Sequence record: MN445185.1
Length of the DNA stretch: 64,000 bases
Origin: Escherichia phage vB_EcoM_EC001
Direction: 5' to 3' (one strand)
Shown one piece after another: positions 1 through 64,000 of the stretch (positions are counted from its first letter, which is position 1; each line of letters opens with the position of its first letter). The position numbers and the translations under genes are program-made. The notes below the pieces were generated by a model. It was not told where the DNA came from. It saw only the letters and a list, made by a program, of their open reading frames with translations, and did no database searches.

Positions 1-984
1 TATTAAGATCTTAAAACGCGTGCGGGCGCGCGCGTGATCCTTATTAAGAGATCGTGATCGGACGGAAGACCGAGATCGGGTACCCTGTGTATTTTTTACG
101 TGGTTTCCCTATCGTGTGTTCAGACCACCACTCGATGTCCAAAAACCCATAGCTTCGGTGGTCGCCTCCCTGGTCGGTAGACTCTGACAAGTCGACCCAC
201 AACACCAACCCGTCCGGGGACGGATTTTTATTCCAACGACAAGCTCCACGAAAATCCCCGCAGAGGGACTCACTGCTGTGTGACTCACCGGCTCCTGGAC
301 GCCTACGCCTCGAGCCGGTAATTTTTTGATTACGTGAGTTTGTTGTTATATGCGAATAGCGATTGACCGCGCCAATGGTCCAATCACTTTTAAACCCTGC
401 ACGCTAGGGCTCCAAGTCCTGGGACTGATACCCAGGACGCTTTTTCGAAAATACCTACCGTGGTGTCTTCGACAAAGCGCAATCTAACACTGCGTGATTT
501 ATTATGTTCTGGAAAACTTTCGCCGTGGAACAGAACCGGTGAGCGTCGGCGGGGATTCCGACAATCACCACCCATTCAGGTACTCGGTAGATAACCGACC
601 TGCCGACGGTGCTACGTCGGGCGTAGTTCGGTTTGCGAGAGTGTCGAGAAAGTCGACTGCGCACCCATGACAAAATCCGAGTTGACCGTGGCAGCGCCAG
701 AGGACTGGGCAGCGGAGAGACGTCGTTGAACTTACCTCCGATAGTTATCGCTGATTCCGCTCTGGCGTCGGGCCAAAACTGATTCGAATTCGGCGTTGCG
801 TCGAAAAGGGGTCTGCGTGTAGAACCGCAGACTTGGGGGATAACTCCAAAGTGGGGTGATCGGATCTTGACGGCTCGGAACAGACGAGAGGGGTGGGTAC
901 TCCCGTTGTGAAACGCCAGTACCTGGCTGATTAAAATTTACAGATTCTGCGTGAGGTATGATAAACCAAACGGAGAATTAAACC

Positions 985-1560
985 ATGAACTTGTATCGCA
1001 TCGGGTTTTACCGGAACGAGGTACCAGAATCGGTTTTGGTTGTCTTAGCCGAAAACGAGGAGCAGGCCAAATCCTTCTGGCCGGTTAGCGCAGAGCGTAC
1101 AGCGGTTGCGTGCTGCTACGACGGTCCAGTTGCCGCAACGGATGTCGCTGCAGGCGTAGTCCTGAAGATGGGCCGATGGGAAGATTACTCCCATCCCGGT
1201 TTGGAGTTTGTTTCCGAACCTGCCAGACATTCCTGGGAATTTCCCTCAGGCAACACCGAGACGTATTTCGGATTTCAGGTTAAACAACCTTCGACGCTCA
1301 AACTGTACCTGGTGTACAGCGACGCCGCTACCGAAGACTACGTCGATTCCGGAATCATCGTCGGGGCAACAACCCCTGCTGCGGCATTCGCACATTGGGA
1401 CGGTGATAAACCCGGAATCGTTTCGGTCTGTGAGCTACCACTTGAAGCCGGTTTGGTTACGAACATCAAGTGTGAGCAAGGCCAGGAGCTGACTTGGATC
1501 CGCCAGGATTACCTGACGGAAACGACATTCGAGTACACACCGAGGAAGGTGACCCAATGA
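985..1560 (+). CDS. hypothetical protein (MNLY N-terminal family)
   Basis: 191-aa ORF; stop overlaps next start (ATGA). N-terminal about 35 aa resembles ORF 2283..2525 (MNLY...V.VV.A..EEQA). Confidence 0.5.
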   Translation: MNLYRIGFYRNEVPESVLVVLAENEEQAKSFWPVSAERTAVACCYDGPVAATDVAAGVVLKMGRWEDYSHPGLEFVSEPARHSWEFPSGNTETYFGFQVKQPSTLKLYLVYSDAATEDYVDSGIIVGATTPAAAFAHWDGDKPGIVSVCELPLEAGLVTNIKCEQGQELTWIRQDYLTETTFEYTPRKVTQ

Positions 1561-2048
1561 CGACGATAGCGTTCGACGGAAAAGTCTTAGCTGCTGACGG
1601 TCAGCTGACCCGCGGGTCGAATATCTGCAACCTGAACACCCAGAAGTTATTCATCTGCCCTTCTGACGAGGAATGGTGGATTACTGGTGAACGGATTGTG
1701 GCGTTCGGAGTAAGCGGTGACATCACAGGACAGTTGGCCCTGCTGGAAACGGTCCGCTTGAGACCCGGCTACAAGGGGTTAACACAAAGCTCGCAGTTAC
1801 CTGCGAAGATGGATTTTACTTTCCTGATGCTTTTGGCCTCAGGAAAAGCGATAGTCGGCGGAAAACGTGAAGACGACGTGACGTTGTGGTGGAGTGAAGC
1901 CACACCACCTCTGGCAACCGGAAGCGGTTACGAGTATGCGTTGGGTGCGATGAAGATGGGCGCGAATGCGGTTCGTGCTGTTGAGATTGCGTCCGAATGC
2001 GATATCTACACCGGTGGTGAGATTAGCACTTACGAACTACGGAGGTGA
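1557..2048 (+). CDS. HslV-like Ntn-hydrolase (proteasome-type threonine peptidase)
   Basis: Internal ATG with AGGAAGG RBS. Product starts M-TTIAFDGKVLAADGQ (Thr right after Met as in HslV TTIV..GDGQ); Lys about 30 residues in; GSGYEYALGA resembles the HslV GSGG..A motif. Confidence 0.6.
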   Translation: MTTIAFDGKVLAADGQLTRGSNICNLNTQKLFICPSDEEWWITGERIVAFGVSGDITGQLALLETVRLRPGYKGLTQSSQLPAKMDFTFLMLLASGKAIVGGKREDDVTLWWSEATPPLATGSGYEYALGAMKMGANAVRAVEIASECDIYTGGEISTYELRR

Positions 2049-2140
2049 ATCATGCGGGAGTCAGAAGCACGCAAGCTTGACCCCATCAATCGCCTGCGAT
2101 AACGGGGTAGCGCATCCGTATAAACACGTTCAAGAATTCT

Positions 2141-2216
2141 AGGAAAGTGACGCAATTGGTAGCGTACCGGTCTCCAAAACCGGCTGTTTAGAGTTCGAGT
2201 CTCTACTTTCCTGCCA
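2141..2216 (+). tRNA. tRNA-Trp (anticodon CCA), CCA end encoded
   Basis: Hand-folded 76-nt cloverleaf: acceptor aggaaag/ctttcct 7 bp, D stem acgc/gcgt, anticodon stem ccggt/accgg with loop ctCCAaa, T stem tagag/ctcta, T loop ttcgagt, discriminator g, CCA. Anticodon and T arms closely match E. coli tRNA-Trp. Confidence 0.8.
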
Positions 2217-2282
2217 CATTTAGCCAACAAGGCCATGATTCAAAGCAGAATGACACCGAATGTCTAACTGCGGAGAATAATC

Positions 2283-2525
2283 ATGAACTTGTATTTGCTA
2301 GAACGAACTGACGATATCGGGTATGATGAATTTGATTCCATAATCGTGGCGGCTCCTACGGAGCAAGCCGCGTGTGCAATTCCTCCCGACCGTGGTCATT
2401 GGATGGACTGCCGCTGGTTACCGAAAGAGCGCTGGGATGAAGGGCTTACCCTGACCGTTACTCTTATCGGTACTACGCACTATCCTGCTGGGACCGTCGT
2501 TCATGAATCGTTCAATGCTGGCTAA
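2283..2525 (+). CDS. hypothetical small protein (MNLY N-terminal family)
   Basis: 80-aa ORF starting MNLYLLERTDD; N-terminus similar to ORF 985..1560; followed by hairpin gtgggcttcggcccac. Confidence 0.4.
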   Translation: MNLYLLERTDDIGYDEFDSIIVAAPTEQAACAIPPDRGHWMDCRWLPKERWDEGLTLTVTLIGTTHYPAGTVVHESFNAG

Positions 2526-3300
2526 ACAGTGGGCTTCGGCCCACTAACCCTATTCGAGCCGTGATACTTACTCAGATTGTGCGGGTTGATGTCCCGCATG
2601 AGCCGGTAGCAGCTCAGACCTACGGTAGACCAATAAATCCGTAGCAGCCAGGTACACAAAGCACCAGGTCGCTTGTACAGGATGCTGGGTATCTGACCGG
2701 TCATAACCTCATTCGATACGAGACACGTTTATGCATGAAATACTCCAGTACATCAGGATGTTGATTTCCAACATCCGGTTCTGGGTATTCAGTCATGTTT
2801 GGTTTACAGGCGATGGGTTTTCCCGTAAGGGCCCCACTTACAGACTGGCGTCTCCACGACAACCGTCCCTAGGGGACAGGCAAGCACCGGCCCATTAAGC
2901 CGCTACGCTACGCCTGTAAATCCACAATCTGATAACCGAATGGGATTGAGTTCCCAGTGTTAGGGTGACTGTGTGTCACCGTAGGCGCGGTACCTCATAC
3001 GGCCGGTACGCCACGAATGTACGTGATAGCGGGTGGTGCTTGGAGACGCTAAGACCTGACCTTACGGACAGGCTCAGAAGAAGAAGTCCATCACCTGTAT
3101 TCAGAAATGAATTTAGGTTAATTATTGGAAGTGGCGAAATCACTTACGTGATAACTTAGTAGTATGCAACGAACAATACCAGAGTGACTTTACGAGGTTA
3201 CTGTGGTATATGTCGGTGCGCCGGGCAACGTGTTGCCGCAGATAAGCCCGAGGGAGCTGAGTGCACTAACACACGCCGGGATGCACCGGCACCTTACAAC

Positions 3301-3373
3301 GGCTTTGTAGCTCAGGTAGGTAGAGCAGCCTCTTCGAGGAAGGTCGCTGGTTCGAGACCGGTCAAAGCAAGAG
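3301..3373 (+). tRNA. tRNA-like element, possibly a degenerate tRNA or pseudogene (anticodon arm does not fold canonically)
   Basis: Canonical D arm gtagctcaggtaggtagagc and T arm gctgg-ttcgaga-ccggt, acceptor 6 of 7 bp, but only 19 nt between D and T arms so no standard anticodon stem-loop. Confidence 0.35.
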
Positions 3374-3828
3374 CAGCGAAGTTAGAGGAATTAACACCCG
3401 ACTCATAATCGGATATTTCGACGGTTCGAATCCCTGCCACTTGCTCGCCCTATTTGTGTTATCCTTATCCCGAAGGCATTCGAAATAAGACGCGTATCCA
3501 CACACGGGTCAAGGATAACACGAACCACTTCCGCGGTCACCGTGTCCATTGCCGCCTACCTGCATGGGCTGTCCTCCGACACGGTGACTTCGGGCCAAAT
3601 TACAGACCAGGGCCGTTTGGGTTTTTCTTACGCATCCGTCCAGAGCCACCTCGAGCCCTGGTTTGTTCTCCCTTTTCTGTTCCTAGTTAGCCAACTAAAT
3701 CAATTAAGCCTGGTGCGTTGCCCTGGGAACAGAAAAACTTATTCGGTTACACACCGAACCCACCCACGAGGGATATGTCGTGGACTACCAATAGAAGCAG
3801 CAATAGTAGAAGTAAGAAGGAAAGCAAC

Positions 3829-4650
3829 ATGTTTACAGTTAAACGTGTGATTGATGGTGACCGCATTATTACCGAACATGAAAAAGTTCGTATCGGTGAC
3901 CGTAAGTCTCGTGTATTCCGCGAGGCATTAAAAATGCTCGAGAACGAGCGATTCGACATTGTTGTCGATGATGAAAAGTTAGCCCTTAATCCGGGGTTAA
4001 AACGCGTTGCCCCTGATGTGCCTGATCCGAACACCATGCATTTGTCTGACTACTGCAGCTGGTCGCACAGATTATATAAAAGTCAGGTTTATGCACACAC
4101 GTATTTGCGGCAGCTTTTCCCCAACCTTATTATCCCCGATTTGGAAACGGTCGAGGTGTTTAACTGCAACGCACGCGAGTTTATTAGCTACGTGCTAGAT
4201 AATAAGGGCAATGCTATCTTGGTACTGGACACAAGTTCCAGTATACCTGATGCTGTGGCTAGCATACGTGGTGAAATCATCGGTTACGGTACTCCCCCAG
4301 AGAAATTAGGCTGGTACAAACCATCTCCTGATAGCGACATGGCGATCATTGTCTACACTCAGGAAGAACTGCAACAAGTCGAATTAGAGCCTGGCCCATC
4401 TATCGAGTTCACTGATGTCCAGGAGCAGTCGCAGTGGATTAACGGTGAGTCTGTTGTTACTGTTTTAAAAGGCGCTCGCCCTGGCGACCGGTCAGTCGAT
4501 GAACTGATTGGCGCAATGTGCATCGAAGAAGAATCTGGATACGATCCTGATAACCAGATCAGTACCGGTGCGTTGTACGAACTGTTTTATAAAGGCGACG
4601 AAGTCTACGTGGTTAACTCTCACGGTAAGACTACCGACGCCCTTCGCTGA
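3829..4650 (+). CDS. hypothetical protein
   Basis: Internal ATG of track ORF 3718..4650 with AAGGAAAG RBS; 274 aa; followed by terminator. Confidence 0.6.
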   Translation: MFTVKRVIDGDRIITEHEKVRIGDRKSRVFREALKMLENERFDIVVDDEKLALNPGLKRVAPDVPDPNTMHLSDYCSWSHRLYKSQVYAHTYLRQLFPNLIIPDLETVEVFNCNAREFISYVLDNKGNAILVLDTSSSIPDAVASIRGEIIGYGTPPEKLGWYKPSPDSDMAIIVYTQEELQQVELEPGPSIEFTDVQEQSQWINGESVVTVLKGARPGDRSVDELIGAMCIEEESGYDPDNQISTGALYELFYKGDEVYVVNSHGKTTDALR

Positions 4651-4740
4651 ATTAGCTAACGCCCAGTAGCTATGTTCCTGACGATTAGCCCTCGTCTGAC
4701 CTTGTAAGACCTTGTAGATTTACATGCCAACACCAGGGAA

Positions 4741-4784
4741 GTCCTCACTCTTCGGAGTGAGGACAACTCTTTTATTTTTTTTTG
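4741..4784 (+). terminator. intrinsic terminator (hairpin gtcctcactcttcggagtgaggac plus T-run)
   Basis: Perfect GC-rich stem with TTCG loop followed by a T-run. Confidence 0.6.
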
Positions 4785-4797
4785 TATTCCAAATATA

Positions 4798-4825
4798 CAC
4801 AGATAGATATTACCTAAGTGAGATG
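4798..4825. promoter_or_regulatory. conserved promoter-like motif copy 1 (cacAGATAGATATTACCTAAGTGAGATG)
   Basis: One of 7 dispersed copies; closest match to copy at 58724; sits about 50 nt upstream of ATG 4875. Confidence 0.45.
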
Positions 4826-4874
4826 AGAAAGCCTCATCTGAATTCTCCCAACTCGACTATAAAAGGTATGCATC

Positions 4875-5825
4875 ATGTACAGACCAAGTAATCCTAGCGC
4901 TATTGAAGGATTAAACCAGGATGGCTTCAGCCTCGCAGAAGCAACCCGCATTCGACCTTTCTTACCTCGCAGATTCTTCCCTTTCGGTTCGTTATACAGA
5001 ACGAATTTCGACGCTTGGGAAGCGATACGTGCTGTAAAAGATGCACTACAGTACAAGAACTTCGAATTCCGATTTGTTTTCAAATGGGGCAACGGCGAAT
5101 TGCTCCACCACTTCGGATTCCAACAGAACGAGTTCATTGAGTATACCTCACCTACGTACCACACCAGGTTCTTAAGTATCGAATTCGTTCGCCATTTCGG
5201 CGATGCACTCTTTACGGAACGGGCTACAGATGAAAACCACGGACGTAGGCTGATGTTAACGAACGGCGCACTGCGCATCAAGATGAATCGTTTACGGGAA
5301 GCGTATAACCAGCTTATCAATCCTGAACCGGTAATGTTTCCAACTGTAGCTGATTTGAACATTACACCGCTCCAGTTACCTGTGGATGTGGATAGACCGA
5401 TTCTGGCAATCCACGCTCTCCAGGCAGGCTATGCAAACTGGTATAAAGAGCACAGTCTCCCGAACACCAGATTGAACATCGCACCGTTTGAGTTATGCCT
5501 GTTCTTAACGTTACGCAAACAACTCGAGCCAGAAAACTTAGACTTGCGTTATCTGGCTAAAACAGATAGCGGTAGTTACTACCCAACGACCTGGATGCTA
5601 GCGGCTGTACTACCCGGCGGTGAAATTATCGGTAACCCTGTCACCGATGTTCAACAGTTACCATCACCGTTAGCACCACCGAAGGATTCAATCTATCCAT
5701 ACGCTTCGTGGTACGCGAGCAGTATTGGCGTGAGATGGTTAATGTTACACGTTCCTGAAGAGGTCTATAATTTATTCCCGCATGAGCAATGGCTCCGTGC
5801 GTATGAAAATCGGTTTGGTTGGTAG
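4875..5825 (+). CDS. hypothetical protein
   Basis: 316-aa ORF between promoter-like motif and terminator. Confidence 0.65.
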   Translation: MYRPSNPSAIEGLNQDGFSLAEATRIRPFLPRRFFPFGSLYRTNFDAWEAIRAVKDALQYKNFEFRFVFKWGNGELLHHFGFQQNEFIEYTSPTYHTRFLSIEFVRHFGDALFTERATDENHGRRLMLTNGALRIKMNRLREAYNQLINPEPVMFPTVADLNITPLQLPVDVDRPILAIHALQAGYANWYKEHSLPNTRLNIAPFELCLFLTLRKQLEPENLDLRYLAKTDSGSYYPTTWMLAAVLPGGEIIGNPVTDVQQLPSPLAPPKDSIYPYASWYASSIGVRWLMLHVPEEVYNLFPHEQWLRAYENRFGW

Positions 5826-5835
5826 TCGATGCTTT

Positions 5836-5870
5836 TGAGGGAACTTCGGTTCCCTCTTTTTTTTCTTTTT
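5836..5870 (+). terminator. intrinsic terminator (gagggaacttcggttccctc plus T-run)
   Basis: Stem-loop plus long T-run; followed by conserved TTTTTTCACG...TCTTATAG module also seen at 11855..11900. Confidence 0.55.
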
Positions 5871-5907
5871 TCACGACTGCCTCAGAATCTTATAGGAGGA
5901 AGTTACC

Positions 5908-6324
5908 ATGATTACGCAGTGCTATTACCAGACGCAAGATTTATTTAAAGCATTGGAAGAAAATAAGTTACCCACGACTTTAAGACCGCAGTGCAGTTAT
6001 TCAAGAATGCTTGCAAGTGAGGTCTTTCCGGTGCTAATGCAGTTGCCTCAATTCCAACCGTGGCTCGACTCGCTAGATGTGGTAGATGTTGTGGCTATCT
6101 ACACTGGGTCAGACACACCAACAATAAATACAAGCGAGTGTTTATCCCGTAGCGAATCGTCGGCGTTAAATGAAATGCCGCAGCTAATGCCTTCTTTATT
6201 CGATTCGATGTGCGCTGCAGTTATGCAGAAACGACTACCTTATGAGGAAGTATTCGCCATTGTGTTAGACAGCATCCACGCAATGAATTATAAACACTAT
6301 AAAACCCTCGGAACCTTACACTGA
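5908..6324 (+). CDS. hypothetical protein
   Basis: 138-aa ORF with GGAGGAAG RBS. Confidence 0.55.
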   Translation: MITQCYYQTQDLFKALEENKLPTTLRPQCSYSRMLASEVFPVLMQLPQFQPWLDSLDVVDVVAIYTGSDTPTINTSECLSRSESSALNEMPQLMPSLFDSMCAAVMQKRLPYEEVFAIVLDSIHAMNYKHYKTLGTLH

Positions 6325-6391
6325 CTTTTTTACGGCAGGCACCTATCTTGTAGGGAGTCTGTGCTGTAATAGATTCCAAAGGAGATGCTCG

Positions 6392-6781
6392 ATGAAAAAC
6401 AAACTGCGTCCGCTGGACGTGATTATGGCGCATCCGGATACCCTCAAGAAAATTAAAGTGGTCAACGAACTTGACCGTGGTCTCCTGGATACAATTCAAT
6501 GGGGTTTTACTTTCCACCCCGATGAAGAGAACAACACGCGTCAATTAGATGTCTGCGACGGTGTAGAAATTGATTGGTCTTCTAACGAAGGCTTCAACGA
6601 TGTCGTCGATTATGTCAAACAAGCCACCGTTCCACCTGTGTTTCCCGTAGCGGGTTTAGCGGAACACACAATTTCTCTCCGCCGACTGGTTAACGCTCAA
6701 CCGGAAATCGTGCGTGAAGGTGAGGCGTGGACGTCAGGTATTACCCATCATCTTAAGGATGTGCTGGGTGTTGCCGGTTAA
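6392..6781 (+). CDS. hypothetical protein
   Basis: 129-aa ORF, AAGGAGA RBS, ends at bidirectional terminator. Confidence 0.55.
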   Translation: MKNKLRPLDVIMAHPDTLKKIKVVNELDRGLLDTIQWGFTFHPDEENNTRQLDVCDGVEIDWSSNEGFNDVVDYVKQATVPPVFPVAGLAEHTISLRRLVNAQPEIVREGEAWTSGITHHLKDVLGVAG

Positions 6782-6833
6782 AAAAGAAGAAGTACCTCTA
6801 CTTGCGTAGAGGTACGGAATCTTTCTTTTTTTG
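6781..6833. terminator. bidirectional intrinsic terminator
   Basis: A-run, hairpin gtacctctac-ttgc-gtagaggtac, T-run, between convergent genes. Confidence 0.6.
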
Positions 6834-7646
6834 TTACGACTTGAAGCGTCCACCGTTCATGTAGTTCCAACGGTTTCCGATGTTGTCGTTGTGGACCAGA
6901 CAACGCTGCATTTTCGGCAAGGTGTCTTCGAACATTTGACCTGCGTCCGAGTAACCTTCAATAACGTTTCTGAAGGCACCGAACTCCATACCATTTTCCA
7001 GTTTACCAGAGTCCATGTCGAAGATCATGGTGTTGTAAATATATTGCTTAACAGCCATGACTGCCAGCTCACCTACAACCGGATAGAATGCTGGTTTGAT
7101 TTCGTTCATCTCCTGGGATAGTTCGTACTTCACCACGAGTTTGGTAGAGTAAACGAACATGCCTGGGTCTTTGATACGAATGGTATTCGGACCGAGCACT
7201 TCGACTTCTGGTGAGGCGATGCGCGGCATCGCGGATTGACTATCAACCACTTGTTGAGTGGACGCCAGTACGCCAGAGGTGGCACCGTCCAGATATGAAC
7301 CTGCTGGAGGCATGGTGTACGCCTGTCCGGCAACGGGTGTTACAGAAATGTGGGCATCCAGAATAGGACGACCGCCTGTTTTGATGTCGTCGAGATAATA
7401 CACGCGACTGAAATAATCTTGCGTGTCGTTATCCCAAGGGACACCTTGCAAATCTACTTCTTGATACTGCCCCATTCTCGAGATTTCAGGGACCAGAATC
7501 TCACGAATAACACGTTGTTGGATTTCGTTATCTACAGAGCTTGCAATTCCCAGTAACTTGAGGTTTTCTGGAACAAAAGCCGCCTGTAGAATCGGGGCAG
7601 GGATATGCTGTCTGATTTTACGCAGACAGTAGTCGATAACATTCAT
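6834..7646 (-). CDS. hypothetical protein
   Basis: Track ORF 6834..7676 begins with TTG; in-frame ATG at 7646 is preceded by AGGAG at correct spacing; 270 aa. Confidence 0.65.
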   Translation of the reverse strand: MNVIDYCLRKIRQHIPAPILQAAFVPENLKLLGIASSVDNEIQQRVIREILVPEISRMGQYQEVDLQGVPWDNDTQDYFSRVYYLDDIKTGGRPILDAHISVTPVAGQAYTMPPAGSYLDGATSGVLASTQQVVDSQSAMPRIASPEVEVLGPNTIRIKDPGMFVYSTKLVVKYELSQEMNEIKPAFYPVVGELAVMAVKQYIYNTMIFDMDSGKLENGMEFGAFRNVIEGYSDAGQMFEDTLPKMQRCLVHNDNIGNRWNYMNGGRFKS

Positions 7647-7809
7647 TCTAAGGCTCCTATGAAGCTCGTAGGACAACTCATACCATCGGGTAATGCTATC
7701 CCATTACCTGACATTAAAATACGTTTTACGACCTTTATGTGCGCACCATACTCGAAGAAATTTTGCATAGATATTATCTTCGTGAATTATCCTTAAGGAG
7801 CATTTCTCG

Positions 7810-8130
7810 ATGACGCGCATGTTCTTTAATTTCTCTCCAGGGACAAATGAACAGATTGTGCCTGCGGACATGTTACTGTGCGCGATACAAGAAGTTATTT
7901 ATCCCGGCACGCATGAGTTTCCACGTGAGTGGACACGCATTGCCGAAAGTTATTTTGGCACGGAAGCGTGGTTTGTTATTTCGGCGTTGGGCCGAAACCA
8001 TCGCTATCCCTTTCATTACAAAAATGGAGTTGTGCAAACGTGGTCAGAATATACCTCGAACCAGCTGCGGTTCATTCTAGCTTCTGGGGGCCTGTCGATG
8101 CTTCCCAGTACGCTACCGCTCTGCGGATGA
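7810..8130 (+). CDS. hypothetical protein
   Basis: 106-aa ORF with TAAGGAG RBS; stop overlaps next start. Confidence 0.5.
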   Translation: MTRMFFNFSPGTNEQIVPADMLLCAIQEVIYPGTHEFPREWTRIAESYFGTEAWFVISALGRNHRYPFHYKNGVVQTWSEYTSNQLRFILASGGLSMLPSTLPLCG

Positions 8131-8690
8131 GCCAAAAAGAACGCGAGATGTTAACTGTACAACTGTTACACACTGCGCTCGAAGATATCTTTTACTCCGT
8201 TCCGGAAATGCCTAATGCACGTATGGAACCTTTGCTGGAACCTTATACTGACGCTTTTAATCTCACGATGATGTTGGTGGCTGACCAGATCATACTTCCA
8301 CCGAAAACAGTTCCTGTGGAACGTACACACGTTTCCAGTGGCGGTTTGGGTGCCCCGGTTAATAAGACGAAAGAGACCGTAGCGATTTTACGTTCTACCG
8401 AATATCTTATCGGATTGGCATTCGAAGACTGTTACAACAGTTTCCTGGACAGTATCCATGCACTTGTGGAGAATGCTGTGAAGGCCGCCAAACACCCGTT
8501 TAATCGTTATGCGACGATTAAACTGGAACCACACATAACCCGTCGTGGGCAGGTGCAATCTCTGGAGTTACAAATTGGAGAAGACATCAGATTCATCCAC
8601 TACCGCCAATGCTTCCCAAACAAACGATATCGTCCGTCTGGTACTGATCGATCACATCGCCTCGACGGCATACGTCAGGATATTGAATGA
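8127..8690 (+). CDS. hypothetical protein
   Basis: Internal ATG (MSQKEREML) of track ORF 7929..8690; upstream part of that ORF is Cys/Trp-rich and overlaps 7810..8130, so judged non-coding. Confidence 0.5.
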   Translation: MSQKEREMLTVQLLHTALEDIFYSVPEMPNARMEPLLEPYTDAFNLTMMLVADQIILPPKTVPVERTHVSSGGLGAPVNKTKETVAILRSTEYLIGLAFEDCYNSFLDSIHALVENAVKAAKHPFNRYATIKLEPHITRRGQVQSLELQIGEDIRFIHYRQCFPNKRYRPSGTDRSHRLDGIRQDIE

Positions 8691-8703
8691 CCCCAGCGAC
8701 ATC

Positions 8704-9012
8704 ATGTTCAGCATGTATGATGTTAATACGGGGTTGAAGCATATCATTCTCTGTATGCTCGAATACATGATTCCGACATTTACAGAACACGGTACGTGGG
8801 ACGTAGAAACAGTCTCACTGATTGTTAGGTGTTATCGTCCCAGAAGTCATTCGCGGGAAATCCACACCATCGCGTCACACGTTCATCGTGCTATCTGTGA
8901 GGAAATGGGCATTCCTCCAAAAGGGTATCGGTATCATTATAATCAAGCAGACAGAATTCTCCGTTTCATTCCACGTAAGGTAACAGATGTCTATGATGAC
9001 GGTTTATACTGA
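8704..9012 (+). CDS. hypothetical protein (start uncertain)
   Basis: First ATG downstream of the stop of the preceding gene within track ORF 8545..9012; true start may be upstream non-ATG. Confidence 0.4.
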   Translation: MFSMYDVNTGLKHIILCMLEYMIPTFTEHGTWDVETVSLIVRCYRPRSHSREIHTIASHVHRAICEEMGIPPKGYRYHYNQADRILRFIPRKVTDVYDDGLY

Positions 9013-9394
9013 GTTCGTGCGATTGACTTGCCGACTCACCGCACTCGTCAAAGAGAATCTCGGCATCGATTACCAGGATGCTGCGGTAGAGCTTGACGAC
9101 TATATCGAGCAAATTGTTCGGTTGCATGTTCTGCGGAAAAAATATGGCGTTATCGATAGCATGATACGTCAGTTCTTTATGGAGTATGTTCACGATAACC
9201 CAATCATTACCCCAACCACGTCGGCAAAATACTGGGCTCTTTGTCGATTTGAGTTGTTGATACGGGACACCGATTGCATCTGGCAAGCAATCGACGAGGA
9301 CATGACTTTTTTACCACAATCCGACTTTCTCCTCTGGCATGTAGGAGACGGTGTCTGGAAAATGTTAACTACAGGGGTTACTTACAATGATTGA
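8987..9394 (+). CDS. hypothetical protein
   Basis: 135-aa ORF in tightly packed operon-like array. Confidence 0.5.
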   Translation: MSMMTVYTEFVRLTCRLTALVKENLGIDYQDAAVELDDYIEQIVRLHVLRKKYGVIDSMIRQFFMEYVHDNPIITPTTSAKYWALCRFELLIRDTDCIWQAIDEDMTFLPQSDFLLWHVGDGVWKMLTTGVTYND

Positions 9395-9896
9395 GCGATC
9401 TCATTTTTATATCCCAGGCTATCAGTTATTGGCTGGGCCGTTAACGGAGTTTTCGCCAAACGATGTGCTCCGCGAAGTGAATGACGATTTGAACTCGATA
9501 ATCAATACCGCCATGAGCTTCGTGGAACGTGGAACCATTGGTAGTGAGTTAAAGTTTATGATGAACAATACCTTTGGGTTTGTTTCTCGTACACTGAATG
9601 CGCACGGCGTTGTGTTGGAAAATGAGCAAGTAATCACTTACGGCACCGCAATTCAAAACATCGGTCGTGCGTATATGACCGCCGTATCGCAGTCTCCTTA
9701 TTGGTTTACTCACTACGGTCGTTGGGTCGGTGCACAATACACAACGCGCAATCCGGCGGATGTCGAATTCTTATTAGACTATAACGGTGGTGATAAATTC
9801 CCACAGTTTGCCAGCCAGGAAGCGTACGAGCGAATCACCCCACAACTTCTGCCTGTTATCGATTTGCTTATCGGTAATCTCGGAGGTCGTGTATGA
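9387..9896 (+). CDS. hypothetical protein
   Basis: 169-aa ORF overlapping neighbours by a few nt. Confidence 0.55.
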   Translation: MIERSHFYIPGYQLLAGPLTEFSPNDVLREVNDDLNSIINTAMSFVERGTIGSELKFMMNNTFGFVSRTLNAHGVVLENEQVITYGTAIQNIGRAYMTAVSQSPYWFTHYGRWVGAQYTTRNPADVEFLLDYNGGDKFPQFASQEAYERITPQLLPVIDLLIGNLGGRV

Positions 9897-10381
9897 GCGT
9901 TCTGTTTGATGTGGCGGATATTGCGAACCAATATAGCGCGACTCGGTTTTACGAGCATGTTCGTGAAGCGGCATTGCGTGTACTGGAAGCCAGTAACCTG
10001 GAGATCGATGAAACACAGATACGTGATTTTTATCAACGTTTTGCGTTTGCATATATCATCGGTGTGAAAACTCGTGACCCTTCGACGATGGTTGATTTGT
10101 TACAGGAAGACACGCTTGAACCTCTGGGCAATTGGGAGTTGGTGTCCGATGGTCTGTCCGTTGACCAGTTCGCTAAGGAAACGTCTGTCGATACGACGTT
10201 TCTGGCAGCACAAGGTTCGCCCGAACAACATCAAGCCGCCTTCGGCGCTGCGGTAAGTTTGCTGGCCGAAGAGTTAACAAACTTAACTGGTTTTGCTGGA
10301 CTGATAGAGTCGCTGTATCCGGGGCGATATCAAACGTATGTAGGTGATAGTTTTAACGATGTGGTGTTAATCTGCGAATGA
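9893..10381 (+). CDS. hypothetical protein
   Basis: 162-aa ORF, start overlaps previous stop (ATGA). Confidence 0.55.
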   Translation: MSVLFDVADIANQYSATRFYEHVREAALRVLEASNLEIDETQIRDFYQRFAFAYIIGVKTRDPSTMVDLLQEDTLEPLGNWELVSDGLSVDQFAKETSVDTTFLAAQGSPEQHQAAFGAAVSLLAEELTNLTGFAGLIESLYPGRYQTYVGDSFNDVVLICE

Positions 10382-10809
10382 AACTGTACATGACCATAGG
10401 CGAAGTCTTCAAATATGAGTCGTTGTTGGCACGGGCCGAGATTGCTGATACTAGCGAGATCGAGCCCGCTGTCGCTTATTTGTTTCTGGCCAGTTACGCC
10501 GAATTAACGGTTCGTTCTATTGTTAATGGGCTAGGTAAGGGTAAGAACTTTCTTACTTTTATTCCCCCAGACCCTGCGTTGATACTGGAACAGTTGAGCG
10601 GGATGTGGGGTACTGAAAAGGTGCTGCCTCTAAACTGCTACAGCATGAGCAGTGGGATTAAGGATGATGTTCGGTTCTATGAAATCCTTTCCGTGATAGA
10701 ACGTGTGTGGGGCATGGCTGGCTTGACTCCAGAAGACGGAGCAAAAAAGACAAAGGTTTCACTCCTTATGAATGAAATTGGCAACGCACTCATCTGTGTT
10801 GAATGTTAA
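10378..10809 (+). CDS. hypothetical protein
   Basis: 143-aa ORF, ATGA overlap with previous gene. Confidence 0.55.
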   Translation: MKLYMTIGEVFKYESLLARAEIADTSEIEPAVAYLFLASYAELTVRSIVNGLGKGKNFLTFIPPDPALILEQLSGMWGTEKVLPLNCYSMSSGIKDDVRFYEILSVIERVWGMAGLTPEDGAKKTKVSLLMNEIGNALICVEC

Positions 10810-10818
10810 GGAGTACGA

Positions 10819-11418
10819 ATGATCTACAAGGTGATCGCCAACCACTTGATTAATGTGGACTTGGGGGTCGTGGGGTATCTTCCGGACGGTATGCGGTTTT
10901 TGGATTTGGTGGTTGACACCGTAGTCCGCCTACCGCGTATCACCGTGGAGATACCCGTAAAAGAATTGGACCAGGACGAGATGCACGAACTTATACGTGA
11001 AACGCTGACCAGCTACACGTACGAGTTTCGTTGCATGTTACCTCGCACCGACCTTACGTTCTTGCACGACTTCTTTACGTTACTGACTGACGAGTACCGT
11101 CGGTGGAAGTTTAATGTTGCAATGGAAGCCAGCACTGAATCACATTTTAACGGGCTGACACCATTGTTAGATTTAGCGTTGATGTACAAAGAGCAAGACA
11201 GCTCACACTGGGCCACGCTCAAGCACTATACGTTGGATCTAATGGCGACCGCCGTAACGGAGGCAGTTATGGTGCATTATGTTGAGCCGGTGAAGATGTT
11301 CTTAGAGGCGCATAATGGCGCTATCCGTACGTTGGTTCTCAAGGTGGACTTCCCGAAAACACCAGTGACCAATGCTTTGGATATGAGGCTGCTTATTGAT
11401 GTTCCTGAGGAGGAATAA
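10819..11418 (+). CDS. hypothetical protein
   Basis: 199-aa ORF with TAAGGAG RBS. Confidence 0.55.
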   Translation: MIYKVIANHLINVDLGVVGYLPDGMRFLDLVVDTVVRLPRITVEIPVKELDQDEMHELIRETLTSYTYEFRCMLPRTDLTFLHDFFTLLTDEYRRWKFNVAMEASTESHFNGLTPLLDLALMYKEQDSSHWATLKHYTLDLMATAVTEAVMVHYVEPVKMFLEAHNGAIRTLVLKVDFPKTPVTNALDMRLLIDVPEEE

Positions 11419-11828
11419 TGTTCGATTTACGCACACTGGTCGCTGGGCAAAAAGTTAACATTGTTTACGACACCCCTTTGAAAGGGCAAGAGACGCGTGT
11501 AATTATTCTGGCAACCGGCGTTGGCTATGAAATGGCCAAAAGCTATATGGATGTGATGGCGGAGCAGAAGAATATCTACTCATCCATCGTCTCTCAGCCA
11601 GAAGATAACGTGAACAAATACACGTATCTGATTTTCAAAGGTGTTGACGGCAAACCCAAAGTCGCTGCCGATGCCTGGATTCGTGATGTTCAGATTATCG
11701 AAAACACGAAGGTGCGTTTCACCGTCACTCTGGATAACAAACAGGAGATTGACGACCTTAAACGCGCCCTGGCTGCCAATGGTTTCAATGATGTCGATTT
11801 TGAAATCGTTGAGAGCATTGCCGGTTAA
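11418..11828 (+). CDS. hypothetical protein
   Basis: 136-aa ORF, start overlaps previous stop; followed by terminator. Confidence 0.55.
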   Translation: MFDLRTLVAGQKVNIVYDTPLKGQETRVIILATGVGYEMAKSYMDVMAEQKNIYSSIVSQPEDNVNKYTYLIFKGVDGKPKVAADAWIRDVQIIENTKVRFTVTLDNKQEIDDLKRALAANGFNDVDFEIVESIAG

Positions 11829-11834
11829 AGTAAT

Positions 11835-11869
11835 CCCACTCTTCGGAGTGGGTTATTTTTTTTTCTTTT
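11835..11869 (+). terminator. intrinsic terminator (cccactcttcggagtggg plus T-run)
   Basis: Hairpin with TTCG loop and T-run; followed by TTTTTTCACG...TCTTATAG module. Confidence 0.55.
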
Positions 11870-11919
11870 TTCACGTATCCCGCAAGTCTTATAGCTGAGT
11901 AAAAACCAAGGGGCCAGAC

Positions 11920-14211
11920 GTGGACTACAATTCACCATTTCGTCTTAGTCAAGACGAGTATCATCGCGACATTGACGTTATCGATGCGTACTACGAACAA
12001 CTGGCGCTCTACATTCATACCGTCACCAACGGGAAATATTCTTTGGAGTTCTGTCGACAGCAGGTCGAAGAAATGTTCCAACCTGGTGGTGAGTTAGTAC
12101 ACGAATTCCCCGTGTGTAAGATGTGGGTGCGCAATCAAAAGACCGGCGATCGCGAAGAAAAATACACCACGGTAGATAAACTGTTCCGTACAGTGATTGA
12201 TAAGCAGATTATTTCTGCACCGTCGCTGACCTTTTATCTGCCTGAGCACGTCAAGCGCTCTAAGCTTGCTGAATTTACCGCAGAGAACGTGCGTAAGCGT
12301 GCGGTTGTTAAGAAAGAGATGTACGCAGCAGGTGCTGCGGGTAATGAAGTTCTGCGTATTAACAAAAAGAACGAACAGAACGCTGTTAAGACGTTGAACA
12401 ACGGGATGTCGGGTGCATTCTCATCACCGTACACGGTAATCTTTAACCAGTCTTCGCACTCTGTATTGACGTCAACCTGCCGTACGGCTACATCGTTCGG
12501 TAACGCGGGCAACGAACGTCTACTGGGCGGTAATCGTCACTACGACACGCCGTCCCGTGTTATCGACCACTTACTGTCTATTGGTACACTGACTAACTTT
12601 GCTGAGTTCAAGAAGTGTATGGAACTCTATAACCTCCACTACCCAACAGTGGACGAGGTTATGGAAGTGGTTATGTACTCTGCAGAGTTTTACTTCCGTA
12701 ACGACGAAGGGCTGGAGTTCATTCGTCACTACGTCGGTAATTGTAGCCCGCTGGTACGTGCAGCGTTTGTCTACATGGGTGACTTCTACCACCTGGCGAA
12801 ATACAACGATGAATTCATGCGTGGGTTTATCGGTGCGCTGATTGCCGAGGAGATGGAAGACGAGATCACCGATTGGGATGCTGCTGAGCGCTCTATCGAC
12901 GGTGACATGCAGATCATTATCTCGCAGTTCCGTACTGATATCGTGCCGTTAGGTAAGTCGTTCTCTGACGTTAAACTCAAAGACGAAAACACGAACAAAG
13001 CGGAACCGTGGGATAAGCAGGAAAAATACAAAGAGCTGATTCGCTCAGCTGTGTATCTGCAGAAAACCATCGGTAAGTACGCGTGCTTGATTCGTAATAT
13101 CCTGACTACCAAAAACCTGCCGATTAACATTGCCAGGATGCCTGACGTGGTTCGTCGTGTCGGTGTGGTATCTGATACCGACTCCACGATGATGACTGCA
13201 CAGTGGTGGGCACAGTGGTATACCGGTCAACATTACGGTCGTGAAGCTACGCGCGTATCGGATGCGATGATTTATATTGCAACCCAGCACTTACGTCATC
13301 TGATGGCGAGCATGTCGGCGAACATTGGCGTGGCGAAAGAGCGTTTGTTCTTGTACGCAATGAAGAACGAATTTAAGTTCGACTCCTTTGCGTTAACCAC
13401 AAAAGCAAAACACTACTTCTCCATCATCACTGGTCAGGAAGGACAATTGAAGTCCGACCCTGAGTTAGAAGTTAAAGGTGTGTCTTTACGTACGTCAAAC
13501 ATACCGCCTGTGGTCATGAAAGAGTTCAAACGCACGATTAAAGAACTCTGTGAGATTGTAGCGCGCGGCGATAAGATTAAGATTCTGCCTCTGCTGGAAA
13601 AGGTTGCTGCAATTGAGCACGTTGTGGTGGACTCTATTCGTGCTGGTAAAGCAGGCTACCTGAAAACAACCAACGTCAAAGACCGTAGTGCGTACTCTGA
13701 AGATGATGAAAAGAGCTACCACTACCACCGCATGTACAACGCCATCTTTGGACCGAAGTACGGCTACCTGGACGAACCGCCTTATGATGCCGTGAAGCTT
13801 CCGGTAAACCTGGAGAACAAAACAGCCGTTAAAGAGTGGCTGGAAAACATTAAAGACCCGATGATTAAGACCACCGCAACACGGTGGTTCGAAGAAAACA
13901 ACTATCGTACCTATCGTACTCTGATACTGCCAGAGTTCCTGGTGGAAAACTTCGGTATTCCGCCGGAGCTGATTGATGCTGCAGACACACGTCGAAGCGC
14001 ATTCTCCACAGTAGAACCTTACTATCACATTCTGGAATGTCTGGGTGTGTTCATGATGGACAAGAACAGAACTCGTCTGCTTTCGGATTACTACGGCGAA
14101 TCTGTAGACTCGGTCAAGGAAGAATTAGGTAGCGGTGAGTACGTTAAGAAATCTGAACGTGATGGAGAGGAAGAAGATGGGGAAGAAGATGGGGAAGAAG
14201 CGGAGGAGTAA
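11920..14211 (+). CDS. family-B DNA polymerase, C-terminal fragment (fingers, motifs B and C, thumb); acidic C-terminal tail
   Basis: GTG start with AAGGGG RBS. Lys/Arg-rich helix then KTLNNGMSG fits motif B (K-x3-N-x3-G); VVSDTDS fits motif C (DTDS); ends EEEDGEEDGEEAEE. No exonuclease or motif A, which lie in minus-strand ORF 43654..45438. Confidence 0.6.
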   Translation: MDYNSPFRLSQDEYHRDIDVIDAYYEQLALYIHTVTNGKYSLEFCRQQVEEMFQPGGELVHEFPVCKMWVRNQKTGDREEKYTTVDKLFRTVIDKQIISAPSLTFYLPEHVKRSKLAEFTAENVRKRAVVKKEMYAAGAAGNEVLRINKKNEQNAVKTLNNGMSGAFSSPYTVIFNQSSHSVLTSTCRTATSFGNAGNERLLGGNRHYDTPSRVIDHLLSIGTLTNFAEFKKCMELYNLHYPTVDEVMEVVMYSAEFYFRNDEGLEFIRHYVGNCSPLVRAAFVYMGDFYHLAKYNDEFMRGFIGALIAEEMEDEITDWDAAERSIDGDMQIIISQFRTDIVPLGKSFSDVKLKDENTNKAEPWDKQEKYKELIRSAVYLQKTIGKYACLIRNILTTKNLPINIARMPDVVRRVGVVSDTDSTMMTAQWWAQWYTGQHYGREATRVSDAMIYIATQHLRHLMASMSANIGVAKERLFLYAMKNEFKFDSFALTTKAKHYFSIITGQEGQLKSDPELEVKGVSLRTSNIPPVVMKEFKRTIKELCEIVARGDKIKILPLLEKVAAIEHVVVDSIRAGKAGYLKTTNVKDRSAYSEDDEKSYHYHRMYNAIFGPKYGYLDEPPYDAVKLPVNLENKTAVKEWLENIKDPMIKTTATRWFEENNYRTYRTLILPEFLVENFGIPPELIDAADTRRSAFSTVEPYYHILECLGVFMMDKNRTRLLSDYYGESVDSVKEELGSGEYVKKSERDGEEEDGEEDGEEAEE

Positions 14212-14315
14212 GAATAAGTCACGATCGTGTGTACCACAAACAATAACCTTTACGTGGGTGGACCCAGCACCGGTACCGACGGCGTTACTCAATCTTTGGT
14301 TATCTTATCTAAAGG

Positions 14316-14597
14316 ATGAACATTGTGTCGAAACGAAACAGTAAAGCAAATAACTGGGGCTGGCGACAGCTCTATTTGCACAGCCAGCCTAACCTGGTAC
14401 GGCAGCATGTGTTGTCTTTGCCAACGCAGTTTCAAACACTGGCATCGTGTGAAGGTTCAGTGTCGCCACGCGACGATCGTTGGAAAACCATGAAACCGGT
14501 TGTGTCTATTGACAAGCAATTTGACAATCCTCTCGACGGTTGGTTTGCAGCAATAGGCGGTTTAAACGTGCTGGTGGAAGGGTATGTATCGAAATAG
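14316..14597 (+). CDS. hypothetical small protein
   Basis: 93-aa ORF with AAAGGA RBS. Confidence 0.35.
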   Translation: MNIVSKRNSKANNWGWRQLYLHSQPNLVRQHVLSLPTQFQTLASCEGSVSPRDDRWKTMKPVVSIDKQFDNPLDGWFAAIGGLNVLVEGYVSK

Positions 14598-14781
14598 CGG
14601 GAAGTCCACAGAGATGATAACCGCAATCCGTCGCGACCTCGAAGAACGGGGTTGCGTGGATATTGAGTTACATCAGGCAGGCGAAACGGTGCATATCACG
14701 GCATTGGATGCCAAACGGAAACGTAGTATCACTGTGTGGGGTAAACCGTACGCAAGTGATTTCATGGAGACGATAAAATGA
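14584..14781 (+). CDS. hypothetical small protein
   Basis: 65-aa ORF; stop overlaps next start (ATGA). Confidence 0.35.
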   Translation: MYRNSGKSTEMITAIRRDLEERGCVDIELHQAGETVHITALDAKRKRSITVWGKPYASDFMETIK

Positions 14782-15449
14782 GTGATGAACAAGATTTGAA
14801 GTTACCAATGTCAATACCCGAATTGACTTATCTCACCGTCAACCGAGACGATCTCATTAATCAAGTAAGCAAACGCGTAGAGAAAGCCTTTGCTCAGAGT
14901 GGTTATAGTGAAGCGATTCGTAATTTCCGTACACCACTGGCACAATCAGTTACACAACCGCATGGTAAAGGCACTCAGTTATTAGTCGCTGTTCACCCGA
15001 CCTCACCTCTGGCAAAACAGCTGCTTACTGAAATGAACTGGCACTATAAGTGTGTTGAAGAAGTTCAGTCAGCTAATATCGAATGGGCTATGTCGCACAA
15101 GTCTCGCGAAGTGGCGTTAGTCGAATACCTGCGAAAACTACCTTGGGTTGGTGATTCTGCTGTTCTCCGCGATGGCGTAGGTGGGCCGGAAGTCTGGTCA
15201 CCTAATGCGGTGATTGATGTCGATTTCGTGGTTATCGATCCGGGTAGCAATACGCATGTCGTTCGTTTTACGGATGCGAATGTCGCTTCTGTGTGTAAAC
15301 AGTTGGGTATTGCCTACTATCAATGCGGGAAGAAAAAGAAGTCGTCGAGTGTTGAAATTGAGGTGGCGTTTACTGCGGTACAAACCCTAGATCCCGCTGC
15401 GGTTGAACATGCTTTAAACTTCCTCAAGAACCACCCAGACAGCAAATAA
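14778..15449 (+). CDS. hypothetical protein
   Basis: 223-aa ORF ending at bidirectional terminator. Confidence 0.55.
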   Translation: MSDEQDLKLPMSIPELTYLTVNRDDLINQVSKRVEKAFAQSGYSEAIRNFRTPLAQSVTQPHGKGTQLLVAVHPTSPLAKQLLTEMNWHYKCVEEVQSANIEWAMSHKSREVALVEYLRKLPWVGDSAVLRDGVGGPEVWSPNAVIDVDFVVIDPGSNTHVVRFTDANVASVCKQLGIAYYQCGKKKKSSSVEIEVAFTAVQTLDPAAVEHALNFLKNHPDSK

Positions 15450-15457
15450 AAAAAGAA

Positions 15458-15483
15458 CTACACACCGAAGTGTGTAGTTTTTG
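15458..15483. terminator. bidirectional intrinsic terminator (ctacacaccgaagtgtgtag flanked by A-run and T-run)
   Basis: Between convergent genes 14778..15449 (+) and 15532..16599 (-). Confidence 0.5.
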
Positions 15484-15531
15484 TATATAGTATGAATACT
15501 CGAAAGAGTGTTCGCGAGGAGAGAGTAAGTC

Positions 15532-16599
15532 TTATTTTTCTTCTAGCTCTGTCGTCAACGGGATAATCAAATCCCGTTGGATAAAGTTATAGAAGGATTT
15601 GGTCAAACGTGTGAGGACTTTAGAGTCCACATAACGCGCCAAATCAACCAACATCGTACGTTTATGCTTTTCCATATTCCCCTGGTTGTATTGAAGACAA
15701 AACAGTGCCCAGTACCAGTTCACCATGTTCTGGTGCCAGGTGTTCTGCAGTGTTTGACCTGGTTCTCGAAAGACAATCAGTTCCAGTGCTGTGTGGCCTT
15801 CTTCATCAGGGTGTTGGAAGAACAATGGGATGTTGTTTAAGACTTGTCCCGGTAACGGGTTGGCAGCCAGTAGTTTACTACGGATGCCTTTTGCGTGCTT
15901 CACAGCTAAAGCTTGAAGCGGTGGAACAGGAATGACACGTAATGTTTCATCCGGTTCAATCTCTTTCCCAAAGGCTATCGCACGATGTATATTTACAAAG
16001 GCGATATCCATGTAGCTCGGCAACATGCGAGAGATCACATGTCGTTGGAGATACACAGGTGTGGCAATAGGTTCGGTACCGCGACTGTAGTGCTGCTGAC
16101 CTTTGACATATTGCCAAAGCAAAGCAACCAGGTTGATTTCGATCACCGTAACACCTCGGGGCCGTCCGTCACCGAACTTCCAATTGAGGTTGGTATACTC
16201 ATGGTAGAGGTAACGGGCGGGGGTGTAGTCGCGGAACGAAAGGTCTGGATTTACTGGGCGGGCTACGAGAGAGATTACCTCATCTTGGCCCTGGATAAAC
16301 TTGCTATTAAAGATTTGACCGTACTCACCAACAGACGTCAAGCGTAAGGCGTTACCGATCTGAACAAGTTTGCGACGGCAAGCCCATTCGATGTCTTCGT
16401 ACTCTGGTTCACCGGCATAGCCGATGGCAGACAACACCTGTTGCAACAAATGGCCATTACCAGCACTGCGATTAAGCTGTTCGAAGTAGTTGCGTATACG
16501 CTGGCTGTTGTTTTTTACGTGAGCCGCTAATGTTATAGCGGAGGGGTCCGTGCTGTGACCCTTTATGGCCACTTGGTTTAACTCGGCTTGGCTGAACAT
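15532..16599 (-). CDS. hypothetical protein
   Basis: Track ORF 15532..16620 starts at GTG; in-frame ATG at 16599 (MFSQAEL) is preceded by TAAGGAG; 355 aa. Confidence 0.65.
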   Translation of the reverse strand: MFSQAELNQVAIKGHSTDPSAITLAAHVKNNSQRIRNYFEQLNRSAGNGHLLQQVLSAIGYAGEPEYEDIEWACRRKLVQIGNALRLTSVGEYGQIFNSKFIQGQDEVISLVARPVNPDLSFRDYTPARYLYHEYTNLNWKFGDGRPRGVTVIEINLVALLWQYVKGQQHYSRGTEPIATPVYLQRHVISRMLPSYMDIAFVNIHRAIAFGKEIEPDETLRVIPVPPLQALAVKHAKGIRSKLLAANPLPGQVLNNIPLFFQHPDEEGHTALELIVFREPGQTLQNTWHQNMVNWYWALFCLQYNQGNMEKHKRTMLVDLARYVDSKVLTRLTKSFYNFIQRDLIIPLTTELEEK

Positions 16600-16653
16600 G
16601 GCAGACTCCTTAGATTCCACATAGGAAGTCAGTCACAGTCAAAAATATCTCAG

Positions 16654-16667
16654 ATTGATATTATCTA
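16654..16667. promoter_or_regulatory. promoter-like palindromic motif copy 2 (GATTGATATTATCT)
   Basis: In divergent intergenic region between 15532..16599 (-) and 16806..18659 (+). Confidence 0.4.
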
Positions 16668-16747
16668 TGTGACAGTTCCTGAGAAATGTCTGGACTATGT
16701 GCCTTGTAAGTAAGCGACGGCATACTTGCATTCCATGGAATTACAGG

Positions 16748-16760
16748 CAGATATTATCTC
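16748..16760. promoter_or_regulatory. promoter-like palindromic motif copy 3 (GCAGATATTATCT)
   Basis: About 45 nt upstream of ATG 16806. Confidence 0.4.
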
Positions 16761-16805
16761 TGCGAACCGAACTATGATTGCAATCACTATTAAGGAATAT
16801 TTAAA

Positions 16806-18659
16806 ATGGTAAAAATCGTTGACTCTAACAACAACGCTCAGCAGAACAACACTCAGACTCAAGACACCGCACCACTGGGCGGTCTGGGCAACGAGACTGT
16901 AAAAGTGCAAACTGCTGTGCCGGGTACTTCTACTGTCAGCCAATTCGATAACGCATTTGGCATCCGCAACATCAGCACCTATGCAATGCACTTCACCAAC
17001 CTCCTGGATGAGCTGAAGAAAAGCAACGAATACCTCAACGCATTCCGCTGGGGCACCATCGTCGGCGTGGGTAACGAAATGGGTTCCGCGGCGTATGTCG
17101 CAGGCCAATGGCAGGGCCACTGGCTGTATGGTATCATCTTCTTTGAACGCGGTCAGTCTCTGCGTCTGAAAGAAACTACCAACAACGGCCAGGAAGACTA
17201 CTACACCATCACTGAACTGTTCAACAAAGACGTGCTGGCAGTAGTACAGAAAAACATCATGGAAGCGCATGGTCTGACCAATGCGAACTTCATGATCATC
17301 AACTCCGTACCAGACCTGGGTAAAGTTCTGGATGCTGAGTGGGCACGTACACTGATGGGTCAGATGATGATGGGCATCTTCGGTCGTATCGCAGGCTACC
17401 TGGGTACGCTGAACCTGCGTAAGCATGACCGTTATCAGGCCGCAGTAATGCCGCTGGAAGATGGTGCGGTTGTTGATGCTAACGGCCACGCACAGCGTGC
17501 TGATTTCGCAATCACCGTTGAGCACAGCCCAAGCAACGTAACCGATGCCACTCCGACTCTGCTGGACACCAATCAGGTACAGGTGTATCCGCGTGTATCC
17601 GGTACCGGTTTCGTCAATATGCGTTTCACCGGTCAGAAGCCTGTCGTTAACGGCGTCTACGACCTGAAACAGCTGCAGGCTGAAATCGTAGTAAGTCTGA
17701 TCGATTCTCAAACTGAAGGTGCAATGGCACCGTATGAACGTCAACTGCTGCTGCTGGCTGCATTTGCAGAAATCGCGGCAATCGGTGGCTGGCGTGACCT
17801 GTTTGTGAAACGTCTGAACAAACAAGATCGCAAGTTCTCCCGTGTGGCAGAATACCTGTCCTGGGGTGCTGACGCTCGTCCTGATGTATCCAAAATCGAC
17901 GGTAGCCGTGAAGCTATCGAAGGTTGCCTGGATATGTTCGCACCGCGTGAAGCAGCACTGGTAGTTAGCCATCGTGCCGGTAACGGCCTGGGTGGTCTGT
18001 CTACTTTGCTGTCTGAAATTGCGGTCGGTTACGACAACTCTCTGAAACAGCTGCTCGCTATTCTGAATTCCATGTCCCCGCGTGATCAGAACGGCGAAGT
18101 TGTTGCAGCGACCAGCTTCACTGCAGTATTTGCTTCTGCACTGAAAGCACAGCTGGGCGATGCCTTCAATGGTACCATCCATTGCAGCCACATCGTGAAA
18201 GCAGCCGTACCGACTGTTTCCGGTGTTTACACCGGTACTGCACAGAAACGTAGCTTCCAGGATATGGACCTGATTTCCGTTGTTACCAAACTGGGTGATA
18301 ACGCGAACGACGTCTATAGCTACCTGAACGCACAGTCCTACAGCCACCGTGAACTGAACGAGCGTCAACAGCGTATCTACATGCTGAAACTGGCCGCTTC
18401 TCTGTTCGCATCCAAAGCACCGCAAGCTACCGGTGAATCTCTGGATATGGCTATCAACCCGATCTTCGGTAAATGCCTGCTGGACTTCGTCCGTAACAAC
18501 TGCACCTGGTCTATGACTGGTGTAAATGCCTACAACACGATGGCGACCTCTCTGTTCTTCAACAACGGTGGGGAAGACTTCACGCTGTCTGGCAACGGCC
18601 TGTCTGCAAGCGGTTCCGATTTCGGTCTGGGCGTGACTCTGAGCAACTTCAAACTGTAA
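16806..18659 (+). CDS. abundant protein with host-like codon bias; candidate phage-nucleus shell protein (chimallin-like), function unconfirmed
   Basis: 617-aa ORF with strong preference for ctg/ccg/ggt/cgt/aac codons, two promoter-like motifs upstream, TAAGGAA RBS, low-complexity N-terminal tail, immediately upstream of the RNAP beta-prime N-terminal gene. Confidence is for the CDS, not the function. Confidence 0.7.
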   Translation: MVKIVDSNNNAQQNNTQTQDTAPLGGLGNETVKVQTAVPGTSTVSQFDNAFGIRNISTYAMHFTNLLDELKKSNEYLNAFRWGTIVGVGNEMGSAAYVAGQWQGHWLYGIIFFERGQSLRLKETTNNGQEDYYTITELFNKDVLAVVQKNIMEAHGLTNANFMIINSVPDLGKVLDAEWARTLMGQMMMGIFGRIAGYLGTLNLRKHDRYQAAVMPLEDGAVVDANGHAQRADFAITVEHSPSNVTDATPTLLDTNQVQVYPRVSGTGFVNMRFTGQKPVVNGVYDLKQLQAEIVVSLIDSQTEGAMAPYERQLLLLAAFAEIAAIGGWRDLFVKRLNKQDRKFSRVAEYLSWGADARPDVSKIDGSREAIEGCLDMFAPREAALVVSHRAGNGLGGLSTLLSEIAVGYDNSLKQLLAILNSMSPRDQNGEVVAATSFTAVFASALKAQLGDAFNGTIHCSHIVKAAVPTVSGVYTGTAQKRSFQDMDLISVVTKLGDNANDVYSYLNAQSYSHRELNERQQRIYMLKLAASLFASKAPQATGESLDMAINPIFGKCLLDFVRNNCTWSMTGVNAYNTMATSLFFNNGGEDFTLSGNGLSASGSDFGLGVTLSNFKL

Positions 18660-18687
18660 TCGAATCGGTTACTGAGTAGTTAGGAAA

Positions 18688-18727
18688 CGGACGGGGGCTA
18701 ACGCCTCCGTCCTTCCCTCTTTTTTTG
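18688..18727 (+). terminator. intrinsic terminator (ggacgggggctaacgcctccgtcc plus T-run)
   Basis: GC-rich hairpin followed by T-run after 16806..18659. Confidence 0.55.
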
Positions 18728-18741
18728 TTGAGGTTGACAGT

Positions 18742-20076
18742 GTGAGAAAGGTACCAAAATTCTACGGAATATCCGGCCGGTTGGTTAGTCAGGATAACTA
18801 TTTGTCCGATTTGCAAATAGAAGCTGCTGCCAAAGGTATTAAACCACCCACTATTATTAACGATGTCGCCGTTAACGGGGATGCGATCGAGGTTGCTGAA
18901 CTTATCGATCGCATGGTACAGAACAGAATCGTTGACGAAGAACTGAACTCTGCACCGATTTGTAGTTTGGATTGTCCGGCACCGATCGCGCATCGTTACA
19001 ATCTCGGTTGTAAGTGTCCGACGTGTGGCTATGTTGTAACTGAACATCGAATTGAATCCGATGTCTGGTTACGTGCACCTGATGAAATGGGTAACTTCGT
19101 CAACCCACGATTCTGGGCAATGTTCAATGCTTTCTTTAATAGCAAGTTGAAGAAGTTTGAACGTAACAAGGTCACTATCGAACGCGGTAATGACTTGATG
19201 ATGTGGATGATTGACCCGTATTACCGTATAGAAGAACCAGACGGTAAACGCGCACATGCTGTGAAACGTGTATTGGAAGAACATGGTTTCGTTCGTGGCT
19301 TGCGCAATCTGGTTGATAACCACGTTAGTATCTTTAACATCCTTACCACGCCAGAAGCCTGGAAGGAAATCTTCGCACCTAATCGGCATAACGCCGCTGA
19401 AGGTGAACGCTTACGTTTACAATGGAAGGAGCTATTCGAAACGCAACGACACGCATTCTTCCCAAGACACTTACCGCTAATCTCCTCTAAACTTATCGTT
19501 ACTGAGGAAGGTCGTCGTGGTGTCATGGTAGACCCAGTGTTCACGGGTGCTATTGATGCGGTGAAAAATATCGCGTTGCTCTATACGCGGCGTAAAGCGA
19601 TCGAACCACGTTTTCTGATTAGTCGTGCTTTGAAAGCGAACCGTCAGTTAACGTACTTCCACATGGACTTCCGTCGTGAGTCTATGGAAGGTAAACCGGG
19701 TGACTATCGTGCGAAATTGGGTTCTACCCACATCCCGTTCGGTGGTCGTGCAACCATCTCACCTATCTCAGAACCACATGATGCCTGGAAGTTAAAAGCA
19801 CCATGGCGTTGGATGGTTGGGTTGATGTCGACCCACATCGAGAACAAACTGCTACGACGCGGTTATTCGTCACGGCAGTGTGAACGTATCGTTGCGAAAG
19901 CGGCAATGCAGTATGACCCGCTTGTAGATGAAATCTTTAAAGAACTGATTCGTGAATCCCCAGGCGGTCTTGGGATCATGGTCATACCGCTACGTAACCC
20001 AACGCTGGTACAGTTGTCTATTCAAACGCTGTACATCGATGAAGTTGTTACCGATGTTAACCAGTGTTCGCTGCGT
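18742..20076 (+). CDS. multisubunit RNA polymerase beta-prime-like subunit, N-terminal fragment, exon 1 (3-prime boundary approximate)
   Basis: GTG start. Zinc-ribbon CSLDCPAPIAHRYNLGCKCPTCG; LRNPTLVQLSIQ...CSL resembles RQPTLHRLGIQ...HPLVC just upstream of the catalytic loop. ORF continues 58 codons into the intron to stop at 20250. Confidence 0.65.
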
Positions 20077-20453
20077 ATCTCTGACCGTGTGATCAAGATG
20101 GCTAACGGTTCGAAAAGAGCCCCATCGGACGGGAAACCTCTGATGCGTATTCTCCTGAAATGCTGGGAAACCCTAAAGCGTATCTACCAGAAATGGGGAC
20201 GAAAGTCTGAAACAACAGATACGATGGCCTACGCTAAACAATACTGCTAACGGTTGTGATAATGGGTAATCAGCAGCGAAGCCTCGTGAGAGGAACGTTC
20301 AACGACTATCGCTGAAATGCGAGTAGGGGTCCCAGTGGACTTCGAAGTGGGAGAACACCTAAGGCGATAGCTATGGTGAAGATATAGTCTGTGCCTTATC
20401 GAGAGATAAGGAGGGTGTCTTAGCACACCTGCTGTATACGGAAACGGTATACG
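20077..20453 (+). ncRNA. group I self-splicing intron (no internal ORF), boundaries +/- about 10 nt
   Basis: Conserved core elements R (GTTCAACGACTA, 20297..20308) and S (AAGATATAGTC, 20379..20389) with complementary gacta/tagtc. Frame changes between flanking coding segments; beta-prime homology stops at CSLR and resumes at DKQDFDGDQ. Confidence 0.75.
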
Positions 20454-20693
20454 GTGGACAAACAGGATTTCGATGGCGACCAGTTCCAGGTACGTTTACC
20501 AGTCGATGAAACTGAGATGAAGTTGGCGCTCCAATTCCGTCCAGATAACGGCTTTATGTCTTCTACTGATGTGGACCGCGTAGAACACGGCATGGTTTTA
20601 CATAACGAGCTAATCAGTATGCAGAACCAGTTCCTTATTGAAGCAGATGAGGATGATGAAGAAGGCATTCCGTTGGAAGCGGTGATGGGCTAA
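20454..20693 (+). CDS. RNA polymerase beta-prime-like N-terminal fragment, exon 2 (catalytic DFDGDQ loop)
   Basis: Begins VDKQDFDGDQFQVRLPVDETEMKLA, matching [23 protein letters not shown]; ends 79 codons later. Confidence 0.65.
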   Translation: MDKQDFDGDQFQVRLPVDETEMKLALQFRPDNGFMSSTDVDRVEHGMVLHNELISMQNQFLIEADEDDEEGIPLEAVMG

Positions 20694-20706
20694 TAGGAGT
20701 ATTGTA

Positions 20707-21288
20707 ATGTGGCTACAAGGTAGCACGGTGTGGACGAAACAGACCGAAGGTAGCGGGGCACTCAGCGTATTCAAAGAATCGTTTTCGCTGTCTAGCCTGG
20801 CACCCGATCTCGTTGACCGTGTAAAAGAACATTGTCAGGACTTAATCTCACTGGAGCGTTTCCGTGAAACATTCAGTACCGCACGTAAATTACGTTATAG
20901 CGATGCGGTAGAGATGGTAAGACAGATCGAAGAGTTGGGTGAATTCCAGTTCGCCAATGCTGCTTTACAGCCATTCCTCGTTGCCATGCCGGAATATCGT
21001 AAGTTGTATAATGACGGTATGGCGACTGGTTATGAGAACGGCTTTTCGCGGTTGGATGTGTTCAAAGGCAATGCGTATATGCGTACCGATGACCACTTCC
21101 GCGAAGCAACATCGGGCATTTCGACGAAGTACGACGAAGATAAGATTTGGCAATGGGCTACCAATGAAGATCGTGCAGTACGACTGAGTCGAATCGATAA
21201 AGTGGATATTCAACTTAACTGGGCACGCATGTCAGCTTTCGACTGGGAAGATGGTGATCCCTGTTCGGAACTTGGCGCGACGTGTTAA
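20707..21288 (+). CDS. hypothetical protein
   Basis: 193-aa ORF followed by terminator. Confidence 0.55.
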   Translation: MWLQGSTVWTKQTEGSGALSVFKESFSLSSLAPDLVDRVKEHCQDLISLERFRETFSTARKLRYSDAVEMVRQIEELGEFQFANAALQPFLVAMPEYRKLYNDGMATGYENGFSRLDVFKGNAYMRTDDHFREATSGISTKYDEDKIWQWATNEDRAVRLSRIDKVDIQLNWARMSAFDWEDGDPCSELGATC

Positions 21289-21295
21289 AAAAGAT

Positions 21296-21318
21296 GGGGC
21301 TTCGGCCCCTCTTTTTTT
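21296..21318 (+). terminator. intrinsic terminator (ggggcttcggcccc plus T-run)
   Basis: Hairpin plus T-run. Confidence 0.6.
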
Positions 21319-21370
21319 CTTCACTGGGGGCTGTATGCAGCATCCTACCTTGAATTTGACAGGAGCTAAC

Positions 21371-21757
21371 ATGATTGCGGTAGGAACCTTATCCACACGT
21401 GGCTGGGCACGTACACCCCAGGAAAAGGCGCGTGAGCTGATGAACCATTACACCGAGTCTGGCTATAGCCAATCGGTGGTTTATCGTGGGAACATTAAAT
21501 CACTTGCGTATACGCAAGCTGTGTTTGCACAAGATCCCGACGGGATGGTTGCCCAGATTAAAATGGATTTGGAGAACCTCTACGGGAACGTATTTCCTGC
21601 TGGCGTTGAAGTTGAAACCAGCTGGGAGTTTTTAAAAGATTCAGATGTACGTTACCGCATCTTCATTAGTGTCCGTGTGCAAGAAGTTGTAGACGGTGAA
21701 TGGTACGATGTTGAGCGGTACGTGGATACCGAGTCGAGTGCGATTGAGGATATGTAA
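21371..21757 (+). CDS. hypothetical protein
   Basis: Internal ATG (MIAVGTL) of track ORF 21251..21757 with AGGAG RBS. Confidence 0.5.
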   Translation: MIAVGTLSTRGWARTPQEKARELMNHYTESGYSQSVVYRGNIKSLAYTQAVFAQDPDGMVAQIKMDLENLYGNVFPAGVEVETSWEFLKDSDVRYRIFISVRVQEVVDGEWYDVERYVDTESSAIEDM

Positions 21758-22431
21758 TGAGCCAGGAACCTACATTTAACGGTGTACCGTTAAGTCAGAT
21801 GAATGAGCAGATGCGCTTTGAGTATAACAAACTCAAAGAGATTGAAAAGGATTTGGCGGAAAGCCAGAACGTCTGTAGTGTCTTCACCGAAGCACAGTTC
21901 CGTCGACAGGGCTTACCACTGCTGTCCGGGATGCTGGATGGTACTTTTAACGAAGAGACCTGGACGGCTTACGTAGGAAGTCCATTTGTACCCCTACAGA
22001 TTGTGGACGATGCTGATAACAGCAAACTGCTATTTACCATCCCTGCTCTGTTGAACACCGGTCGCTCGTTAATCACCGTTGACGGCGAACCCTCCCTCTC
22101 CGATGAGACTGAGTACATCCGTCGTCAGGTTGATGTGATTGCAACCGTCGGTGAAACCCAGATGTACAAGATGATCGATTACACCTTAACCGGGATCGAA
22201 AATATGTCTCTGGCTGAAAATTCAGTTCGTGCGAAGTACATTATTGACTTGCTGAACTGGATTTTCCGACGCTACGGCGTGGGCGGTCAATTGCCGTATC
22301 CGGAAGGGTTGGTTGAATACGTCGATAAAATTACTGGCGGTAAAAACACAGCGACAGCTGCAGAGACCTCGGTGCAAGCCCCAGCTCAAACGCAGCCAAT
22401 CGTAGGGATCGGTGATGGAGAAGATTACTAA
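21757..22431 (+). CDS. hypothetical protein
   Basis: 224-aa ORF, start overlaps previous stop. Confidence 0.55.
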   Translation: MSQEPTFNGVPLSQMNEQMRFEYNKLKEIEKDLAESQNVCSVFTEAQFRRQGLPLLSGMLDGTFNEETWTAYVGSPFVPLQIVDDADNSKLLFTIPALLNTGRSLITVDGEPSLSDETEYIRRQVDVIATVGETQMYKMIDYTLTGIENMSLAENSVRAKYIIDLLNWIFRRYGVGGQLPYPEGLVEYVDKITGGKNTATAAETSVQAPAQTQPIVGIGDGEDY

Positions 22432-23563
22432 ACCTCCTAAAAAACCAGAAGGTGTTAAGCGCCTTTTGAACACTAACGATATCCATTTGTTGCATAAACG
22501 TGTGCCCACTTGGCACATCGTGGATGTGATACGTGAGGTACTCATTAGCTGCGAAAATACGCTTGACGCCTTTTATATAGCAGGGGATTTATTTGATGAT
22601 TCCCGACATCTTCGCCAGGAAGATTCTCAAGAAGCTGTGGGCTTCTTGACGTGGTTGCTCCAGTGGTCTAAGGCCACTAATACCGCAGTTCGCATCGTTG
22701 AGGGAACACCGTCCCATGACCACGGCCAGTCCAAAATAGTTGAGTCGCTGAACATCAGTATAGGCGCAGACTGTTTGTATTTGGCAGGGATCGGGATATT
22801 TTACGATCCGGCTCTCGATGCGATGGTAGGTTGGGTGCAGGACGAATATAAAGCTGCTGGCGTCGATGAAATTAATGCTGCTGCCACTGAGGCAGAAATG
22901 GCAGAACTGATGGCGACACGAGGCTTGGAGAAGTTAGACTTTATCTTCATGCACGGCTGCTTCCAGTTTCAACTCCCTGTCGAGTCCCCTCGTTCTTTCC
23001 ACGAGGAGTTCTGGTTGCCGAGAGTCAAGCACCTGATATTTATCGGGCACGACCATCGACCTAAAGAATTAGACAAGATAAGAGTTGTAGGTAGTCCTGA
23101 GCGACTATCTCAAGGTGAAGAGGAGGACAAAGGCGTAGCTCTTGTCGATTTCACCGATACGGTTGCCAGGGACTATTTCCTGGTTAACCCACGCGCGTGC
23201 CCGCAGAAAAAGATTCGGGCACAGGAAGACTTTGATGCGCAGTTAGCAGCTTGTCTTTCTGCATTAGAATACATCGACAATCATCCCTCGTCCGCTATTG
23301 GGCGATTTGAAGTCGAGTATTACGCAGGTTCACCGATGGCCGAATACGTCAGTCGGTGGAAAAAAGAATACACGTTCCACATATCTGGAGAACGTGTGCG
23401 CTCCTCTGAAGAAGAGGAGTTGTTAGTGAAGAGTTTTTCGAACGAAGCCCCAGTGTACGAAAAACCTACTCCTGAGAACTTCGAACGGTTGGTTCTCGAA
23501 GAGCTAACATCAGTGAAGTACGACCCTGATGTTGTTACTGCAATCATTAGGAAAATAGAATGA
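22415..23563 (+). CDS. calcineurin-like metallophosphoesterase (SbcD/Mre11-type nuclease or phosphatase)
   Basis: Ordered motifs TNDIHL (D-x-H), IAGDLFD (GD-x2-D), VEGTPSHD (GNH[DE]-like), FIFMHG, IFIGHDH (GH-x-H). Confidence 0.6.
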   Translation: MEKITKPPKKPEGVKRLLNTNDIHLLHKRVPTWHIVDVIREVLISCENTLDAFYIAGDLFDDSRHLRQEDSQEAVGFLTWLLQWSKATNTAVRIVEGTPSHDHGQSKIVESLNISIGADCLYLAGIGIFYDPALDAMVGWVQDEYKAAGVDEINAAATEAEMAELMATRGLEKLDFIFMHGCFQFQLPVESPRSFHEEFWLPRVKHLIFIGHDHRPKELDKIRVVGSPERLSQGEEEDKGVALVDFTDTVARDYFLVNPRACPQKKIRAQEDFDAQLAACLSALEYIDNHPSSAIGRFEVEYYAGSPMAEYVSRWKKEYTFHISGERVRSSEEEELLVKSFSNEAPVYEKPTPENFERLVLEELTSVKYDPDVVTAIIRKIE

Positions 23564-24396
23564 ATCCAATCAGTGTTGATCGCACTTTCGGGTTCTATTC
23601 AGTGTCAATCGCCAGTTCGCTGGCGTTTGAAGGTCTGCTGCATACCGGCGAATACGCCGACTGGAAAGGCGAATTGCCTATCCATTCCTATCAGGAAATA
23701 TACCTGAATCTCCGGACATTGTTCCGTAACGCCTTCTATGCGTTTGAAGAGAATAGAGAACGGTTAACACCCGACGTGATGCTAACATCGATTGAAGAAG
23801 ATATTAATAATCTTACGGCTACCGCGAGAGCGGTAGCCCCTTCGGTGTTATGCGTTCCGTACCTTTGTAGCTATCGTAGCGCTAACAAAGTGTTTCCCGA
23901 AGCCTCGTTCAAAAACATTGCAGGCGGTCAGGATAAGATGACGCCAAACCAGCTGCACTATAATGCACTGGAACACGACACCTTAAAAATGTACGGTGAG
24001 AAACACGAAAATGACTTCCGTCAATTCGATGTTTTCCCAGAGGGTAGCCGCGACACACTGTTACTGACCCACATGCCAGCTGATCTCCTGGCACGTAAAG
24101 ATTTCCCTAAACTGGGTTTGTTGGAATCGCACACCGGTAAAGTGAAAACACAACTGGAGTGGTACACCAAACTTAACGGGAAACCCCAACATATTCCGTT
24201 TAACAAAGCGTTCCTGACGTTGTTTGGCGACGGGATAATGTTTTCACCCCTCGATCGCAAAACGCGTGGGGTGGTGTTAAAAACCGCAGAGAAGTACAGC
24301 TGGAAACAGGATACCACAATGGACCGTATTTATAACTGTCTAAAACTGGTGAATGAGCCATTTGTAATTGAACTGCTCCGCAGGCTTATGAAGTAA
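23560..24396 (+). CDS. hypothetical protein
   Basis: 278-aa ORF, ATGA overlap with previous gene. Confidence 0.55.
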   Translation: MNPISVDRTFGFYSVSIASSLAFEGLLHTGEYADWKGELPIHSYQEIYLNLRTLFRNAFYAFEENRERLTPDVMLTSIEEDINNLTATARAVAPSVLCVPYLCSYRSANKVFPEASFKNIAGGQDKMTPNQLHYNALEHDTLKMYGEKHENDFRQFDVFPEGSRDTLLLTHMPADLLARKDFPKLGLLESHTGKVKTQLEWYTKLNGKPQHIPFNKAFLTLFGDGIMFSPLDRKTRGVVLKTAEKYSWKQDTTMDRIYNCLKLVNEPFVIELLRRLMK

Positions 24397-24461
24397 GTTA
24401 AAATTTACGTTAGTGGGACATCATGTGTGAACCACTAGACTGCTTTTCCGAAAAGGATGAA

Positions 24462-25115
24462 ATGATGATTAACCAAGAAATTTTCAAAGACAAATGGCTT
24501 TACCCGCAGACCGAACCGGATCAGCAAAACCGTACGCGTAAACTCAACATCGAACCGAATGATTTCAACGGTGATGTTGAAACTATGAAGTTTAGCTACT
24601 CCTTTGGTAAGGGCGAAGGTCTCTATTTCTCTGCGCCGATTACGGTTTGCCGTACCATTATCGAAGCTCTGCAGGATTGTCTGCGTAAGAGCGAAAAGAG
24701 TATGCTGAAGTTTACTAACGAAAACGGCAACAAACCGCCCGTTAGTCTGATTGTTGGCCGTGAAGACAACCTGGTACCGTTCATCGCTATTGCCGGTGAA
24801 ATCCAGGGCGTTGGTGCCCGCCAGAAGAAGTTCTACTTCTCCTACCCGAAAGGTTTCCGTATTTTCCGCGACGGCCAGCAGGTTTCTGATTTAGAACTTG
24901 CTGAGCGCTGTGCACGTGCGTTTATCACTAACTTCGAGAAGTTCTTACAGAACCTGGAAGAGAAATATAAGCCGCGTGAATTCCAGCAAGGTGGTGGTAG
25001 CTTCGGTCGTGGCGGATACGGCGGTGGCCAGGGTGGCGGTCAGCGTAGCGGCGGTTATCAACAGCAACAATCTGCACCTCCAGCAACCACTGATTCTTAC
25101 GACGAATTCCTCTAA
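24462..25115 (+). CDS. abundant protein with SSB-like C-terminal tail (Gly/Gln-rich linker plus acidic tip); possible ssDNA-binding protein or SSB-tail mimic
   Basis: Host-like codon usage; ends GGGSFGRGGYGGGQGGGQRSGGYQQQQSAPPATTDSYDEFL, resembling the E. coli SSB tail (shared QQSAP, acidic aromatic terminus). Start chosen at ATG after AAGGA; track ORF starts 24423. Confidence 0.5.
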   Translation: MMINQEIFKDKWLYPQTEPDQQNRTRKLNIEPNDFNGDVETMKFSYSFGKGEGLYFSAPITVCRTIIEALQDCLRKSEKSMLKFTNENGNKPPVSLIVGREDNLVPFIAIAGEIQGVGARQKKFYFSYPKGFRIFRDGQQVSDLELAERCARAFITNFEKFLQNLEEKYKPREFQQGGGSFGRGGYGGGQGGGQRSGGYQQQQSAPPATTDSYDEFL

Positions 25116-25200
25116 GAAACAAAATAAAAAATACGCCCAAGGGAAACCTTGGGCTATTAACGCTTATGCGTGGTCCTGCAACACACACTGTAAGAAGATT

Positions 25201-25221
25201 GAGATAGATATTATCTCAGTG
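25201..25221. promoter_or_regulatory. promoter-like palindromic motif copy 4 (GAGATAGATATTATCTCAGTG)
   Basis: About 30 nt upstream of ATG 25251. Confidence 0.45.
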
Positions 25222-25250
25222 CAATCGACTATTCGCGGAGTTCAACTATA

Positions 25251-26885
25251 ATGAAAATTACGAAGATTAAAGACCGGATGACAATCGAGCATCACGGTCA
25301 AGAGGTCTCATTTATTGGCTTACGTTATCGGAAGGATAACAACGCACCCGACTACATCACTGTTAAAGGTAAACAGATTGCACGCGACAACATTCTCTTC
25401 ATGGAATTACAACGCGTGTGGGATTATTTAACGCCAGACGAACAAGATGAACTGTTCATGGCGTATCTGATGCTGGACGAGCTGGCAAACGAATCGACGG
25501 AAACGCAGCGTAAGCACATGCCGAAGATTGTGCAGACGATTGCGAAGTTCCACAAGGCCGAAGTGTATCGTAAGCTGTATCCCATCGATAAGCTGTGGAT
25601 TCCGCAGAACATGGAAGATACGCACGATGAAATGAACAGTAATTATCCGGAAGCGATGACGTACATTCGTCCGGACTATTACGAGTTGTTGATACTGGTC
25701 CTGATGATTAAACCGTATATTCCGGTGTTCCTTACCATGGGGACGTTCCCGATAGGTAAGAACTTGCCAATCGAAACACATCGGAAAATGGTGTACAATC
25801 TGACATACTGTCTGGAGATGCTTCAAGACACAGAAGTCATGTCTTTACCTGCTATTCCGAAACTGCGTGGGTTCCTACAGACAGTGATGGAAAAGGTAGA
25901 AAAAGAACTGGCAAACAAAGGTACGAACAGCACCAGTTTGTCGGTACTGGCTACGGTGCGGGGCTATGGCACGGATATGATGGAAGATTATATCCTGGCG
26001 TATGCTATTATTAAATTGTTGGCTGTCCGTGAAGTCGGTGGTGAATTACCGGTTGAAATCATGGTTAACAACAATATCGTCACCGGCATGTATTTTCTGG
26101 TTAAACAAGAGATTGAAACAGGTTTTGCAAACAAAATCTCTAACCAGCCGGTGCTGTTGAAAGCGCATCCAGAAAGTGTGGTATTCAATGGCGAAAAGGG
26201 CAAGATAAACGCCATGGATTTGGTGCAGGCACGTTCTCCTGCCCAGATGAAAGAATACGTCCGTACCGAGTACGTATTTAAAGAATACCGCTCTTTCTTG
26301 AAAACAATGCGTCTGGATAATGCCGCTCCAGCAGATGTTAAGTTATTGATTGATTCGCAACTGGCAACACACGACGGTCCTGTCTATACATTGCACGAAT
26401 GGTTAGTCGCATTAGCACTCCATCGTAGCGCGCATTATAAGACGTATACTGAATGTGGACCAGAAGCGTTTCGCTACGGTATGGCGTTGGCGCAGGCAAC
26501 TTATCTCAATTATGGAATGTATGACGTTGCGCAACTGTTAAGTTGCAATATGGTGCGTTCTGAGATGTCTGCCGGTTATGCAGCCGATCCAATTCGATCT
26601 GAACTCAAAGCAGATTTAGATAGATATTATCTTCAGGAGTATCGCAACCCGCGTAATCTCGAACCGCAATCTACACCACGGGAATCACTGACCTTGTTAC
26701 ACAAGGATCACATCAACCCGTATCTGTTCCATCTCAGGGCTACACCAGAAGCAGCTGCGCTGCTGAAGTGTGAGACGGATCAGCCAAACTATATACCTCA
26801 CTTGTCACTGCACAATAGCCTGGCGGAGTTTATGGTGTTGAATGCACGTCGCAAGTTAGAAGAAGTTGAATGGTTTAATTCTTAA
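25251..26885 (+). CDS. hypothetical protein
   Basis: 544-aa ORF downstream of promoter-like motif. Confidence 0.65.
   Translation: MKITKIKDRMTIEHHGQEVSFIGLRYRKDNNAPDYITVKGKQIARDNILFMELQRVWDYLTPDEQDELFMAYLMLDELANESTETQRKHMPKIVQTIAKFHKAEVYRKLYPIDKLWIPQNMEDTHDEMNSNYPEAMTYIRPDYYELLILVLMIKPYIPVFLTMGTFPIGKNLPIETHRKMVYNLTYCLEMLQDTEVMSLPAIPKLRGFLQTVMEKVEKELANKGTNSTSLSVLATVRGYGTDMMEDYILAYAIIKLLAVREVGGELPVEIMVNNNIVTGMYFLVKQEIETGFANKISNQPVLLKAHPESVVFNGEKGKINAMDLVQARSPAQMKEYVRTEYVFKEYRSFLKTMRLDNAAPADVKLLIDSQLATHDGPVYTLHEWLVALALHRSAHYKTYTECGPEAFRYGMALAQATYLNYGMYDVAQLLSCNMVRSEMSAGYAADPIRSELKADLDRYYLQEYRNPRNLEPQSTPRESLTLLHKDHINPYLFHLRATPEAAALLKCETDQPNYIPHLSLHNSLAEFMVLNARRKLEEVEWFNS
26612..26636. promoter_or_regulatory. 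promoter-like motif copy 5, internal to the 3-prime end of CDS 25251..26885
   Basis: AGATTTAGATAGATATTATCTTCAGG about 260 nt upstream of the next gene. Confidence 0.35.
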
Positions 26886-26897
26886 GGAGTATTTAAA

Positions 26898-28598
26898 ATG
26901 CAGCTTGTAAATCTACTGATGTATCCGGTCTACGATGTTCCAGAGCAAGTTCGTCGCCGCATCGGCTTTAACGCATCGACGGGTGCACTGGATGACTTAG
27001 CAGCAGCGGTTGAACTGGGCGGGGAAAAAGCTGTGGGAACACAGCAGTATCAAGAAGCGTTATCTGCCATCGTGGGCTTCGATGGCACCCAGAATGGTTT
27101 TGAGCGTCCATTCATCAACGTGTCCGATGATGACAATCGTCCTGTACAGTTCCAATGGGAATCACGTGATACCGGTATCTTTAACTTCGTGGCGGTGTTT
27201 ATTGCTAAACCTCTGAATGCAACACGCACTCAGGAAACGCAATACATCGTCTCCGGTTATACCAGTCAGGCAGAAACCAGCCTGGGTAGCCTGCTGCCGG
27301 ACGATATGGTGTTGTACATTAACGACATCTACGGCTTACAGGCAACGTATACACACGATGCCCTGGGCGGCAAAACATTGAACCCAGACTCATTCCGTCT
27401 ACTGGATAACTACGTTTTATCGAAAGCGCTGTCTGTTGAAGGTCAAACAGAAAGTACGGTAGATATCATTTCGATCGCGAAAGCAGCGGACATGGTAAAA
27501 CGTATTGAAATGAATAGCGGTGAGAAGTTCGTCCCAACGAGCGACTCTGTGCTATCCGCAACCAGTAGCTCTGCACCACAGTTGATGGTATCCCAACTCC
27601 AGCGTCCAGAAAACTACGTATCTGCAATCAGTAATGCGTATCTGGCAAGCTCTGGGGTAGATACCGAACTCGGTAGCGTGGAAAGCTTCTTTGCAGGTAA
27701 TAACTCCATCGGCGTTGAATCTGAATTGAAGCAGCGTGGTGTTATCCGTAACTACAGCAACCACGAACTGATTGCTGCGATGCGTCAAGCACTCCAGAAC
27801 GGGATGTCTGATGTATCTGGCGGTTGGAAAGCAACCAGTAAGGCGACGTTCCGTTTGGCTGATTTGCGTAATGCGATTGTCAACCCAATGCGGTTGGATG
27901 AATGTATCCGTGAATCGCTGGCGCTGGCAAGTCGCCGTGGGTTGGGTGCAGGGCTGGTTAACCAAACCGACCACTGGATTGGACGTAATGGCTTCTCCAC
28001 GCAGGGTAGTCTAGTTGCGTATGATCTGGCTATGTCTATCGGGCCGATTATGTCACGTAACCTGATTGGTGAAGTGAGCTTTGTCTTTGATAACCGCAAC
28101 ACAGATATCATGATAGAGCCTACGCTGGAAGTTATTCCTAACTCAGTCAGCAGCATCACGCACCATCAGTTACCTGCTGCATTAGGTCGTCGTTTCTTGC
28201 AGAACATGAAAGAAGCGATGGTTCAGGTTACTAAACATAACCATATTCGCTGCCACATGCTGGTCACCGCATTGTTGGGGACCGTTACTCGTATTGAAAT
28301 CCGTGTCGACGACGAACCGCTGGAATATTACACCTACGCGTCGTTTATGCAATTCCGTCTCCATACCGGCAACACCACCGATCTCAAATACGTTGGTGAG
28401 CTGGCACAGAACACCGCAACGCTGCTGAAAGCCGTGGAAGAAGGTTATACAGAATTCGAGAAAGGCCAAGGCCGGGGTCGAATGCTATCTAACATTCCAA
28501 CTAACACAGGTGGCTTAGATCCTCTTGGAGGTCTTGACCTGGGTGGTGGCTTAGGCGGTATAGGCGGAAACGGACTCGGCAACGGTCTCATTGATTAA
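26898..28598 (+). CDS. hypothetical protein with glycine-rich repetitive C-terminal tail
   Basis: 566-aa ORF, TAAGGAG RBS; tail GGLDPLGGLDLGGGLGGIGGNGLGNGLID. Confidence 0.65.
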   Translation: MQLVNLLMYPVYDVPEQVRRRIGFNASTGALDDLAAAVELGGEKAVGTQQYQEALSAIVGFDGTQNGFERPFINVSDDDNRPVQFQWESRDTGIFNFVAVFIAKPLNATRTQETQYIVSGYTSQAETSLGSLLPDDMVLYINDIYGLQATYTHDALGGKTLNPDSFRLLDNYVLSKALSVEGQTESTVDIISIAKAADMVKRIEMNSGEKFVPTSDSVLSATSSSAPQLMVSQLQRPENYVSAISNAYLASSGVDTELGSVESFFAGNNSIGVESELKQRGVIRNYSNHELIAAMRQALQNGMSDVSGGWKATSKATFRLADLRNAIVNPMRLDECIRESLALASRRGLGAGLVNQTDHWIGRNGFSTQGSLVAYDLAMSIGPIMSRNLIGEVSFVFDNRNTDIMIEPTLEVIPNSVSSITHHQLPAALGRRFLQNMKEAMVQVTKHNHIRCHMLVTALLGTVTRIEIRVDDEPLEYYTYASFMQFRLHTGNTTDLKYVGELAQNTATLLKAVEEGYTEFEKGQGRGRMLSNIPTNTGGLDPLGGLDLGGGLGGIGGNGLGNGLID

Positions 28599-28610
28599 GG
28601 ATTATTAACC

Positions 28611-29978
28611 ATGAAATTGATTGAATTCTACCGTTCGTTTCTGACCTCGCTCGGATACGGATTCGAAGGTGACATGCTGACTATCGATGATGGTCATCCG
28701 GCAATGTTCACCTACAACAAAGTGAAGCGCCGCTTGGTGCTTCCAACTGCAGCGATGATTAAGCGTGGGTTGGAAGATGACGAAGGTAGTGAATGTCATG
28801 CGTTCCACCCACTGTGTGAATCGGTACTGGCTGGCGAATCTGGAACGATTCGTTTCCTGAAGAAAGCCATCAGCGCGAACCTCTTCCTGAAAAGCTTCGA
28901 GTTAATCGATGCGATTTTGGAAACAGCAGCCGAAGGAAAAAATATCCGTCTGGCATCGTACAAGAAGTTTTTAAGCGATGTGGTTTGTGCTGACCTGAAA
29001 GATCCAACGATGGATAAGAAACTGGTTCAGAGCTGGCACGCAGTGAAGAACTACGTTTACGGGTTGCTGGAAGAAGATAAAAAGACAAAGATCACCAGTA
29101 TCTTCATCTCCAGCGATATGACCATTGAAGGTATCAAATATATCCGTGTGGCGAACTACAAACACATGTTTGAAGAAGAGTCACTGGATGGTACGGCAAC
29201 ATTCTTCGGTGCCAAGCTCCAGCGTAAGCAGGATAAGGTTATTATCTTTAACCTGCTAACTGCAGTGTTTGGTTGGTATCCTTCGGTTACGGGTTCTAAC
29301 GATCCGCGTCCGTACTTCGGTTCTTTGGCACGCGGTTGGGCACAATACGTGACCAACTACAATCAAGTGGTTCGTGGTCTGCGTGACCACACTCCACTGC
29401 GTCCGTTAGAAGAAGAATGGATTGGCCAACTGGATAACATGAGCGTTTATGATAACGTTATCCAAACTCTGCCGTATAATACCGGCCCACGTAACGATCA
29501 GGCAACAGACACCACCGCAACGGATTTCCGTATCGGGCGTACACCTGCCGGCACAAAGCCGGTCGTTGCTTTAGCTTCTCAACAAGCTCCGCAGGAAAAT
29601 CTTGATCTCAACGATCCGGTAAACTATTTCCGTGCGAAGAAAGCGCAACAGGCGTCTTCAGCTAATAGCTTCAATGCGTTAGCACCGAAGATTCAGGAAG
29701 CGCTGCGTGAGAACAACGGCCATTTACCGAAAGGGACAATTAAAGAACTGTCTCTCGGTGAAGCGCTGCGTGGTAATGCGGTGACGAAAGAAAGTGGTCT
29801 GGGTTCTGGTTTGCTGGGAAGTAGTAATAATCTCTTGGGGGGTAGCACGCAGTTGGGCGGCGGTAGCACCAACCTCTTAGGAGGGAGTAGTGACGTGTTA
29901 GGTGGTCTGGGTGGTTTAGGTGGCGGAAGTAGCAGCAGTTTAGGCAACCTACCATTCTCATCAGCTAATTTACGTTAA
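28611..29978 (+). CDS. hypothetical protein with glycine/serine-rich repetitive C-terminal tail
   Basis: 455-aa ORF; tail SGLGSGLLGSSNNLLGGSTQLGGGSTNLLGGSSDVLGGLGGLGGGSSSS. Confidence 0.65.
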   Translation: MKLIEFYRSFLTSLGYGFEGDMLTIDDGHPAMFTYNKVKRRLVLPTAAMIKRGLEDDEGSECHAFHPLCESVLAGESGTIRFLKKAISANLFLKSFELIDAILETAAEGKNIRLASYKKFLSDVVCADLKDPTMDKKLVQSWHAVKNYVYGLLEEDKKTKITSIFISSDMTIEGIKYIRVANYKHMFEEESLDGTATFFGAKLQRKQDKVIIFNLLTAVFGWYPSVTGSNDPRPYFGSLARGWAQYVTNYNQVVRGLRDHTPLRPLEEEWIGQLDNMSVYDNVIQTLPYNTGPRNDQATDTTATDFRIGRTPAGTKPVVALASQQAPQENLDLNDPVNYFRAKKAQQASSANSFNALAPKIQEALRENNGHLPKGTIKELSLGEALRGNAVTKESGLGSGLLGSSNNLLGGSTQLGGGSTNLLGGSSDVLGGLGGLGGGSSSSLGNLPFSSANLR

Positions 29979-29989
29979 GCGTTAGAAAG

Positions 29990-30016
29990 AAGGGACTGGG
30001 CGTCCCTTCTTTTTTT
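29990..30016. terminator. intrinsic terminator (aagggactgggcgtccctt plus T-run)
   Basis: Between convergent genes 28611..29978 (+) and 30016..30339 (-). Confidence 0.5.
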
Positions 30017-30339
30017 CAAGATTCTACGATAGTCGATAAGATGTTACTTACCACACCGACACTAGGAACCAATAAGGTCCTTATCTCTGGCGTGAAATCA
30101 AACGGAGTAGAAATTCCGTTCATTAACATCATCGGATAAATAATACTATTATCGTACTGTTTGAGACGACAGTACGCGTAGAAACTGTGTACCTCTGGGT
30201 AGGCATATTTTGGGTCAACAACTTCTTCTGTAGTATCTGGGTGTTTGCGAAGGAAGTCTGTATAGTCATGCAACACCTTATACTTGGTCGAATCAGGCGA
30301 AGGTATTATTTCGGATAAGGTAGCAAATTTATCTAGCAT
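30016..30339 (-). CDS. hypothetical protein
   Basis: 107-aa ORF; TAAGGAG 5 nt upstream of ATG on minus strand. Confidence 0.6.
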   Translation of the reverse strand: MLDKFATLSEIIPSPDSTKYKVLHDYTDFLRKHPDTTEEVVDPKYAYPEVHSFYAYCRLKQYDNSIIYPMMLMNGISTPFDFTPEIRTLLVPSVGVVSNILSTIVES

Positions 30340-30360
30340 CGTCTCTCCTTAAAATAAAAC

Positions 30361-30383
30361 AGATAGATATTATCTTACCGAGG
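30361..30383. promoter_or_regulatory. promoter-like palindromic motif copy 6 (AGATAGATATTATCTTACCGAGG)
   Basis: Single copy between divergent genes 30016..30339 (-) and 30406..32643 (+). Confidence 0.45.
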
Positions 30384-30405
30384 TAACCAAAAGGAGCATT
30401 TACGA

Positions 30406-32643
30406 ATGAAAACACCAGTCGAACTCATGTCAAGCGTTGCTGACCGTGAGGTGAATATCACTGGCGTATCTGGGGCACGTGCCTCAATGGTGGGTGGACA
30501 TATGAAGTCGGCGGTACCACTGGACAATCCAGATCCGACTATCCATTTTACCGGCGCTGATGTGAACTACCACGATTATTGTTTTAACGATATCGTGGAA
30601 GACAGTGGTACCGTGTGCAGTTACACAACCAAAGAAGGTGTTACTCGTGCAGCTGTTTTTGCACGCTATGGTCGTGAAGGGGATCACGATCCGCTCCAAC
30701 ATGTTATCTTCTTCACGCGCGCAGATTTAACCAACCAGCGCAAAGTGATGATTGATGTAATCGATATCAAGTATTACACCAACCACGATAACATTTTCTC
30801 GTCTAAGAAAGAGGCTACTGGGAAACTTCAGGCGTTGCTGCGCGGACAGACGCAGCACCTGGAAAAAGATGAAATGCTTACCGTACTGCCGGCACAGAAA
30901 GACGGTGAGTTTGTCGATGGGGTCAACCTGCACACTGTGACAATGTCGCACCCGGACATTATCGAGGACTCGTACACCATCTCCGAAACTGCAGCGAAGG
31001 CGATGCACGCTTATGGTTTGCGTGCAATCGACTTTACCTTGCGCGACGACGAGTACCTGCTTGATACGTATGGGACAACGGGTATTGATGGCGTTCGTCG
31101 GCCACAGTACCTGCCCAATAAAGGACAGGCAATTCGCGATGATGGGTTGGTTATAGCCGCGCGTCGTTTCGATAAGCTGTGGGCGGCTATTGACTCGCAC
31201 GTGGGCGAAACACAACATATCTCTCCACACTTCGACCGTTGTGAGTATGTTGATGCTGACCCTGAGCATTACAAAGCGCGTCAGGCCGGCGACTTTGAAA
31301 AGATGGAACGTACCGGTTCTCGTGTCGTTGATATTCAGGTATGGCGGGACGAAACCAAATGCGATCGTGGTGTTAACAATATCGCATGTACCGAAGAGAA
31401 CAAACGCGAGTTAGATCACTACGCGAACGCTTTGAAACGTTTTTACAATGATATCGTGCGGTTCTATTTTGCGATGTCCAAAGACAAGAACATTGTCTGG
31501 TCACCGAAAGCGTTTGAGATCCTTGACAAGGCGTTCTGTTCTGAGACGTATGAAGTCTATAACGACTTCCGTGAAGAGATTGGTCGTGAATACGATGAAG
31601 CCATGCGTAAAGGTGAGTATAACCGTTCTGCTGATAAGAACGTGTTGAACAAACTGGCGCAGCCGGTTCAGCGTGGTCTCTGGGACCCAATTGGTAGCTA
31701 CACGATACGCATCGTGGTACGTTATCCAATCCCAGTTACCGTCTCATCGAAAATCACCGACCGTTCAGGTACAAAAGGTATCGTGGGTGCAGTGCGGCCT
31801 GATGAAGAAATGCCGATTAACGAGTTCGGAGAACGTGTGCATGTCATTCGTTCCATGAACGCCGTAATTCGTCGTTCGACTTATGCTGCGCTGTTCCACA
31901 TGTATTGGTCTGCTGCATCCGAGCAGTTGAAGATGCGGTTGAAACCATTACTTGCCGCCAACCAGGTTGACGAAGCCTGGGAAATCCTGATGGACTATAT
32001 CGATCGCTATAACCCACGCTGGACATTCTATCTCAATGCCAGTCACCCGGATACTGGGTCACGTCTGGAACTCTTTAAAGAGATTTACGACTTCACGATT
32101 CGTATCTGGCTTCCCCACGAATTGAATGCTACCCAGGTAGAAATCTGCCGTGCTCTAGGCGAGTATGCACCACGCAAGTCTAAGCTACTGATTACTAACT
32201 ATCAGGGTGAGAAAGAGTGGACGAAGAACCAGTTCTACGTCGGCATGGTAGAGACTCTGCGCCTGGATAAAACCGGTCGTGAGTTCTCCAGTATCTCGTC
32301 GATGTACACGAACTATTTGGGTTGTATTGATGCATCCAACCAAGGACGTGGTTCATATCCGATTAACCTGAAAGGGTTGAAGTGGGGTGGTCCTTCCGAG
32401 CAGCGTCTTACCGACGGCTTTGGTCCGGGCAACTTCCCCGAAACTCATGACCGCGCTAATAACCCTGCGGTACACCGTGCGATCGTAACGGGGTTGTATA
32501 ACTCGCCAACACCAACCAATCCGGGGGTGCTGGTCGATCGTAAGAAACTGCCAATGGGAGATTCGCAGATTGACAGGATGATACGTAACATCCATCGCTG
32601 TGAAGGTTTTGAATTAGTGCGTCCAATTCGGGAGGATAAATAA
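30406..32643 (+). CDS. multisubunit RNA polymerase beta-like subunit, C-terminal half
   Basis: GARASMVGGHMKSAVPL resembles GANMQRQAVPTL; IIEDSYTISE resembles NFEDSILVSE; DRSGTKGIVGAVRPDEEMPINEFGERVHVIRSMNAVIRRSTYAALFHMY resembles GRHGNKGVIS..PVEDMPY..G.PVDIVLNPLGVPSRMN.GQI.E.HLG. Confidence 0.65.
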   Translation: MKTPVELMSSVADREVNITGVSGARASMVGGHMKSAVPLDNPDPTIHFTGADVNYHDYCFNDIVEDSGTVCSYTTKEGVTRAAVFARYGREGDHDPLQHVIFFTRADLTNQRKVMIDVIDIKYYTNHDNIFSSKKEATGKLQALLRGQTQHLEKDEMLTVLPAQKDGEFVDGVNLHTVTMSHPDIIEDSYTISETAAKAMHAYGLRAIDFTLRDDEYLLDTYGTTGIDGVRRPQYLPNKGQAIRDDGLVIAARRFDKLWAAIDSHVGETQHISPHFDRCEYVDADPEHYKARQAGDFEKMERTGSRVVDIQVWRDETKCDRGVNNIACTEENKRELDHYANALKRFYNDIVRFYFAMSKDKNIVWSPKAFEILDKAFCSETYEVYNDFREEIGREYDEAMRKGEYNRSADKNVLNKLAQPVQRGLWDPIGSYTIRIVVRYPIPVTVSSKITDRSGTKGIVGAVRPDEEMPINEFGERVHVIRSMNAVIRRSTYAALFHMYWSAASEQLKMRLKPLLAANQVDEAWEILMDYIDRYNPRWTFYLNASHPDTGSRLELFKEIYDFTIRIWLPHELNATQVEICRALGEYAPRKSKLLITNYQGEKEWTKNQFYVGMVETLRLDKTGREFSSISSMYTNYLGCIDASNQGRGSYPINLKGLKWGGPSEQRLTDGFGPGNFPETHDRANNPAVHRAIVTGLYNSPTPTNPGVLVDRKKLPMGDSQIDRMIRNIHRCEGFELVRPIREDK

Positions 32644-34748
32644 TGGCGGGTCGTTCTGTACACGTGCGTGATTTGCGTATGCTTAACTCTGATCAGGTGT
32701 GGAAACTACGCGGGCGTTATTACGTGACATTCGACGATGGTAAGTCGTTGGAAATGTCTAGTCGCCACATCAAACTCAGCTGGCCGTATTGGGGTGTGTC
32801 GCGTCTGTATCCGCAGGTGCCCACTCCATCGACCATGGCGTATCGTCCAGGTCAGGTAGCAACAGATGACCTGCATCTGGACTTTATGTCGGAAGCAGCG
32901 GTACTGGCCCGTAAAGCAGGTGTCGACCTTGCTGAAACGCGTTATATCCTGAGTCAACATGTCTACGCCGATGCGTTCAACATGACAGTGAAGAACCTGC
33001 TGTCCTATTGCACGACAATCGACTTTGATACGATGATGGAGATCTACGACCATCCGAACTTCGAACTCATCCGTCAGTGGGAAGTGCAATATCCTACTGG
33101 CTACGATGAAGATGGTCGGGATATGGTTGAAGAAGCGTACAAGCTTATCGAGAAAATCTTCAAAGACCCTGCGCTACGGTATAACCCGGTCGTGATGTCG
33201 GTACTGGATGGTACTGTGAAGATGAACCAGGTACTGCAAGCCTTCGTGCGTGGTAAAACGTCAGAAATTGACTCACGTGTATACACCAATCAGGTGTGGG
33301 AAGGCTTCTTTACCGGAATGCATTCGGTTATTTCGCGTTTGAAAGAATCTGGTGCAACTTCACGTTCCCACTTGTACAACACTGACAAGATTGCCGAAGC
33401 AGAATACGCCTCACGTAAACTGCAGCTGGCAGCAAACGTACTGATGTATTTCACGTACGACGACTGCGGTACAACTCACGCACACCGCTACACGTTTAAG
33501 GATACGCAGCTGGATGAGCGTGCCTATAAAGCGATGGTGGGGATGCGTTATCGTTTAGAAGGTGATAATGGTCCGTGGTTGAGATTTGAGAAAGGTGGAT
33601 ACGCAGACCTGGTTGGCAAACCGCTGGTCTTCCGTAGTGCCATGACCTGTAAAGAGATGGCGAATCAGTCCATCTGTGCGACCTGTATGGGGGATTTGAT
33701 TTATAACCTCTCTGAAGGTACGTCACCAGGTCATCTGGCATCCACGTCCATCTCGGAAAAGGGTACACAGGGAATTCTCTCTACCAAGCACCTTGACTTC
33801 TTGCGTTATCTGCTCAACCTGGTACTCACCCCACGTATGCGTGAGTATATGACCGAATACAAACATAACTCTCTGAAAGGGTTGTGCTTGCTGCCAAAAC
33901 CACAGCGTGGGAATTGGTCAGAATACGAGTTGGTTGTTACCGACAAAGTTTATTCGGAGCTGAGCCAGATTGCGTATCATGAAGATCTCGATGCAATTGA
34001 TGAAACGGCATTACCAGAAATCACCGACTTAACTTTCCAACGTCGTTTAGAAGATGGGCAGATAATCGCTGCGGATTCTATCGATGTGCGAATGGGTGTT
34101 TGTGGGAACTTCTCTAAACCGTTCCTGCACTACTTCTTGAAACAACGAGCGAACATTCGTATCGAGAAGAAGACGGTTCAGATTCCTTTGAAAGGATGGA
34201 ACCCGAAACACCCGGTCCTGGTCTACACCAACCGTTCTGAATCGATGGCGGAGTTCGTAGCCGGCTTAGAAACCAAGCTCCGTTCGATTGCTGCCGATAA
34301 GAACGAAGACATTGTGGAAATCATCAACACAGCCTCGACTGTGAAGCTGAACAAGAAACAAGGTCGTGTGAAACCGGTGACGTTGGTTGAAATGGGTGGT
34401 GCTACAGAGAAACAGTGTACTTATGCGTTGATGGACACGTTTAAGTATATCCAGCGTAAGCTGAGTGGTATACCGATGACGCACATTGCGATTATGTTGG
34501 CGATATCTCGTGTAGAGTCGCCAACCAATCCGTTCCCGGCAGTAGGATTTGACAGTGAGGATTCTACTAATGCCACCGGGAAACGGTTTGTCGATCACAA
34601 CACGCTCATTAGTTTGCGCTCGGCAATTCCGATGTTGTTGTTTGAAGGACAGCAGGGGAATATCGATCGCGTTGGTTTTTATACCGAGTACAAAATCCCG
34701 GCATCGTTGTACGATGACCTAGGAGCCGCTGTGGTAATTGAGTTGTAA
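32643..34748 (+). CDS. multisubunit RNA polymerase beta-prime-like subunit, C-terminal fragment (bridge helix and trigger-loop region)
   Basis: ATG overlaps the beta stop by 1 nt. ISRLKESGATSRSHL resembles the bridge helix ALKTANSGYLTRRL; ASTSISEKGTQGILSTKHLDF resembles SIGEPGTQLTMRTFH. Confidence 0.55.
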   Translation: MAGRSVHVRDLRMLNSDQVWKLRGRYYVTFDDGKSLEMSSRHIKLSWPYWGVSRLYPQVPTPSTMAYRPGQVATDDLHLDFMSEAAVLARKAGVDLAETRYILSQHVYADAFNMTVKNLLSYCTTIDFDTMMEIYDHPNFELIRQWEVQYPTGYDEDGRDMVEEAYKLIEKIFKDPALRYNPVVMSVLDGTVKMNQVLQAFVRGKTSEIDSRVYTNQVWEGFFTGMHSVISRLKESGATSRSHLYNTDKIAEAEYASRKLQLAANVLMYFTYDDCGTTHAHRYTFKDTQLDERAYKAMVGMRYRLEGDNGPWLRFEKGGYADLVGKPLVFRSAMTCKEMANQSICATCMGDLIYNLSEGTSPGHLASTSISEKGTQGILSTKHLDFLRYLLNLVLTPRMREYMTEYKHNSLKGLCLLPKPQRGNWSEYELVVTDKVYSELSQIAYHEDLDAIDETALPEITDLTFQRRLEDGQIIAADSIDVRMGVCGNFSKPFLHYFLKQRANIRIEKKTVQIPLKGWNPKHPVLVYTNRSESMAEFVAGLETKLRSIAADKNEDIVEIINTASTVKLNKKQGRVKPVTLVEMGGATEKQCTYALMDTFKYIQRKLSGIPMTHIAIMLAISRVESPTNPFPAVGFDSEDSTNATGKRFVDHNTLISLRSAIPMLLFEGQQGNIDRVGFYTEYKIPASLYDDLGAAVVIEL

Positions 34749-34751
34749 ACC

Positions 34752-34777
34752 GAGGGGCCTTGCGCCCCTCTTTTTTT
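34752..34777 (+). terminator. intrinsic terminator (gaggggccttgcgcccctc plus T-run)
   Basis: Hairpin plus T-run after the RNAP genes. Confidence 0.55.
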
Positions 34778-34794
34778 GTGCGAAGAGGGGCAGC

Positions 34795-37539
34795 ATGGTA
34801 GAAATTCAAATGACTTACACGAGTATGGGGGTACGGGTTGAAGTCCCTATCCGCCAGGCTGAAAGGGCCATACTCGCGTGGGCCGAAGAGAATATGCACG
34901 CCCCAAAGATGGGCAAGCAACATGGACGAATAACTACGGAACGCGGTGACGCGTACTACGCCCACATTCCGTCTTTAAGGACGTTCATTTTCCATAAAGT
35001 GTTCGCTGAGAAGATTAAACATATCCTCCAACGAGCAGCAATTGAATATGCTTTTCAGTACAAGCTTACAGAGCACCATCCTGAGCGAGGAACACCTTAC
35101 TGCTGTACATTTGATAACTACGGCTTCTCGATGGTAGAAAGCGATCCGGAGTCGCGTTTCTACTATCAGAACGAGGTTGTGGATGCAGCGTCCGATCCAA
35201 ACCGACCACAGACAATCTTTGCCATTCAGACAGGGAGAGGAAAATGCTGTGCTCATGGTACGCGTGTGCGTGTACCGGGTGGTTGGAAGAACATTGAGGA
35301 TATACAGCTAGGTGATTACGTTACGGGGCGTGACGGAAAACCAGCAATGGTCTCTGGAGTGTTCCCACAGGGTGTGGTTGACCTGTATCAGGTGACGTTT
35401 TGGGATGGTAGGAGTGTTGACGTATGTGGCGAGCACTTGTGGCAAAGCTACTACGTTAATACCACCGAGAATCGTCGCTGGGGTGTACGTGATACCCTAG
35501 AGATGAAACGTTTAATTTCGATGCCTAATCCACGGGTATACATCCCATTACCAGAACCAGAGGAAATGCCAGCTAAGGATTTTGTCATTCATCCGTATTT
35601 ACTCGGTATCCTCTTGGGTGATGGCTCCCTATCGATGCCTGGTGTTTTATACACCAAAGGCGATGTGGAGATTCGTGACCGTGTTGCTGAGGTCATGCCC
35701 GCTGGACATGCAATCCATGATTCATCGTACAGCGATGGGATAACGAAGTGCATCTCTTGTCCCGGCGGTGTTAACCTTGTCCGCAGAGAGCTTGAGCGGT
35801 TAGGGTTAATTGGCTGCAGGTCTTGGGAAAAGTTCATACCTGGAGATTACTTCGAAACGTCCATCGAACAACGGTGGGAGTTGTTGCGTGGCTTGATGGA
35901 TACTGACGGTACTGTGGATAAGGATGGTGGTACGCCTTCTTTCTGTTCCACCAGTAAAGAATTGGCTTTAGGTGTTCAGGAACTTGTGCGGTCTTTAGGA
36001 GGGATTGCAACACTACGCGAGAAACGTCCGTTCTTCACACACAACGGCGAACGTCGTGAAGGTCGTTTGGCTTATAACGTCTCCATCCGCCACAAAACAC
36101 CATCGAAACTGTTCCACCTTCCAAGGAAGAAAGAACTGTGTCGTGATAACGGACAATACACCGATATACTGAAACTCCGTGTTAAGTCTATCGAACCCAT
36201 TGGTCGTGATCTTGCCACGTGTATTCGTGTCGAGAACGACGATGCGTTGTTTGTGGTGGACAAGTGGATCGTTACGCACAACACCAAGACCTGTATGAAG
36301 TCGATGGTTAAACGGGGAACCCGTACCGCATTGATTCACCGTCCGTCGTACGTTCCCAAATGGCTGTTTGACGTCTGTGATGATGAAACAGGACTTCGTA
36401 TACTTCGTGACGAGGTGTTAGTTTGTACAGGCGTACAGGCGATTTACGACGCGCTGGAGATGGGTAAGTCGGGAGAGCTAGATAGTCGTGGTATTAAGGT
36501 AATAATCCTCCCCACGGTCTCTCTACAGCGTTTCCTGAAGGAGTACATTAACACTGCTGCGACTAACCCTGTGGACCTGGATACGTTTTATGATGTTCTG
36601 GGTGTGGGTCTGGTGGCGATGGATGAGGTGCACGAGCATTTTCACCTCGTTTACATGGCTGGTATAATGTTGAACCCTCCGGCATCGATAGAGATGTCTG
36701 CAACCCTTAAGCCGGGTAGCAGTAAAGCCTTTATCGCGGAGCGGTATTTAGAACGTTTCCCAATGGAGTACCGAATCAGTATTCCAATCATTCCGGTGGT
36801 TGACGTGAAGGCGTTGTACTATCGACTGGATGATAAGAAGTTTGCGTGGTGGGCGTCGAAGATGACGCCGTATAACCACAAGCTCTTCGAAGGGAAGCTG
36901 ATTAAAGAGAACTTGCATTTAGAATACGCGAACATGATCTGGGATGTGGTTGAGAAATCGTTCCTTAAACGGTATCAACCTGGCCAAAAATGTTTGATAC
37001 TCTTTGCTACGGTAGCGATGTGTGAGTTCTTTACCGAGTATGTGAAAGATAAGTTATCGCGTGACCCTGTATTCCATCCGTTGATGGTGGCGAAATATAA
37101 TGCAGGCGATTCGTATGACGACTTTATCCAAGCAGACTTCTCTATCTCCACACCGGGGAAAGCGGGGACTGCGGTCGATAAACCTGGGTTGGTACACATG
37201 TACATTTCAACCCCGGTAGAAGACCAGCAACTGAACGAACAGATGGCCGGTCGTCCACGTAAGATTCTCCACAACGAATGGGGTGAAATAGACCCAACGG
37301 TGTGGTTATTCCATGCGTATAACGTACCGAAGCATTGCAATTACCTGAATGCCCGCCAGAAATCACTCAAGGATGTCGTATTGTCGTTCCGTATCGCGAC
37401 ATCCCCCTACGTTGTAAGGAAATCACATGCTCACTCCGCCGCGTCCAGCAGAGCCGCTGCCACCCTACATCGGAATGACTTTAGCAAGTTTTCTCGAAAA
37501 CGTTCTAAAGGCGTATCCCGGCGTAGAAGACGTCGCTAA
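34795..37539 (+). CDS. SF2 (DExH-box) helicase interrupted by an intein in the Walker A motif; 3-prime end uncertain
   Basis: Start at ATG with GAGGGG RBS (track ORF 34738). Extein motifs: P-loop GRGK-[intein]-TKT, DEVHEH, SAT, QMAGRPRK. Basic C-terminal tail overlaps the next ORF. Confidence 0.65.
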   Translation: MVEIQMTYTSMGVRVEVPIRQAERAILAWAEENMHAPKMGKQHGRITTERGDAYYAHIPSLRTFIFHKVFAEKIKHILQRAAIEYAFQYKLTEHHPERGTPYCCTFDNYGFSMVESDPESRFYYQNEVVDAASDPNRPQTIFAIQTGRGKCCAHGTRVRVPGGWKNIEDIQLGDYVTGRDGKPAMVSGVFPQGVVDLYQVTFWDGRSVDVCGEHLWQSYYVNTTENRRWGVRDTLEMKRLISMPNPRVYIPLPEPEEMPAKDFVIHPYLLGILLGDGSLSMPGVLYTKGDVEIRDRVAEVMPAGHAIHDSSYSDGITKCISCPGGVNLVRRELERLGLIGCRSWEKFIPGDYFETSIEQRWELLRGLMDTDGTVDKDGGTPSFCSTSKELALGVQELVRSLGGIATLREKRPFFTHNGERREGRLAYNVSIRHKTPSKLFHLPRKKELCRDNGQYTDILKLRVKSIEPIGRDLATCIRVENDDALFVVDKWIVTHNTKTCMKSMVKRGTRTALIHRPSYVPKWLFDVCDDETGLRILRDEVLVCTGVQAIYDALEMGKSGELDSRGIKVIILPTVSLQRFLKEYINTAATNPVDLDTFYDVLGVGLVAMDEVHEHFHLVYMAGIMLNPPASIEMSATLKPGSSKAFIAERYLERFPMEYRISIPIIPVVDVKALYYRLDDKKFAWWASKMTPYNHKLFEGKLIKENLHLEYANMIWDVVEKSFLKRYQPGQKCLILFATVAMCEFFTEYVKDKLSRDPVFHPLMVAKYNAGDSYDDFIQADFSISTPGKAGTAVDKPGLVHMYISTPVEDQQLNEQMAGRPRKILHNEWGEIDPTVWLFHAYNVPKHCNYLNARQKSLKDVVLSFRIATSPYVVRKSHAHSAASSRAAATLHRNDFSKFSRKRSKGVSRRRRRR
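35245..36282 (+). mobile_element. intein (346 aa) with double-motif LAGLIDADG homing endonuclease
   Basis: Begins CCAHGTRVRVPGG...IEDIQLGDYV directly after P-loop GK; contains LLGILLGDGSL and LRGLMDTDGTV; ends VVDKWIVTHN followed by Thr. Predicted spliced P-loop is GRGKTKT. Confidence 0.7.
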
Positions 37540-37810
37540 GAAACTCTGCACCGACGCCACTATCAACCAAGCGTTTCATTACTACATGGTCACTGAACAT
37601 TACAGTGGCCTGTTCCTTAACCAACGCGGGTTGACGTATTACGTCACCCGCACGTCAAGTATCCGTAACACTTCGTCGTACGAGCTTTATACGTACGTGT
37701 TGTGGAATGAGAACCCGGCCGGTAGTGTCGATCAGAATCCAAAGATGGCTTATCGTCTTTACTCTGAAAAATGGCACGATTGGGTGACTGTTCCACACGA
37801 TGCAAGTTAA
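37475..37810 (+). CDS. hypothetical protein (start uncertain)
   Basis: Internal ATG (MTLASFLEN) of track ORF 37427..37810, which overlaps the helicase 3-prime end. Confidence 0.4.
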   Translation: MTLASFLENVLKAYPGVEDVAKKLCTDATINQAFHYYMVTEHYSGLFLNQRGLTYYVTRTSSIRNTSSYELYTYVLWNENPAGSVDQNPKMAYRLYSEKWHDWVTVPHDAS

Positions 37811-37870
37811 TCACGTTTTGGGTGTATATTGTGTATACACCCAACCCCTAATTTCAAAAGGATTATTACG

Positions 37871-38491
37871 ATGAGTCGTCGCAAAAAGAAACCCGCTTAT
37901 AACCCACGTAAAGACGCCCGCGATTTCGTCAAGGCGATGATGCAGTCTGTGTTGAAAAAACAAGCTGTGTTTATCGAAAGTACCGAATTCCTGTCAGGCA
38001 GAATTGATCGGGAGCGTGAAGTAACTGAAGCCATTACGCACGAAGAGCTGAAAGCCTTTACGTTGAAAGCGCTGGATGAAGCACAGGCGGCTTTCCTTGG
38101 CATGTGTCAGCAAGGCAAAGAGCTGTTCGGTAAACTGATTGTTGAGGCAGATGCTAAGGCTGTGCCGGTGTTTGACATGCTGAACGATAACAGCAAAACG
38201 TGGAAAGAAATCAAAGACCAGTTCCACGTCGACCACACCGAACTGTCCCTGATTGACCAGCGGGCAAACATGCTTGCGATGGATATTCAGGGCACCAGTA
38301 TCGAAATCTTCTCCACGTATAACGCGAAAGTGAAGTTCGTGAAGCAGGCGCTGAATAACGGGCATACCGTGGAACAAGCCGAAGTTCTGTTGGCTGAAGC
38401 TCTGGCTAATAATTCGAAGGAACTCCCTAAAAACGCCATCGTCGATCACAACGACGTTGTAGTAGAAACCGAGGAAGCGGCACATGTCTGA
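37871..38491 (+). CDS. hypothetical protein
   Basis: Internal ATG (MSRRKKKPAYN) of track ORF 37829..38491 with AAAGGA RBS. Confidence 0.55.
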   Translation: MSRRKKKPAYNPRKDARDFVKAMMQSVLKKQAVFIESTEFLSGRIDREREVTEAITHEELKAFTLKALDEAQAAFLGMCQQGKELFGKLIVEADAKAVPVFDMLNDNSKTWKEIKDQFHVDHTELSLIDQRANMLAMDIQGTSIEIFSTYNAKVKFVKQALNNGHTVEQAEVLLAEALANNSKELPKNAIVDHNDVVVETEEAAHV

Positions 38492-40454
38492 GATCCAAGA
38501 TCAGCGTCCGGGTAATGCCCGTCGCCCTAATCCCGACCAGCCAGCCCCTGTGGCGGCTGCTACCCAACAAGAGATGATTCTTCCGACCGTGCCTGATGAC
38601 GCGACCTCGGATGCAATCATCATGGCTATTAAACAAGCCAATCCCGATTTTTCTTTTGCCCGTGCAGAAGAAGTTTATCACCAACACTATCATCGTCCGG
38701 AGCCTAAGCTTGAGCGTCCGACGTTTGTAGAAGAGGCGTTGCCTGAACCTGCTGCACCTGTACCACCGGCACCTCAGACTTTTGCTGAACAGGTGCAGGA
38801 GCACCTACATCGTGCCCCGGAACCGGTAGTAGAGAAAGCGCCTACGGTAGAACCTGCTCCGCAGCCAAAAGCTCCGGAAGCGGTTGCACCGGCACAGCCG
38901 GCTGTAAAAGAAATGGAAGATGCAGCACCGAAGGTTCCGGAACAACAACAGATGCGTGAGATTGACTTCGGTAATACCCATTTAGCTGAAACCGCCGAAA
39001 TGGGTGAAGATGAAGCCGATCGTATTCTGACACAGTCGAAGATGTTGATTGGTCTGAAACAAGACCCTAACATCATTGCAGACTCCCTGCAAAAGTTCCT
39101 CGGTAATATTAAACGTTCACCGAAAGACGGCCGGCTGCTATTCGAAAGCCCTGAACAGCAACAGGTTTACGACGACATCTATCGTGCTTTGAACATGACC
39201 CCGCCACGTCTACAGGACGGCGTACCGGCATTCGCGGGTGCACTGGACCGTGGTGATACCGCTTGGGAACAGCGTGTGATGTTGCCGGACGGCAAGGCAT
39301 CTGGTGCTATTGCACCGCGTGACAATATGCACACTGGCGCGCTGGCTGCCTTACGTCGTGTACGTAAGTCGGGTATTCCGAACATGGTTTGGTTGCCGGC
39401 CACAGGTATCTACGTGGGCTTCCGCGCACCGCACGAACGTGACCTTTGTGACTTCGACATGCGTCTAACGCTGGAAACTGCGACCATCGGTATGCAGACC
39501 TACGGATTGATGCTGTCGTCGTCTTCTGGCGTGTACATGCGCCACATGGTTGAATTCGCACTTCAGTTTGTTACCGAAGCAACCATCGATTGTGCGGGTA
39601 ACGATCTGCGTACGGTGCTGTTGGATACCATTGATCTGGCTGACTACTGGCTGGTTATTCTGGGTCCGTTGCAGGCGAAGTGGCCGTCTGGTATTCCATG
39701 GACGCTGATGTGTGGCGAAGACGGTTGCAACCAGCAGGAAGATGTGAAGCTGAACATCGCGCGTTGTATCCGTTTCGGTTCCGGACTGTTTAGCGACCTG
39801 CAGAAACAACTGTGGGCACGTCAACGCGGTACTGAGCGTCCAGTGATTTCTATTGCAGAACAGCGCGAATATATCGCGGCGCATCAGGTTGATCCGTCCT
39901 CGGTATTTGAATACCACGACGTGCGTGTTGAATTTGGCCGTTCCACCCTGGGTAGCTTCTTTGACTCCACCGAGAAGTGGATTGAAGACGTTAACGCGTC
40001 AACTACGGCAGCGCTGTCTGAATTTGCTACCGAGCGTGAACGTGAATCCCATATGCGTTTAACTGCGGAAGCCCGTCGCTTAACGCGTTACGCTCACATG
40101 GTGAAGTCTATCACTGTTAATGAGCAACGTGAAGTAAACGGTGAAATGCAGGTTATCCCACAAACTGAAACCGACACAGCGAAAATCGTTGAGATGCTGG
40201 AAGAGCTGTCTTCCGACCGTATCTACGTTGGTCAGTTTGAAAACGCGATTGCTGAATACAACGAACGTACACGTTTAGCGGTATTCGGTTACATGGGTAA
40301 ACGCTGCCCGGCGTGTGGTAAAACACACGGCGAGAAAGACGGTCTGTATCGCGGTATTGTTACCATCAGTCCGGACAGGGTTTTTTTCGTGCTCTCTCGA
40401 GTGGTGTCCGAGATTCAGAAATTCTTGCTGGATCAATACGCCGATATTGGCTAG
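38484..40454 (+). CDS. hypothetical protein with proline-rich PAPE-repeat N-terminal region and single CxxC near the C-terminus
   Basis: 656-aa ORF, host-like codon usage; low-complexity Pro/Ala/Glu-rich N-terminal segment (about residues 80-140) with repeated PAP/PEP units; later CPACGKTHG. Confidence 0.6.
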   Translation: MSEIQDQRPGNARRPNPDQPAPVAAATQQEMILPTVPDDATSDAIIMAIKQANPDFSFARAEEVYHQHYHRPEPKLERPTFVEEALPEPAAPVPPAPQTFAEQVQEHLHRAPEPVVEKAPTVEPAPQPKAPEAVAPAQPAVKEMEDAAPKVPEQQQMREIDFGNTHLAETAEMGEDEADRILTQSKMLIGLKQDPNIIADSLQKFLGNIKRSPKDGRLLFESPEQQQVYDDIYRALNMTPPRLQDGVPAFAGALDRGDTAWEQRVMLPDGKASGAIAPRDNMHTGALAALRRVRKSGIPNMVWLPATGIYVGFRAPHERDLCDFDMRLTLETATIGMQTYGLMLSSSSGVYMRHMVEFALQFVTEATIDCAGNDLRTVLLDTIDLADYWLVILGPLQAKWPSGIPWTLMCGEDGCNQQEDVKLNIARCIRFGSGLFSDLQKQLWARQRGTERPVISIAEQREYIAAHQVDPSSVFEYHDVRVEFGRSTLGSFFDSTEKWIEDVNASTTAALSEFATERERESHMRLTAEARRLTRYAHMVKSITVNEQREVNGEMQVIPQTETDTAKIVEMLEELSSDRIYVGQFENAIAEYNERTRLAVFGYMGKRCPACGKTHGEKDGLYRGIVTISPDRVFFVLSRVVSEIQKFLLDQYADIG

Positions 40455-40498
40455 ACCAGGAAGACGTTCCGTCCGAGCAAATCATTACAACGCTCAAG

Positions 40499-40870
40499 AT
40501 GGATACCACCTCTCTCTTCAAGCAGCGTAGCACACGTCCTATTACGTATCAGGAAGCCCATAACGAGCTTCTGGAAGCGTATGACCGTACACTGGCTCTT
40601 AATACCGGCGACCATCAGGTAGGGTTGTCGGATTTTGAAAACCCGGTATACGGTAGTCTTTACGATATCTGGTACGCCACTTACTTACGTGAAGAGGTCG
40701 GTGAAAACTACCGGATGTCGATAGACGAGTTCCTCGACCGTCCCCGCTGGCAGATACTGCTGATGCTCGACAATATCCGTCGTCGCAAAGCGATTATCGC
40801 CAAAGCCGGCGAACAGGTGGCAGGTGAACGTGCGCTAAAGGAGCTGGAGAAAGATCTGACGGGACATTAA
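40499..40870 (+). CDS. hypothetical protein
   Basis: 123-aa ORF followed by terminator. Confidence 0.5.
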   Translation: MDTTSLFKQRSTRPITYQEAHNELLEAYDRTLALNTGDHQVGLSDFENPVYGSLYDIWYATYLREEVGENYRMSIDEFLDRPRWQILLMLDNIRRRKAIIAKAGEQVAGERALKELEKDLTGH

Positions 40871-40879
40871 TAGAAATTC

Positions 40880-40908
40880 GGGGCTTCGGCCCCGTTTTCT
40901 TTTTTTTA
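40880..40908 (+). terminator. intrinsic terminator (ggggcttcggcccc plus T-run)
   Basis: Hairpin plus long T-run. Confidence 0.6.
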
Positions 40909-40923
40909 TTCGCCTTGGTATGA

Positions 40924-41808
40924 ATGCCCTTTTCACTATGGAACAGAGCCATGATTGATATTTATACCGACTATGCGGCTGTATTGACAGTCAACCGTCA
41001 CGAAGGTCGTGCAGCACCGATGCTAGATTTAGTGACGCTCGGTATGGATTACGGTTACGATGTGGCGTTATCCGATGTTTATAGCAACCCGTTGTCTGAC
41101 CCCGCGGACGAAACTGTCCGTCTGGAATCCATTATCGTGAAGGTAGCGGTTGGATTAGGCAACCGCCTCGGTATCGGACTTAATCCACAAATCGTCTTCC
41201 AGAAACCGAAAGAAACCGTACGTATCCTTCACGGTGTGTTGGAAGCCTTCGAGGAGTTCGAAGACAGTGATGCCCTTTACGGGATTGTCTCCTCTGGTGA
41301 GACACCAGAGTATATCCTGGAGAACATGTGTCGTTATGTTTACGGTGACGAAAACCTGCACTTCGAAGACCTGATTACTGTTGTCAGCCCACGCGTGCTT
41401 ACCGTGATGGAGAACTTCTTAGCAGCAGAGTCGTTGGAAAGCCAGAAACGAAACGGCGACGACGAGCGTCAACAGCGTATCGTCGCTTACTTGCGGTTGT
41501 TCCCTGAGAACCCGTCAGCGTTTGTCTTTATGAATCTGCCTGCTGAGCCAGACTTAACGGTGGTGCAGCAGTCGTTAGAGTTTCGCGTAGAGGACATTAG
41601 CGAAATTGATTTGCTGACGATGTATGCGGTGGGCTTATCGATTATTCCTCATGCGGAGTTTGATGGGGCTTACGGTGACTTAGAAAAGAACCTTGCCCTG
41701 TTGAACGTCGACAACGTCCCGCCTGGAGAAATCTTGCGGAAAGGATTGGAAGCGTTGAAAGTCATATACGCTAGTGGGGACGCGGAGGTAGATGATGAAC
41801 AAGATTGA
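40924..41808 (+). CDS. hypothetical protein (start may be 40951)
   Basis: 294-aa ORF; alternative in-frame ATG at 40951. Confidence 0.5.
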   Translation: MPFSLWNRAMIDIYTDYAAVLTVNRHEGRAAPMLDLVTLGMDYGYDVALSDVYSNPLSDPADETVRLESIIVKVAVGLGNRLGIGLNPQIVFQKPKETVRILHGVLEAFEEFEDSDALYGIVSSGETPEYILENMCRYVYGDENLHFEDLITVVSPRVLTVMENFLAAESLESQKRNGDDERQQRIVAYLRLFPENPSAFVFMNLPAEPDLTVVQQSLEFRVEDISEIDLLTMYAVGLSIIPHAEFDGAYGDLEKNLALLNVDNVPPGEILRKGLEALKVIYASGDAEVDDEQD

Positions 41809-43090
41809 CTATCTGGTCGCTGCGTGTAAAGCAGAAGCTTGGCGTAGACTGGTGTGGCGTATTGCGGTTTTCAACGTGGCAATCTTTAATGAAAAAGGTG
41901 AGCCACCTGAGCAATACGACCTGAACTATATTGACGGCTTGCCCCACTACTGGGAAAACGAAGAAATTAAATGGGTGCCGATTGAAGGGTGCAAAAAAGA
42001 TGAAGAGCTGTTCGTGCCAGAAGAGCAGTTTGAATTGCGTCCTGAGATGTACCCAGGTTTAGCTGGTCCCATTCCGACTACCGTGGGTCGCTATGTCTTT
42101 AACTGGATTGCTATCTATTACGCTTTCGGTACCCGTCTCCCGTATCTGGCAGAGTCTCGTGACCCACTAGCCTACCGTAAAGAGATGTATGAGCGTTGTG
42201 TGGAATATGATGACAGCGATCCAGACAACGAAGACGCGATTCGACCGTACATGATAGGACGCTTTGTAGGGGGTCTACACGAGCTTGCTCCGTTGTGTCG
42301 TGGGATTGCCCCAACAGGAACTATTAGAAGCCTTACAACGCATCCTGACGCGTATAAGGTACGAGATGCGTTGCTGTTGAAGCACAAAGACGAACTGGAT
42401 AACCCTGCGGTTATCGTTATGATTGAAAAAGCTCTCGATGAACTTGATAAAGAGTGGTTGAGTGGCGACCAGTCCGTTGAGTTCTACAGCTCTCCTAAAG
42501 CGCGTATGCGTCGCCGTAAGCTGATGCTGATGTACGGTATTCAGACCGCTTTTAAAGAAGGTGCAGATTTTACCTTAATCCCAACGAGCCTGATGGAAGT
42601 TGATCAGACCGGGATGAAGTATCTGGTAGAGAAATTCAATGATACGCGAGAAGGTTCCTTCATGCGTGGTGCAGAAACTGCCAAGGGCGGGGAGCAAGTA
42701 CGTATCATCCAGATGATCTTCCAGAACCACAAAATCGTGCCTGGTGATTGCGGGACAAAACTGACACATGCAGTTGTAATTAACCAGTATAACTACAAGC
42801 GTTATGTTGGCATGAACGCGATGGTTAACGGTAAAGTTACCCAACTCACCGAAGAGTATTTGAAAACGCAATTTGGTAAAGTTGTTCGACTCCGCCGACC
42901 CATCTTATGTCAGCAAGGTCACGTAGACTGTTGTGCGGCGTGCTCCTCTGCACACAAAGCAGAAGAGCCACGGGCAATCGCTGCGGATATCTCTTCCGGC
43001 TTCTCGAACGTTATGACCACTGCAATGGGTGCGATGCACGGTCGTGAAACCGTGGTTAAAGAGTACATCCCTAAATTCCACATCACCTAA
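41792..43090 (+). CDS. hypothetical protein
   Basis: 432-aa ORF overlapping previous gene end. Confidence 0.55.
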   Translation: MMNKIDYLVAACKAEAWRRLVWRIAVFNVAIFNEKGEPPEQYDLNYIDGLPHYWENEEIKWVPIEGCKKDEELFVPEEQFELRPEMYPGLAGPIPTTVGRYVFNWIAIYYAFGTRLPYLAESRDPLAYRKEMYERCVEYDDSDPDNEDAIRPYMIGRFVGGLHELAPLCRGIAPTGTIRSLTTHPDAYKVRDALLLKHKDELDNPAVIVMIEKALDELDKEWLSGDQSVEFYSSPKARMRRRKLMLMYGIQTAFKEGADFTLIPTSLMEVDQTGMKYLVEKFNDTREGSFMRGAETAKGGEQVRIIQMIFQNHKIVPGDCGTKLTHAVVINQYNYKRYVGMNAMVNGKVTQLTEEYLKTQFGKVVRLRRPILCQQGHVDCCAACSSAHKAEEPRAIAADISSGFSNVMTTAMGAMHGRETVVKEYIPKFHIT

Positions 43091-43103
43091 GGATTGTTTC
43101 CTC

Positions 43104-43604
43104 ATGACTAAGAAAGACACTACTACCCTTGACCCGCGTACAGAAGGCGTGGTCCGTGATAGCGCTTCTTACAGCAACGACGACCAATATCGTGTTAAAC
43201 TGATCACCACGATGCTCGATGAAGCAGGTAACAATGCCGGTCCACGCAAAGCATCTGGTACCCAGGCTGAGAAAGATGCGTATAATAAGCTGCATCACTC
43301 TTTCCGTGAGCTGTTTAAACTGCGCGGTCAGGCCTTCCTGGACGGTTTCTACGCCTTCGTAGAAGCGGCTAATAAGCATCGTAACGGTATTTTCTACGCA
43401 CCGGCTGCTAATAACCGTATCAGTGAGAACTTCCCGAATCGCGACGAGCGTGAAGTCTTCGTTATCTTTATTAACATGCTGATTCGTTACGCACGTTGCG
43501 CCGACAAAGGCCGTTTCCGTGATACCAACGATGTTGACCGTCTGGCTCGTCGCTTGAACGACCCGGACCTGCGTTCGCTGGTTATGCACGCCTTTGGCGG
43601 TTAA
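43104..43604 (+). CDS. hypothetical protein (host-like codon usage)
   Basis: Internal ATG (MTKKDTTT) of track ORF 43029..43604 with AAGGA RBS; 166 aa. Confidence 0.6.
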   Translation: MTKKDTTTLDPRTEGVVRDSASYSNDDQYRVKLITTMLDEAGNNAGPRKASGTQAEKDAYNKLHHSFRELFKLRGQAFLDGFYAFVEAANKHRNGIFYAPAANNRISENFPNRDEREVFVIFINMLIRYARCADKGRFRDTNDVDRLARRLNDPDLRSLVMHAFGG

Positions 43605-43613
43605 ATAAAAGTA

Positions 43614-43650
43614 CCTCTCTACCCTAGGGTAGAGAGGCCTTTCTTTTTTT
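43614..43650. terminator. bidirectional intrinsic terminator (cctctctaccctagggtagagagg flanked by A-run and T-run)
   Basis: Between convergent genes 43104..43604 (+) and 43654..45438 (-). Confidence 0.55.
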
Positions 43651-43653
43651 GTT

Positions 43654-45438
43654 TTAGAACCCGCAGATGTACTCCATAGGCTCTGTCACTACTTCCCCTT
43701 GCTTACGTAAGAACGTAGACAGGACAGTGTCTTTGTCCGGTAAGCAGAAGAAGTCTGTCGCTATTTCCATGGCATTAACTCGCCCAGCAGTTAAGTTGAC
43801 GCCCGTGCGACGTCGAATCTCTTCACTAACCCCATTGATGGACAGTAGTTCGATGAGTGTGGTCTCACGAGACTGGTTCATCATGTTTGTGGCCGAAGGG
43901 TAGGCCTGGGTTAAGTCCGCATCCGCAGTTTGTCCACGGAACGCAGAGTAATATTCGTCAATCTCCTCCAGAATGTTATTCAGACCGTTCTCAGCATTCA
44001 TACATGCTGTCAGGGTAACAATCCAACCGTCTGTACCGATAACCTCTTCATCGTAATCGTTACGCATTGCAGACCCTACGGAACCGATGACGTATCCTTT
44101 GTCATACAGATAATAGGTAAAGGCCACACAGATACGTTTTGGTAACGACGGGAAGATATCGTACATCGAGAAACCTGCCAGAATGGATATTGCTGAAGAC
44201 AAGTCGTTCGTCTTCTTATCCAACAACACGATTAACAAGTTATCCATCATGTTGTATACGGCATATTCGGCAGGGTAGTCCCGTTGTGCTTTTATGTGCC
44301 ATTGCAGGTTATCTTCATACGGCAGTCCAGGAATGTCGAGTTTGTGTAAACCGAGTTCGGTGTACAGTATGGCAGATAACTTGTACGAAGGACGTTGCCC
44401 TTCGTGGACACGCAACGAACGGAATAACACCATGGCATCCACACAGTAGAAAGACGCAGTACAGTAGAGTACGTGCCACTGTTGAGACGGTGCTTTGGTG
44501 AGTGACTTGGATTCCGTCTTTTTGTTCGCCTGGTCTTCTTTAAACCACAGACGACGGTATTTCTCCGGAACATCCGGATGGTTAAAGACGCCCAGTGGAT
44601 CGATACCTTCTTTCTGCAAGGTTTCCAACATGCGTGAAATATCGAACTGGTGGTTCCATGCGACCAGCAAATCAGGAAGACGTGGATGAATTTCTTCGAA
44701 CATCCTGACGATGCACTGCCCTGCCGTAGCGCAGGTATAGGTGAATATTTTATAACCGCTGATAATGTCTTTGGTCTTTGTCACCTTTTCGCCAGTCTTT
44801 TTGTCTTTCTCATCGAATTCGATTTTGCTTAAGAGTTCCTGCGCTTTTTTGAGAATGACTTCTTCCGCGTTTTTACCGATGCGGTCCATGTAGTTCTTAG
44901 CACCAAAGAAATGGATTTCGTCGTCTAAGATAAACGACACGATCCACGGTTCCTTCGTGCCGTCCATTTCGTTGGTCTCCACGTCGTATACGCAAAGACG
45001 GTTAGGGCTGATGTTGTTCGGCCAGCGCTTTAAGTATTTCTGTTTAATCCAGCTGGTAATCGGTAAGTCGGCCCAATAAACGTACGGGCTAGTACAGACT
45101 CGGCGCAGGTTCTTTTTCGGGTCAGGGAAACGTGCACCTAAACCCATCTGCAACGTCTTCGCCATCTGCGCATCAGTAGTCCAGAGTTCTTGACATTTTC
45201 CTTTTTCTTCGAACTCTTTTTTCTCCTGGTGGTTACGATATTCTTCACGGGTAACGTACACCGGACGCTTTAAATTCTCACGCATTACCAAGCGCGGGAT
45301 AAGCCTGCCATCCTTAGTATGGATGACCTCTTTGATGAGGACAAAGTCATTTTCTTTTTCTTCGTCCGTCGCATAAGCGACGTGCTTGCACTCTTTAGCG
45401 ATGACATCCTCGGGTGCGTAATAGGTATTGATTTCCAT
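43654..45438 (-). CDS. family-B DNA polymerase, N-terminal fragment (3-prime to 5-prime exonuclease domain plus palm motif A)
   Basis: Exo I LCVYDVETNEMDG (D-x-E), Exo II WNHQFDISRML, Exo III YAVYNMMDNLL (Y-x3-D), motif A DLTQAYPSA (D-x2-SLYPS-like). ORF stops about 80 aa after motif A; motifs B and C are in 11920..14211. Confidence 0.65.
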   Translation of the reverse strand: MEINTYYAPEDVIAKECKHVAYATDEEKENDFVLIKEVIHTKDGRLIPRLVMRENLKRPVYVTREEYRNHQEKKEFEEKGKCQELWTTDAQMAKTLQMGLGARFPDPKKNLRRVCTSPYVYWADLPITSWIKQKYLKRWPNNISPNRLCVYDVETNEMDGTKEPWIVSFILDDEIHFFGAKNYMDRIGKNAEEVILKKAQELLSKIEFDEKDKKTGEKVTKTKDIISGYKIFTYTCATAGQCIVRMFEEIHPRLPDLLVAWNHQFDISRMLETLQKEGIDPLGVFNHPDVPEKYRRLWFKEDQANKKTESKSLTKAPSQQWHVLYCTASFYCVDAMVLFRSLRVHEGQRPSYKLSAILYTELGLHKLDIPGLPYEDNLQWHIKAQRDYPAEYAVYNMMDNLLIVLLDKKTNDLSSAISILAGFSMYDIFPSLPKRICVAFTYYLYDKGYVIGSVGSAMRNDYDEEVIGTDGWIVTLTACMNAENGLNNILEEIDEYYSAFRGQTADADLTQAYPSATNMMNQSRETTLIELLSINGVSEEIRRRTGVNLTAGRVNAMEIATDFFCLPDKDTVLSTFLRKQGEVVTEPMEYICGF

Positions 45439-45508
45439 GGTCTACTCTCAAATATGGTGTCTGCTATACTGATTTGTGGGTAACGTATTTTCTAAAAGGA
45501 ACGTCTAA

Positions 45509-46861
45509 ATGGGACACTGGCAAAAGCACATAACCTCGTTGGCCGACGCGAAAGCCGTGGCCTCGGAATCCATCGGATTCCAAGATAAAAAGAAACTCGC
45601 CTCTTTGGCGGAAGTGGTACGTAAGTTCCGTGATGCGGGCGACTTCTCGCCAGCGGGTTATCAGAGTTCTGGTATTGCTGCCTGGGTCTTTGACAACAAC
45701 GGTATTACAGTCCTGCCTCGTAACGGGTCCGACTTAGGTGTGGCGGACGTTGTGTTTGCGGGTGTGGAGCCGCCGAAGCTCGACGCGAACAACCCAATCA
45801 TCGCCGACCTGCAACGCAAGATGGTGCAGGGTAACATCGACCTGGATGTCTACAGTAAGTTCTTAAAAGAGAACGAGCTGAACGGCGAGTTCGACGATAA
45901 AAATGCGAAGCTTTCAGGCGAACTCAGCAAGGTGCCGTCCCCACTTTGGCTGACCCCGAAACTACTGACCGGTATCGAGTTAACGGATTTAGAAGTCGCG
46001 GCGATAATTCTGCATGAAGTCGGCCACGTCTATTACTATTTCCGTACCTTGATGCGTACGGTGGTAACGAACCTGATTGCGGATGCTGCAGCGAACCGCA
46101 TGATGCAAACCGAAGACCCGACAGTGCGTTTAAAAGTCGTAAAAGACGTTGAACGTATGCTGAACACCAAAGTGAATCAGCCGGAAACTATCTGCAAAGA
46201 GATGTCTAAAGAGAACATCTACATGCATCTGGTGACAGACATTCTGCTTGAGCGTCCGTTTGTTACCGGTTCGGAAGGGTTCGCTAACCGTACCTGGGAA
46301 CGTGCTGCGGATGACTTCGCAGCTCGCTTTGGTGCAGCCCCGTACCTGGCGTCAGCCTTGTACAAAATCGAAACGTCCCAATTCTATCTCTGCCGGAACG
46401 CGTCGTACATGAACTACGGTGTGCATCTGATGCTGGAAATGCTTAACGTTTCGCTGCTGATTGTGGCTTCGACTAATCCAGTTGGCCTGTTCTTCACGAC
46501 TATCTCGGTGGCGTTCGGTCTGATTGTGAACGACCCACGCAACACCATCTACGATCCGCCGCAGGAACGTTTTGAGACGATGCGTCGTAACTTAGTGGAG
46601 GAGCTGAACACCTTAAAAGGCAGCACCACGAAAGAAGCGAACGAACACCGTAAACGTATTCTGCAGGGCATTGCGTCTATCGACGAATTACTGAAAACCG
46701 TGAAAGACAAAGACAACGTCTTTAGCTTCATCATGAAAACGCTGACCCCTGGCGGTCGCCGTGAGCGTGCTGGGGTGGATTATCAGCGTACGATGGAGCG
46801 CTATCTTTCTAATGACCTGCGTGTGGCTTCTGCGAAGCTTAGTCAGGCGACTTCTTCCTAA
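45509..46861 (+). CDS. putative membrane-associated zinc metallopeptidase (HExxH)
   Basis: 450-aa ORF with IILHEVGHVYYY and hydrophobic segment NVSLLIVASTNPVGLFFTTISVAFGLIV. Confidence 0.5.
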   Translation: MGHWQKHITSLADAKAVASESIGFQDKKKLASLAEVVRKFRDAGDFSPAGYQSSGIAAWVFDNNGITVLPRNGSDLGVADVVFAGVEPPKLDANNPIIADLQRKMVQGNIDLDVYSKFLKENELNGEFDDKNAKLSGELSKVPSPLWLTPKLLTGIELTDLEVAAIILHEVGHVYYYFRTLMRTVVTNLIADAAANRMMQTEDPTVRLKVVKDVERMLNTKVNQPETICKEMSKENIYMHLVTDILLERPFVTGSEGFANRTWERAADDFAARFGAAPYLASALYKIETSQFYLCRNASYMNYGVHLMLEMLNVSLLIVASTNPVGLFFTTISVAFGLIVNDPRNTIYDPPQERFETMRRNLVEELNTLKGSTTKEANEHRKRILQGIASIDELLKTVKDKDNVFSFIMKTLTPGGRRERAGVDYQRTMERYLSNDLRVASAKLSQATSS

Positions 46862-46876
46862 GTAAGGGTACTTAAC

Positions 46877-47320
46877 ATGACGCATAAAGTTTCTTTAAAT
46901 AACCTGGTACTGGATTTCAAACGTACCAACGAAGGGAAAGGTGTACACGCCCAGCGTGCTTTGACCGGCCTGGTTGCTTTCTCACTGGCGTATAACGCGG
47001 TACTGGCTGATAATGGTCAATATGGCGCTGCAGAGGCCGCTGGGACGTTTTTACGTCCGGTAATGCGTAATATCGTCTCTGACGTTAACGAGCTGTACTG
47101 TGTTGATTTGGGCGTGATTGAGGACATGACCGTGGGTCTGTACTGCAATCGTTACTGCAACGTGTATGGCGGCGCTAAAGCTCTGGAAAGTTTCTCAGTT
47201 CGTGAGATTTTCAACCAGGCACTCGGGGAAGATATCTGGGAAACCGTTGGTCTGTGGATTAGCCGCTTTATGGAAGTGGTTGGTTTCTACATGGCAGAAC
47301 TGAAAGGGCAAATTTCATGA
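46877..47320 (+). CDS. hypothetical protein
   Basis: 147-aa ORF; stop overlaps next start. Confidence 0.5.
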   Translation: MTHKVSLNNLVLDFKRTNEGKGVHAQRALTGLVAFSLAYNAVLADNGQYGAAEAAGTFLRPVMRNIVSDVNELYCVDLGVIEDMTVGLYCNRYCNVYGGAKALESFSVREIFNQALGEDIWETVGLWISRFMEVVGFYMAELKGQIS

Positions 47321-49050
47321 GCATGGAAATGACAGGTAACGCCACCCACCCCAAATGGCGTTTGGGGGAGATCGGTGAAGTCCTGCGTTCACGTATGGCC
47401 GAGCGTATTGATTCTGTCAACCAGCTCAATCTGTACATGCAACGCAACGAAGCCGACCTAATCTACGGCTCTCGACTGATTCTGCAAATTGACGCGATTC
47501 TTGACGAAGTGCGTCGCGCAGGTCTGTCGAAAGATGTCGCTGTCGCTGTTGAATCTTCTCGCCCAGGTACAATTCCCGAAGCCGTTCGCAAAATCCTGAC
47601 TTCGAACTATACCCGCACGCACCAGAAAGAGACTATTGTTGCGCTCGAATCCTGGGCAAATGCAGGTAAAGTGGGATTGGTTGTGCTGATCATGACCGCG
47701 ATTATCAAAATCATCGGTTGGATTATCAGCAACGGTAACGGGTTTGCTGGTAATGGCGAATTCGATGGCGAAGGTTACGCTGAGAAAGTCGGCGAAAAAG
47801 CAGAGAGTTTCTCCCAGACCGAAAATACTATCATCGGTCAGCTGAAAATCAGCGCAGTGAAAGATGCATACATCGAAGCCTCTAAGGGTCTGAAAGGTCG
47901 TGACCTGGAAAACCTGAACTTGGCTATCGCGATGGCCGACGAAGTGTTTACGAACATGAACGCGGAAGAGTATCTGAACGACTTGAGCAGCGCGCTGGGT
48001 CGTTCGCCGTTCACTGAGTTGTTCAAAGGTTACACTAAGAAACGTCAGTCAAGCCAGCAGGTTATTCACGATCTGTTAGATACCCTGTTACAACACAACG
48101 TGACGTACGGTATCTACCCGATTGAAGTGGGTAAGAAAGCCTGGCAGGCGTTACCGAAGTCTGCTCGCGAAGCCGGTGTGCGTATTCCGAACCTGTTGAA
48201 CTTCCATCAGATGTCGAATGTTGCCAGCGAACTTATCGGTTACTTTGGCTCGCTCCAGAGTGCCTTTAAAGCGATGATTGACCCAAGCGTCGCCGAAGGT
48301 TTTAAGAATCAGCAAGGTTCAACCACCACGCACAACGGTAAGCAGGTTAACAAAGCAGCACACGACACCGCGCTTATTTTCGGTCAGGCGTTAGCGCAGC
48401 TGAACACCACGATGAACTTCATCATCAGCGACGTTTCCCGCAAAGGATTCGAATACGCCACTGCACCTTTGGTCGTTATCCCAGAAAACAAAGTTCGTGG
48501 TTTAGTGGGTTATGATGATGGTGTGGACTTCGTGCCTGGTAAGGTATTGGTCAACGCACAAGCATCTGCGTTCTTGGGACGCGAGTGCTTAGAGCAAATG
48601 CGCCAGGCAGGCACGTTATCGGTTGGTGACGAACGTGAGTTGCTGGCTGTAGTGGTAACGTTAGGTAAACAAGGCTTTACCAACGACACCGCTGCGACTA
48701 ACCTGAATCGTTACAGTGCGCTGGATAAGGCGGTTAACAACACGATTAAAGTGTTGGAGCAGTTCCAGAAAGCAACCAAGGATAACGTTGAATACGTTAA
48801 CCTGATTAGCGAAGTCATCATGAATGAGCTTAATCAGCCTTCTGGCCTGCGTACCGATGGTCGTGAACTCTCGATGGTGTTATTCTCCCCAGACGGGGAT
48901 GAAGACCTCTTCGTCGGCTTGCGACGTAACCTGTCGTTGGTGCGTCGTTGTTGCAGTGCTGCCGCTACATTGCAGACGATACTGAACCTGGCCAAACGTA
49001 ACCCGTTGGTGAAAGGCAATAATCGCAAAAACATGCTTGACGGCGAATAA
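47317..49050 (+). CDS. hypothetical protein with one predicted transmembrane helix
   Basis: 577-aa ORF; hydrophobic stretch GLVVLIMTAIIKIIGWII. Confidence 0.55.
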   Translation: MSMEMTGNATHPKWRLGEIGEVLRSRMAERIDSVNQLNLYMQRNEADLIYGSRLILQIDAILDEVRRAGLSKDVAVAVESSRPGTIPEAVRKILTSNYTRTHQKETIVALESWANAGKVGLVVLIMTAIIKIIGWIISNGNGFAGNGEFDGEGYAEKVGEKAESFSQTENTIIGQLKISAVKDAYIEASKGLKGRDLENLNLAIAMADEVFTNMNAEEYLNDLSSALGRSPFTELFKGYTKKRQSSQQVIHDLLDTLLQHNVTYGIYPIEVGKKAWQALPKSAREAGVRIPNLLNFHQMSNVASELIGYFGSLQSAFKAMIDPSVAEGFKNQQGSTTTHNGKQVNKAAHDTALIFGQALAQLNTTMNFIISDVSRKGFEYATAPLVVIPENKVRGLVGYDDGVDFVPGKVLVNAQASAFLGRECLEQMRQAGTLSVGDERELLAVVVTLGKQGFTNDTAATNLNRYSALDKAVNNTIKVLEQFQKATKDNVEYVNLISEVIMNELNQPSGLRTDGRELSMVLFSPDGDEDLFVGLRRNLSLVRRCCSAAATLQTILNLAKRNPLVKGNNRKNMLDGE

Positions 49051-49057
49051 AATAAAA

Positions 49058-49096
49058 GGCTACCCTCTCCTTCGGGAGAGGGTAGTGCTTTTTTTA
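49058..49096. terminator. bidirectional intrinsic terminator (ggctaccctctccttcgggagagggtag plus T-run)
   Basis: Between convergent genes 47317..49050 (+) and 49094..52054 (-). Confidence 0.55.
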
Positions 49097-52054
49097 TTCT
49101 TTTTCGGTATCGTGACGGTTGTACGACAGTACGATGTCATCTTTCAAACCGATGTCGCCATTGGCTTCAATATCGAGCTTCTTACCAATTGTAGCTCGCG
49201 CTGCTTCGGTAATGACAGTGAACAGCCGCAGGTCTTTATCTGGCCCCATATCGTCGAGTTCAACACCGATAATGGCATCGTTAAGCGTATTGCGTAACGC
49301 ATTACCGATCTCGGTTGCTGAAACGGTCAGATGTGTTGACAGATAGTCGTTAATGACTTGCGAAGTCCGTTTCCGGATTTGTGCCAGAAGCTCGCTGTTT
49401 GCACGGTTCGCTGCAGTGAGGTAATATTTGACAGTGAACTGGTTTTCAGCAGGCAACGGTGACACAACCCCGTCTTCGGTACGTACGTCGATATAACCCA
49501 TCGTGGTGATAGGAACAAAGAAGCCTTCAGTTTGCTCCAACAGCAGCGGTTTCAGATTAGGCAGTACCACCGTAACATAGTTGATGATGTTGTCAATTAC
49601 GCTATCAAGGTACGTTTTAACCGCCTTCGAGGTTGCGAACTTATAACGGGCATCAAAGACAGCCATTTCACTACGGAACTTAATACTGCGCGGTTTCGCA
49701 ATAATAGGCTGACCGTTCCCGTCGAAGATTTGCTCCCCAACGTGGTGTGCGATTTCTTGTTCACCGGTGGCCGGGTCTATTTTCGGATCGCCTTTACGAT
49801 GCAGGTACGTGATTTGCAACGGTGGAACAGCATTAGGGTCGTACGTATACTCAGGCGTTACACCGTCGTCTTTGGTTTTAATAACATCCTTTTCCCAATA
49901 CGCCAGAACGTCCTTCTGGTAGTATTCGTAGTTTATGCTGTCCGTTACTGCACGTGCTTTTCGCCAGTAATAGGACATGGCTTTACCCAGCTCGATTTTG
50001 AAAATCTCATGAGTAATCCCAATACCATCGCGCGCAGGTGGTACAATCATTGTATCCATTTCAGCGCGTTCGTAATTACCGGGGTAGTAACCCGTACAGC
50101 CGTAGAACACGTTATACTCGGTTAACAACGGTACCGGAGTATCCACGTCCGCTTCGGTGGTGATTCGGGTGTTGTTGATAATCAGCTCATCGTTACGGTC
50201 AACATCGAGATTGGTTTTCAACAAGAATTCCCATACACGCTCCGAACCTTGACGACCCACTAAGGTGCCGTTGATGTACGCCAACTTACCGTCTGCGTTA
50301 CGCGGCGAGAAGGAAATCTGCGCAAAGACTTGGTCATCACTTAACGCCTGGTACGGCGGTTCTGACTTAGTCACAGTGCGCAGGATATAACCTTCGCTCG
50401 TTTTCTCAATCTGATAATCTGCAGTGACAACACTCAGCTCCGTTGTCACGTTGGTGCTAACGAAACGTTTTGAGTTCAACTGCGGTTTATCGAGTTGGTA
50501 AATACGAACATCGCAAGATTTGTTGTTAATGTCCACCACGTAATGGAACGGCGTGAACAGGTAACGGTTAGTGTTACCCGCGTTAACCAAATCTTCTTTA
50601 CGCATGGTCTTCGCAAGAATGGTCATCTCCGCATCGATTTGCAGACTGGTATCCGTAAAGCGATACAGCGTATCTGGCTCAATTGTCAAACGGTTGCCGT
50701 TAATACGGACCGTCGGCAGTTTCACCAGTTCATCCCAGCTAAAGTACAGCGGGGCGGTGATGGTCCCGATAGGGGAACTCACTTTAGATAACGTGGATTC
50801 CGGCATCGGCGCGGTCAGGAAGTAAGTACGCCCAGTTACGTAATCGTTCGGCTTAGACAAGGTCAGGCCGTAATCCGATACCGTGGCTTCTAACTGCTTC
50901 TCTGTTACTGGCAGTTTGCGAATCCCCACTGCATTGTTTACCACACGGTCACGCAACTCATCAAACGAAAGTTGTGTACGCCCCCCAGTGGCGTAACTGC
51001 CTTCTTCCGCAACCAACATTTTGATGGAGAATGATTTCAACGGGTTGATGTATCCCGCATCGTATTCACCGTTCAAGTCTCGCAATGAGAAGGTGTACTC
51101 GTCCGCCGGAAATGCAGAAACGTCGAGGTCGAGTGGGCCGATGGTCGTATATACGTCCATGCGGATTTCACCACTTACCAGGTTCTTCGCCATGTAGATA
51201 GACGGTATCGTACAGCGAATGGACTGGTTAACGACTTGAATCAGCGCCGTAGGTGTGTTTGGATCGTAAACGTCACGACTGTGCGTGTGGTGGATTTCTG
51301 TCCAGGTGTTTGAATTGGACGGTTTATTCCACACCCGTGCGTAGAAGAACTTGTTGGTGAACGTGCGCGTCATCACAAACGTGTTCTGCCCCAACAACGT
51401 ATCGTTCTCGTCCTTTACACTGTACTGCATCACCGGAATACGGATAGCCAGTATCTGCGACGGTGTGCTAGGAACACTTGTCAGTTCCCAGTCCAACGCG
51501 TTAGTGGTTACGGGCGATATCGGTGACTGGGTTTCGGTAATCCACAAGACCTGGAAGGCTGGATTATCAACGGTACCATACGGCAGCACTCGAATTTCGA
51601 TGGGATACTGAATGGCAAAGTTGTAACCTGAAACAGTAAAGACGGTATCCCGTGGAATCACGACTTTACGAATACCTGCCACGTTTAACGGCATCGCCTT
51701 CGCTAATAGAGAGTCGACATCTAGAAGCAGCAGTAAGGTCGCTTGTGATGGCTGGGCAAAAACATCGACATAATCCACGTCAGACATGTGGCGGAACAGA
51801 TCATCGTGAGTTTGTGCCATAGAGGGGAACATTTTCGGAATGGTGTCCCGATCGCCCTGGATAATCGTGTGGCCCATCGTAATTCCGACTTCGGTCATGT
51901 AGACCACCGGGTCGGTCGGGTCACGTAGCAGGATTTGCCCGTCGGCGTCCTGCACGTCTTGGAGCTGGTTCAGCATTAATGACTGCATTGCTGATGGGTT
52001 ATGTGCCATCAGCAGCAAGTCTTTCGATAATGCGTCGTACGTTTTCGTAGTCAT
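49094..52054 (-). CDS. large hypothetical protein (986 aa), possibly virion structural
   Basis: Long ORF with upstream gene 52054..53316 overlapping at its start; no enzymatic motif seen; structural role is a guess from size and context. Confidence 0.6.
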   Translation of the reverse strand: MTTKTYDALSKDLLLMAHNPSAMQSLMLNQLQDVQDADGQILLRDPTDPVVYMTEVGITMGHTIIQGDRDTIPKMFPSMAQTHDDLFRHMSDVDYVDVFAQPSQATLLLLLDVDSLLAKAMPLNVAGIRKVVIPRDTVFTVSGYNFAIQYPIEIRVLPYGTVDNPAFQVLWITETQSPISPVTTNALDWELTSVPSTPSQILAIRIPVMQYSVKDENDTLLGQNTFVMTRTFTNKFFYARVWNKPSNSNTWTEIHHTHSRDVYDPNTPTALIQVVNQSIRCTIPSIYMAKNLVSGEIRMDVYTTIGPLDLDVSAFPADEYTFSLRDLNGEYDAGYINPLKSFSIKMLVAEEGSYATGGRTQLSFDELRDRVVNNAVGIRKLPVTEKQLEATVSDYGLTLSKPNDYVTGRTYFLTAPMPESTLSKVSSPIGTITAPLYFSWDELVKLPTVRINGNRLTIEPDTLYRFTDTSLQIDAEMTILAKTMRKEDLVNAGNTNRYLFTPFHYVVDINNKSCDVRIYQLDKPQLNSKRFVSTNVTTELSVVTADYQIEKTSEGYILRTVTKSEPPYQALSDDQVFAQISFSPRNADGKLAYINGTLVGRQGSERVWEFLLKTNLDVDRNDELIINNTRITTEADVDTPVPLLTEYNVFYGCTGYYPGNYERAEMDTMIVPPARDGIGITHEIFKIELGKAMSYYWRKARAVTDSINYEYYQKDVLAYWEKDVIKTKDDGVTPEYTYDPNAVPPLQITYLHRKGDPKIDPATGEQEIAHHVGEQIFDGNGQPIIAKPRSIKFRSEMAVFDARYKFATSKAVKTYLDSVIDNIINYVTVVLPNLKPLLLEQTEGFFVPITTMGYIDVRTEDGVVSPLPAENQFTVKYYLTAANRANSELLAQIRKRTSQVINDYLSTHLTVSATEIGNALRNTLNDAIIGVELDDMGPDKDLRLFTVITEAARATIGKKLDIEANGDIGLKDDIVLSYNRHDTEKE

Positions 52055-53316
52055 TACAGTAAGCCCGCTCGTTTAAGGATGAATTGGTAATCTGCCTGAT
52101 AAACATACCAGGTCAGTTTACGACGCAGGGAGTCGATGTGCGGATAGCCGTAGTAGTTGAACAGCGGTAGTAGCTGTGGTGCAATCGGCACAAGCTGGTC
52201 TTCAGCAATCGGGATAAAGTTGCCCGCTGCAACACTCCCTGGTTGCGGCATCATATCCGGGTTAAACATAGACACCGTCAAGTTGAACATCTCCATGTAC
52301 AATGGGTCATCGAAGCGCGCCCCGATGCATTGCCAGTTGAGGTTAATTGTGGTGTCGTCATTTAATTGAGGCTTGGTGTTATCGACATTCGCCATTTGAC
52401 CGGCGTTATCGTTCATCGGCCAACAAACACACGCTGTCCAGAAACGGGTAATGTTTCCGAGCGCGTCGTATTTAAACCCGTACATCCTTGACTGGTAGTC
52501 GATACGACGTTGGATGGAGTTACGCATCTTCGGTTTGAACTTACCCATTTTAATGCCGGACATATACTCCAGCCACACGCCCATCATTCGCATGATTGGG
52601 TTGCCGTATGGGTTGTTCAGCGACATCGACATGCTGTACTGGTTATTGATTTCATGTGTGGAGTCAACCATACCCCATTGTTCGCGCATTAAACCTTCTT
52701 CAGACATCCAGTTATCGACAGACTGGTCAGGCATCCCCGAGAGGCTCAGCATCTGCGTACTCAGCAATGGTATGAATGCCTGAAGATTGTCAAACATAAT
52801 GTCCTTCATGAATGGCGTGCCCAAACGGTTCTTTCTTCGCCCATCTTCCATCGGTGAATCAGAGAACCCCAATTCAAAATCTGGGTCTAACGCTGCCAGA
52901 ATGGAATAGTCGAGTGACGATTTCGGCTGAGAAGCCATGTTCGACATCTTGCGCGAGTTGGCAATGTTGTCAAAGCACAAGTTGAAGTCAGGGCGGGTAA
53001 TGAAGGTTAGGCCACCGTACTCACGGTTAACAGGCGTCGGGTTCGACGCCATCATATGGTTGAACCCCATGTAGGGGTTGGTCACACGCTGCGCAGCCAG
53101 ACCCAAACCTAACGTAAGACGGATACGGTCATTCCAACCCGATAACTCATCATTAACGTTGTACGCCGTGGTGGGTTTCGCATCGGACAGTCGACGGTCA
53201 AAGTAGTCGGCGACCGATGGTACTGCATCGATATTATTCGGGTTTTGATACGAATTGTCGTAGTCGGTATTCGGGTCATACCCCGGATCGTTCTTATCGG
53301 TCTCGTTACTCATCAT
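52054..53316 (-). CDS. hypothetical protein (420 aa), possibly virion structural
   Basis: Minus-strand ORF co-oriented with 49094..52054; start 22 nt from divergent + gene 53339. Confidence 0.6.
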   Translation of the reverse strand: MMSNETDKNDPGYDPNTDYDNSYQNPNNIDAVPSVADYFDRRLSDAKPTTAYNVNDELSGWNDRIRLTLGLGLAAQRVTNPYMGFNHMMASNPTPVNREYGGLTFITRPDFNLCFDNIANSRKMSNMASQPKSSLDYSILAALDPDFELGFSDSPMEDGRRKNRLGTPFMKDIMFDNLQAFIPLLSTQMLSLSGMPDQSVDNWMSEEGLMREQWGMVDSTHEINNQYSMSMSLNNPYGNPIMRMMGVWLEYMSGIKMGKFKPKMRNSIQRRIDYQSRMYGFKYDALGNITRFWTACVCWPMNDNAGQMANVDNTKPQLNDDTTINLNWQCIGARFDDPLYMEMFNLTVSMFNPDMMPQPGSVAAGNFIPIAEDQLVPIAPQLLPLFNYYGYPHIDSLRRKLTWYVYQADYQFILKRAGLL

Positions 53317-53338
53317 TAACTCCGGAGTTTAGTTAAAA

Positions 53339-54457
53339 ATGGCAGAAAAAACATTTGAGACATCGCTCGTCTCCTTTCTTTCTAAGTTTCCCATGCTGCT
53401 TCGCCAGCGGGCGGAATCGACGGAAGAATTCAACTCTGTGCTGTACAACGAGCACACCACGCTGGTTGAACAAAGTCTGTTGGGCTTAGATTACCTGCCA
53501 GGTATTCTGGAGAAAATCCAAATCCTGCTCGCGGGCAACCAACTTACCGCCATCTCAATTCTGGTAGGTGTTCCTGAGGTTGATATCCTTGGTACGCTTG
53601 ACCAGGTTAGCACCCGTCGTAATGCCCTCGATGCGGCTGCACGTTCGGGTTCTCGCTTAGCGTCTTTCGCAATCGGCGAGTCCTCCCGTCACACGCTGCC
53701 GTCATACGATAAAATCGGGCTTGCGGTCGGTGAATCCCGTCGCCAGAAATCCGATAACAAAGTAGCGACTGAATCATCCGCAGGTTCTGTGCTGCCGAAC
53801 AACACGCTGAAGCTCCTGCACGATCAGGAAGGTCTGTCCAACGGTAAAGTGTTCTCTGTTACCTTCGAACGCGACGGTAATAAAGTCGAGCTGCCGATGC
53901 GTCTGCGTCTTGATGTGAAGTCTCTGCCAACCGATGAAATGAAGACGCTGATTGCGTTCAGCGATCAAACCAAAACCTTCTGGGAACGTGTGCTGCGGGC
54001 GAAGGTCGGTTCTCTCAGCTACGCGAAAGATATCGCGCTGTGTAATGACCTCATTGAAGAATACCGTAAGAACCGCTTCCGTGATAAGTCCGGTTATTAC
54101 CGTAAGATGATGGAAAAGAAAAACGCCAACTGGCTGTCTGGCCTGCTGACGCTGAGCCCATCCATCAACAACGCGTCTTCGGTTATGGTGGTTTCTCAAG
54201 AAACTATCGACGATCTGACTGCTCAGCTGGGCGGAGACTTCGATGATTACAATATCCGCCAGCGTGTGTTCAAAGACACCCTGACTGTTTACTACGTGGT
54301 TGTCGACCAGACCTGGAACCGTGTAACCATTTATACGCGTGGTCAGACCGGGTCTCAGGAACTCGACAAATCAGACTTTAGCAAGGCGAAGTCCGGTAGC
54401 GGCGATGTAAACAAAATCATCGATGCCTATCGCGTCGGCGCGAATCCGGTACTGTAA
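53339..54457 (+). CDS. hypothetical protein (host-like codon usage)
   Basis: 372-aa ORF biased to ctg/ccg/cgt codons. Confidence 0.65.
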   Translation: MAEKTFETSLVSFLSKFPMLLRQRAESTEEFNSVLYNEHTTLVEQSLLGLDYLPGILEKIQILLAGNQLTAISILVGVPEVDILGTLDQVSTRRNALDAAARSGSRLASFAIGESSRHTLPSYDKIGLAVGESRRQKSDNKVATESSAGSVLPNNTLKLLHDQEGLSNGKVFSVTFERDGNKVELPMRLRLDVKSLPTDEMKTLIAFSDQTKTFWERVLRAKVGSLSYAKDIALCNDLIEEYRKNRFRDKSGYYRKMMEKKNANWLSGLLTLSPSINNASSVMVVSQETIDDLTAQLGGDFDDYNIRQRVFKDTLTVYYVVVDQTWNRVTIYTRGQTGSQELDKSDFSKAKSGSGDVNKIIDAYRVGANPVL

Positions 54458-54467
54458 GGGGAAAAGA

Positions 54468-55400
54468 ATGCCGATTCCGAATATGTTGGCGATGTTGCTG
54501 CCGAGCTTCGAAGCCACCAACTTAAAAAATCAACTGTCATCTAACTGCGACTCGATTGCTGCGTTAGAGCCACAGTTCCAGAACCTCCAGGAACTGGTAG
54601 GAAGTATCCAGGGTAAGCCATTTAAAGCGAAGCCTGTTGCAGACCTTTCTACTGAAATCGTTAAGTACCTGCATAGCTCCGGTTTGGAAGTTAAAGGGTT
54701 ACGTAACGCAAGTATGCTGGAGTACGTCATCGCGTCTATGCAGAACGTACAGGCGCTGCGACCTTTCCTGGAGCAGTGTATCGACCGTGACATCGGGAAA
54801 ACGTTGGTGACATCATCTCTAACGTTCAACAAACAAACCGTGTTGCAGTTGCTGGATATGATCGAATTCTTCGTCGGTTACGCTAGCACCCTGATTAACT
54901 ACATCACGGCCGAAGAGATTGCCGCTGTACAAGACTCGAACATTGCAGTGAAGGGAATCGGTCCGAAAGACCTTCAGTATCTGCAAACCCGTAAGACGTC
55001 TTTCTGTATTGCGGTGCGCGTCCTGGCAACCCCCATTACCAAACTGAAAGCAGACTACGCTGAGATACCCGAAGCGGTGTTTGACGAAGAGACATATAGC
55101 CAATTGGTTCAGCAGTTCGGTTCGAACACCACTGACCCGCTGGGTATGTCCTCCGTTCCGTTCCCGCTGTCGATCGTCTACCGCGTGCGTCTGAATATTG
55201 CAGAATGGCAAATGGATCGTTATGACGAGTGCGTGGAAGCCGCGAAAGCGACTGAGCTGCGTATTCTGTTGTACAAGAAACAACAGGCTGCCGGTGAAGG
55301 GGACGTGCACATTGAGAAACTCATCGAAGCACACGAAAAGCGCTTGATGGAACTCAAGTACAAACGTGAACGTCTGGAGAAAAAATACGGTCTGGTCTAA
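54468..55400 (+). CDS. hypothetical protein
   Basis: Internal ATG (MPIPNML) of track ORF 54423..55400 with GGGGAAAAGA RBS. Confidence 0.55.
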   Translation: MPIPNMLAMLLPSFEATNLKNQLSSNCDSIAALEPQFQNLQELVGSIQGKPFKAKPVADLSTEIVKYLHSSGLEVKGLRNASMLEYVIASMQNVQALRPFLEQCIDRDIGKTLVTSSLTFNKQTVLQLLDMIEFFVGYASTLINYITAEEIAAVQDSNIAVKGIGPKDLQYLQTRKTSFCIAVRVLATPITKLKADYAEIPEAVFDEETYSQLVQQFGSNTTDPLGMSSVPFPLSIVYRVRLNIAEWQMDRYDECVEAAKATELRILLYKKQQAAGEGDVHIEKLIEAHEKRLMELKYKRERLEKKYGLV

Positions 55401-55423
55401 GACCGTATTATCAGGAGAGTCTC

Positions 55424-55981
55424 ATGTTTGACAATGACCAGAATTTTAACCTCGCCGAGAAGTTGATTAAAAACTACATGGCGAAACTGACCCAAAACCC
55501 CGTGCTGGTTCATGACGACGAACTGATACATGAAACCCTGGAAGCTGCAGCCGTTGTGCTGCCGTATTTCCGCATGATGGGCGCTGACTCTGTCCAACAA
55601 GTATTATATGACGAATATCCGCAGGTCGGTTTTACGTTTAATACGTTTTATAACGAATCTGCATCGTTCATACTTGACGGTAAACGCCGTACAGTGTCAA
55701 CAGGACAGTGGTCCGTTCTTCTGGTATCGTACATGAACGATATCCACTCTACTAAGCAAGTAGAGCGAACCGGTTCCCTGGGCTCACGACTTCTTGCTGC
55801 GGCTTACGGTCGTAGTGGGCAAGTTCGCCGTATGGGAACTGCGCATCAGACGTACACGCCTGACCGGCGTCTATTATCTTATGCAGACCACGAACTGCTG
55901 GCACGTTGGTTGACACGTCCGAACGGGTTATCCGATATGATCTCGTCGTTAGCAGTGTTTTTAAAAATCGCACGTCCCTAA
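55424..55981 (+). CDS. hypothetical protein
   Basis: 185-aa ORF with AGGAGAG RBS. Confidence 0.5.
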   Translation: MFDNDQNFNLAEKLIKNYMAKLTQNPVLVHDDELIHETLEAAAVVLPYFRMMGADSVQQVLYDEYPQVGFTFNTFYNESASFILDGKRRTVSTGQWSVLLVSYMNDIHSTKQVERTGSLGSRLLAAAYGRSGQVRRMGTAHQTYTPDRRLLSYADHELLARWLTRPNGLSDMISSLAVFLKIARP

Positions 55982-56037
55982 GGGGGCCCCTTATCTAGGG
56001 GCGTGTAATTGGGTTATAACCAAAGGAACCGAAACAA

Positions 56038-57315
56038 ATGGCAAACTTTGTAAAAAGTAAACTCGCCCGCGAGTCCGTTGAAGCTACCGGCGACGTAATC
56101 GACGGTCTGAGCAACGTTGAACCGGCAGAAGAGAACATCGACGTTCAGCTGGCAGAAGTTGCGTCTATCGACGGTCAGCTGGAACAGCTCGATGGTGACC
56201 AGGAAACCCTGGCTGCTGATACCGAGCGTACCGAAGCTGCTATCGACGCTGCTGACGAAAAAATCGAAAACGGTGAAGAGATGCCTGAAGAAGCCATCGC
56301 TCACACCGAAGTGGCGCAGGAATCTATCCGTAAGCGTTGGGCTATCGATCGTACCAAACTGGCACGCGAATCTTATCGCCGCGGCCGTGGCATGACCAAA
56401 GCAGCTCAGGAAGGCTGGAAAGAAACCCTGAAAGATCTGTTCAAGCGCTTCGTTGAACTGTGTAAAGCAGTTATCGCGAAAGCGAAAGAGCTGAAGCTGA
56501 AATACATCAACGTTGGTAAGTCTGCACAGAAACGTGCGAAAGCTTACCAAGAGATGCTGCGTAAGCTCGGTAAGCAGAAGAAAGAAAACATCTCTGGCGG
56601 CTTTATTAGCAAACTGTCTATCGAAGGCGACTTCGATGTGGCCAACTCCATCGCTATCGCGAAAGAGCTGACCGGCGGTAAAGCGAAAGATGCTATCAAC
56701 AAGCTGTCCTCTCAGGCGGCTGACTCTGCCGTAGCGATCACCAAAACTGCAGAAGGTACTGCAACGGCTGCTAAAGGCGCCGTTGATGTTGCCCTGTTCG
56801 GTACCGCTGCTAAGAAACTGCGCACCCTGCCGCAGTTCGAAGATGGCGAAGGCGGTCAGAAAGTTCTGGCACTGCCAGGCAACGCCTATGTGCAGATCGG
56901 TAGCAAAACTCTGGCCGGCGGCCAGGAGTACACTGCGGTGGCGTTCCTGTCAACTGGCGACTCTACCGACACGAAAGAGATTGCTACCCCGGCAATTACC
57001 GCACTGGCGTCTGCAGCAACCGCTCTTGATGCGATCGGTAAAGGTTTCGAGAAAGTGCTGCAGGACTTCCGCTCCTATGACGCCGAAGTTGAGAAACTGG
57101 AGCAGGCTGCTAGCAAAGCTGCTGCTGCCCTGGATAAATCCAACGACGAAGGCGAGTGGGAAGCACTGCGTAATGCACGTACTGCAGCCGACCAGGCTGT
57201 GCGTAACTACCAGACTCTGAACCGTGCCGTGGCGCATGTTGGTAACACTGTTATCAGCGGCCTGAACGGTTACATCGGTGCTGGTATCGGCGCGTACGAA
57301 AAGTCTAAAGCTTAA
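56038..57315 (+). CDS. abundant paralog A with acidic N-terminal propeptide-like region; possibly virion or internal protein
   Basis: 425-aa ORF, host-like codon usage; first 15 aa identical to 57393..58652; shared VAQESIRKRW and C-terminal GLNGYIGAGIGAYEKSKA. Confidence 0.7.
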   Translation: MANFVKSKLARESVEATGDVIDGLSNVEPAEENIDVQLAEVASIDGQLEQLDGDQETLAADTERTEAAIDAADEKIENGEEMPEEAIAHTEVAQESIRKRWAIDRTKLARESYRRGRGMTKAAQEGWKETLKDLFKRFVELCKAVIAKAKELKLKYINVGKSAQKRAKAYQEMLRKLGKQKKENISGGFISKLSIEGDFDVANSIAIAKELTGGKAKDAINKLSSQAADSAVAITKTAEGTATAAKGAVDVALFGTAAKKLRTLPQFEDGEGGQKVLALPGNAYVQIGSKTLAGGQEYTAVAFLSTGDSTDTKEIATPAITALASAATALDAIGKGFEKVLQDFRSYDAEVEKLEQAASKAAAALDKSNDEGEWEALRNARTAADQAVRNYQTLNRAVAHVGNTVISGLNGYIGAGIGAYEKSKA

Positions 57316-57392
57316 TCCGCTTTACGTACCAAACGTCGGTTGACAAATCATTAATGGCGGTACACGGCGTACCGCCTAGAGGATAGAAAAAG

Positions 57393-58652
57393 ATGGCAAA
57401 CTTTGTAAAAAGTAAACTCGCTCGTGAATCTGTCGAAGGCGCAGGCACTGTCGTTCCAGATGGTATCGAGCTGCCGGCTGAGTCCGTGGAAGGTACTCTG
57501 GCTGACATCGAGCATGACACCAAACCGATCGACCAGCTGGACGCAGAAGCAGACGTGCTGGCAGAAGACGGTGACGAAACTGATGCACAGCTGGATGCAG
57601 TTGATGCTGCTGAAGCTGCCGCTGACGGTGAAGGTGAAGATGGCGAAGAGCCAATGGAAGTGGAAGAAGATATGCCTGACGATGCTGCTGAGCAGCTGGA
57701 CGTTGCGCAGGAATCTATCCGTAAACGTTGGGCATTCGACCACCGCGTAAGCGTTGCGCAGGAATCTTACGGTGCACGTAAGCGTCGTCAGGTTGCTCGT
57801 GAAAGCCTGTGGGAAGATATCAAAGCCTTCCTGAAGCGCATCTACGAGTGGCTGAAAGAGCAGGGCCGTAAAATCAAAGATCGCTGGCTCAAGTTCAGCA
57901 ACCAGGGTAAATCCATTCAGGCGCGTGCTAAGAAATATGACGCTGCGCTGTCTGGCCTGGGCAAGCAGAAGAAAGACACCGTTTCCGGTGGCTTCATCAA
58001 GAACCTGACCTCTAACGGCAAGTTCCTGGGTGACAACCTGCAGGTGCTGAAAGAGCTGCTGGCTAACATCGGTGGCGTTTACAGCATGCAAGAAGACGTC
58101 GTTCGTGAAGCAACTGTAATGGTAACTTCTATTGAGTCTGGCAAACACGTTGGCGGTTTCGCTGCAGCGGTTAATAAAGCAGTTTCTGGTAAGTCCGGCG
58201 ATCTGCAGCTGCTGGGCAACCAGATCGGTAAAGCTGACGTTAAAGTCAACGGTGACGACCTGGAAGCATCCTTCACTGTTATCGATGCAGAAGGCAGCGT
58301 AGAGCAGTCCGTAGCGACTCCTTCTCTGACCACCCTGAGTGGTCTGGTGGCGTTCTTCAATCAGCTGGGTAAAGCTGTGGAAGAAAACGTGAAAGCGTAC
58401 CACAAGAACAACCAGGCGCAAGAGAAGTACGAGCAGGCTATTGACAAGCTGCTGAAGCGTATCGACAGCGTGAAGATCGACGACAACGCCGAGCTGACCA
58501 ACAACGTACGTGTTGCTCGCCGTGCTATCACCATCGCGAACCAGTTCGTTTCCTGGACCGAACGTTGCGTTGCAACTGGCCAGAAAAACCTGATCGCCGG
58601 TGTTAACGGCTACATCAGCGCCGGTATCGGTGCTTATGAAAAGGCTAAGTAA
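57393..58652 (+). CDS. abundant paralog B (tandem duplicate of 56038..57315)
   Basis: 419-aa ORF; same N-terminus, AQE motifs and C-terminal GVNGYISAGIGAYEKAK; followed by terminator. Confidence 0.7.
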   Translation: MANFVKSKLARESVEGAGTVVPDGIELPAESVEGTLADIEHDTKPIDQLDAEADVLAEDGDETDAQLDAVDAAEAAADGEGEDGEEPMEVEEDMPDDAAEQLDVAQESIRKRWAFDHRVSVAQESYGARKRRQVARESLWEDIKAFLKRIYEWLKEQGRKIKDRWLKFSNQGKSIQARAKKYDAALSGLGKQKKDTVSGGFIKNLTSNGKFLGDNLQVLKELLANIGGVYSMQEDVVREATVMVTSIESGKHVGGFAAAVNKAVSGKSGDLQLLGNQIGKADVKVNGDDLEASFTVIDAEGSVEQSVATPSLTTLSGLVAFFNQLGKAVEENVKAYHKNNQAQEKYEQAIDKLLKRIDSVKIDDNAELTNNVRVARRAITIANQFVSWTERCVATGQKNLIAGVNGYISAGIGAYEKAK

Positions 58653-58663
58653 TTAGTCTGGCG

Positions 58664-58703
58664 AATCCCCCACTTCGGTGGGGGATTTACCCTTTCTTTT
58701 TTT
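58664..58703 (+). terminator. intrinsic terminator (aatcccccacttcggtgggggatt plus T-run)
   Basis: Hairpin with TTCG loop then T-run. Confidence 0.6.
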
Positions 58704-58723
58704 GTCTCGGATTAGAAAAGATT

Positions 58724-58750
58724 TCAGATATATATTACCTAGGTGAGATT
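58724..58750. promoter_or_regulatory. promoter-like motif copy 7 (CAGATATATATTACCTAGGTGAGATTG)
   Basis: Nearly identical to copy 1 over TATTACCTA(A/G)GTGAGAT; about 40 nt upstream of ATG 58789. Confidence 0.45.
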
Positions 58751-58788
58751 GCATTGGTAATCTTTTAACCGACTATCACTTAAGGAAT

Positions 58789-59550
58789 ATGAAAATGAAA
58801 ACTATCAATCTGCTCACTCTGGCTAATGGCTCTATCGAACGTAACGAAGACGACGGTGCTATCCTGCAAGCAACCAACGGCTTTAAAGTTATACTGTCCC
58901 CAATTCAATTCACAGGCTTACAAGTCTGGCTGCGCGAAATCAACAAACGCAAACTGCCGCGTCGTATGGCGGTTGGCGACCTGCTCTTTACACTGGATAA
59001 CGTTGACGGTGTTAAACCGGAACTGTACGAAGTTCAGTACAAAGCCGCAGTCGATACACTGCGACTGAAGAAAGGGGAAGAAATCAAATTCATTCCGGTG
59101 ACCTATAATGGTAACACTTACCTGCAGATGGAAGACACTCCGTTCGCTGCGCACGTCACTGACACTGCTGTTGAACTGGTCATTGCCATTGGTCTGGTTG
59201 CGACTCCGGCGGTACTGGAAGTCAGCGAAGATCCACTGCAGGATTTCGGTACGCTGTTCGAAACCATACTGGGTGGCACGAAGCTCGGGAACATCACCAA
59301 GGTCATCCGCCGTATTCCGATTCGGAATGCGCAGCCGAAAGTGATGACGCTGGCAGAAAGCATGACGGAACACCCGGAGCTGACTGCTGAAGAAATTCAG
59401 GCGCAAGAAGAAGCAATTGAAGAAGAACGTCAGAACGCCCAGCGTGAAGCCATGAAGCCGTTCCGTGGTTTCCTGGATGCTATCTTCGACTGTGCGAACT
59501 CGCTGATGAAACCGGTTGAAGTGAAAACCGCTGAAGAACCAGCAGCGTAA
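58789..59550 (+). CDS. hypothetical protein (start may be second ATG at 58795)
   Basis: 253-aa ORF with TAAGGAA RBS. Confidence 0.6.
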   Translation: MKMKTINLLTLANGSIERNEDDGAILQATNGFKVILSPIQFTGLQVWLREINKRKLPRRMAVGDLLFTLDNVDGVKPELYEVQYKAAVDTLRLKKGEEIKFIPVTYNGNTYLQMEDTPFAAHVTDTAVELVIAIGLVATPAVLEVSEDPLQDFGTLFETILGGTKLGNITKVIRRIPIRNAQPKVMTLAESMTEHPELTAEEIQAQEEAIEEERQNAQREAMKPFRGFLDAIFDCANSLMKPVEVKTAEEPAA

Positions 59551-59608
59551 ATATTACGTTAGCCCGAAACCGTATGTAATCGACCATTAATCTTAAGGAG
59601 TATTTATA

Positions 59609-60154
59609 ATGAAACGTGTCAATCTTAAAGATATTATTAGCGTAAGTAACGATAAATCATCACCCCTTTGGGATGAGGTTACTACGCTGCAATTTAGTAC
59701 CAGTGTCATGACAATTCCACGTCCAGTTATGATTGGTCTAGGTGTGTTTATTTTAGAATGTGACCGTCGCTCAGCAGGCACGCACATTCTAACGTACGGT
59801 GGGTACGAGTTTGTCGTCGAAAGCGAACTTAACAAACATTGCTCAGAGGGCATCATCGGTCTTTGGAAATACTTAATCGATGCGGGATTGTCCGACATGT
59901 CTAAAGTCTGTAGTCACGATTACGGTAAGTTGGAGCATTTTGTTCGTCGTAACGGTGAGCGTGTTCCGGTGACGATTGATGGTTACCAGACCAAAATGGT
60001 CACCGCGCCTTACAGCGCTGAGGGGATACGTGCAACGCTTTACATTCGCCAGACGCTCGTACGCGATGACCTGTTAGACGAAGCAGAGCAAACTCTACAT
60101 GGTCGTGTTGTGAACCTCGCACCGTCTTACGACGCGCAGCGTATGGTTCAATGA
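59609..60154 (+). CDS. hypothetical protein
   Basis: 181-aa ORF, TAAGGAG RBS, followed by terminator. Confidence 0.55.
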   Translation: MKRVNLKDIISVSNDKSSPLWDEVTTLQFSTSVMTIPRPVMIGLGVFILECDRRSAGTHILTYGGYEFVVESELNKHCSEGIIGLWKYLIDAGLSDMSKVCSHDYGKLEHFVRRNGERVPVTIDGYQTKMVTAPYSAEGIRATLYIRQTLVRDDLLDEAEQTLHGRVVNLAPSYDAQRMVQ

Positions 60155-60160
60155 TTTAAT

Positions 60161-60190
60161 AAGGTGGCCTAACAAGCCACCTTCTTTTTT
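60161..60190 (+). terminator. intrinsic terminator (aaggtggcctaacaagccacctt plus T-run)
   Basis: Hairpin plus T-run. Confidence 0.55.
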
Positions 60191-60198
60191 GGGATTGT

Positions 60199-60573
60199 GT
60201 GATGACTGATAAATTTAAATTTGAGATGACGCCAGAAACCGCAAACGTAGAACCGCAGATTCGCCTCCGTGTACGAGATGACGAATACTGTCTAGCGATA
60301 GTTGAAGAAGACCTGGCAGAGGCCTTGTTGCTGCTCGGCGACAGAGAATGGCTTGGCACGCTAACTATTAGGCTTAAGAGGCCGTTGGTTGGTAGTGGGA
60401 TGTTTGCAGGTTGCTGTACGAACAGTCTGTTGGTCGATGTGGATGCCAGAACGGTATCACTGTCGGTGATTCTGGACTATCCGGTGACATTCTCGTATAG
60501 CCGTCTTGAATTTAGTCGCCATTTACGCCACGCAATGAAAGAATTATCTAAAGCCCGTAGGAGCAAACCGTGA
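60199..60573 (+). CDS. hypothetical protein
   Basis: 124-aa ORF; stop overlaps DHFR GTG start. Confidence 0.5.
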   Translation: MMTDKFKFEMTPETANVEPQIRLRVRDDEYCLAIVEEDLAEALLLLGDREWLGTLTIRLKRPLVGSGMFAGCCTNSLLVDVDARTVSLSVILDYPVTFSYSRLEFSRHLRHAMKELSKARRSKP

Positions 60574-61121
60574 AACTCTCTATTATCGTCGCGATGGACC
60601 GCAACAATGCCATCGGTAAAAACAATGAACTGCCGTGGCGTCTGCCTGCCGACCTGGCTAACTTTAAGGCAATTACCACAGGGAAGAACGTTATCATGGG
60701 TAGTAGGACCTGGGAATCGTTAGGTTGTCGTCCTTTGCCTAACCGCGGCAACTTAATTGTTACTCGTAACCCAGAAGGGTACATCAATGGCCGGGAAGAA
60801 CACACGGACATGCGTTTGGTGACGTTTCACACGAGTATTGATTTAGCCATCAAAGCTCTGGAACGTATCGAGAAAGATACCGGAAAAGAGCAAGAGGTGA
60901 TGATTATTGGTGGCGCATCAGTTTATCAACAAACCCTCGCTCGTGCGGATCGTATTTATCTATCGCGTATTGACATCGCTGTTGAAGGTGCCGATGCTTT
61001 CTTCCCAGAAATTGACAGAGATGTTTTTCAAGTCGATTACACCATGACCCATTTACCCGACGGCCAGAAACACACGCACCGTTGGACGTATCAAATTTTA
61101 AATCGTATCGCTGGAGTTTAA
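60570..61121 (+). CDS. frd: dihydrofolate reductase
   Basis: GTG start with GTAGGAG RBS. MKLSIIVAMDRNNAIGKNNELPWRLPADLANFKAITTGKNVIMGSRTWESLG and VMIIGGASVYQQ match DHFR signature regions. Confidence 0.85.
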   Translation: MKLSIIVAMDRNNAIGKNNELPWRLPADLANFKAITTGKNVIMGSRTWESLGCRPLPNRGNLIVTRNPEGYINGREEHTDMRLVTFHTSIDLAIKALERIEKDTGKEQEVMIIGGASVYQQTLARADRIYLSRIDIAVEGADAFFPEIDRDVFQVDYTMTHLPDGQKHTHRWTYQILNRIAGV

Positions 61122-61122
61122 A

Positions 61123-61452
61123 GTGGAAAAGAAATCTGTTAAAGGTTACGTGATGGAAGTAACCCCAAAAGCGGCTGAACTGGCGAGAGAATATACCGGA
61201 TGTATCGTGCCACTGACCTCAATCGTGGTGTGTGAGGGTTCCTTCTATCTCATCTTCGGCAGTAATGAGCCGGTCTATGCGTACATCGATGACCCTGATC
61301 AAGTTACAGCCCTCTCTATTGCGATGGGTAAAATGGTATCAGACAAGATGATTGAATTCGTTGTCGGGAAAACGATGGACATTATCCGCAATCCGGTTGG
61401 ACACAGCGGAATAAAATGTAAGAAGTGGCAGCTAGCTTGGCTGGCACATTAA
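61123..61452 (+). CDS. hypothetical protein
   Basis: 109-aa ORF from GTG with GGAG RBS. Confidence 0.45.
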   Translation: MEKKSVKGYVMEVTPKAAELAREYTGCIVPLTSIVVCEGSFYLIFGSNEPVYAYIDDPDQVTALSIAMGKMVSDKMIEFVVGKTMDIIRNPVGHSGIKCKKWQLAWLAH

Positions 61453-61479
61453 ACGGTTATCTTCTTAAGGAGTATTAAA

Positions 61480-62070
61480 ATGCTTAGTGAACGTGCGCCC
61501 CGTTTAGAAGCGGCGGTATTGAAAATTGAACGTGTGAATATCAAATTGTTATCGAACGATGTTGGTCGGGCATCGTACAGTGACTTATGGAGTATCCCCG
61601 CACCACCGCGTACGTTGGTGGTGAACTGGTTAACGAATCGTTTGGGCTCATGCGATGTTAAAGCCAAGGATGTCGTACTAACGCTACCTGACGGCAAAAC
61701 AACTACCGGCGATGTGTTGATTGCCAGTGGTTCTAAATTGCGTATGGGCGATATTCGCTTGGGTGAGTCCTATCTTCCGGACGGTATGCGACCTATGCCG
61801 ATTGGCGAGGTAGAAAACCGAATTCTGGAAAAAGAAAGAGTGCTGGCGTTCATACGCCGCCCGCCGGATAGCACGGTGTCGTTTAAGCAACGTAAACCGG
61901 CTGCAGACAACACACCCGTTGTCGAGTGGCTCGAAAAGTATTTTGGCGAATATGGCATCAGTCCTGATGAGGTCATTCTCATCAACGGCCACGCCATGAT
62001 GCCGTTTAAGCCCAGCCCGTATTACACGATGGGACAACTGCGCGCTTCCTTCAAAGGGAAAGCACGCTAA
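61480..62070 (+). CDS. hypothetical protein
   Basis: 196-aa ORF, TAAGGAG RBS, followed by terminator. Confidence 0.55.
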   Translation: MLSERAPRLEAAVLKIERVNIKLLSNDVGRASYSDLWSIPAPPRTLVVNWLTNRLGSCDVKAKDVVLTLPDGKTTTGDVLIASGSKLRMGDIRLGESYLPDGMRPMPIGEVENRILEKERVLAFIRRPPDSTVSFKQRKPAADNTPVVEWLEKYFGEYGISPDEVILINGHAMMPFKPSPYYTMGQLRASFKGKAR

Positions 62071-62074
62071 AGTG

Positions 62075-62103
62075 TGGGGGACTTCGGTCCCCTTTCTTTT
62101 TTT
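62075..62103 (+). terminator. intrinsic terminator (ggggacttcggtcccc plus T-run)
   Basis: Hairpin plus T-run. Confidence 0.55.
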
Positions 62104-62144
62104 GCGTTTTAGGCCAGTGATATGACTACAACGAGGGACAGCTA

Positions 62145-63647
62145 ATGCAACAGTATTTTGAAATTCCATCGTTGGACAAGACCATGCGCAAAGCTGTGGT
62201 CGACGGCGTCGTAGAACGTGTGCTAAACGAATCTGGTATTGAACGTGCCAGTGTTGTTTTCACGGATAGCTTCAACACCGCCCATCAGCCAGGCTCTACG
62301 CTCGGCGATGAGACACCGGTGGACTATTCAGCACCGAACCGTGTCTACGTCGAAGTGGAAGAAGAACGTGATGAACGCGCACGCATTAACCGTCAAGTTG
62401 GGTTAGCGGCAGAGATTCCATTCTTCCATAACCCCGAAGACCAAGTACGCGCCGCTCCTGTCCGCGTAATGTATAACGTGACTATCACGCTACGGCGTGT
62501 CGGCCCATCGCGTGACGAATTGTTACGTTGGGCGAACCGCCTGGATTCACTTATCGACATGGGTCGCTATTCAACCATGACGGAATCCGAAGCGTACTAC
62601 TTGATTCCAAAACCTGCGCTTAAGCTATTGAACGAATGCTATATCGCCGCAGGGACCCGTGTGCCGAAATACGATGACTTTAAAGATTATCTAAAGGCGC
62701 ACTTCACACCCGACGTTTTCACCACAGGTAATGTTGCCGGTGGTCAGAATGTCTTAGCGGTACGCTACGCACCAACCCGTATCGAGACGGTTTACGATGT
62801 TATCTCTCCTACCTGGGATAACGACGAAAACCGTTACGAGACCAGCTTCGTTATACGCTTCTCATATCAGCGACCCGAAGAGGTGGTGATTACCTACCCG
62901 TACATTATCAACCAGACACCGTTGCCTGATGAATGGTGGCCTGAGATAGACCCACCGTTTGTGAGTAATGAAGAGGGTGTGCAACGTCACCAACAGCAAA
63001 AGAACCTCGACGGCACTTGGTGGATTAATGAATCTCGCCAGTTCTTACGCCTACCGTATCTGCTGTCACCGACAGAACAGTTTGAACGTACACACTCGCC
63101 GCTAAAAGCAAAGCTTCTGCATGTGTTCGGCACCGATGTAGCCTTCGGTGAAGAAAACATGATCGACCCTGAGGTTTGTAGTATCGATGATTTACCGTAT
63201 GTCTGGAATGCCGACGTGGTTCCTTATATCGAACACTGTCGCACGATAGACCCGACAGGTCAGACTGGCATTATCCGTATGGAATTGTTCGAGAATGGTC
63301 AAATCATTGAACCACGTTTCTACCATTGGGAAAACGGCGTCTTCTCGCTACGTAACCGTGAAGTTCATGTCGAGAAAGCGTACTACTTAACAGAGTCGGC
63401 AATACACGACTGGCGTAATATGGACTTATGGCCACTGCATCTTTATCCAAAAGCGGCAAAAGTGCTTATTGAGTGGTTATTCCCAGATTGGGATTGCCCG
63501 GATTGGTGGTGGGATAAACCTGTGTTACCACCAAGTGTGATTGATGAAATCACGAAGTTCTATCGCCGTGTCCTGTTGACGCAATTTAATACCACGATTA
63601 TAGCCATCAGAGGAGCCGATAATGCTCAAGGCGAACAAGAGGGGTGA
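62145..63647 (+). CDS. hypothetical protein
   Basis: 500-aa ORF. Confidence 0.6.
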   Translation: MQQYFEIPSLDKTMRKAVVDGVVERVLNESGIERASVVFTDSFNTAHQPGSTLGDETPVDYSAPNRVYVEVEEERDERARINRQVGLAAEIPFFHNPEDQVRAAPVRVMYNVTITLRRVGPSRDELLRWANRLDSLIDMGRYSTMTESEAYYLIPKPALKLLNECYIAAGTRVPKYDDFKDYLKAHFTPDVFTTGNVAGGQNVLAVRYAPTRIETVYDVISPTWDNDENRYETSFVIRFSYQRPEEVVITYPYIINQTPLPDEWWPEIDPPFVSNEEGVQRHQQQKNLDGTWWINESRQFLRLPYLLSPTEQFERTHSPLKAKLLHVFGTDVAFGEENMIDPEVCSIDDLPYVWNADVVPYIEHCRTIDPTGQTGIIRMELFENGQIIEPRFYHWENGVFSLRNREVHVEKAYYLTESAIHDWRNMDLWPLHLYPKAAKVLIEWLFPDWDCPDWWWDKPVLPPSVIDEITKFYRRVLLTQFNTTIIAIRGADNAQGEQEG

Positions 63648-64000
63648 TACTAAATTCGTTCCTGTTGAACCTGAAATTCCGATTATCAATAAACCGCAGG
63701 ACGGGGTGAAAGAAGCCAGCAACTTGGTAACGATTCCAACCCGCACCACGGTAACGGACTTCGACAGGATTCCGAAACAGTATCTCCTGCAATACAACGA
63801 AGGTTCTGAATGGCCGGTTGATTTTTATCACGCGTTGTCGGGTCGCAACGATCCGAAGACGATGTTCGATACTCAGAATGACAGCCCTACGCAACAGCTG
63901 CTTAAGATTGTTAATCTGTCATTACGTGTTAACGCACCGCTCGACCGTACGCAGGACGAACAACGTAAGACTTTCGAACTGACCGGGACGTCGACCCTGG
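63622..64000 (+). CDS. hypothetical protein, 5-prime partial (runs off window end)
   Basis: ATG at 63622 with AGGAG RBS; open frame (MLKANKRGDTKFVPVEPE...) to the last base; not in the ORF track because no stop is reached. Confidence 0.45.
   Translation, partial: MLKANKRGDTKFVPVEPEIPIINKPQDGVKEASNLVTIPTRTTVTDFDRIPKQYLLQYNEGSEWPVDFYHALSGRNDPKTMFDTQNDSPTQQLLKIVNLSLRVNAPLDRTQDEQRKTFELTGTSTL

Follow-up and report, generated by a model that had tools for sequence, protein, structure and literature searches.

Tandem gp53/gp54-like internal head protein precursors of an SPN3US-like Escherichia phage and their shared N-terminus

Introduction

The plus strand of a 64,000-nucleotide stretch of Escherichia phage vB_EcoM_EC001 (MN445185.1; the whole stretch is referred to here as the window) carries two adjacent genes whose products begin with the same residues. 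A first-pass annotation had proposed that they encode abundant, paralogous virion internal proteins that are processed by a prohead protease. What are these proteins, where would they be cut, and what keeps their N-termini alike?

Results

Two tandem genes encode orthologues of SPN3US gp53 and gp54

Both genes were recovered as open reading frames with the positions and lengths that had been annotated.

56038..57315, + strand: gene 1, gp53-like internal head/ejection protein precursor, 425 aa, 45.3 kDa, PF12699
57393..58652, + strand: gene 2, gp54-like internal head/ejection protein precursor, 419 aa, 45.5 kDa, PF12699

Their proposed paralogy was confirmed by BLASTP, which aligned the two proteins over their full length with 35% identity (E=6e-58). 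A Pfam scan assigned both to PF12699 (phiKZ_IP, "phiKZ-like phage internal head proteins"), with model positions 2-387 of 387 covered in each case and scores of 260 bits (E=5.3e-77) for gene 1 and 184 bits (E=5.3e-54) for gene 2, the gathering threshold being 27 bits. Both proteins also match PHROG 2497, "internal head protein." The gene 1 protein is 96% identical at the amino acid level to gp53 of the Salmonella phage SPN3US and 100% identical to its counterpart in phage JN03, and the gene 2 protein is 87% identical to SPN3US gp54. In RefSeq, the SPN3US orthologues (YP_009153347 and YP_009153348) are labelled "internal head protein"; gp53 and gp54 are the numbers used in the literature.

At the nucleotide level, the two-gene region is 93-95% identical to about two dozen SPN3US-like jumbo phages of Salmonella, Escherichia and Proteus; over the 24 kb around it, identity to SPN3US is 97.7%, and identity to SPN3US-like phages overall is 93-98%. 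Gene order, lengths (425/419 aa), the N-terminal 15-mer and five cleavage motifs are the same as in SPN3US, and the differences are allelic only, with divergent patches in the mature domains (56900-57200 and 57950-58500). The pair lies on the + strand next to the virion structural genes gp45-gp51 of an SPN3US-like genome; as is typical of PF12699, these are tandem paralogues among the head genes of a phiKZ-related jumbo phage. The tandem pair was found in 20 related loci. Hairpins were observed on either side of the pair and between the two genes.

55970..56006, + strand: stem-loop immediately before gene 1 and following the gp52-like gene, without a U-run; fold -25.2 kcal/mol, z=-2.2
57356..57376, + strand: intergenic stem-loop GGCGGTAC-ACGGC-GTACCGCC between genes 1 and 2, without a U-run
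58663..58688, + strand: intrinsic-terminator-like hairpin with a U-run after gene 2; z=-3.5, with 0/200 shuffles folding as well

In SPN3US, gp53 and gp54 constitute "paralog family A" (pfam12699), and each capsid is estimated to contain >600 copies of each protein (Ali et al. 2017, PMC5694885), in line with the abundance that had been proposed for the pair. The proposal of processed virion internal proteins was likewise upheld, by PF12699, by PHROG 2497 and by orthology to gp53/gp54, for which virion mass spectrometry (MS) and in vitro cleavage by the protease gp245 have been published (PMC5694885, PMC7411985, PMC10052503). As a full best explanation, we therefore conclude with high confidence that genes 1 and 2 encode paralogous, very abundant internal head ("ejection") proteins that are orthologues of SPN3US gp53/gp54 and members of PF12699. 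This identification is uncontradicted by any evidence in our analysis.

Acidic propeptides precede basic helical domains

Each precursor of ~45 kDa would be divided into four: a short conserved peptide at the N-terminus is followed by a long acidic segment, then by a short basic linker and finally by a basic helical domain of ~31 kDa.

56038..56073, + strand: gene 1 codons 1-12, putative N-terminal signal peptide MANFVKSKLARE ending at cleavage site ARE-12 (MS-mapped in SPN3US gp53; PMC10052503 Table 2)
56074..56322, + strand: gene 1 residues 13-95, acidic segment with AQE-95 (the VAQE-SIRKRW site) at its end
56323..56412, + strand: gene 1 residues 96-125, basic linker with ARE-111 (family-invariant, predicted site) and maturation site AQE-125
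56413..57312, + strand: gene 1 mature domain, residues 126-425, 31.5 kDa, pI 9.25, predicted helical bundle and small beta subdomain
57393..57428, + strand: gene 2 codons 1-12, same putative N-terminal signal, ending at ARE-12
57429..57803, + strand: gene 2 residues 13-137, acidic segment up to AQE-107 followed by a basic linker that contains AQE-124 and maturation site ARE-137
57804..58649, + strand: gene 2 mature domain, residues 138-419, 30.7 kDa, pI 9.31

The acidic N-terminal regions that had been described for both proteins were evident from their composition, with 27 D/E versus 5 K/R in gene 1 residues 1-95 and 35 D/E versus 4 K/R in gene 2 residues 1-106. The computed pI is 4.1-4.4 for the propeptides and 9.3 for the mature parts. 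Also present in both proteins, as annotated, were VAQESIRKRW (residues 92-101 in gene 1 and 104-113 in gene 2) and the C-terminal block G(L/V)NGYI(G/S)AGIGAYEK. [quoted passage not shown] Searches of PDB sequences with the family profile and with a single protein gave, apart from noise, one weak match to Snf7 (E=0.002), which falls on the acidic coiled region and is probably compositional; these sequence searches did not pick up gp93 and gp162 of phiKZ, whose chains are in 8y6v.

Prohead protease cleavage sites are conserved at four positions

In SPN3US virions, gp53 is cut after ARE-12, AQE-95 and AQE-125, and gp54 is cut after AQE-124 and ARE-137 (PMC10052503 Table 2). The maturation sites are AQE-125 in gp53, giving the mature N-terminus GWKETLK, and ARE-137 in gp54, giving SLWDDIK (PMC10052503). 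All five MS-mapped gp245 motifs were found at the same residue numbers in the window proteins, as in substrates of S80-family proteases, and the residues that follow are GWKETLK after AQE-125 in the gp53-like protein and SLWEDIK after ARE-137 in the gp54-like protein. Conservation of the sites was assessed in a 33-sequence family alignment spanning both paralogue clades, in which they occupy four homologous columns (E12/E12, E95/E107, E111/E124 and E125/E137); ARE-137 of gp54 shares its column with AQE-125 of gp53, and the combined MS data of gp53 and gp54 cover all four columns. The first three columns read (A/G)-x-E followed by Ser in 33/33 sequences, with A-x-E-Ser at residue 12 being invariant in 33/33 homologues. 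At the maturation site, (A/S/G)-x-E was found in the exact column in 28/33 sequences and within three residues of it in 32/33. ARE-111 of gp53, which is invariant in the family and for which no cleavage has been reported, is predicted to be a cleavage site from this alignment. The same layout was observed in a Vibrio phage homologue with 30% identity, which has IATE-9, then AAE, GLE and AVE, each followed by Ser, and C-terminal AGIAGYVAASISAYKAA.

Cleavage in SPN3US depends on gp245. Indeed, the propeptides are left uncut in mutants of the gp245 protease, and the recombinant enzyme cleaves gp53 in vitro (Reilly et al. 2020, PMC7411985). For orthologues that are 87-96% identical to the window proteins, it has thus been shown where in the virion they are, how abundant they are, where they are cut and that cutting depends on the protease. 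Peptides from the gp53 propeptide persist in SPN3US heads (PMC10052503). The first-pass annotation had flagged the conserved VAQE motif as a processing site. This motif corresponds to a real cut, AQE-95 of the orthologue gp53, but the cut is internal to the propeptide; by analogy with SPN3US, the mature N-termini would follow E125 in gene 1 and E137 in gene 2 and not the VAQE site. A tblastn search of the 64-kb window with SPN3US gp245 as the query did not find a prohead protease (best E=3.4); in SPN3US, the gp245 gene is located at 220808-221611 (220.8 kb).

Three other known gp245 substrates, gp45, gp47 and gp50, are encoded inside the window, and their motifs are conserved.

Proposed course of assembly and injection, and alternative roles

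We propose that the precursors would be built into the prohead, where a prohead protease of the S80 family (in SPN3US this is gp245, whose gene lies beyond the window, ~165 kb away) would cut after A-x-E at E12, E95/E107, E111/E124 and the maturation site E125/E137. Cleavage at these sites would turn a 45-kDa precursor with an acidic propeptide into a 31-kDa basic protein, whose C-terminal domain would stay in the DNA-filled head. By analogy with phiKZ gp93/95/97 and Goslar gp58, this domain would later enter the lipid-bounded early infection vesicle by injection along with the genome. Prohead incorporation, gp245-dependent cleavage at multiple sites and retention at very high copy number in the DNA-filled head have been shown for the orthologues. 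The later steps draw on relatives: phiKZ gp93/95/97, which are PF12699 paralogues, are injected and colocalize with the EPI vesicle (bioRxiv 10.1101/2024.03.24.586471), Goslar gp58 is injected (bioRxiv 10.64898/2026.04.21.720040), and gp53/gp54 were named "ejection proteins" in the SPN3US papers by analogy with phiKZ. The mature domains encoded in the window would likewise enter the host. Our literature search found no direct injection data for SPN3US gp53/gp54 and, after 2023, nothing on SPN3US ejection proteins beyond PMC10052503. The role of the mature domain has been called "a key unsolved mystery" (Goslar preprint, bioRxiv 10.64898/2026.04.21.720040).

Like the window proteins, phiKZ gp93, gp95, gp97 and gp162 and Goslar gp53-gp58 belong to PF12699, are encoded by tandem paralogous genes, are abundant in the head and have a helix-rich C-terminal domain. 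They are also cut after x-x-E by an S80 prohead protease (gp175 in phiKZ), with one of the sites at residue ~12-13 (SLE-13 in phiKZ gp93). They differ in that sequence similarity to the window proteins is below detection by tblastn or phmmer, in that phiKZ has 7-8 paralogues at ~100-200 copies against two at >600 copies here, and in that the SPN3US protease motif (A-x-E) is stricter than that of phiKZ. In the phiKZ capsid, residues 14-84 of gp93, which start exactly after the cut between E13 and S14, link hexamers along the inner face of the capsid (PMC11297242). In the same way, the acidic segment (gene 1 residues 13-95) may in part be retained on the inner capsid surface as a capsid cement, a retention of N-terminal fragments that has been shown for phiKZ only.

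An alternative would be that the pair are mainly scaffold or core proteins, which would serve above all to build the prohead and set its size via a T=1 inner shell and whose injection would be incidental. Uncleaved gp53/gp54 do form an ordered T=1 inner shell in the protease-deficient "mottled" capsids of SPN3US (Heymann et al. 2020, PMC7552025), their synthesis follows the same schedule as that of the major capsid protein (PMC7552025), heads that lack gp53/54, as in the gp243 mutant, are unstable (PMC5694885), and N-terminal fragments of phiKZ gp93 and gp162 cement hexamers together (PMC11297242). However, unlike classical scaffolds, the mature domains remain inside the DNA-filled head, with >600 copies of each, and the phiKZ and Goslar homologues are injected. 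We consider a mainly scaffolding function a credible minority view; scaffold and injection roles are mutually compatible.

The charge of the mature domains suggests another role, in which they would be DNA-condensing, histone-like proteins that neutralize or organize the packaged genome and travel with the DNA, analogous to T4 IPI-III. Consistent with this, the mature parts have a pI of ~9.3, in contrast to the acidic propeptides, the head contains these proteins in great abundance, and phiKZ gp93 has been reported to be associated with phage DNA, according to a citation in bioRxiv 10.1101/2024.03.24.586471. We regard such a role as unlikely, albeit worth keeping in mind. The T4 internal proteins IPI/IPII/IPIII and Alt, with their capsid targeting sequence (CTS), do resemble the pair as abundant basic proteins that are packaged via a short conserved N-terminal peptide, which is removed by a prohead protease after glutamate, and that are injected with the DNA (PMC5694885); in the window proteins, a CTS role of residues 1-12 is putative and injection would follow the phiKZ model. 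The T4 propeptide has 10-20 residues, whereas here it has 125-137 residues and is cut in several pieces. No homology to the T4 IPI-III or Alt families was found, the Pfam scan at E<=0.01 giving PF12699 alone, and judging from sequence the T4 internal proteins are a functional analogue only and not homologous.

It has also to be considered whether the mature domains could be membrane-active proteins, similar to pore-forming toxins of the ClyA family, that build or remodel the early infection vesicle. Foldseek matches repeatedly included tripartite alpha-pore-forming toxin components (SmhA/B, MakA/B/E, AhlB and HblL1), the C-terminal block GxNGYIxAGIGAY is rich in small residues, and phiKZ gp93 colocalizes with a lipid vesicle and pulls down membrane proteins (bioRxiv 10.1101/2024.03.24.586471). 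These matches were weak; the Foldseek search against the PDB gave no significant match, and no significant structural similarity to ClyA, Hbl, Smh or Mak components was found. A toxin-like activity is improbable.

The extreme N-terminus evolves in concert between the paralogues

We then return to the processed internal head proteins and their common start. Sequence comparison of the two open reading frames reproduced the annotated identity of the first 15 residues (MANFVKSKLARESVE) and of the first 29 nucleotides, while codons 10-14 all differ between the genes, synonymously only. Within the window, the 29-mer occurs at these two starts only (0 expected by chance), and the N-terminal signal NF-x5-A(R/Q)E was not found in other window proteins, being restricted to these two genes. 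In SPN3US itself, codon 2 differs between gp53 and gp54 (GCA/GCT), and the starts share 5 nt only versus 29 nt here; the 29-nt identity is particular to this strain. At the protein level, Ali et al. 2017 had already described the identical 15-residue N-terminus MANFVKSKLARESVE of gp53/gp54, with its AXE-12 and SXE-15 motifs, and likened it to the T4 capsid targeting sequence (PMC5694885). Residues 1-12 may accordingly be a prohead-targeting signal in the window proteins as well.

Among 89 homologues, we observed a family-wide N-terminal motif, M-(A/S)-N-F-x5-A-(R/Q)-E-S, whose five variable residues (5-9) are lineage specific and yet common to both paralogues of one genome. The "homologues" P0054-P0060 from SPFM phages were rejected as database artefacts with 20-residue blocks in reversed order. 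The pattern was quantified on 14 lineage representatives from 23 IMG/VR loci examined, 20 of which hold both genes. Pairs of gp53 and gp54 from the same genome had 3.64 of the 5 variable residues in common compared to 1.66 for pairs from different genomes, and the same-genome value was reached in 0/100,000 permutations (p<1e-5). Orthologues across different genomes had 1.66-1.78 of the five in common. This effect was specific to the N-terminus, since the rest of the protein showed no meaningful excess (same-genome versus different-genome identity of 0.298 versus 0.290). In the five lineages with 5/5 identity, 37/39 codons before the cleavage site were identical, against a gene-wide baseline of 0.59. 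A clear conversion patch was observed in one genome, L006. Its gp53 gene is the same as in L007-L009, and only the gp54 gene of L006 has a 47-nt patch identical to gp53; the patch begins at the ATG, and the upstream ribosome-binding regions are still of the gp54 type.

In the window pair, 8/8 codons are identical (p~0.015 given a codon identity of 0.59 at identical residues), which as proof of gene conversion is suggestive only, since such identity could also result from selection acting on the region where translation starts. The strong evidence for concerted evolution is the cross-lineage amino acid test together with the comparison of L006 and L007, and not the nucleotide identity in the window. 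It is all but excluded that the matching N-termini have no function and are due to coincidence or to a duplication that happened very recently. The 29 identical nucleotides at the start would fit this reading, but the genes are otherwise only ~35% identical, each of codons 10-14 carries a synonymous difference, the whole family has the N-terminal motif, and the cross-lineage permutation test speaks against it. Indeed, the duplication is old, since both paralogue clades occur across Salmonella, Erwinia and Cronobacter phages.

Thus, concerted evolution of the paralogues across lineages is confined to the first ~9 codons, a modest addition to what has been published. The cross-lineage results resolve the "identical 15 residues" into ~9 residues that are homogenized within genomes and a 6-residue protease site under purifying selection, a separation that is also visible in the synonymous saturation of codons 10-14. 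We tentatively suggest, at just under an even chance, that residues 10-15 (A-R-E-S-x-E) are a family-wide protease site under purifying selection, that residues 2-9 are kept alike within a genome by recurrent short-patch gene conversion or by coevolution with a lineage-specific partner, and that the other ~400 codons evolve independently.

Discussion

The feature analysed here is already known, in that the identity and processing of the SPN3US orthologues have been published. The hypothesis of the first-pass annotation and the MS experiment that it proposed had already been carried out on these orthologues, so the feature is correct but not new. The pair are published, experimentally dissected proteins, and our analysis adds nothing to the knowledge of SPN3US head maturation. 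The reasoning from sequence was correct, and the finding is therefore valuable as a positive control.

Few components of chimallivirus virions are as abundant as the PF12699 proteins, which reach hundreds to thousands of copies, and the interest of the family lies in the function of these proteins. In this respect, the concerted evolution of the N-terminus is a small addition that offers a handle on a possible packaging signal. The SPN3US literature that we searched for the terms "gene conversion" and "concerted" evolution does not mention them. Concerted evolution of the first ~9 codons supports a shared N-terminal signal. If our reading is true, residues 1-12 would be a discrete, exchangeable prohead-targeting signal, the jumbo-phage counterpart of the T4 CTS, and the receptor of this signal (core, gp243, protease or capsid) would covary with it. 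The homogenization of the N-terminus is thus a testable pointer to a packaging signal, which could serve to bring foreign proteins into the heads of jumbo phages, an application for which the T4 CTS has already been employed.

A predicted additional cleavage site in the gp53-like precursor

One further A-x-E motif in the gp53-like precursor (gene 1) is predicted to be a target of gp245, the prohead protease of Salmonella phage SPN3US, which cuts after A-x-E:

56368-56370, plus strand: ARE-111 (gene 1 residue E111), predicted gp245 site

ARE-111|S of the gp53-like protein was invariant in 33/33 family members, and ARE-111 aligned with AQE-124 of gp54, which is known to be cleaved (PMC10052503). 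ARE-111 is nevertheless missing from the list of gp53 sites mapped by mass spectrometry (PMC10052503). We thus regard it as a predicted extra gp245 site, given its invariance and its alignment with a cleaved motif.

Three further published prohead protease substrates, gp45, gp47 and gp50, are encoded in the window (45509-46861, 47329-49050 and 53339-54457, respectively) with >99% amino acid identity to SPN3US. Their motifs were ASE-20 in gp45, AVE-75 and ALE-107 in gp47 and, as the sole early A-x-E in the present gene model of gp50, ATE-145. The gp47 ALE was published at 111 and the gp50 motif as "ATE-127"; both shifts in numbering probably reflect differing start-codon assignments.

Distant and artefactual homologues

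The most distant homologue within tblastn reach (30% identity) was found in Vibrio phage pVp-JHP1101 (L027:2483-3715), whose genome seems to carry only one copy. Both the four-site A-x-E layout and the C-terminal motif of small residues typical of the gp53/gp54 family are retained in this homologue, but it starts with MRKNWIATEE in place of M(A)NF...ARES.

The "hypothetical proteins" from Salmonella phages SPFM5-SPFM20 (P0054-P0060; ENA LR5359xx) consist of gp53 with consecutive 20-residue blocks in reversed order. These blocks correspond to 60-nt sequence lines, and by tblastn the nucleotide entries proved to be scrambled in the same way. The proteins are a database artefact and were rejected as real gp53 variants.

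Composition, hairpins and sequence patches at the tandem locus

The 2-kb bin 56001-58000 has the highest G+C of the window (0.532) and by far its top AT skew (0.171), both because of the Ala/Glu/Lys-rich composition of genes 1 and 2. Three hairpins accompany the genes:

55970-56006: GC-rich stem-loop without U-run, before gene 1
57356-57376: GC-rich stem-loop without U-run, before gene 2
58663-58688: hairpin after gene 2

Only the last resembles a full intrinsic terminator. In related phages this intergenic position is likewise occupied by hairpins, but their sequences differ; the related loci L006 and L007, for instance, have GGGGAAC...GTTCCCC.

At its 5' end, the L006 gp54-like gene contains a 47-nt patch (4849-4895) identical to the adjacent gp53-like gene. 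This identity is absent from the close relatives L007-L009 (counterpart, L007:4855-4901), and the RBS upstream of the patch is unchanged. The patch is a discrete short-patch gene conversion beginning at the ATG.

Nucleotide identity to SPN3US fell to 79-89% at 56900-57200 and to 69-83% at 57950-58500, within the mature-domain coding parts of genes 1 and 2, respectively; the flanks and propeptide-coding parts around both patches were 97-100% identical. The gene 1 protein was 100% identical to that of phage JN03. The pattern resembles allelic mosaicism, with mature domains that vary between very closely related strains.
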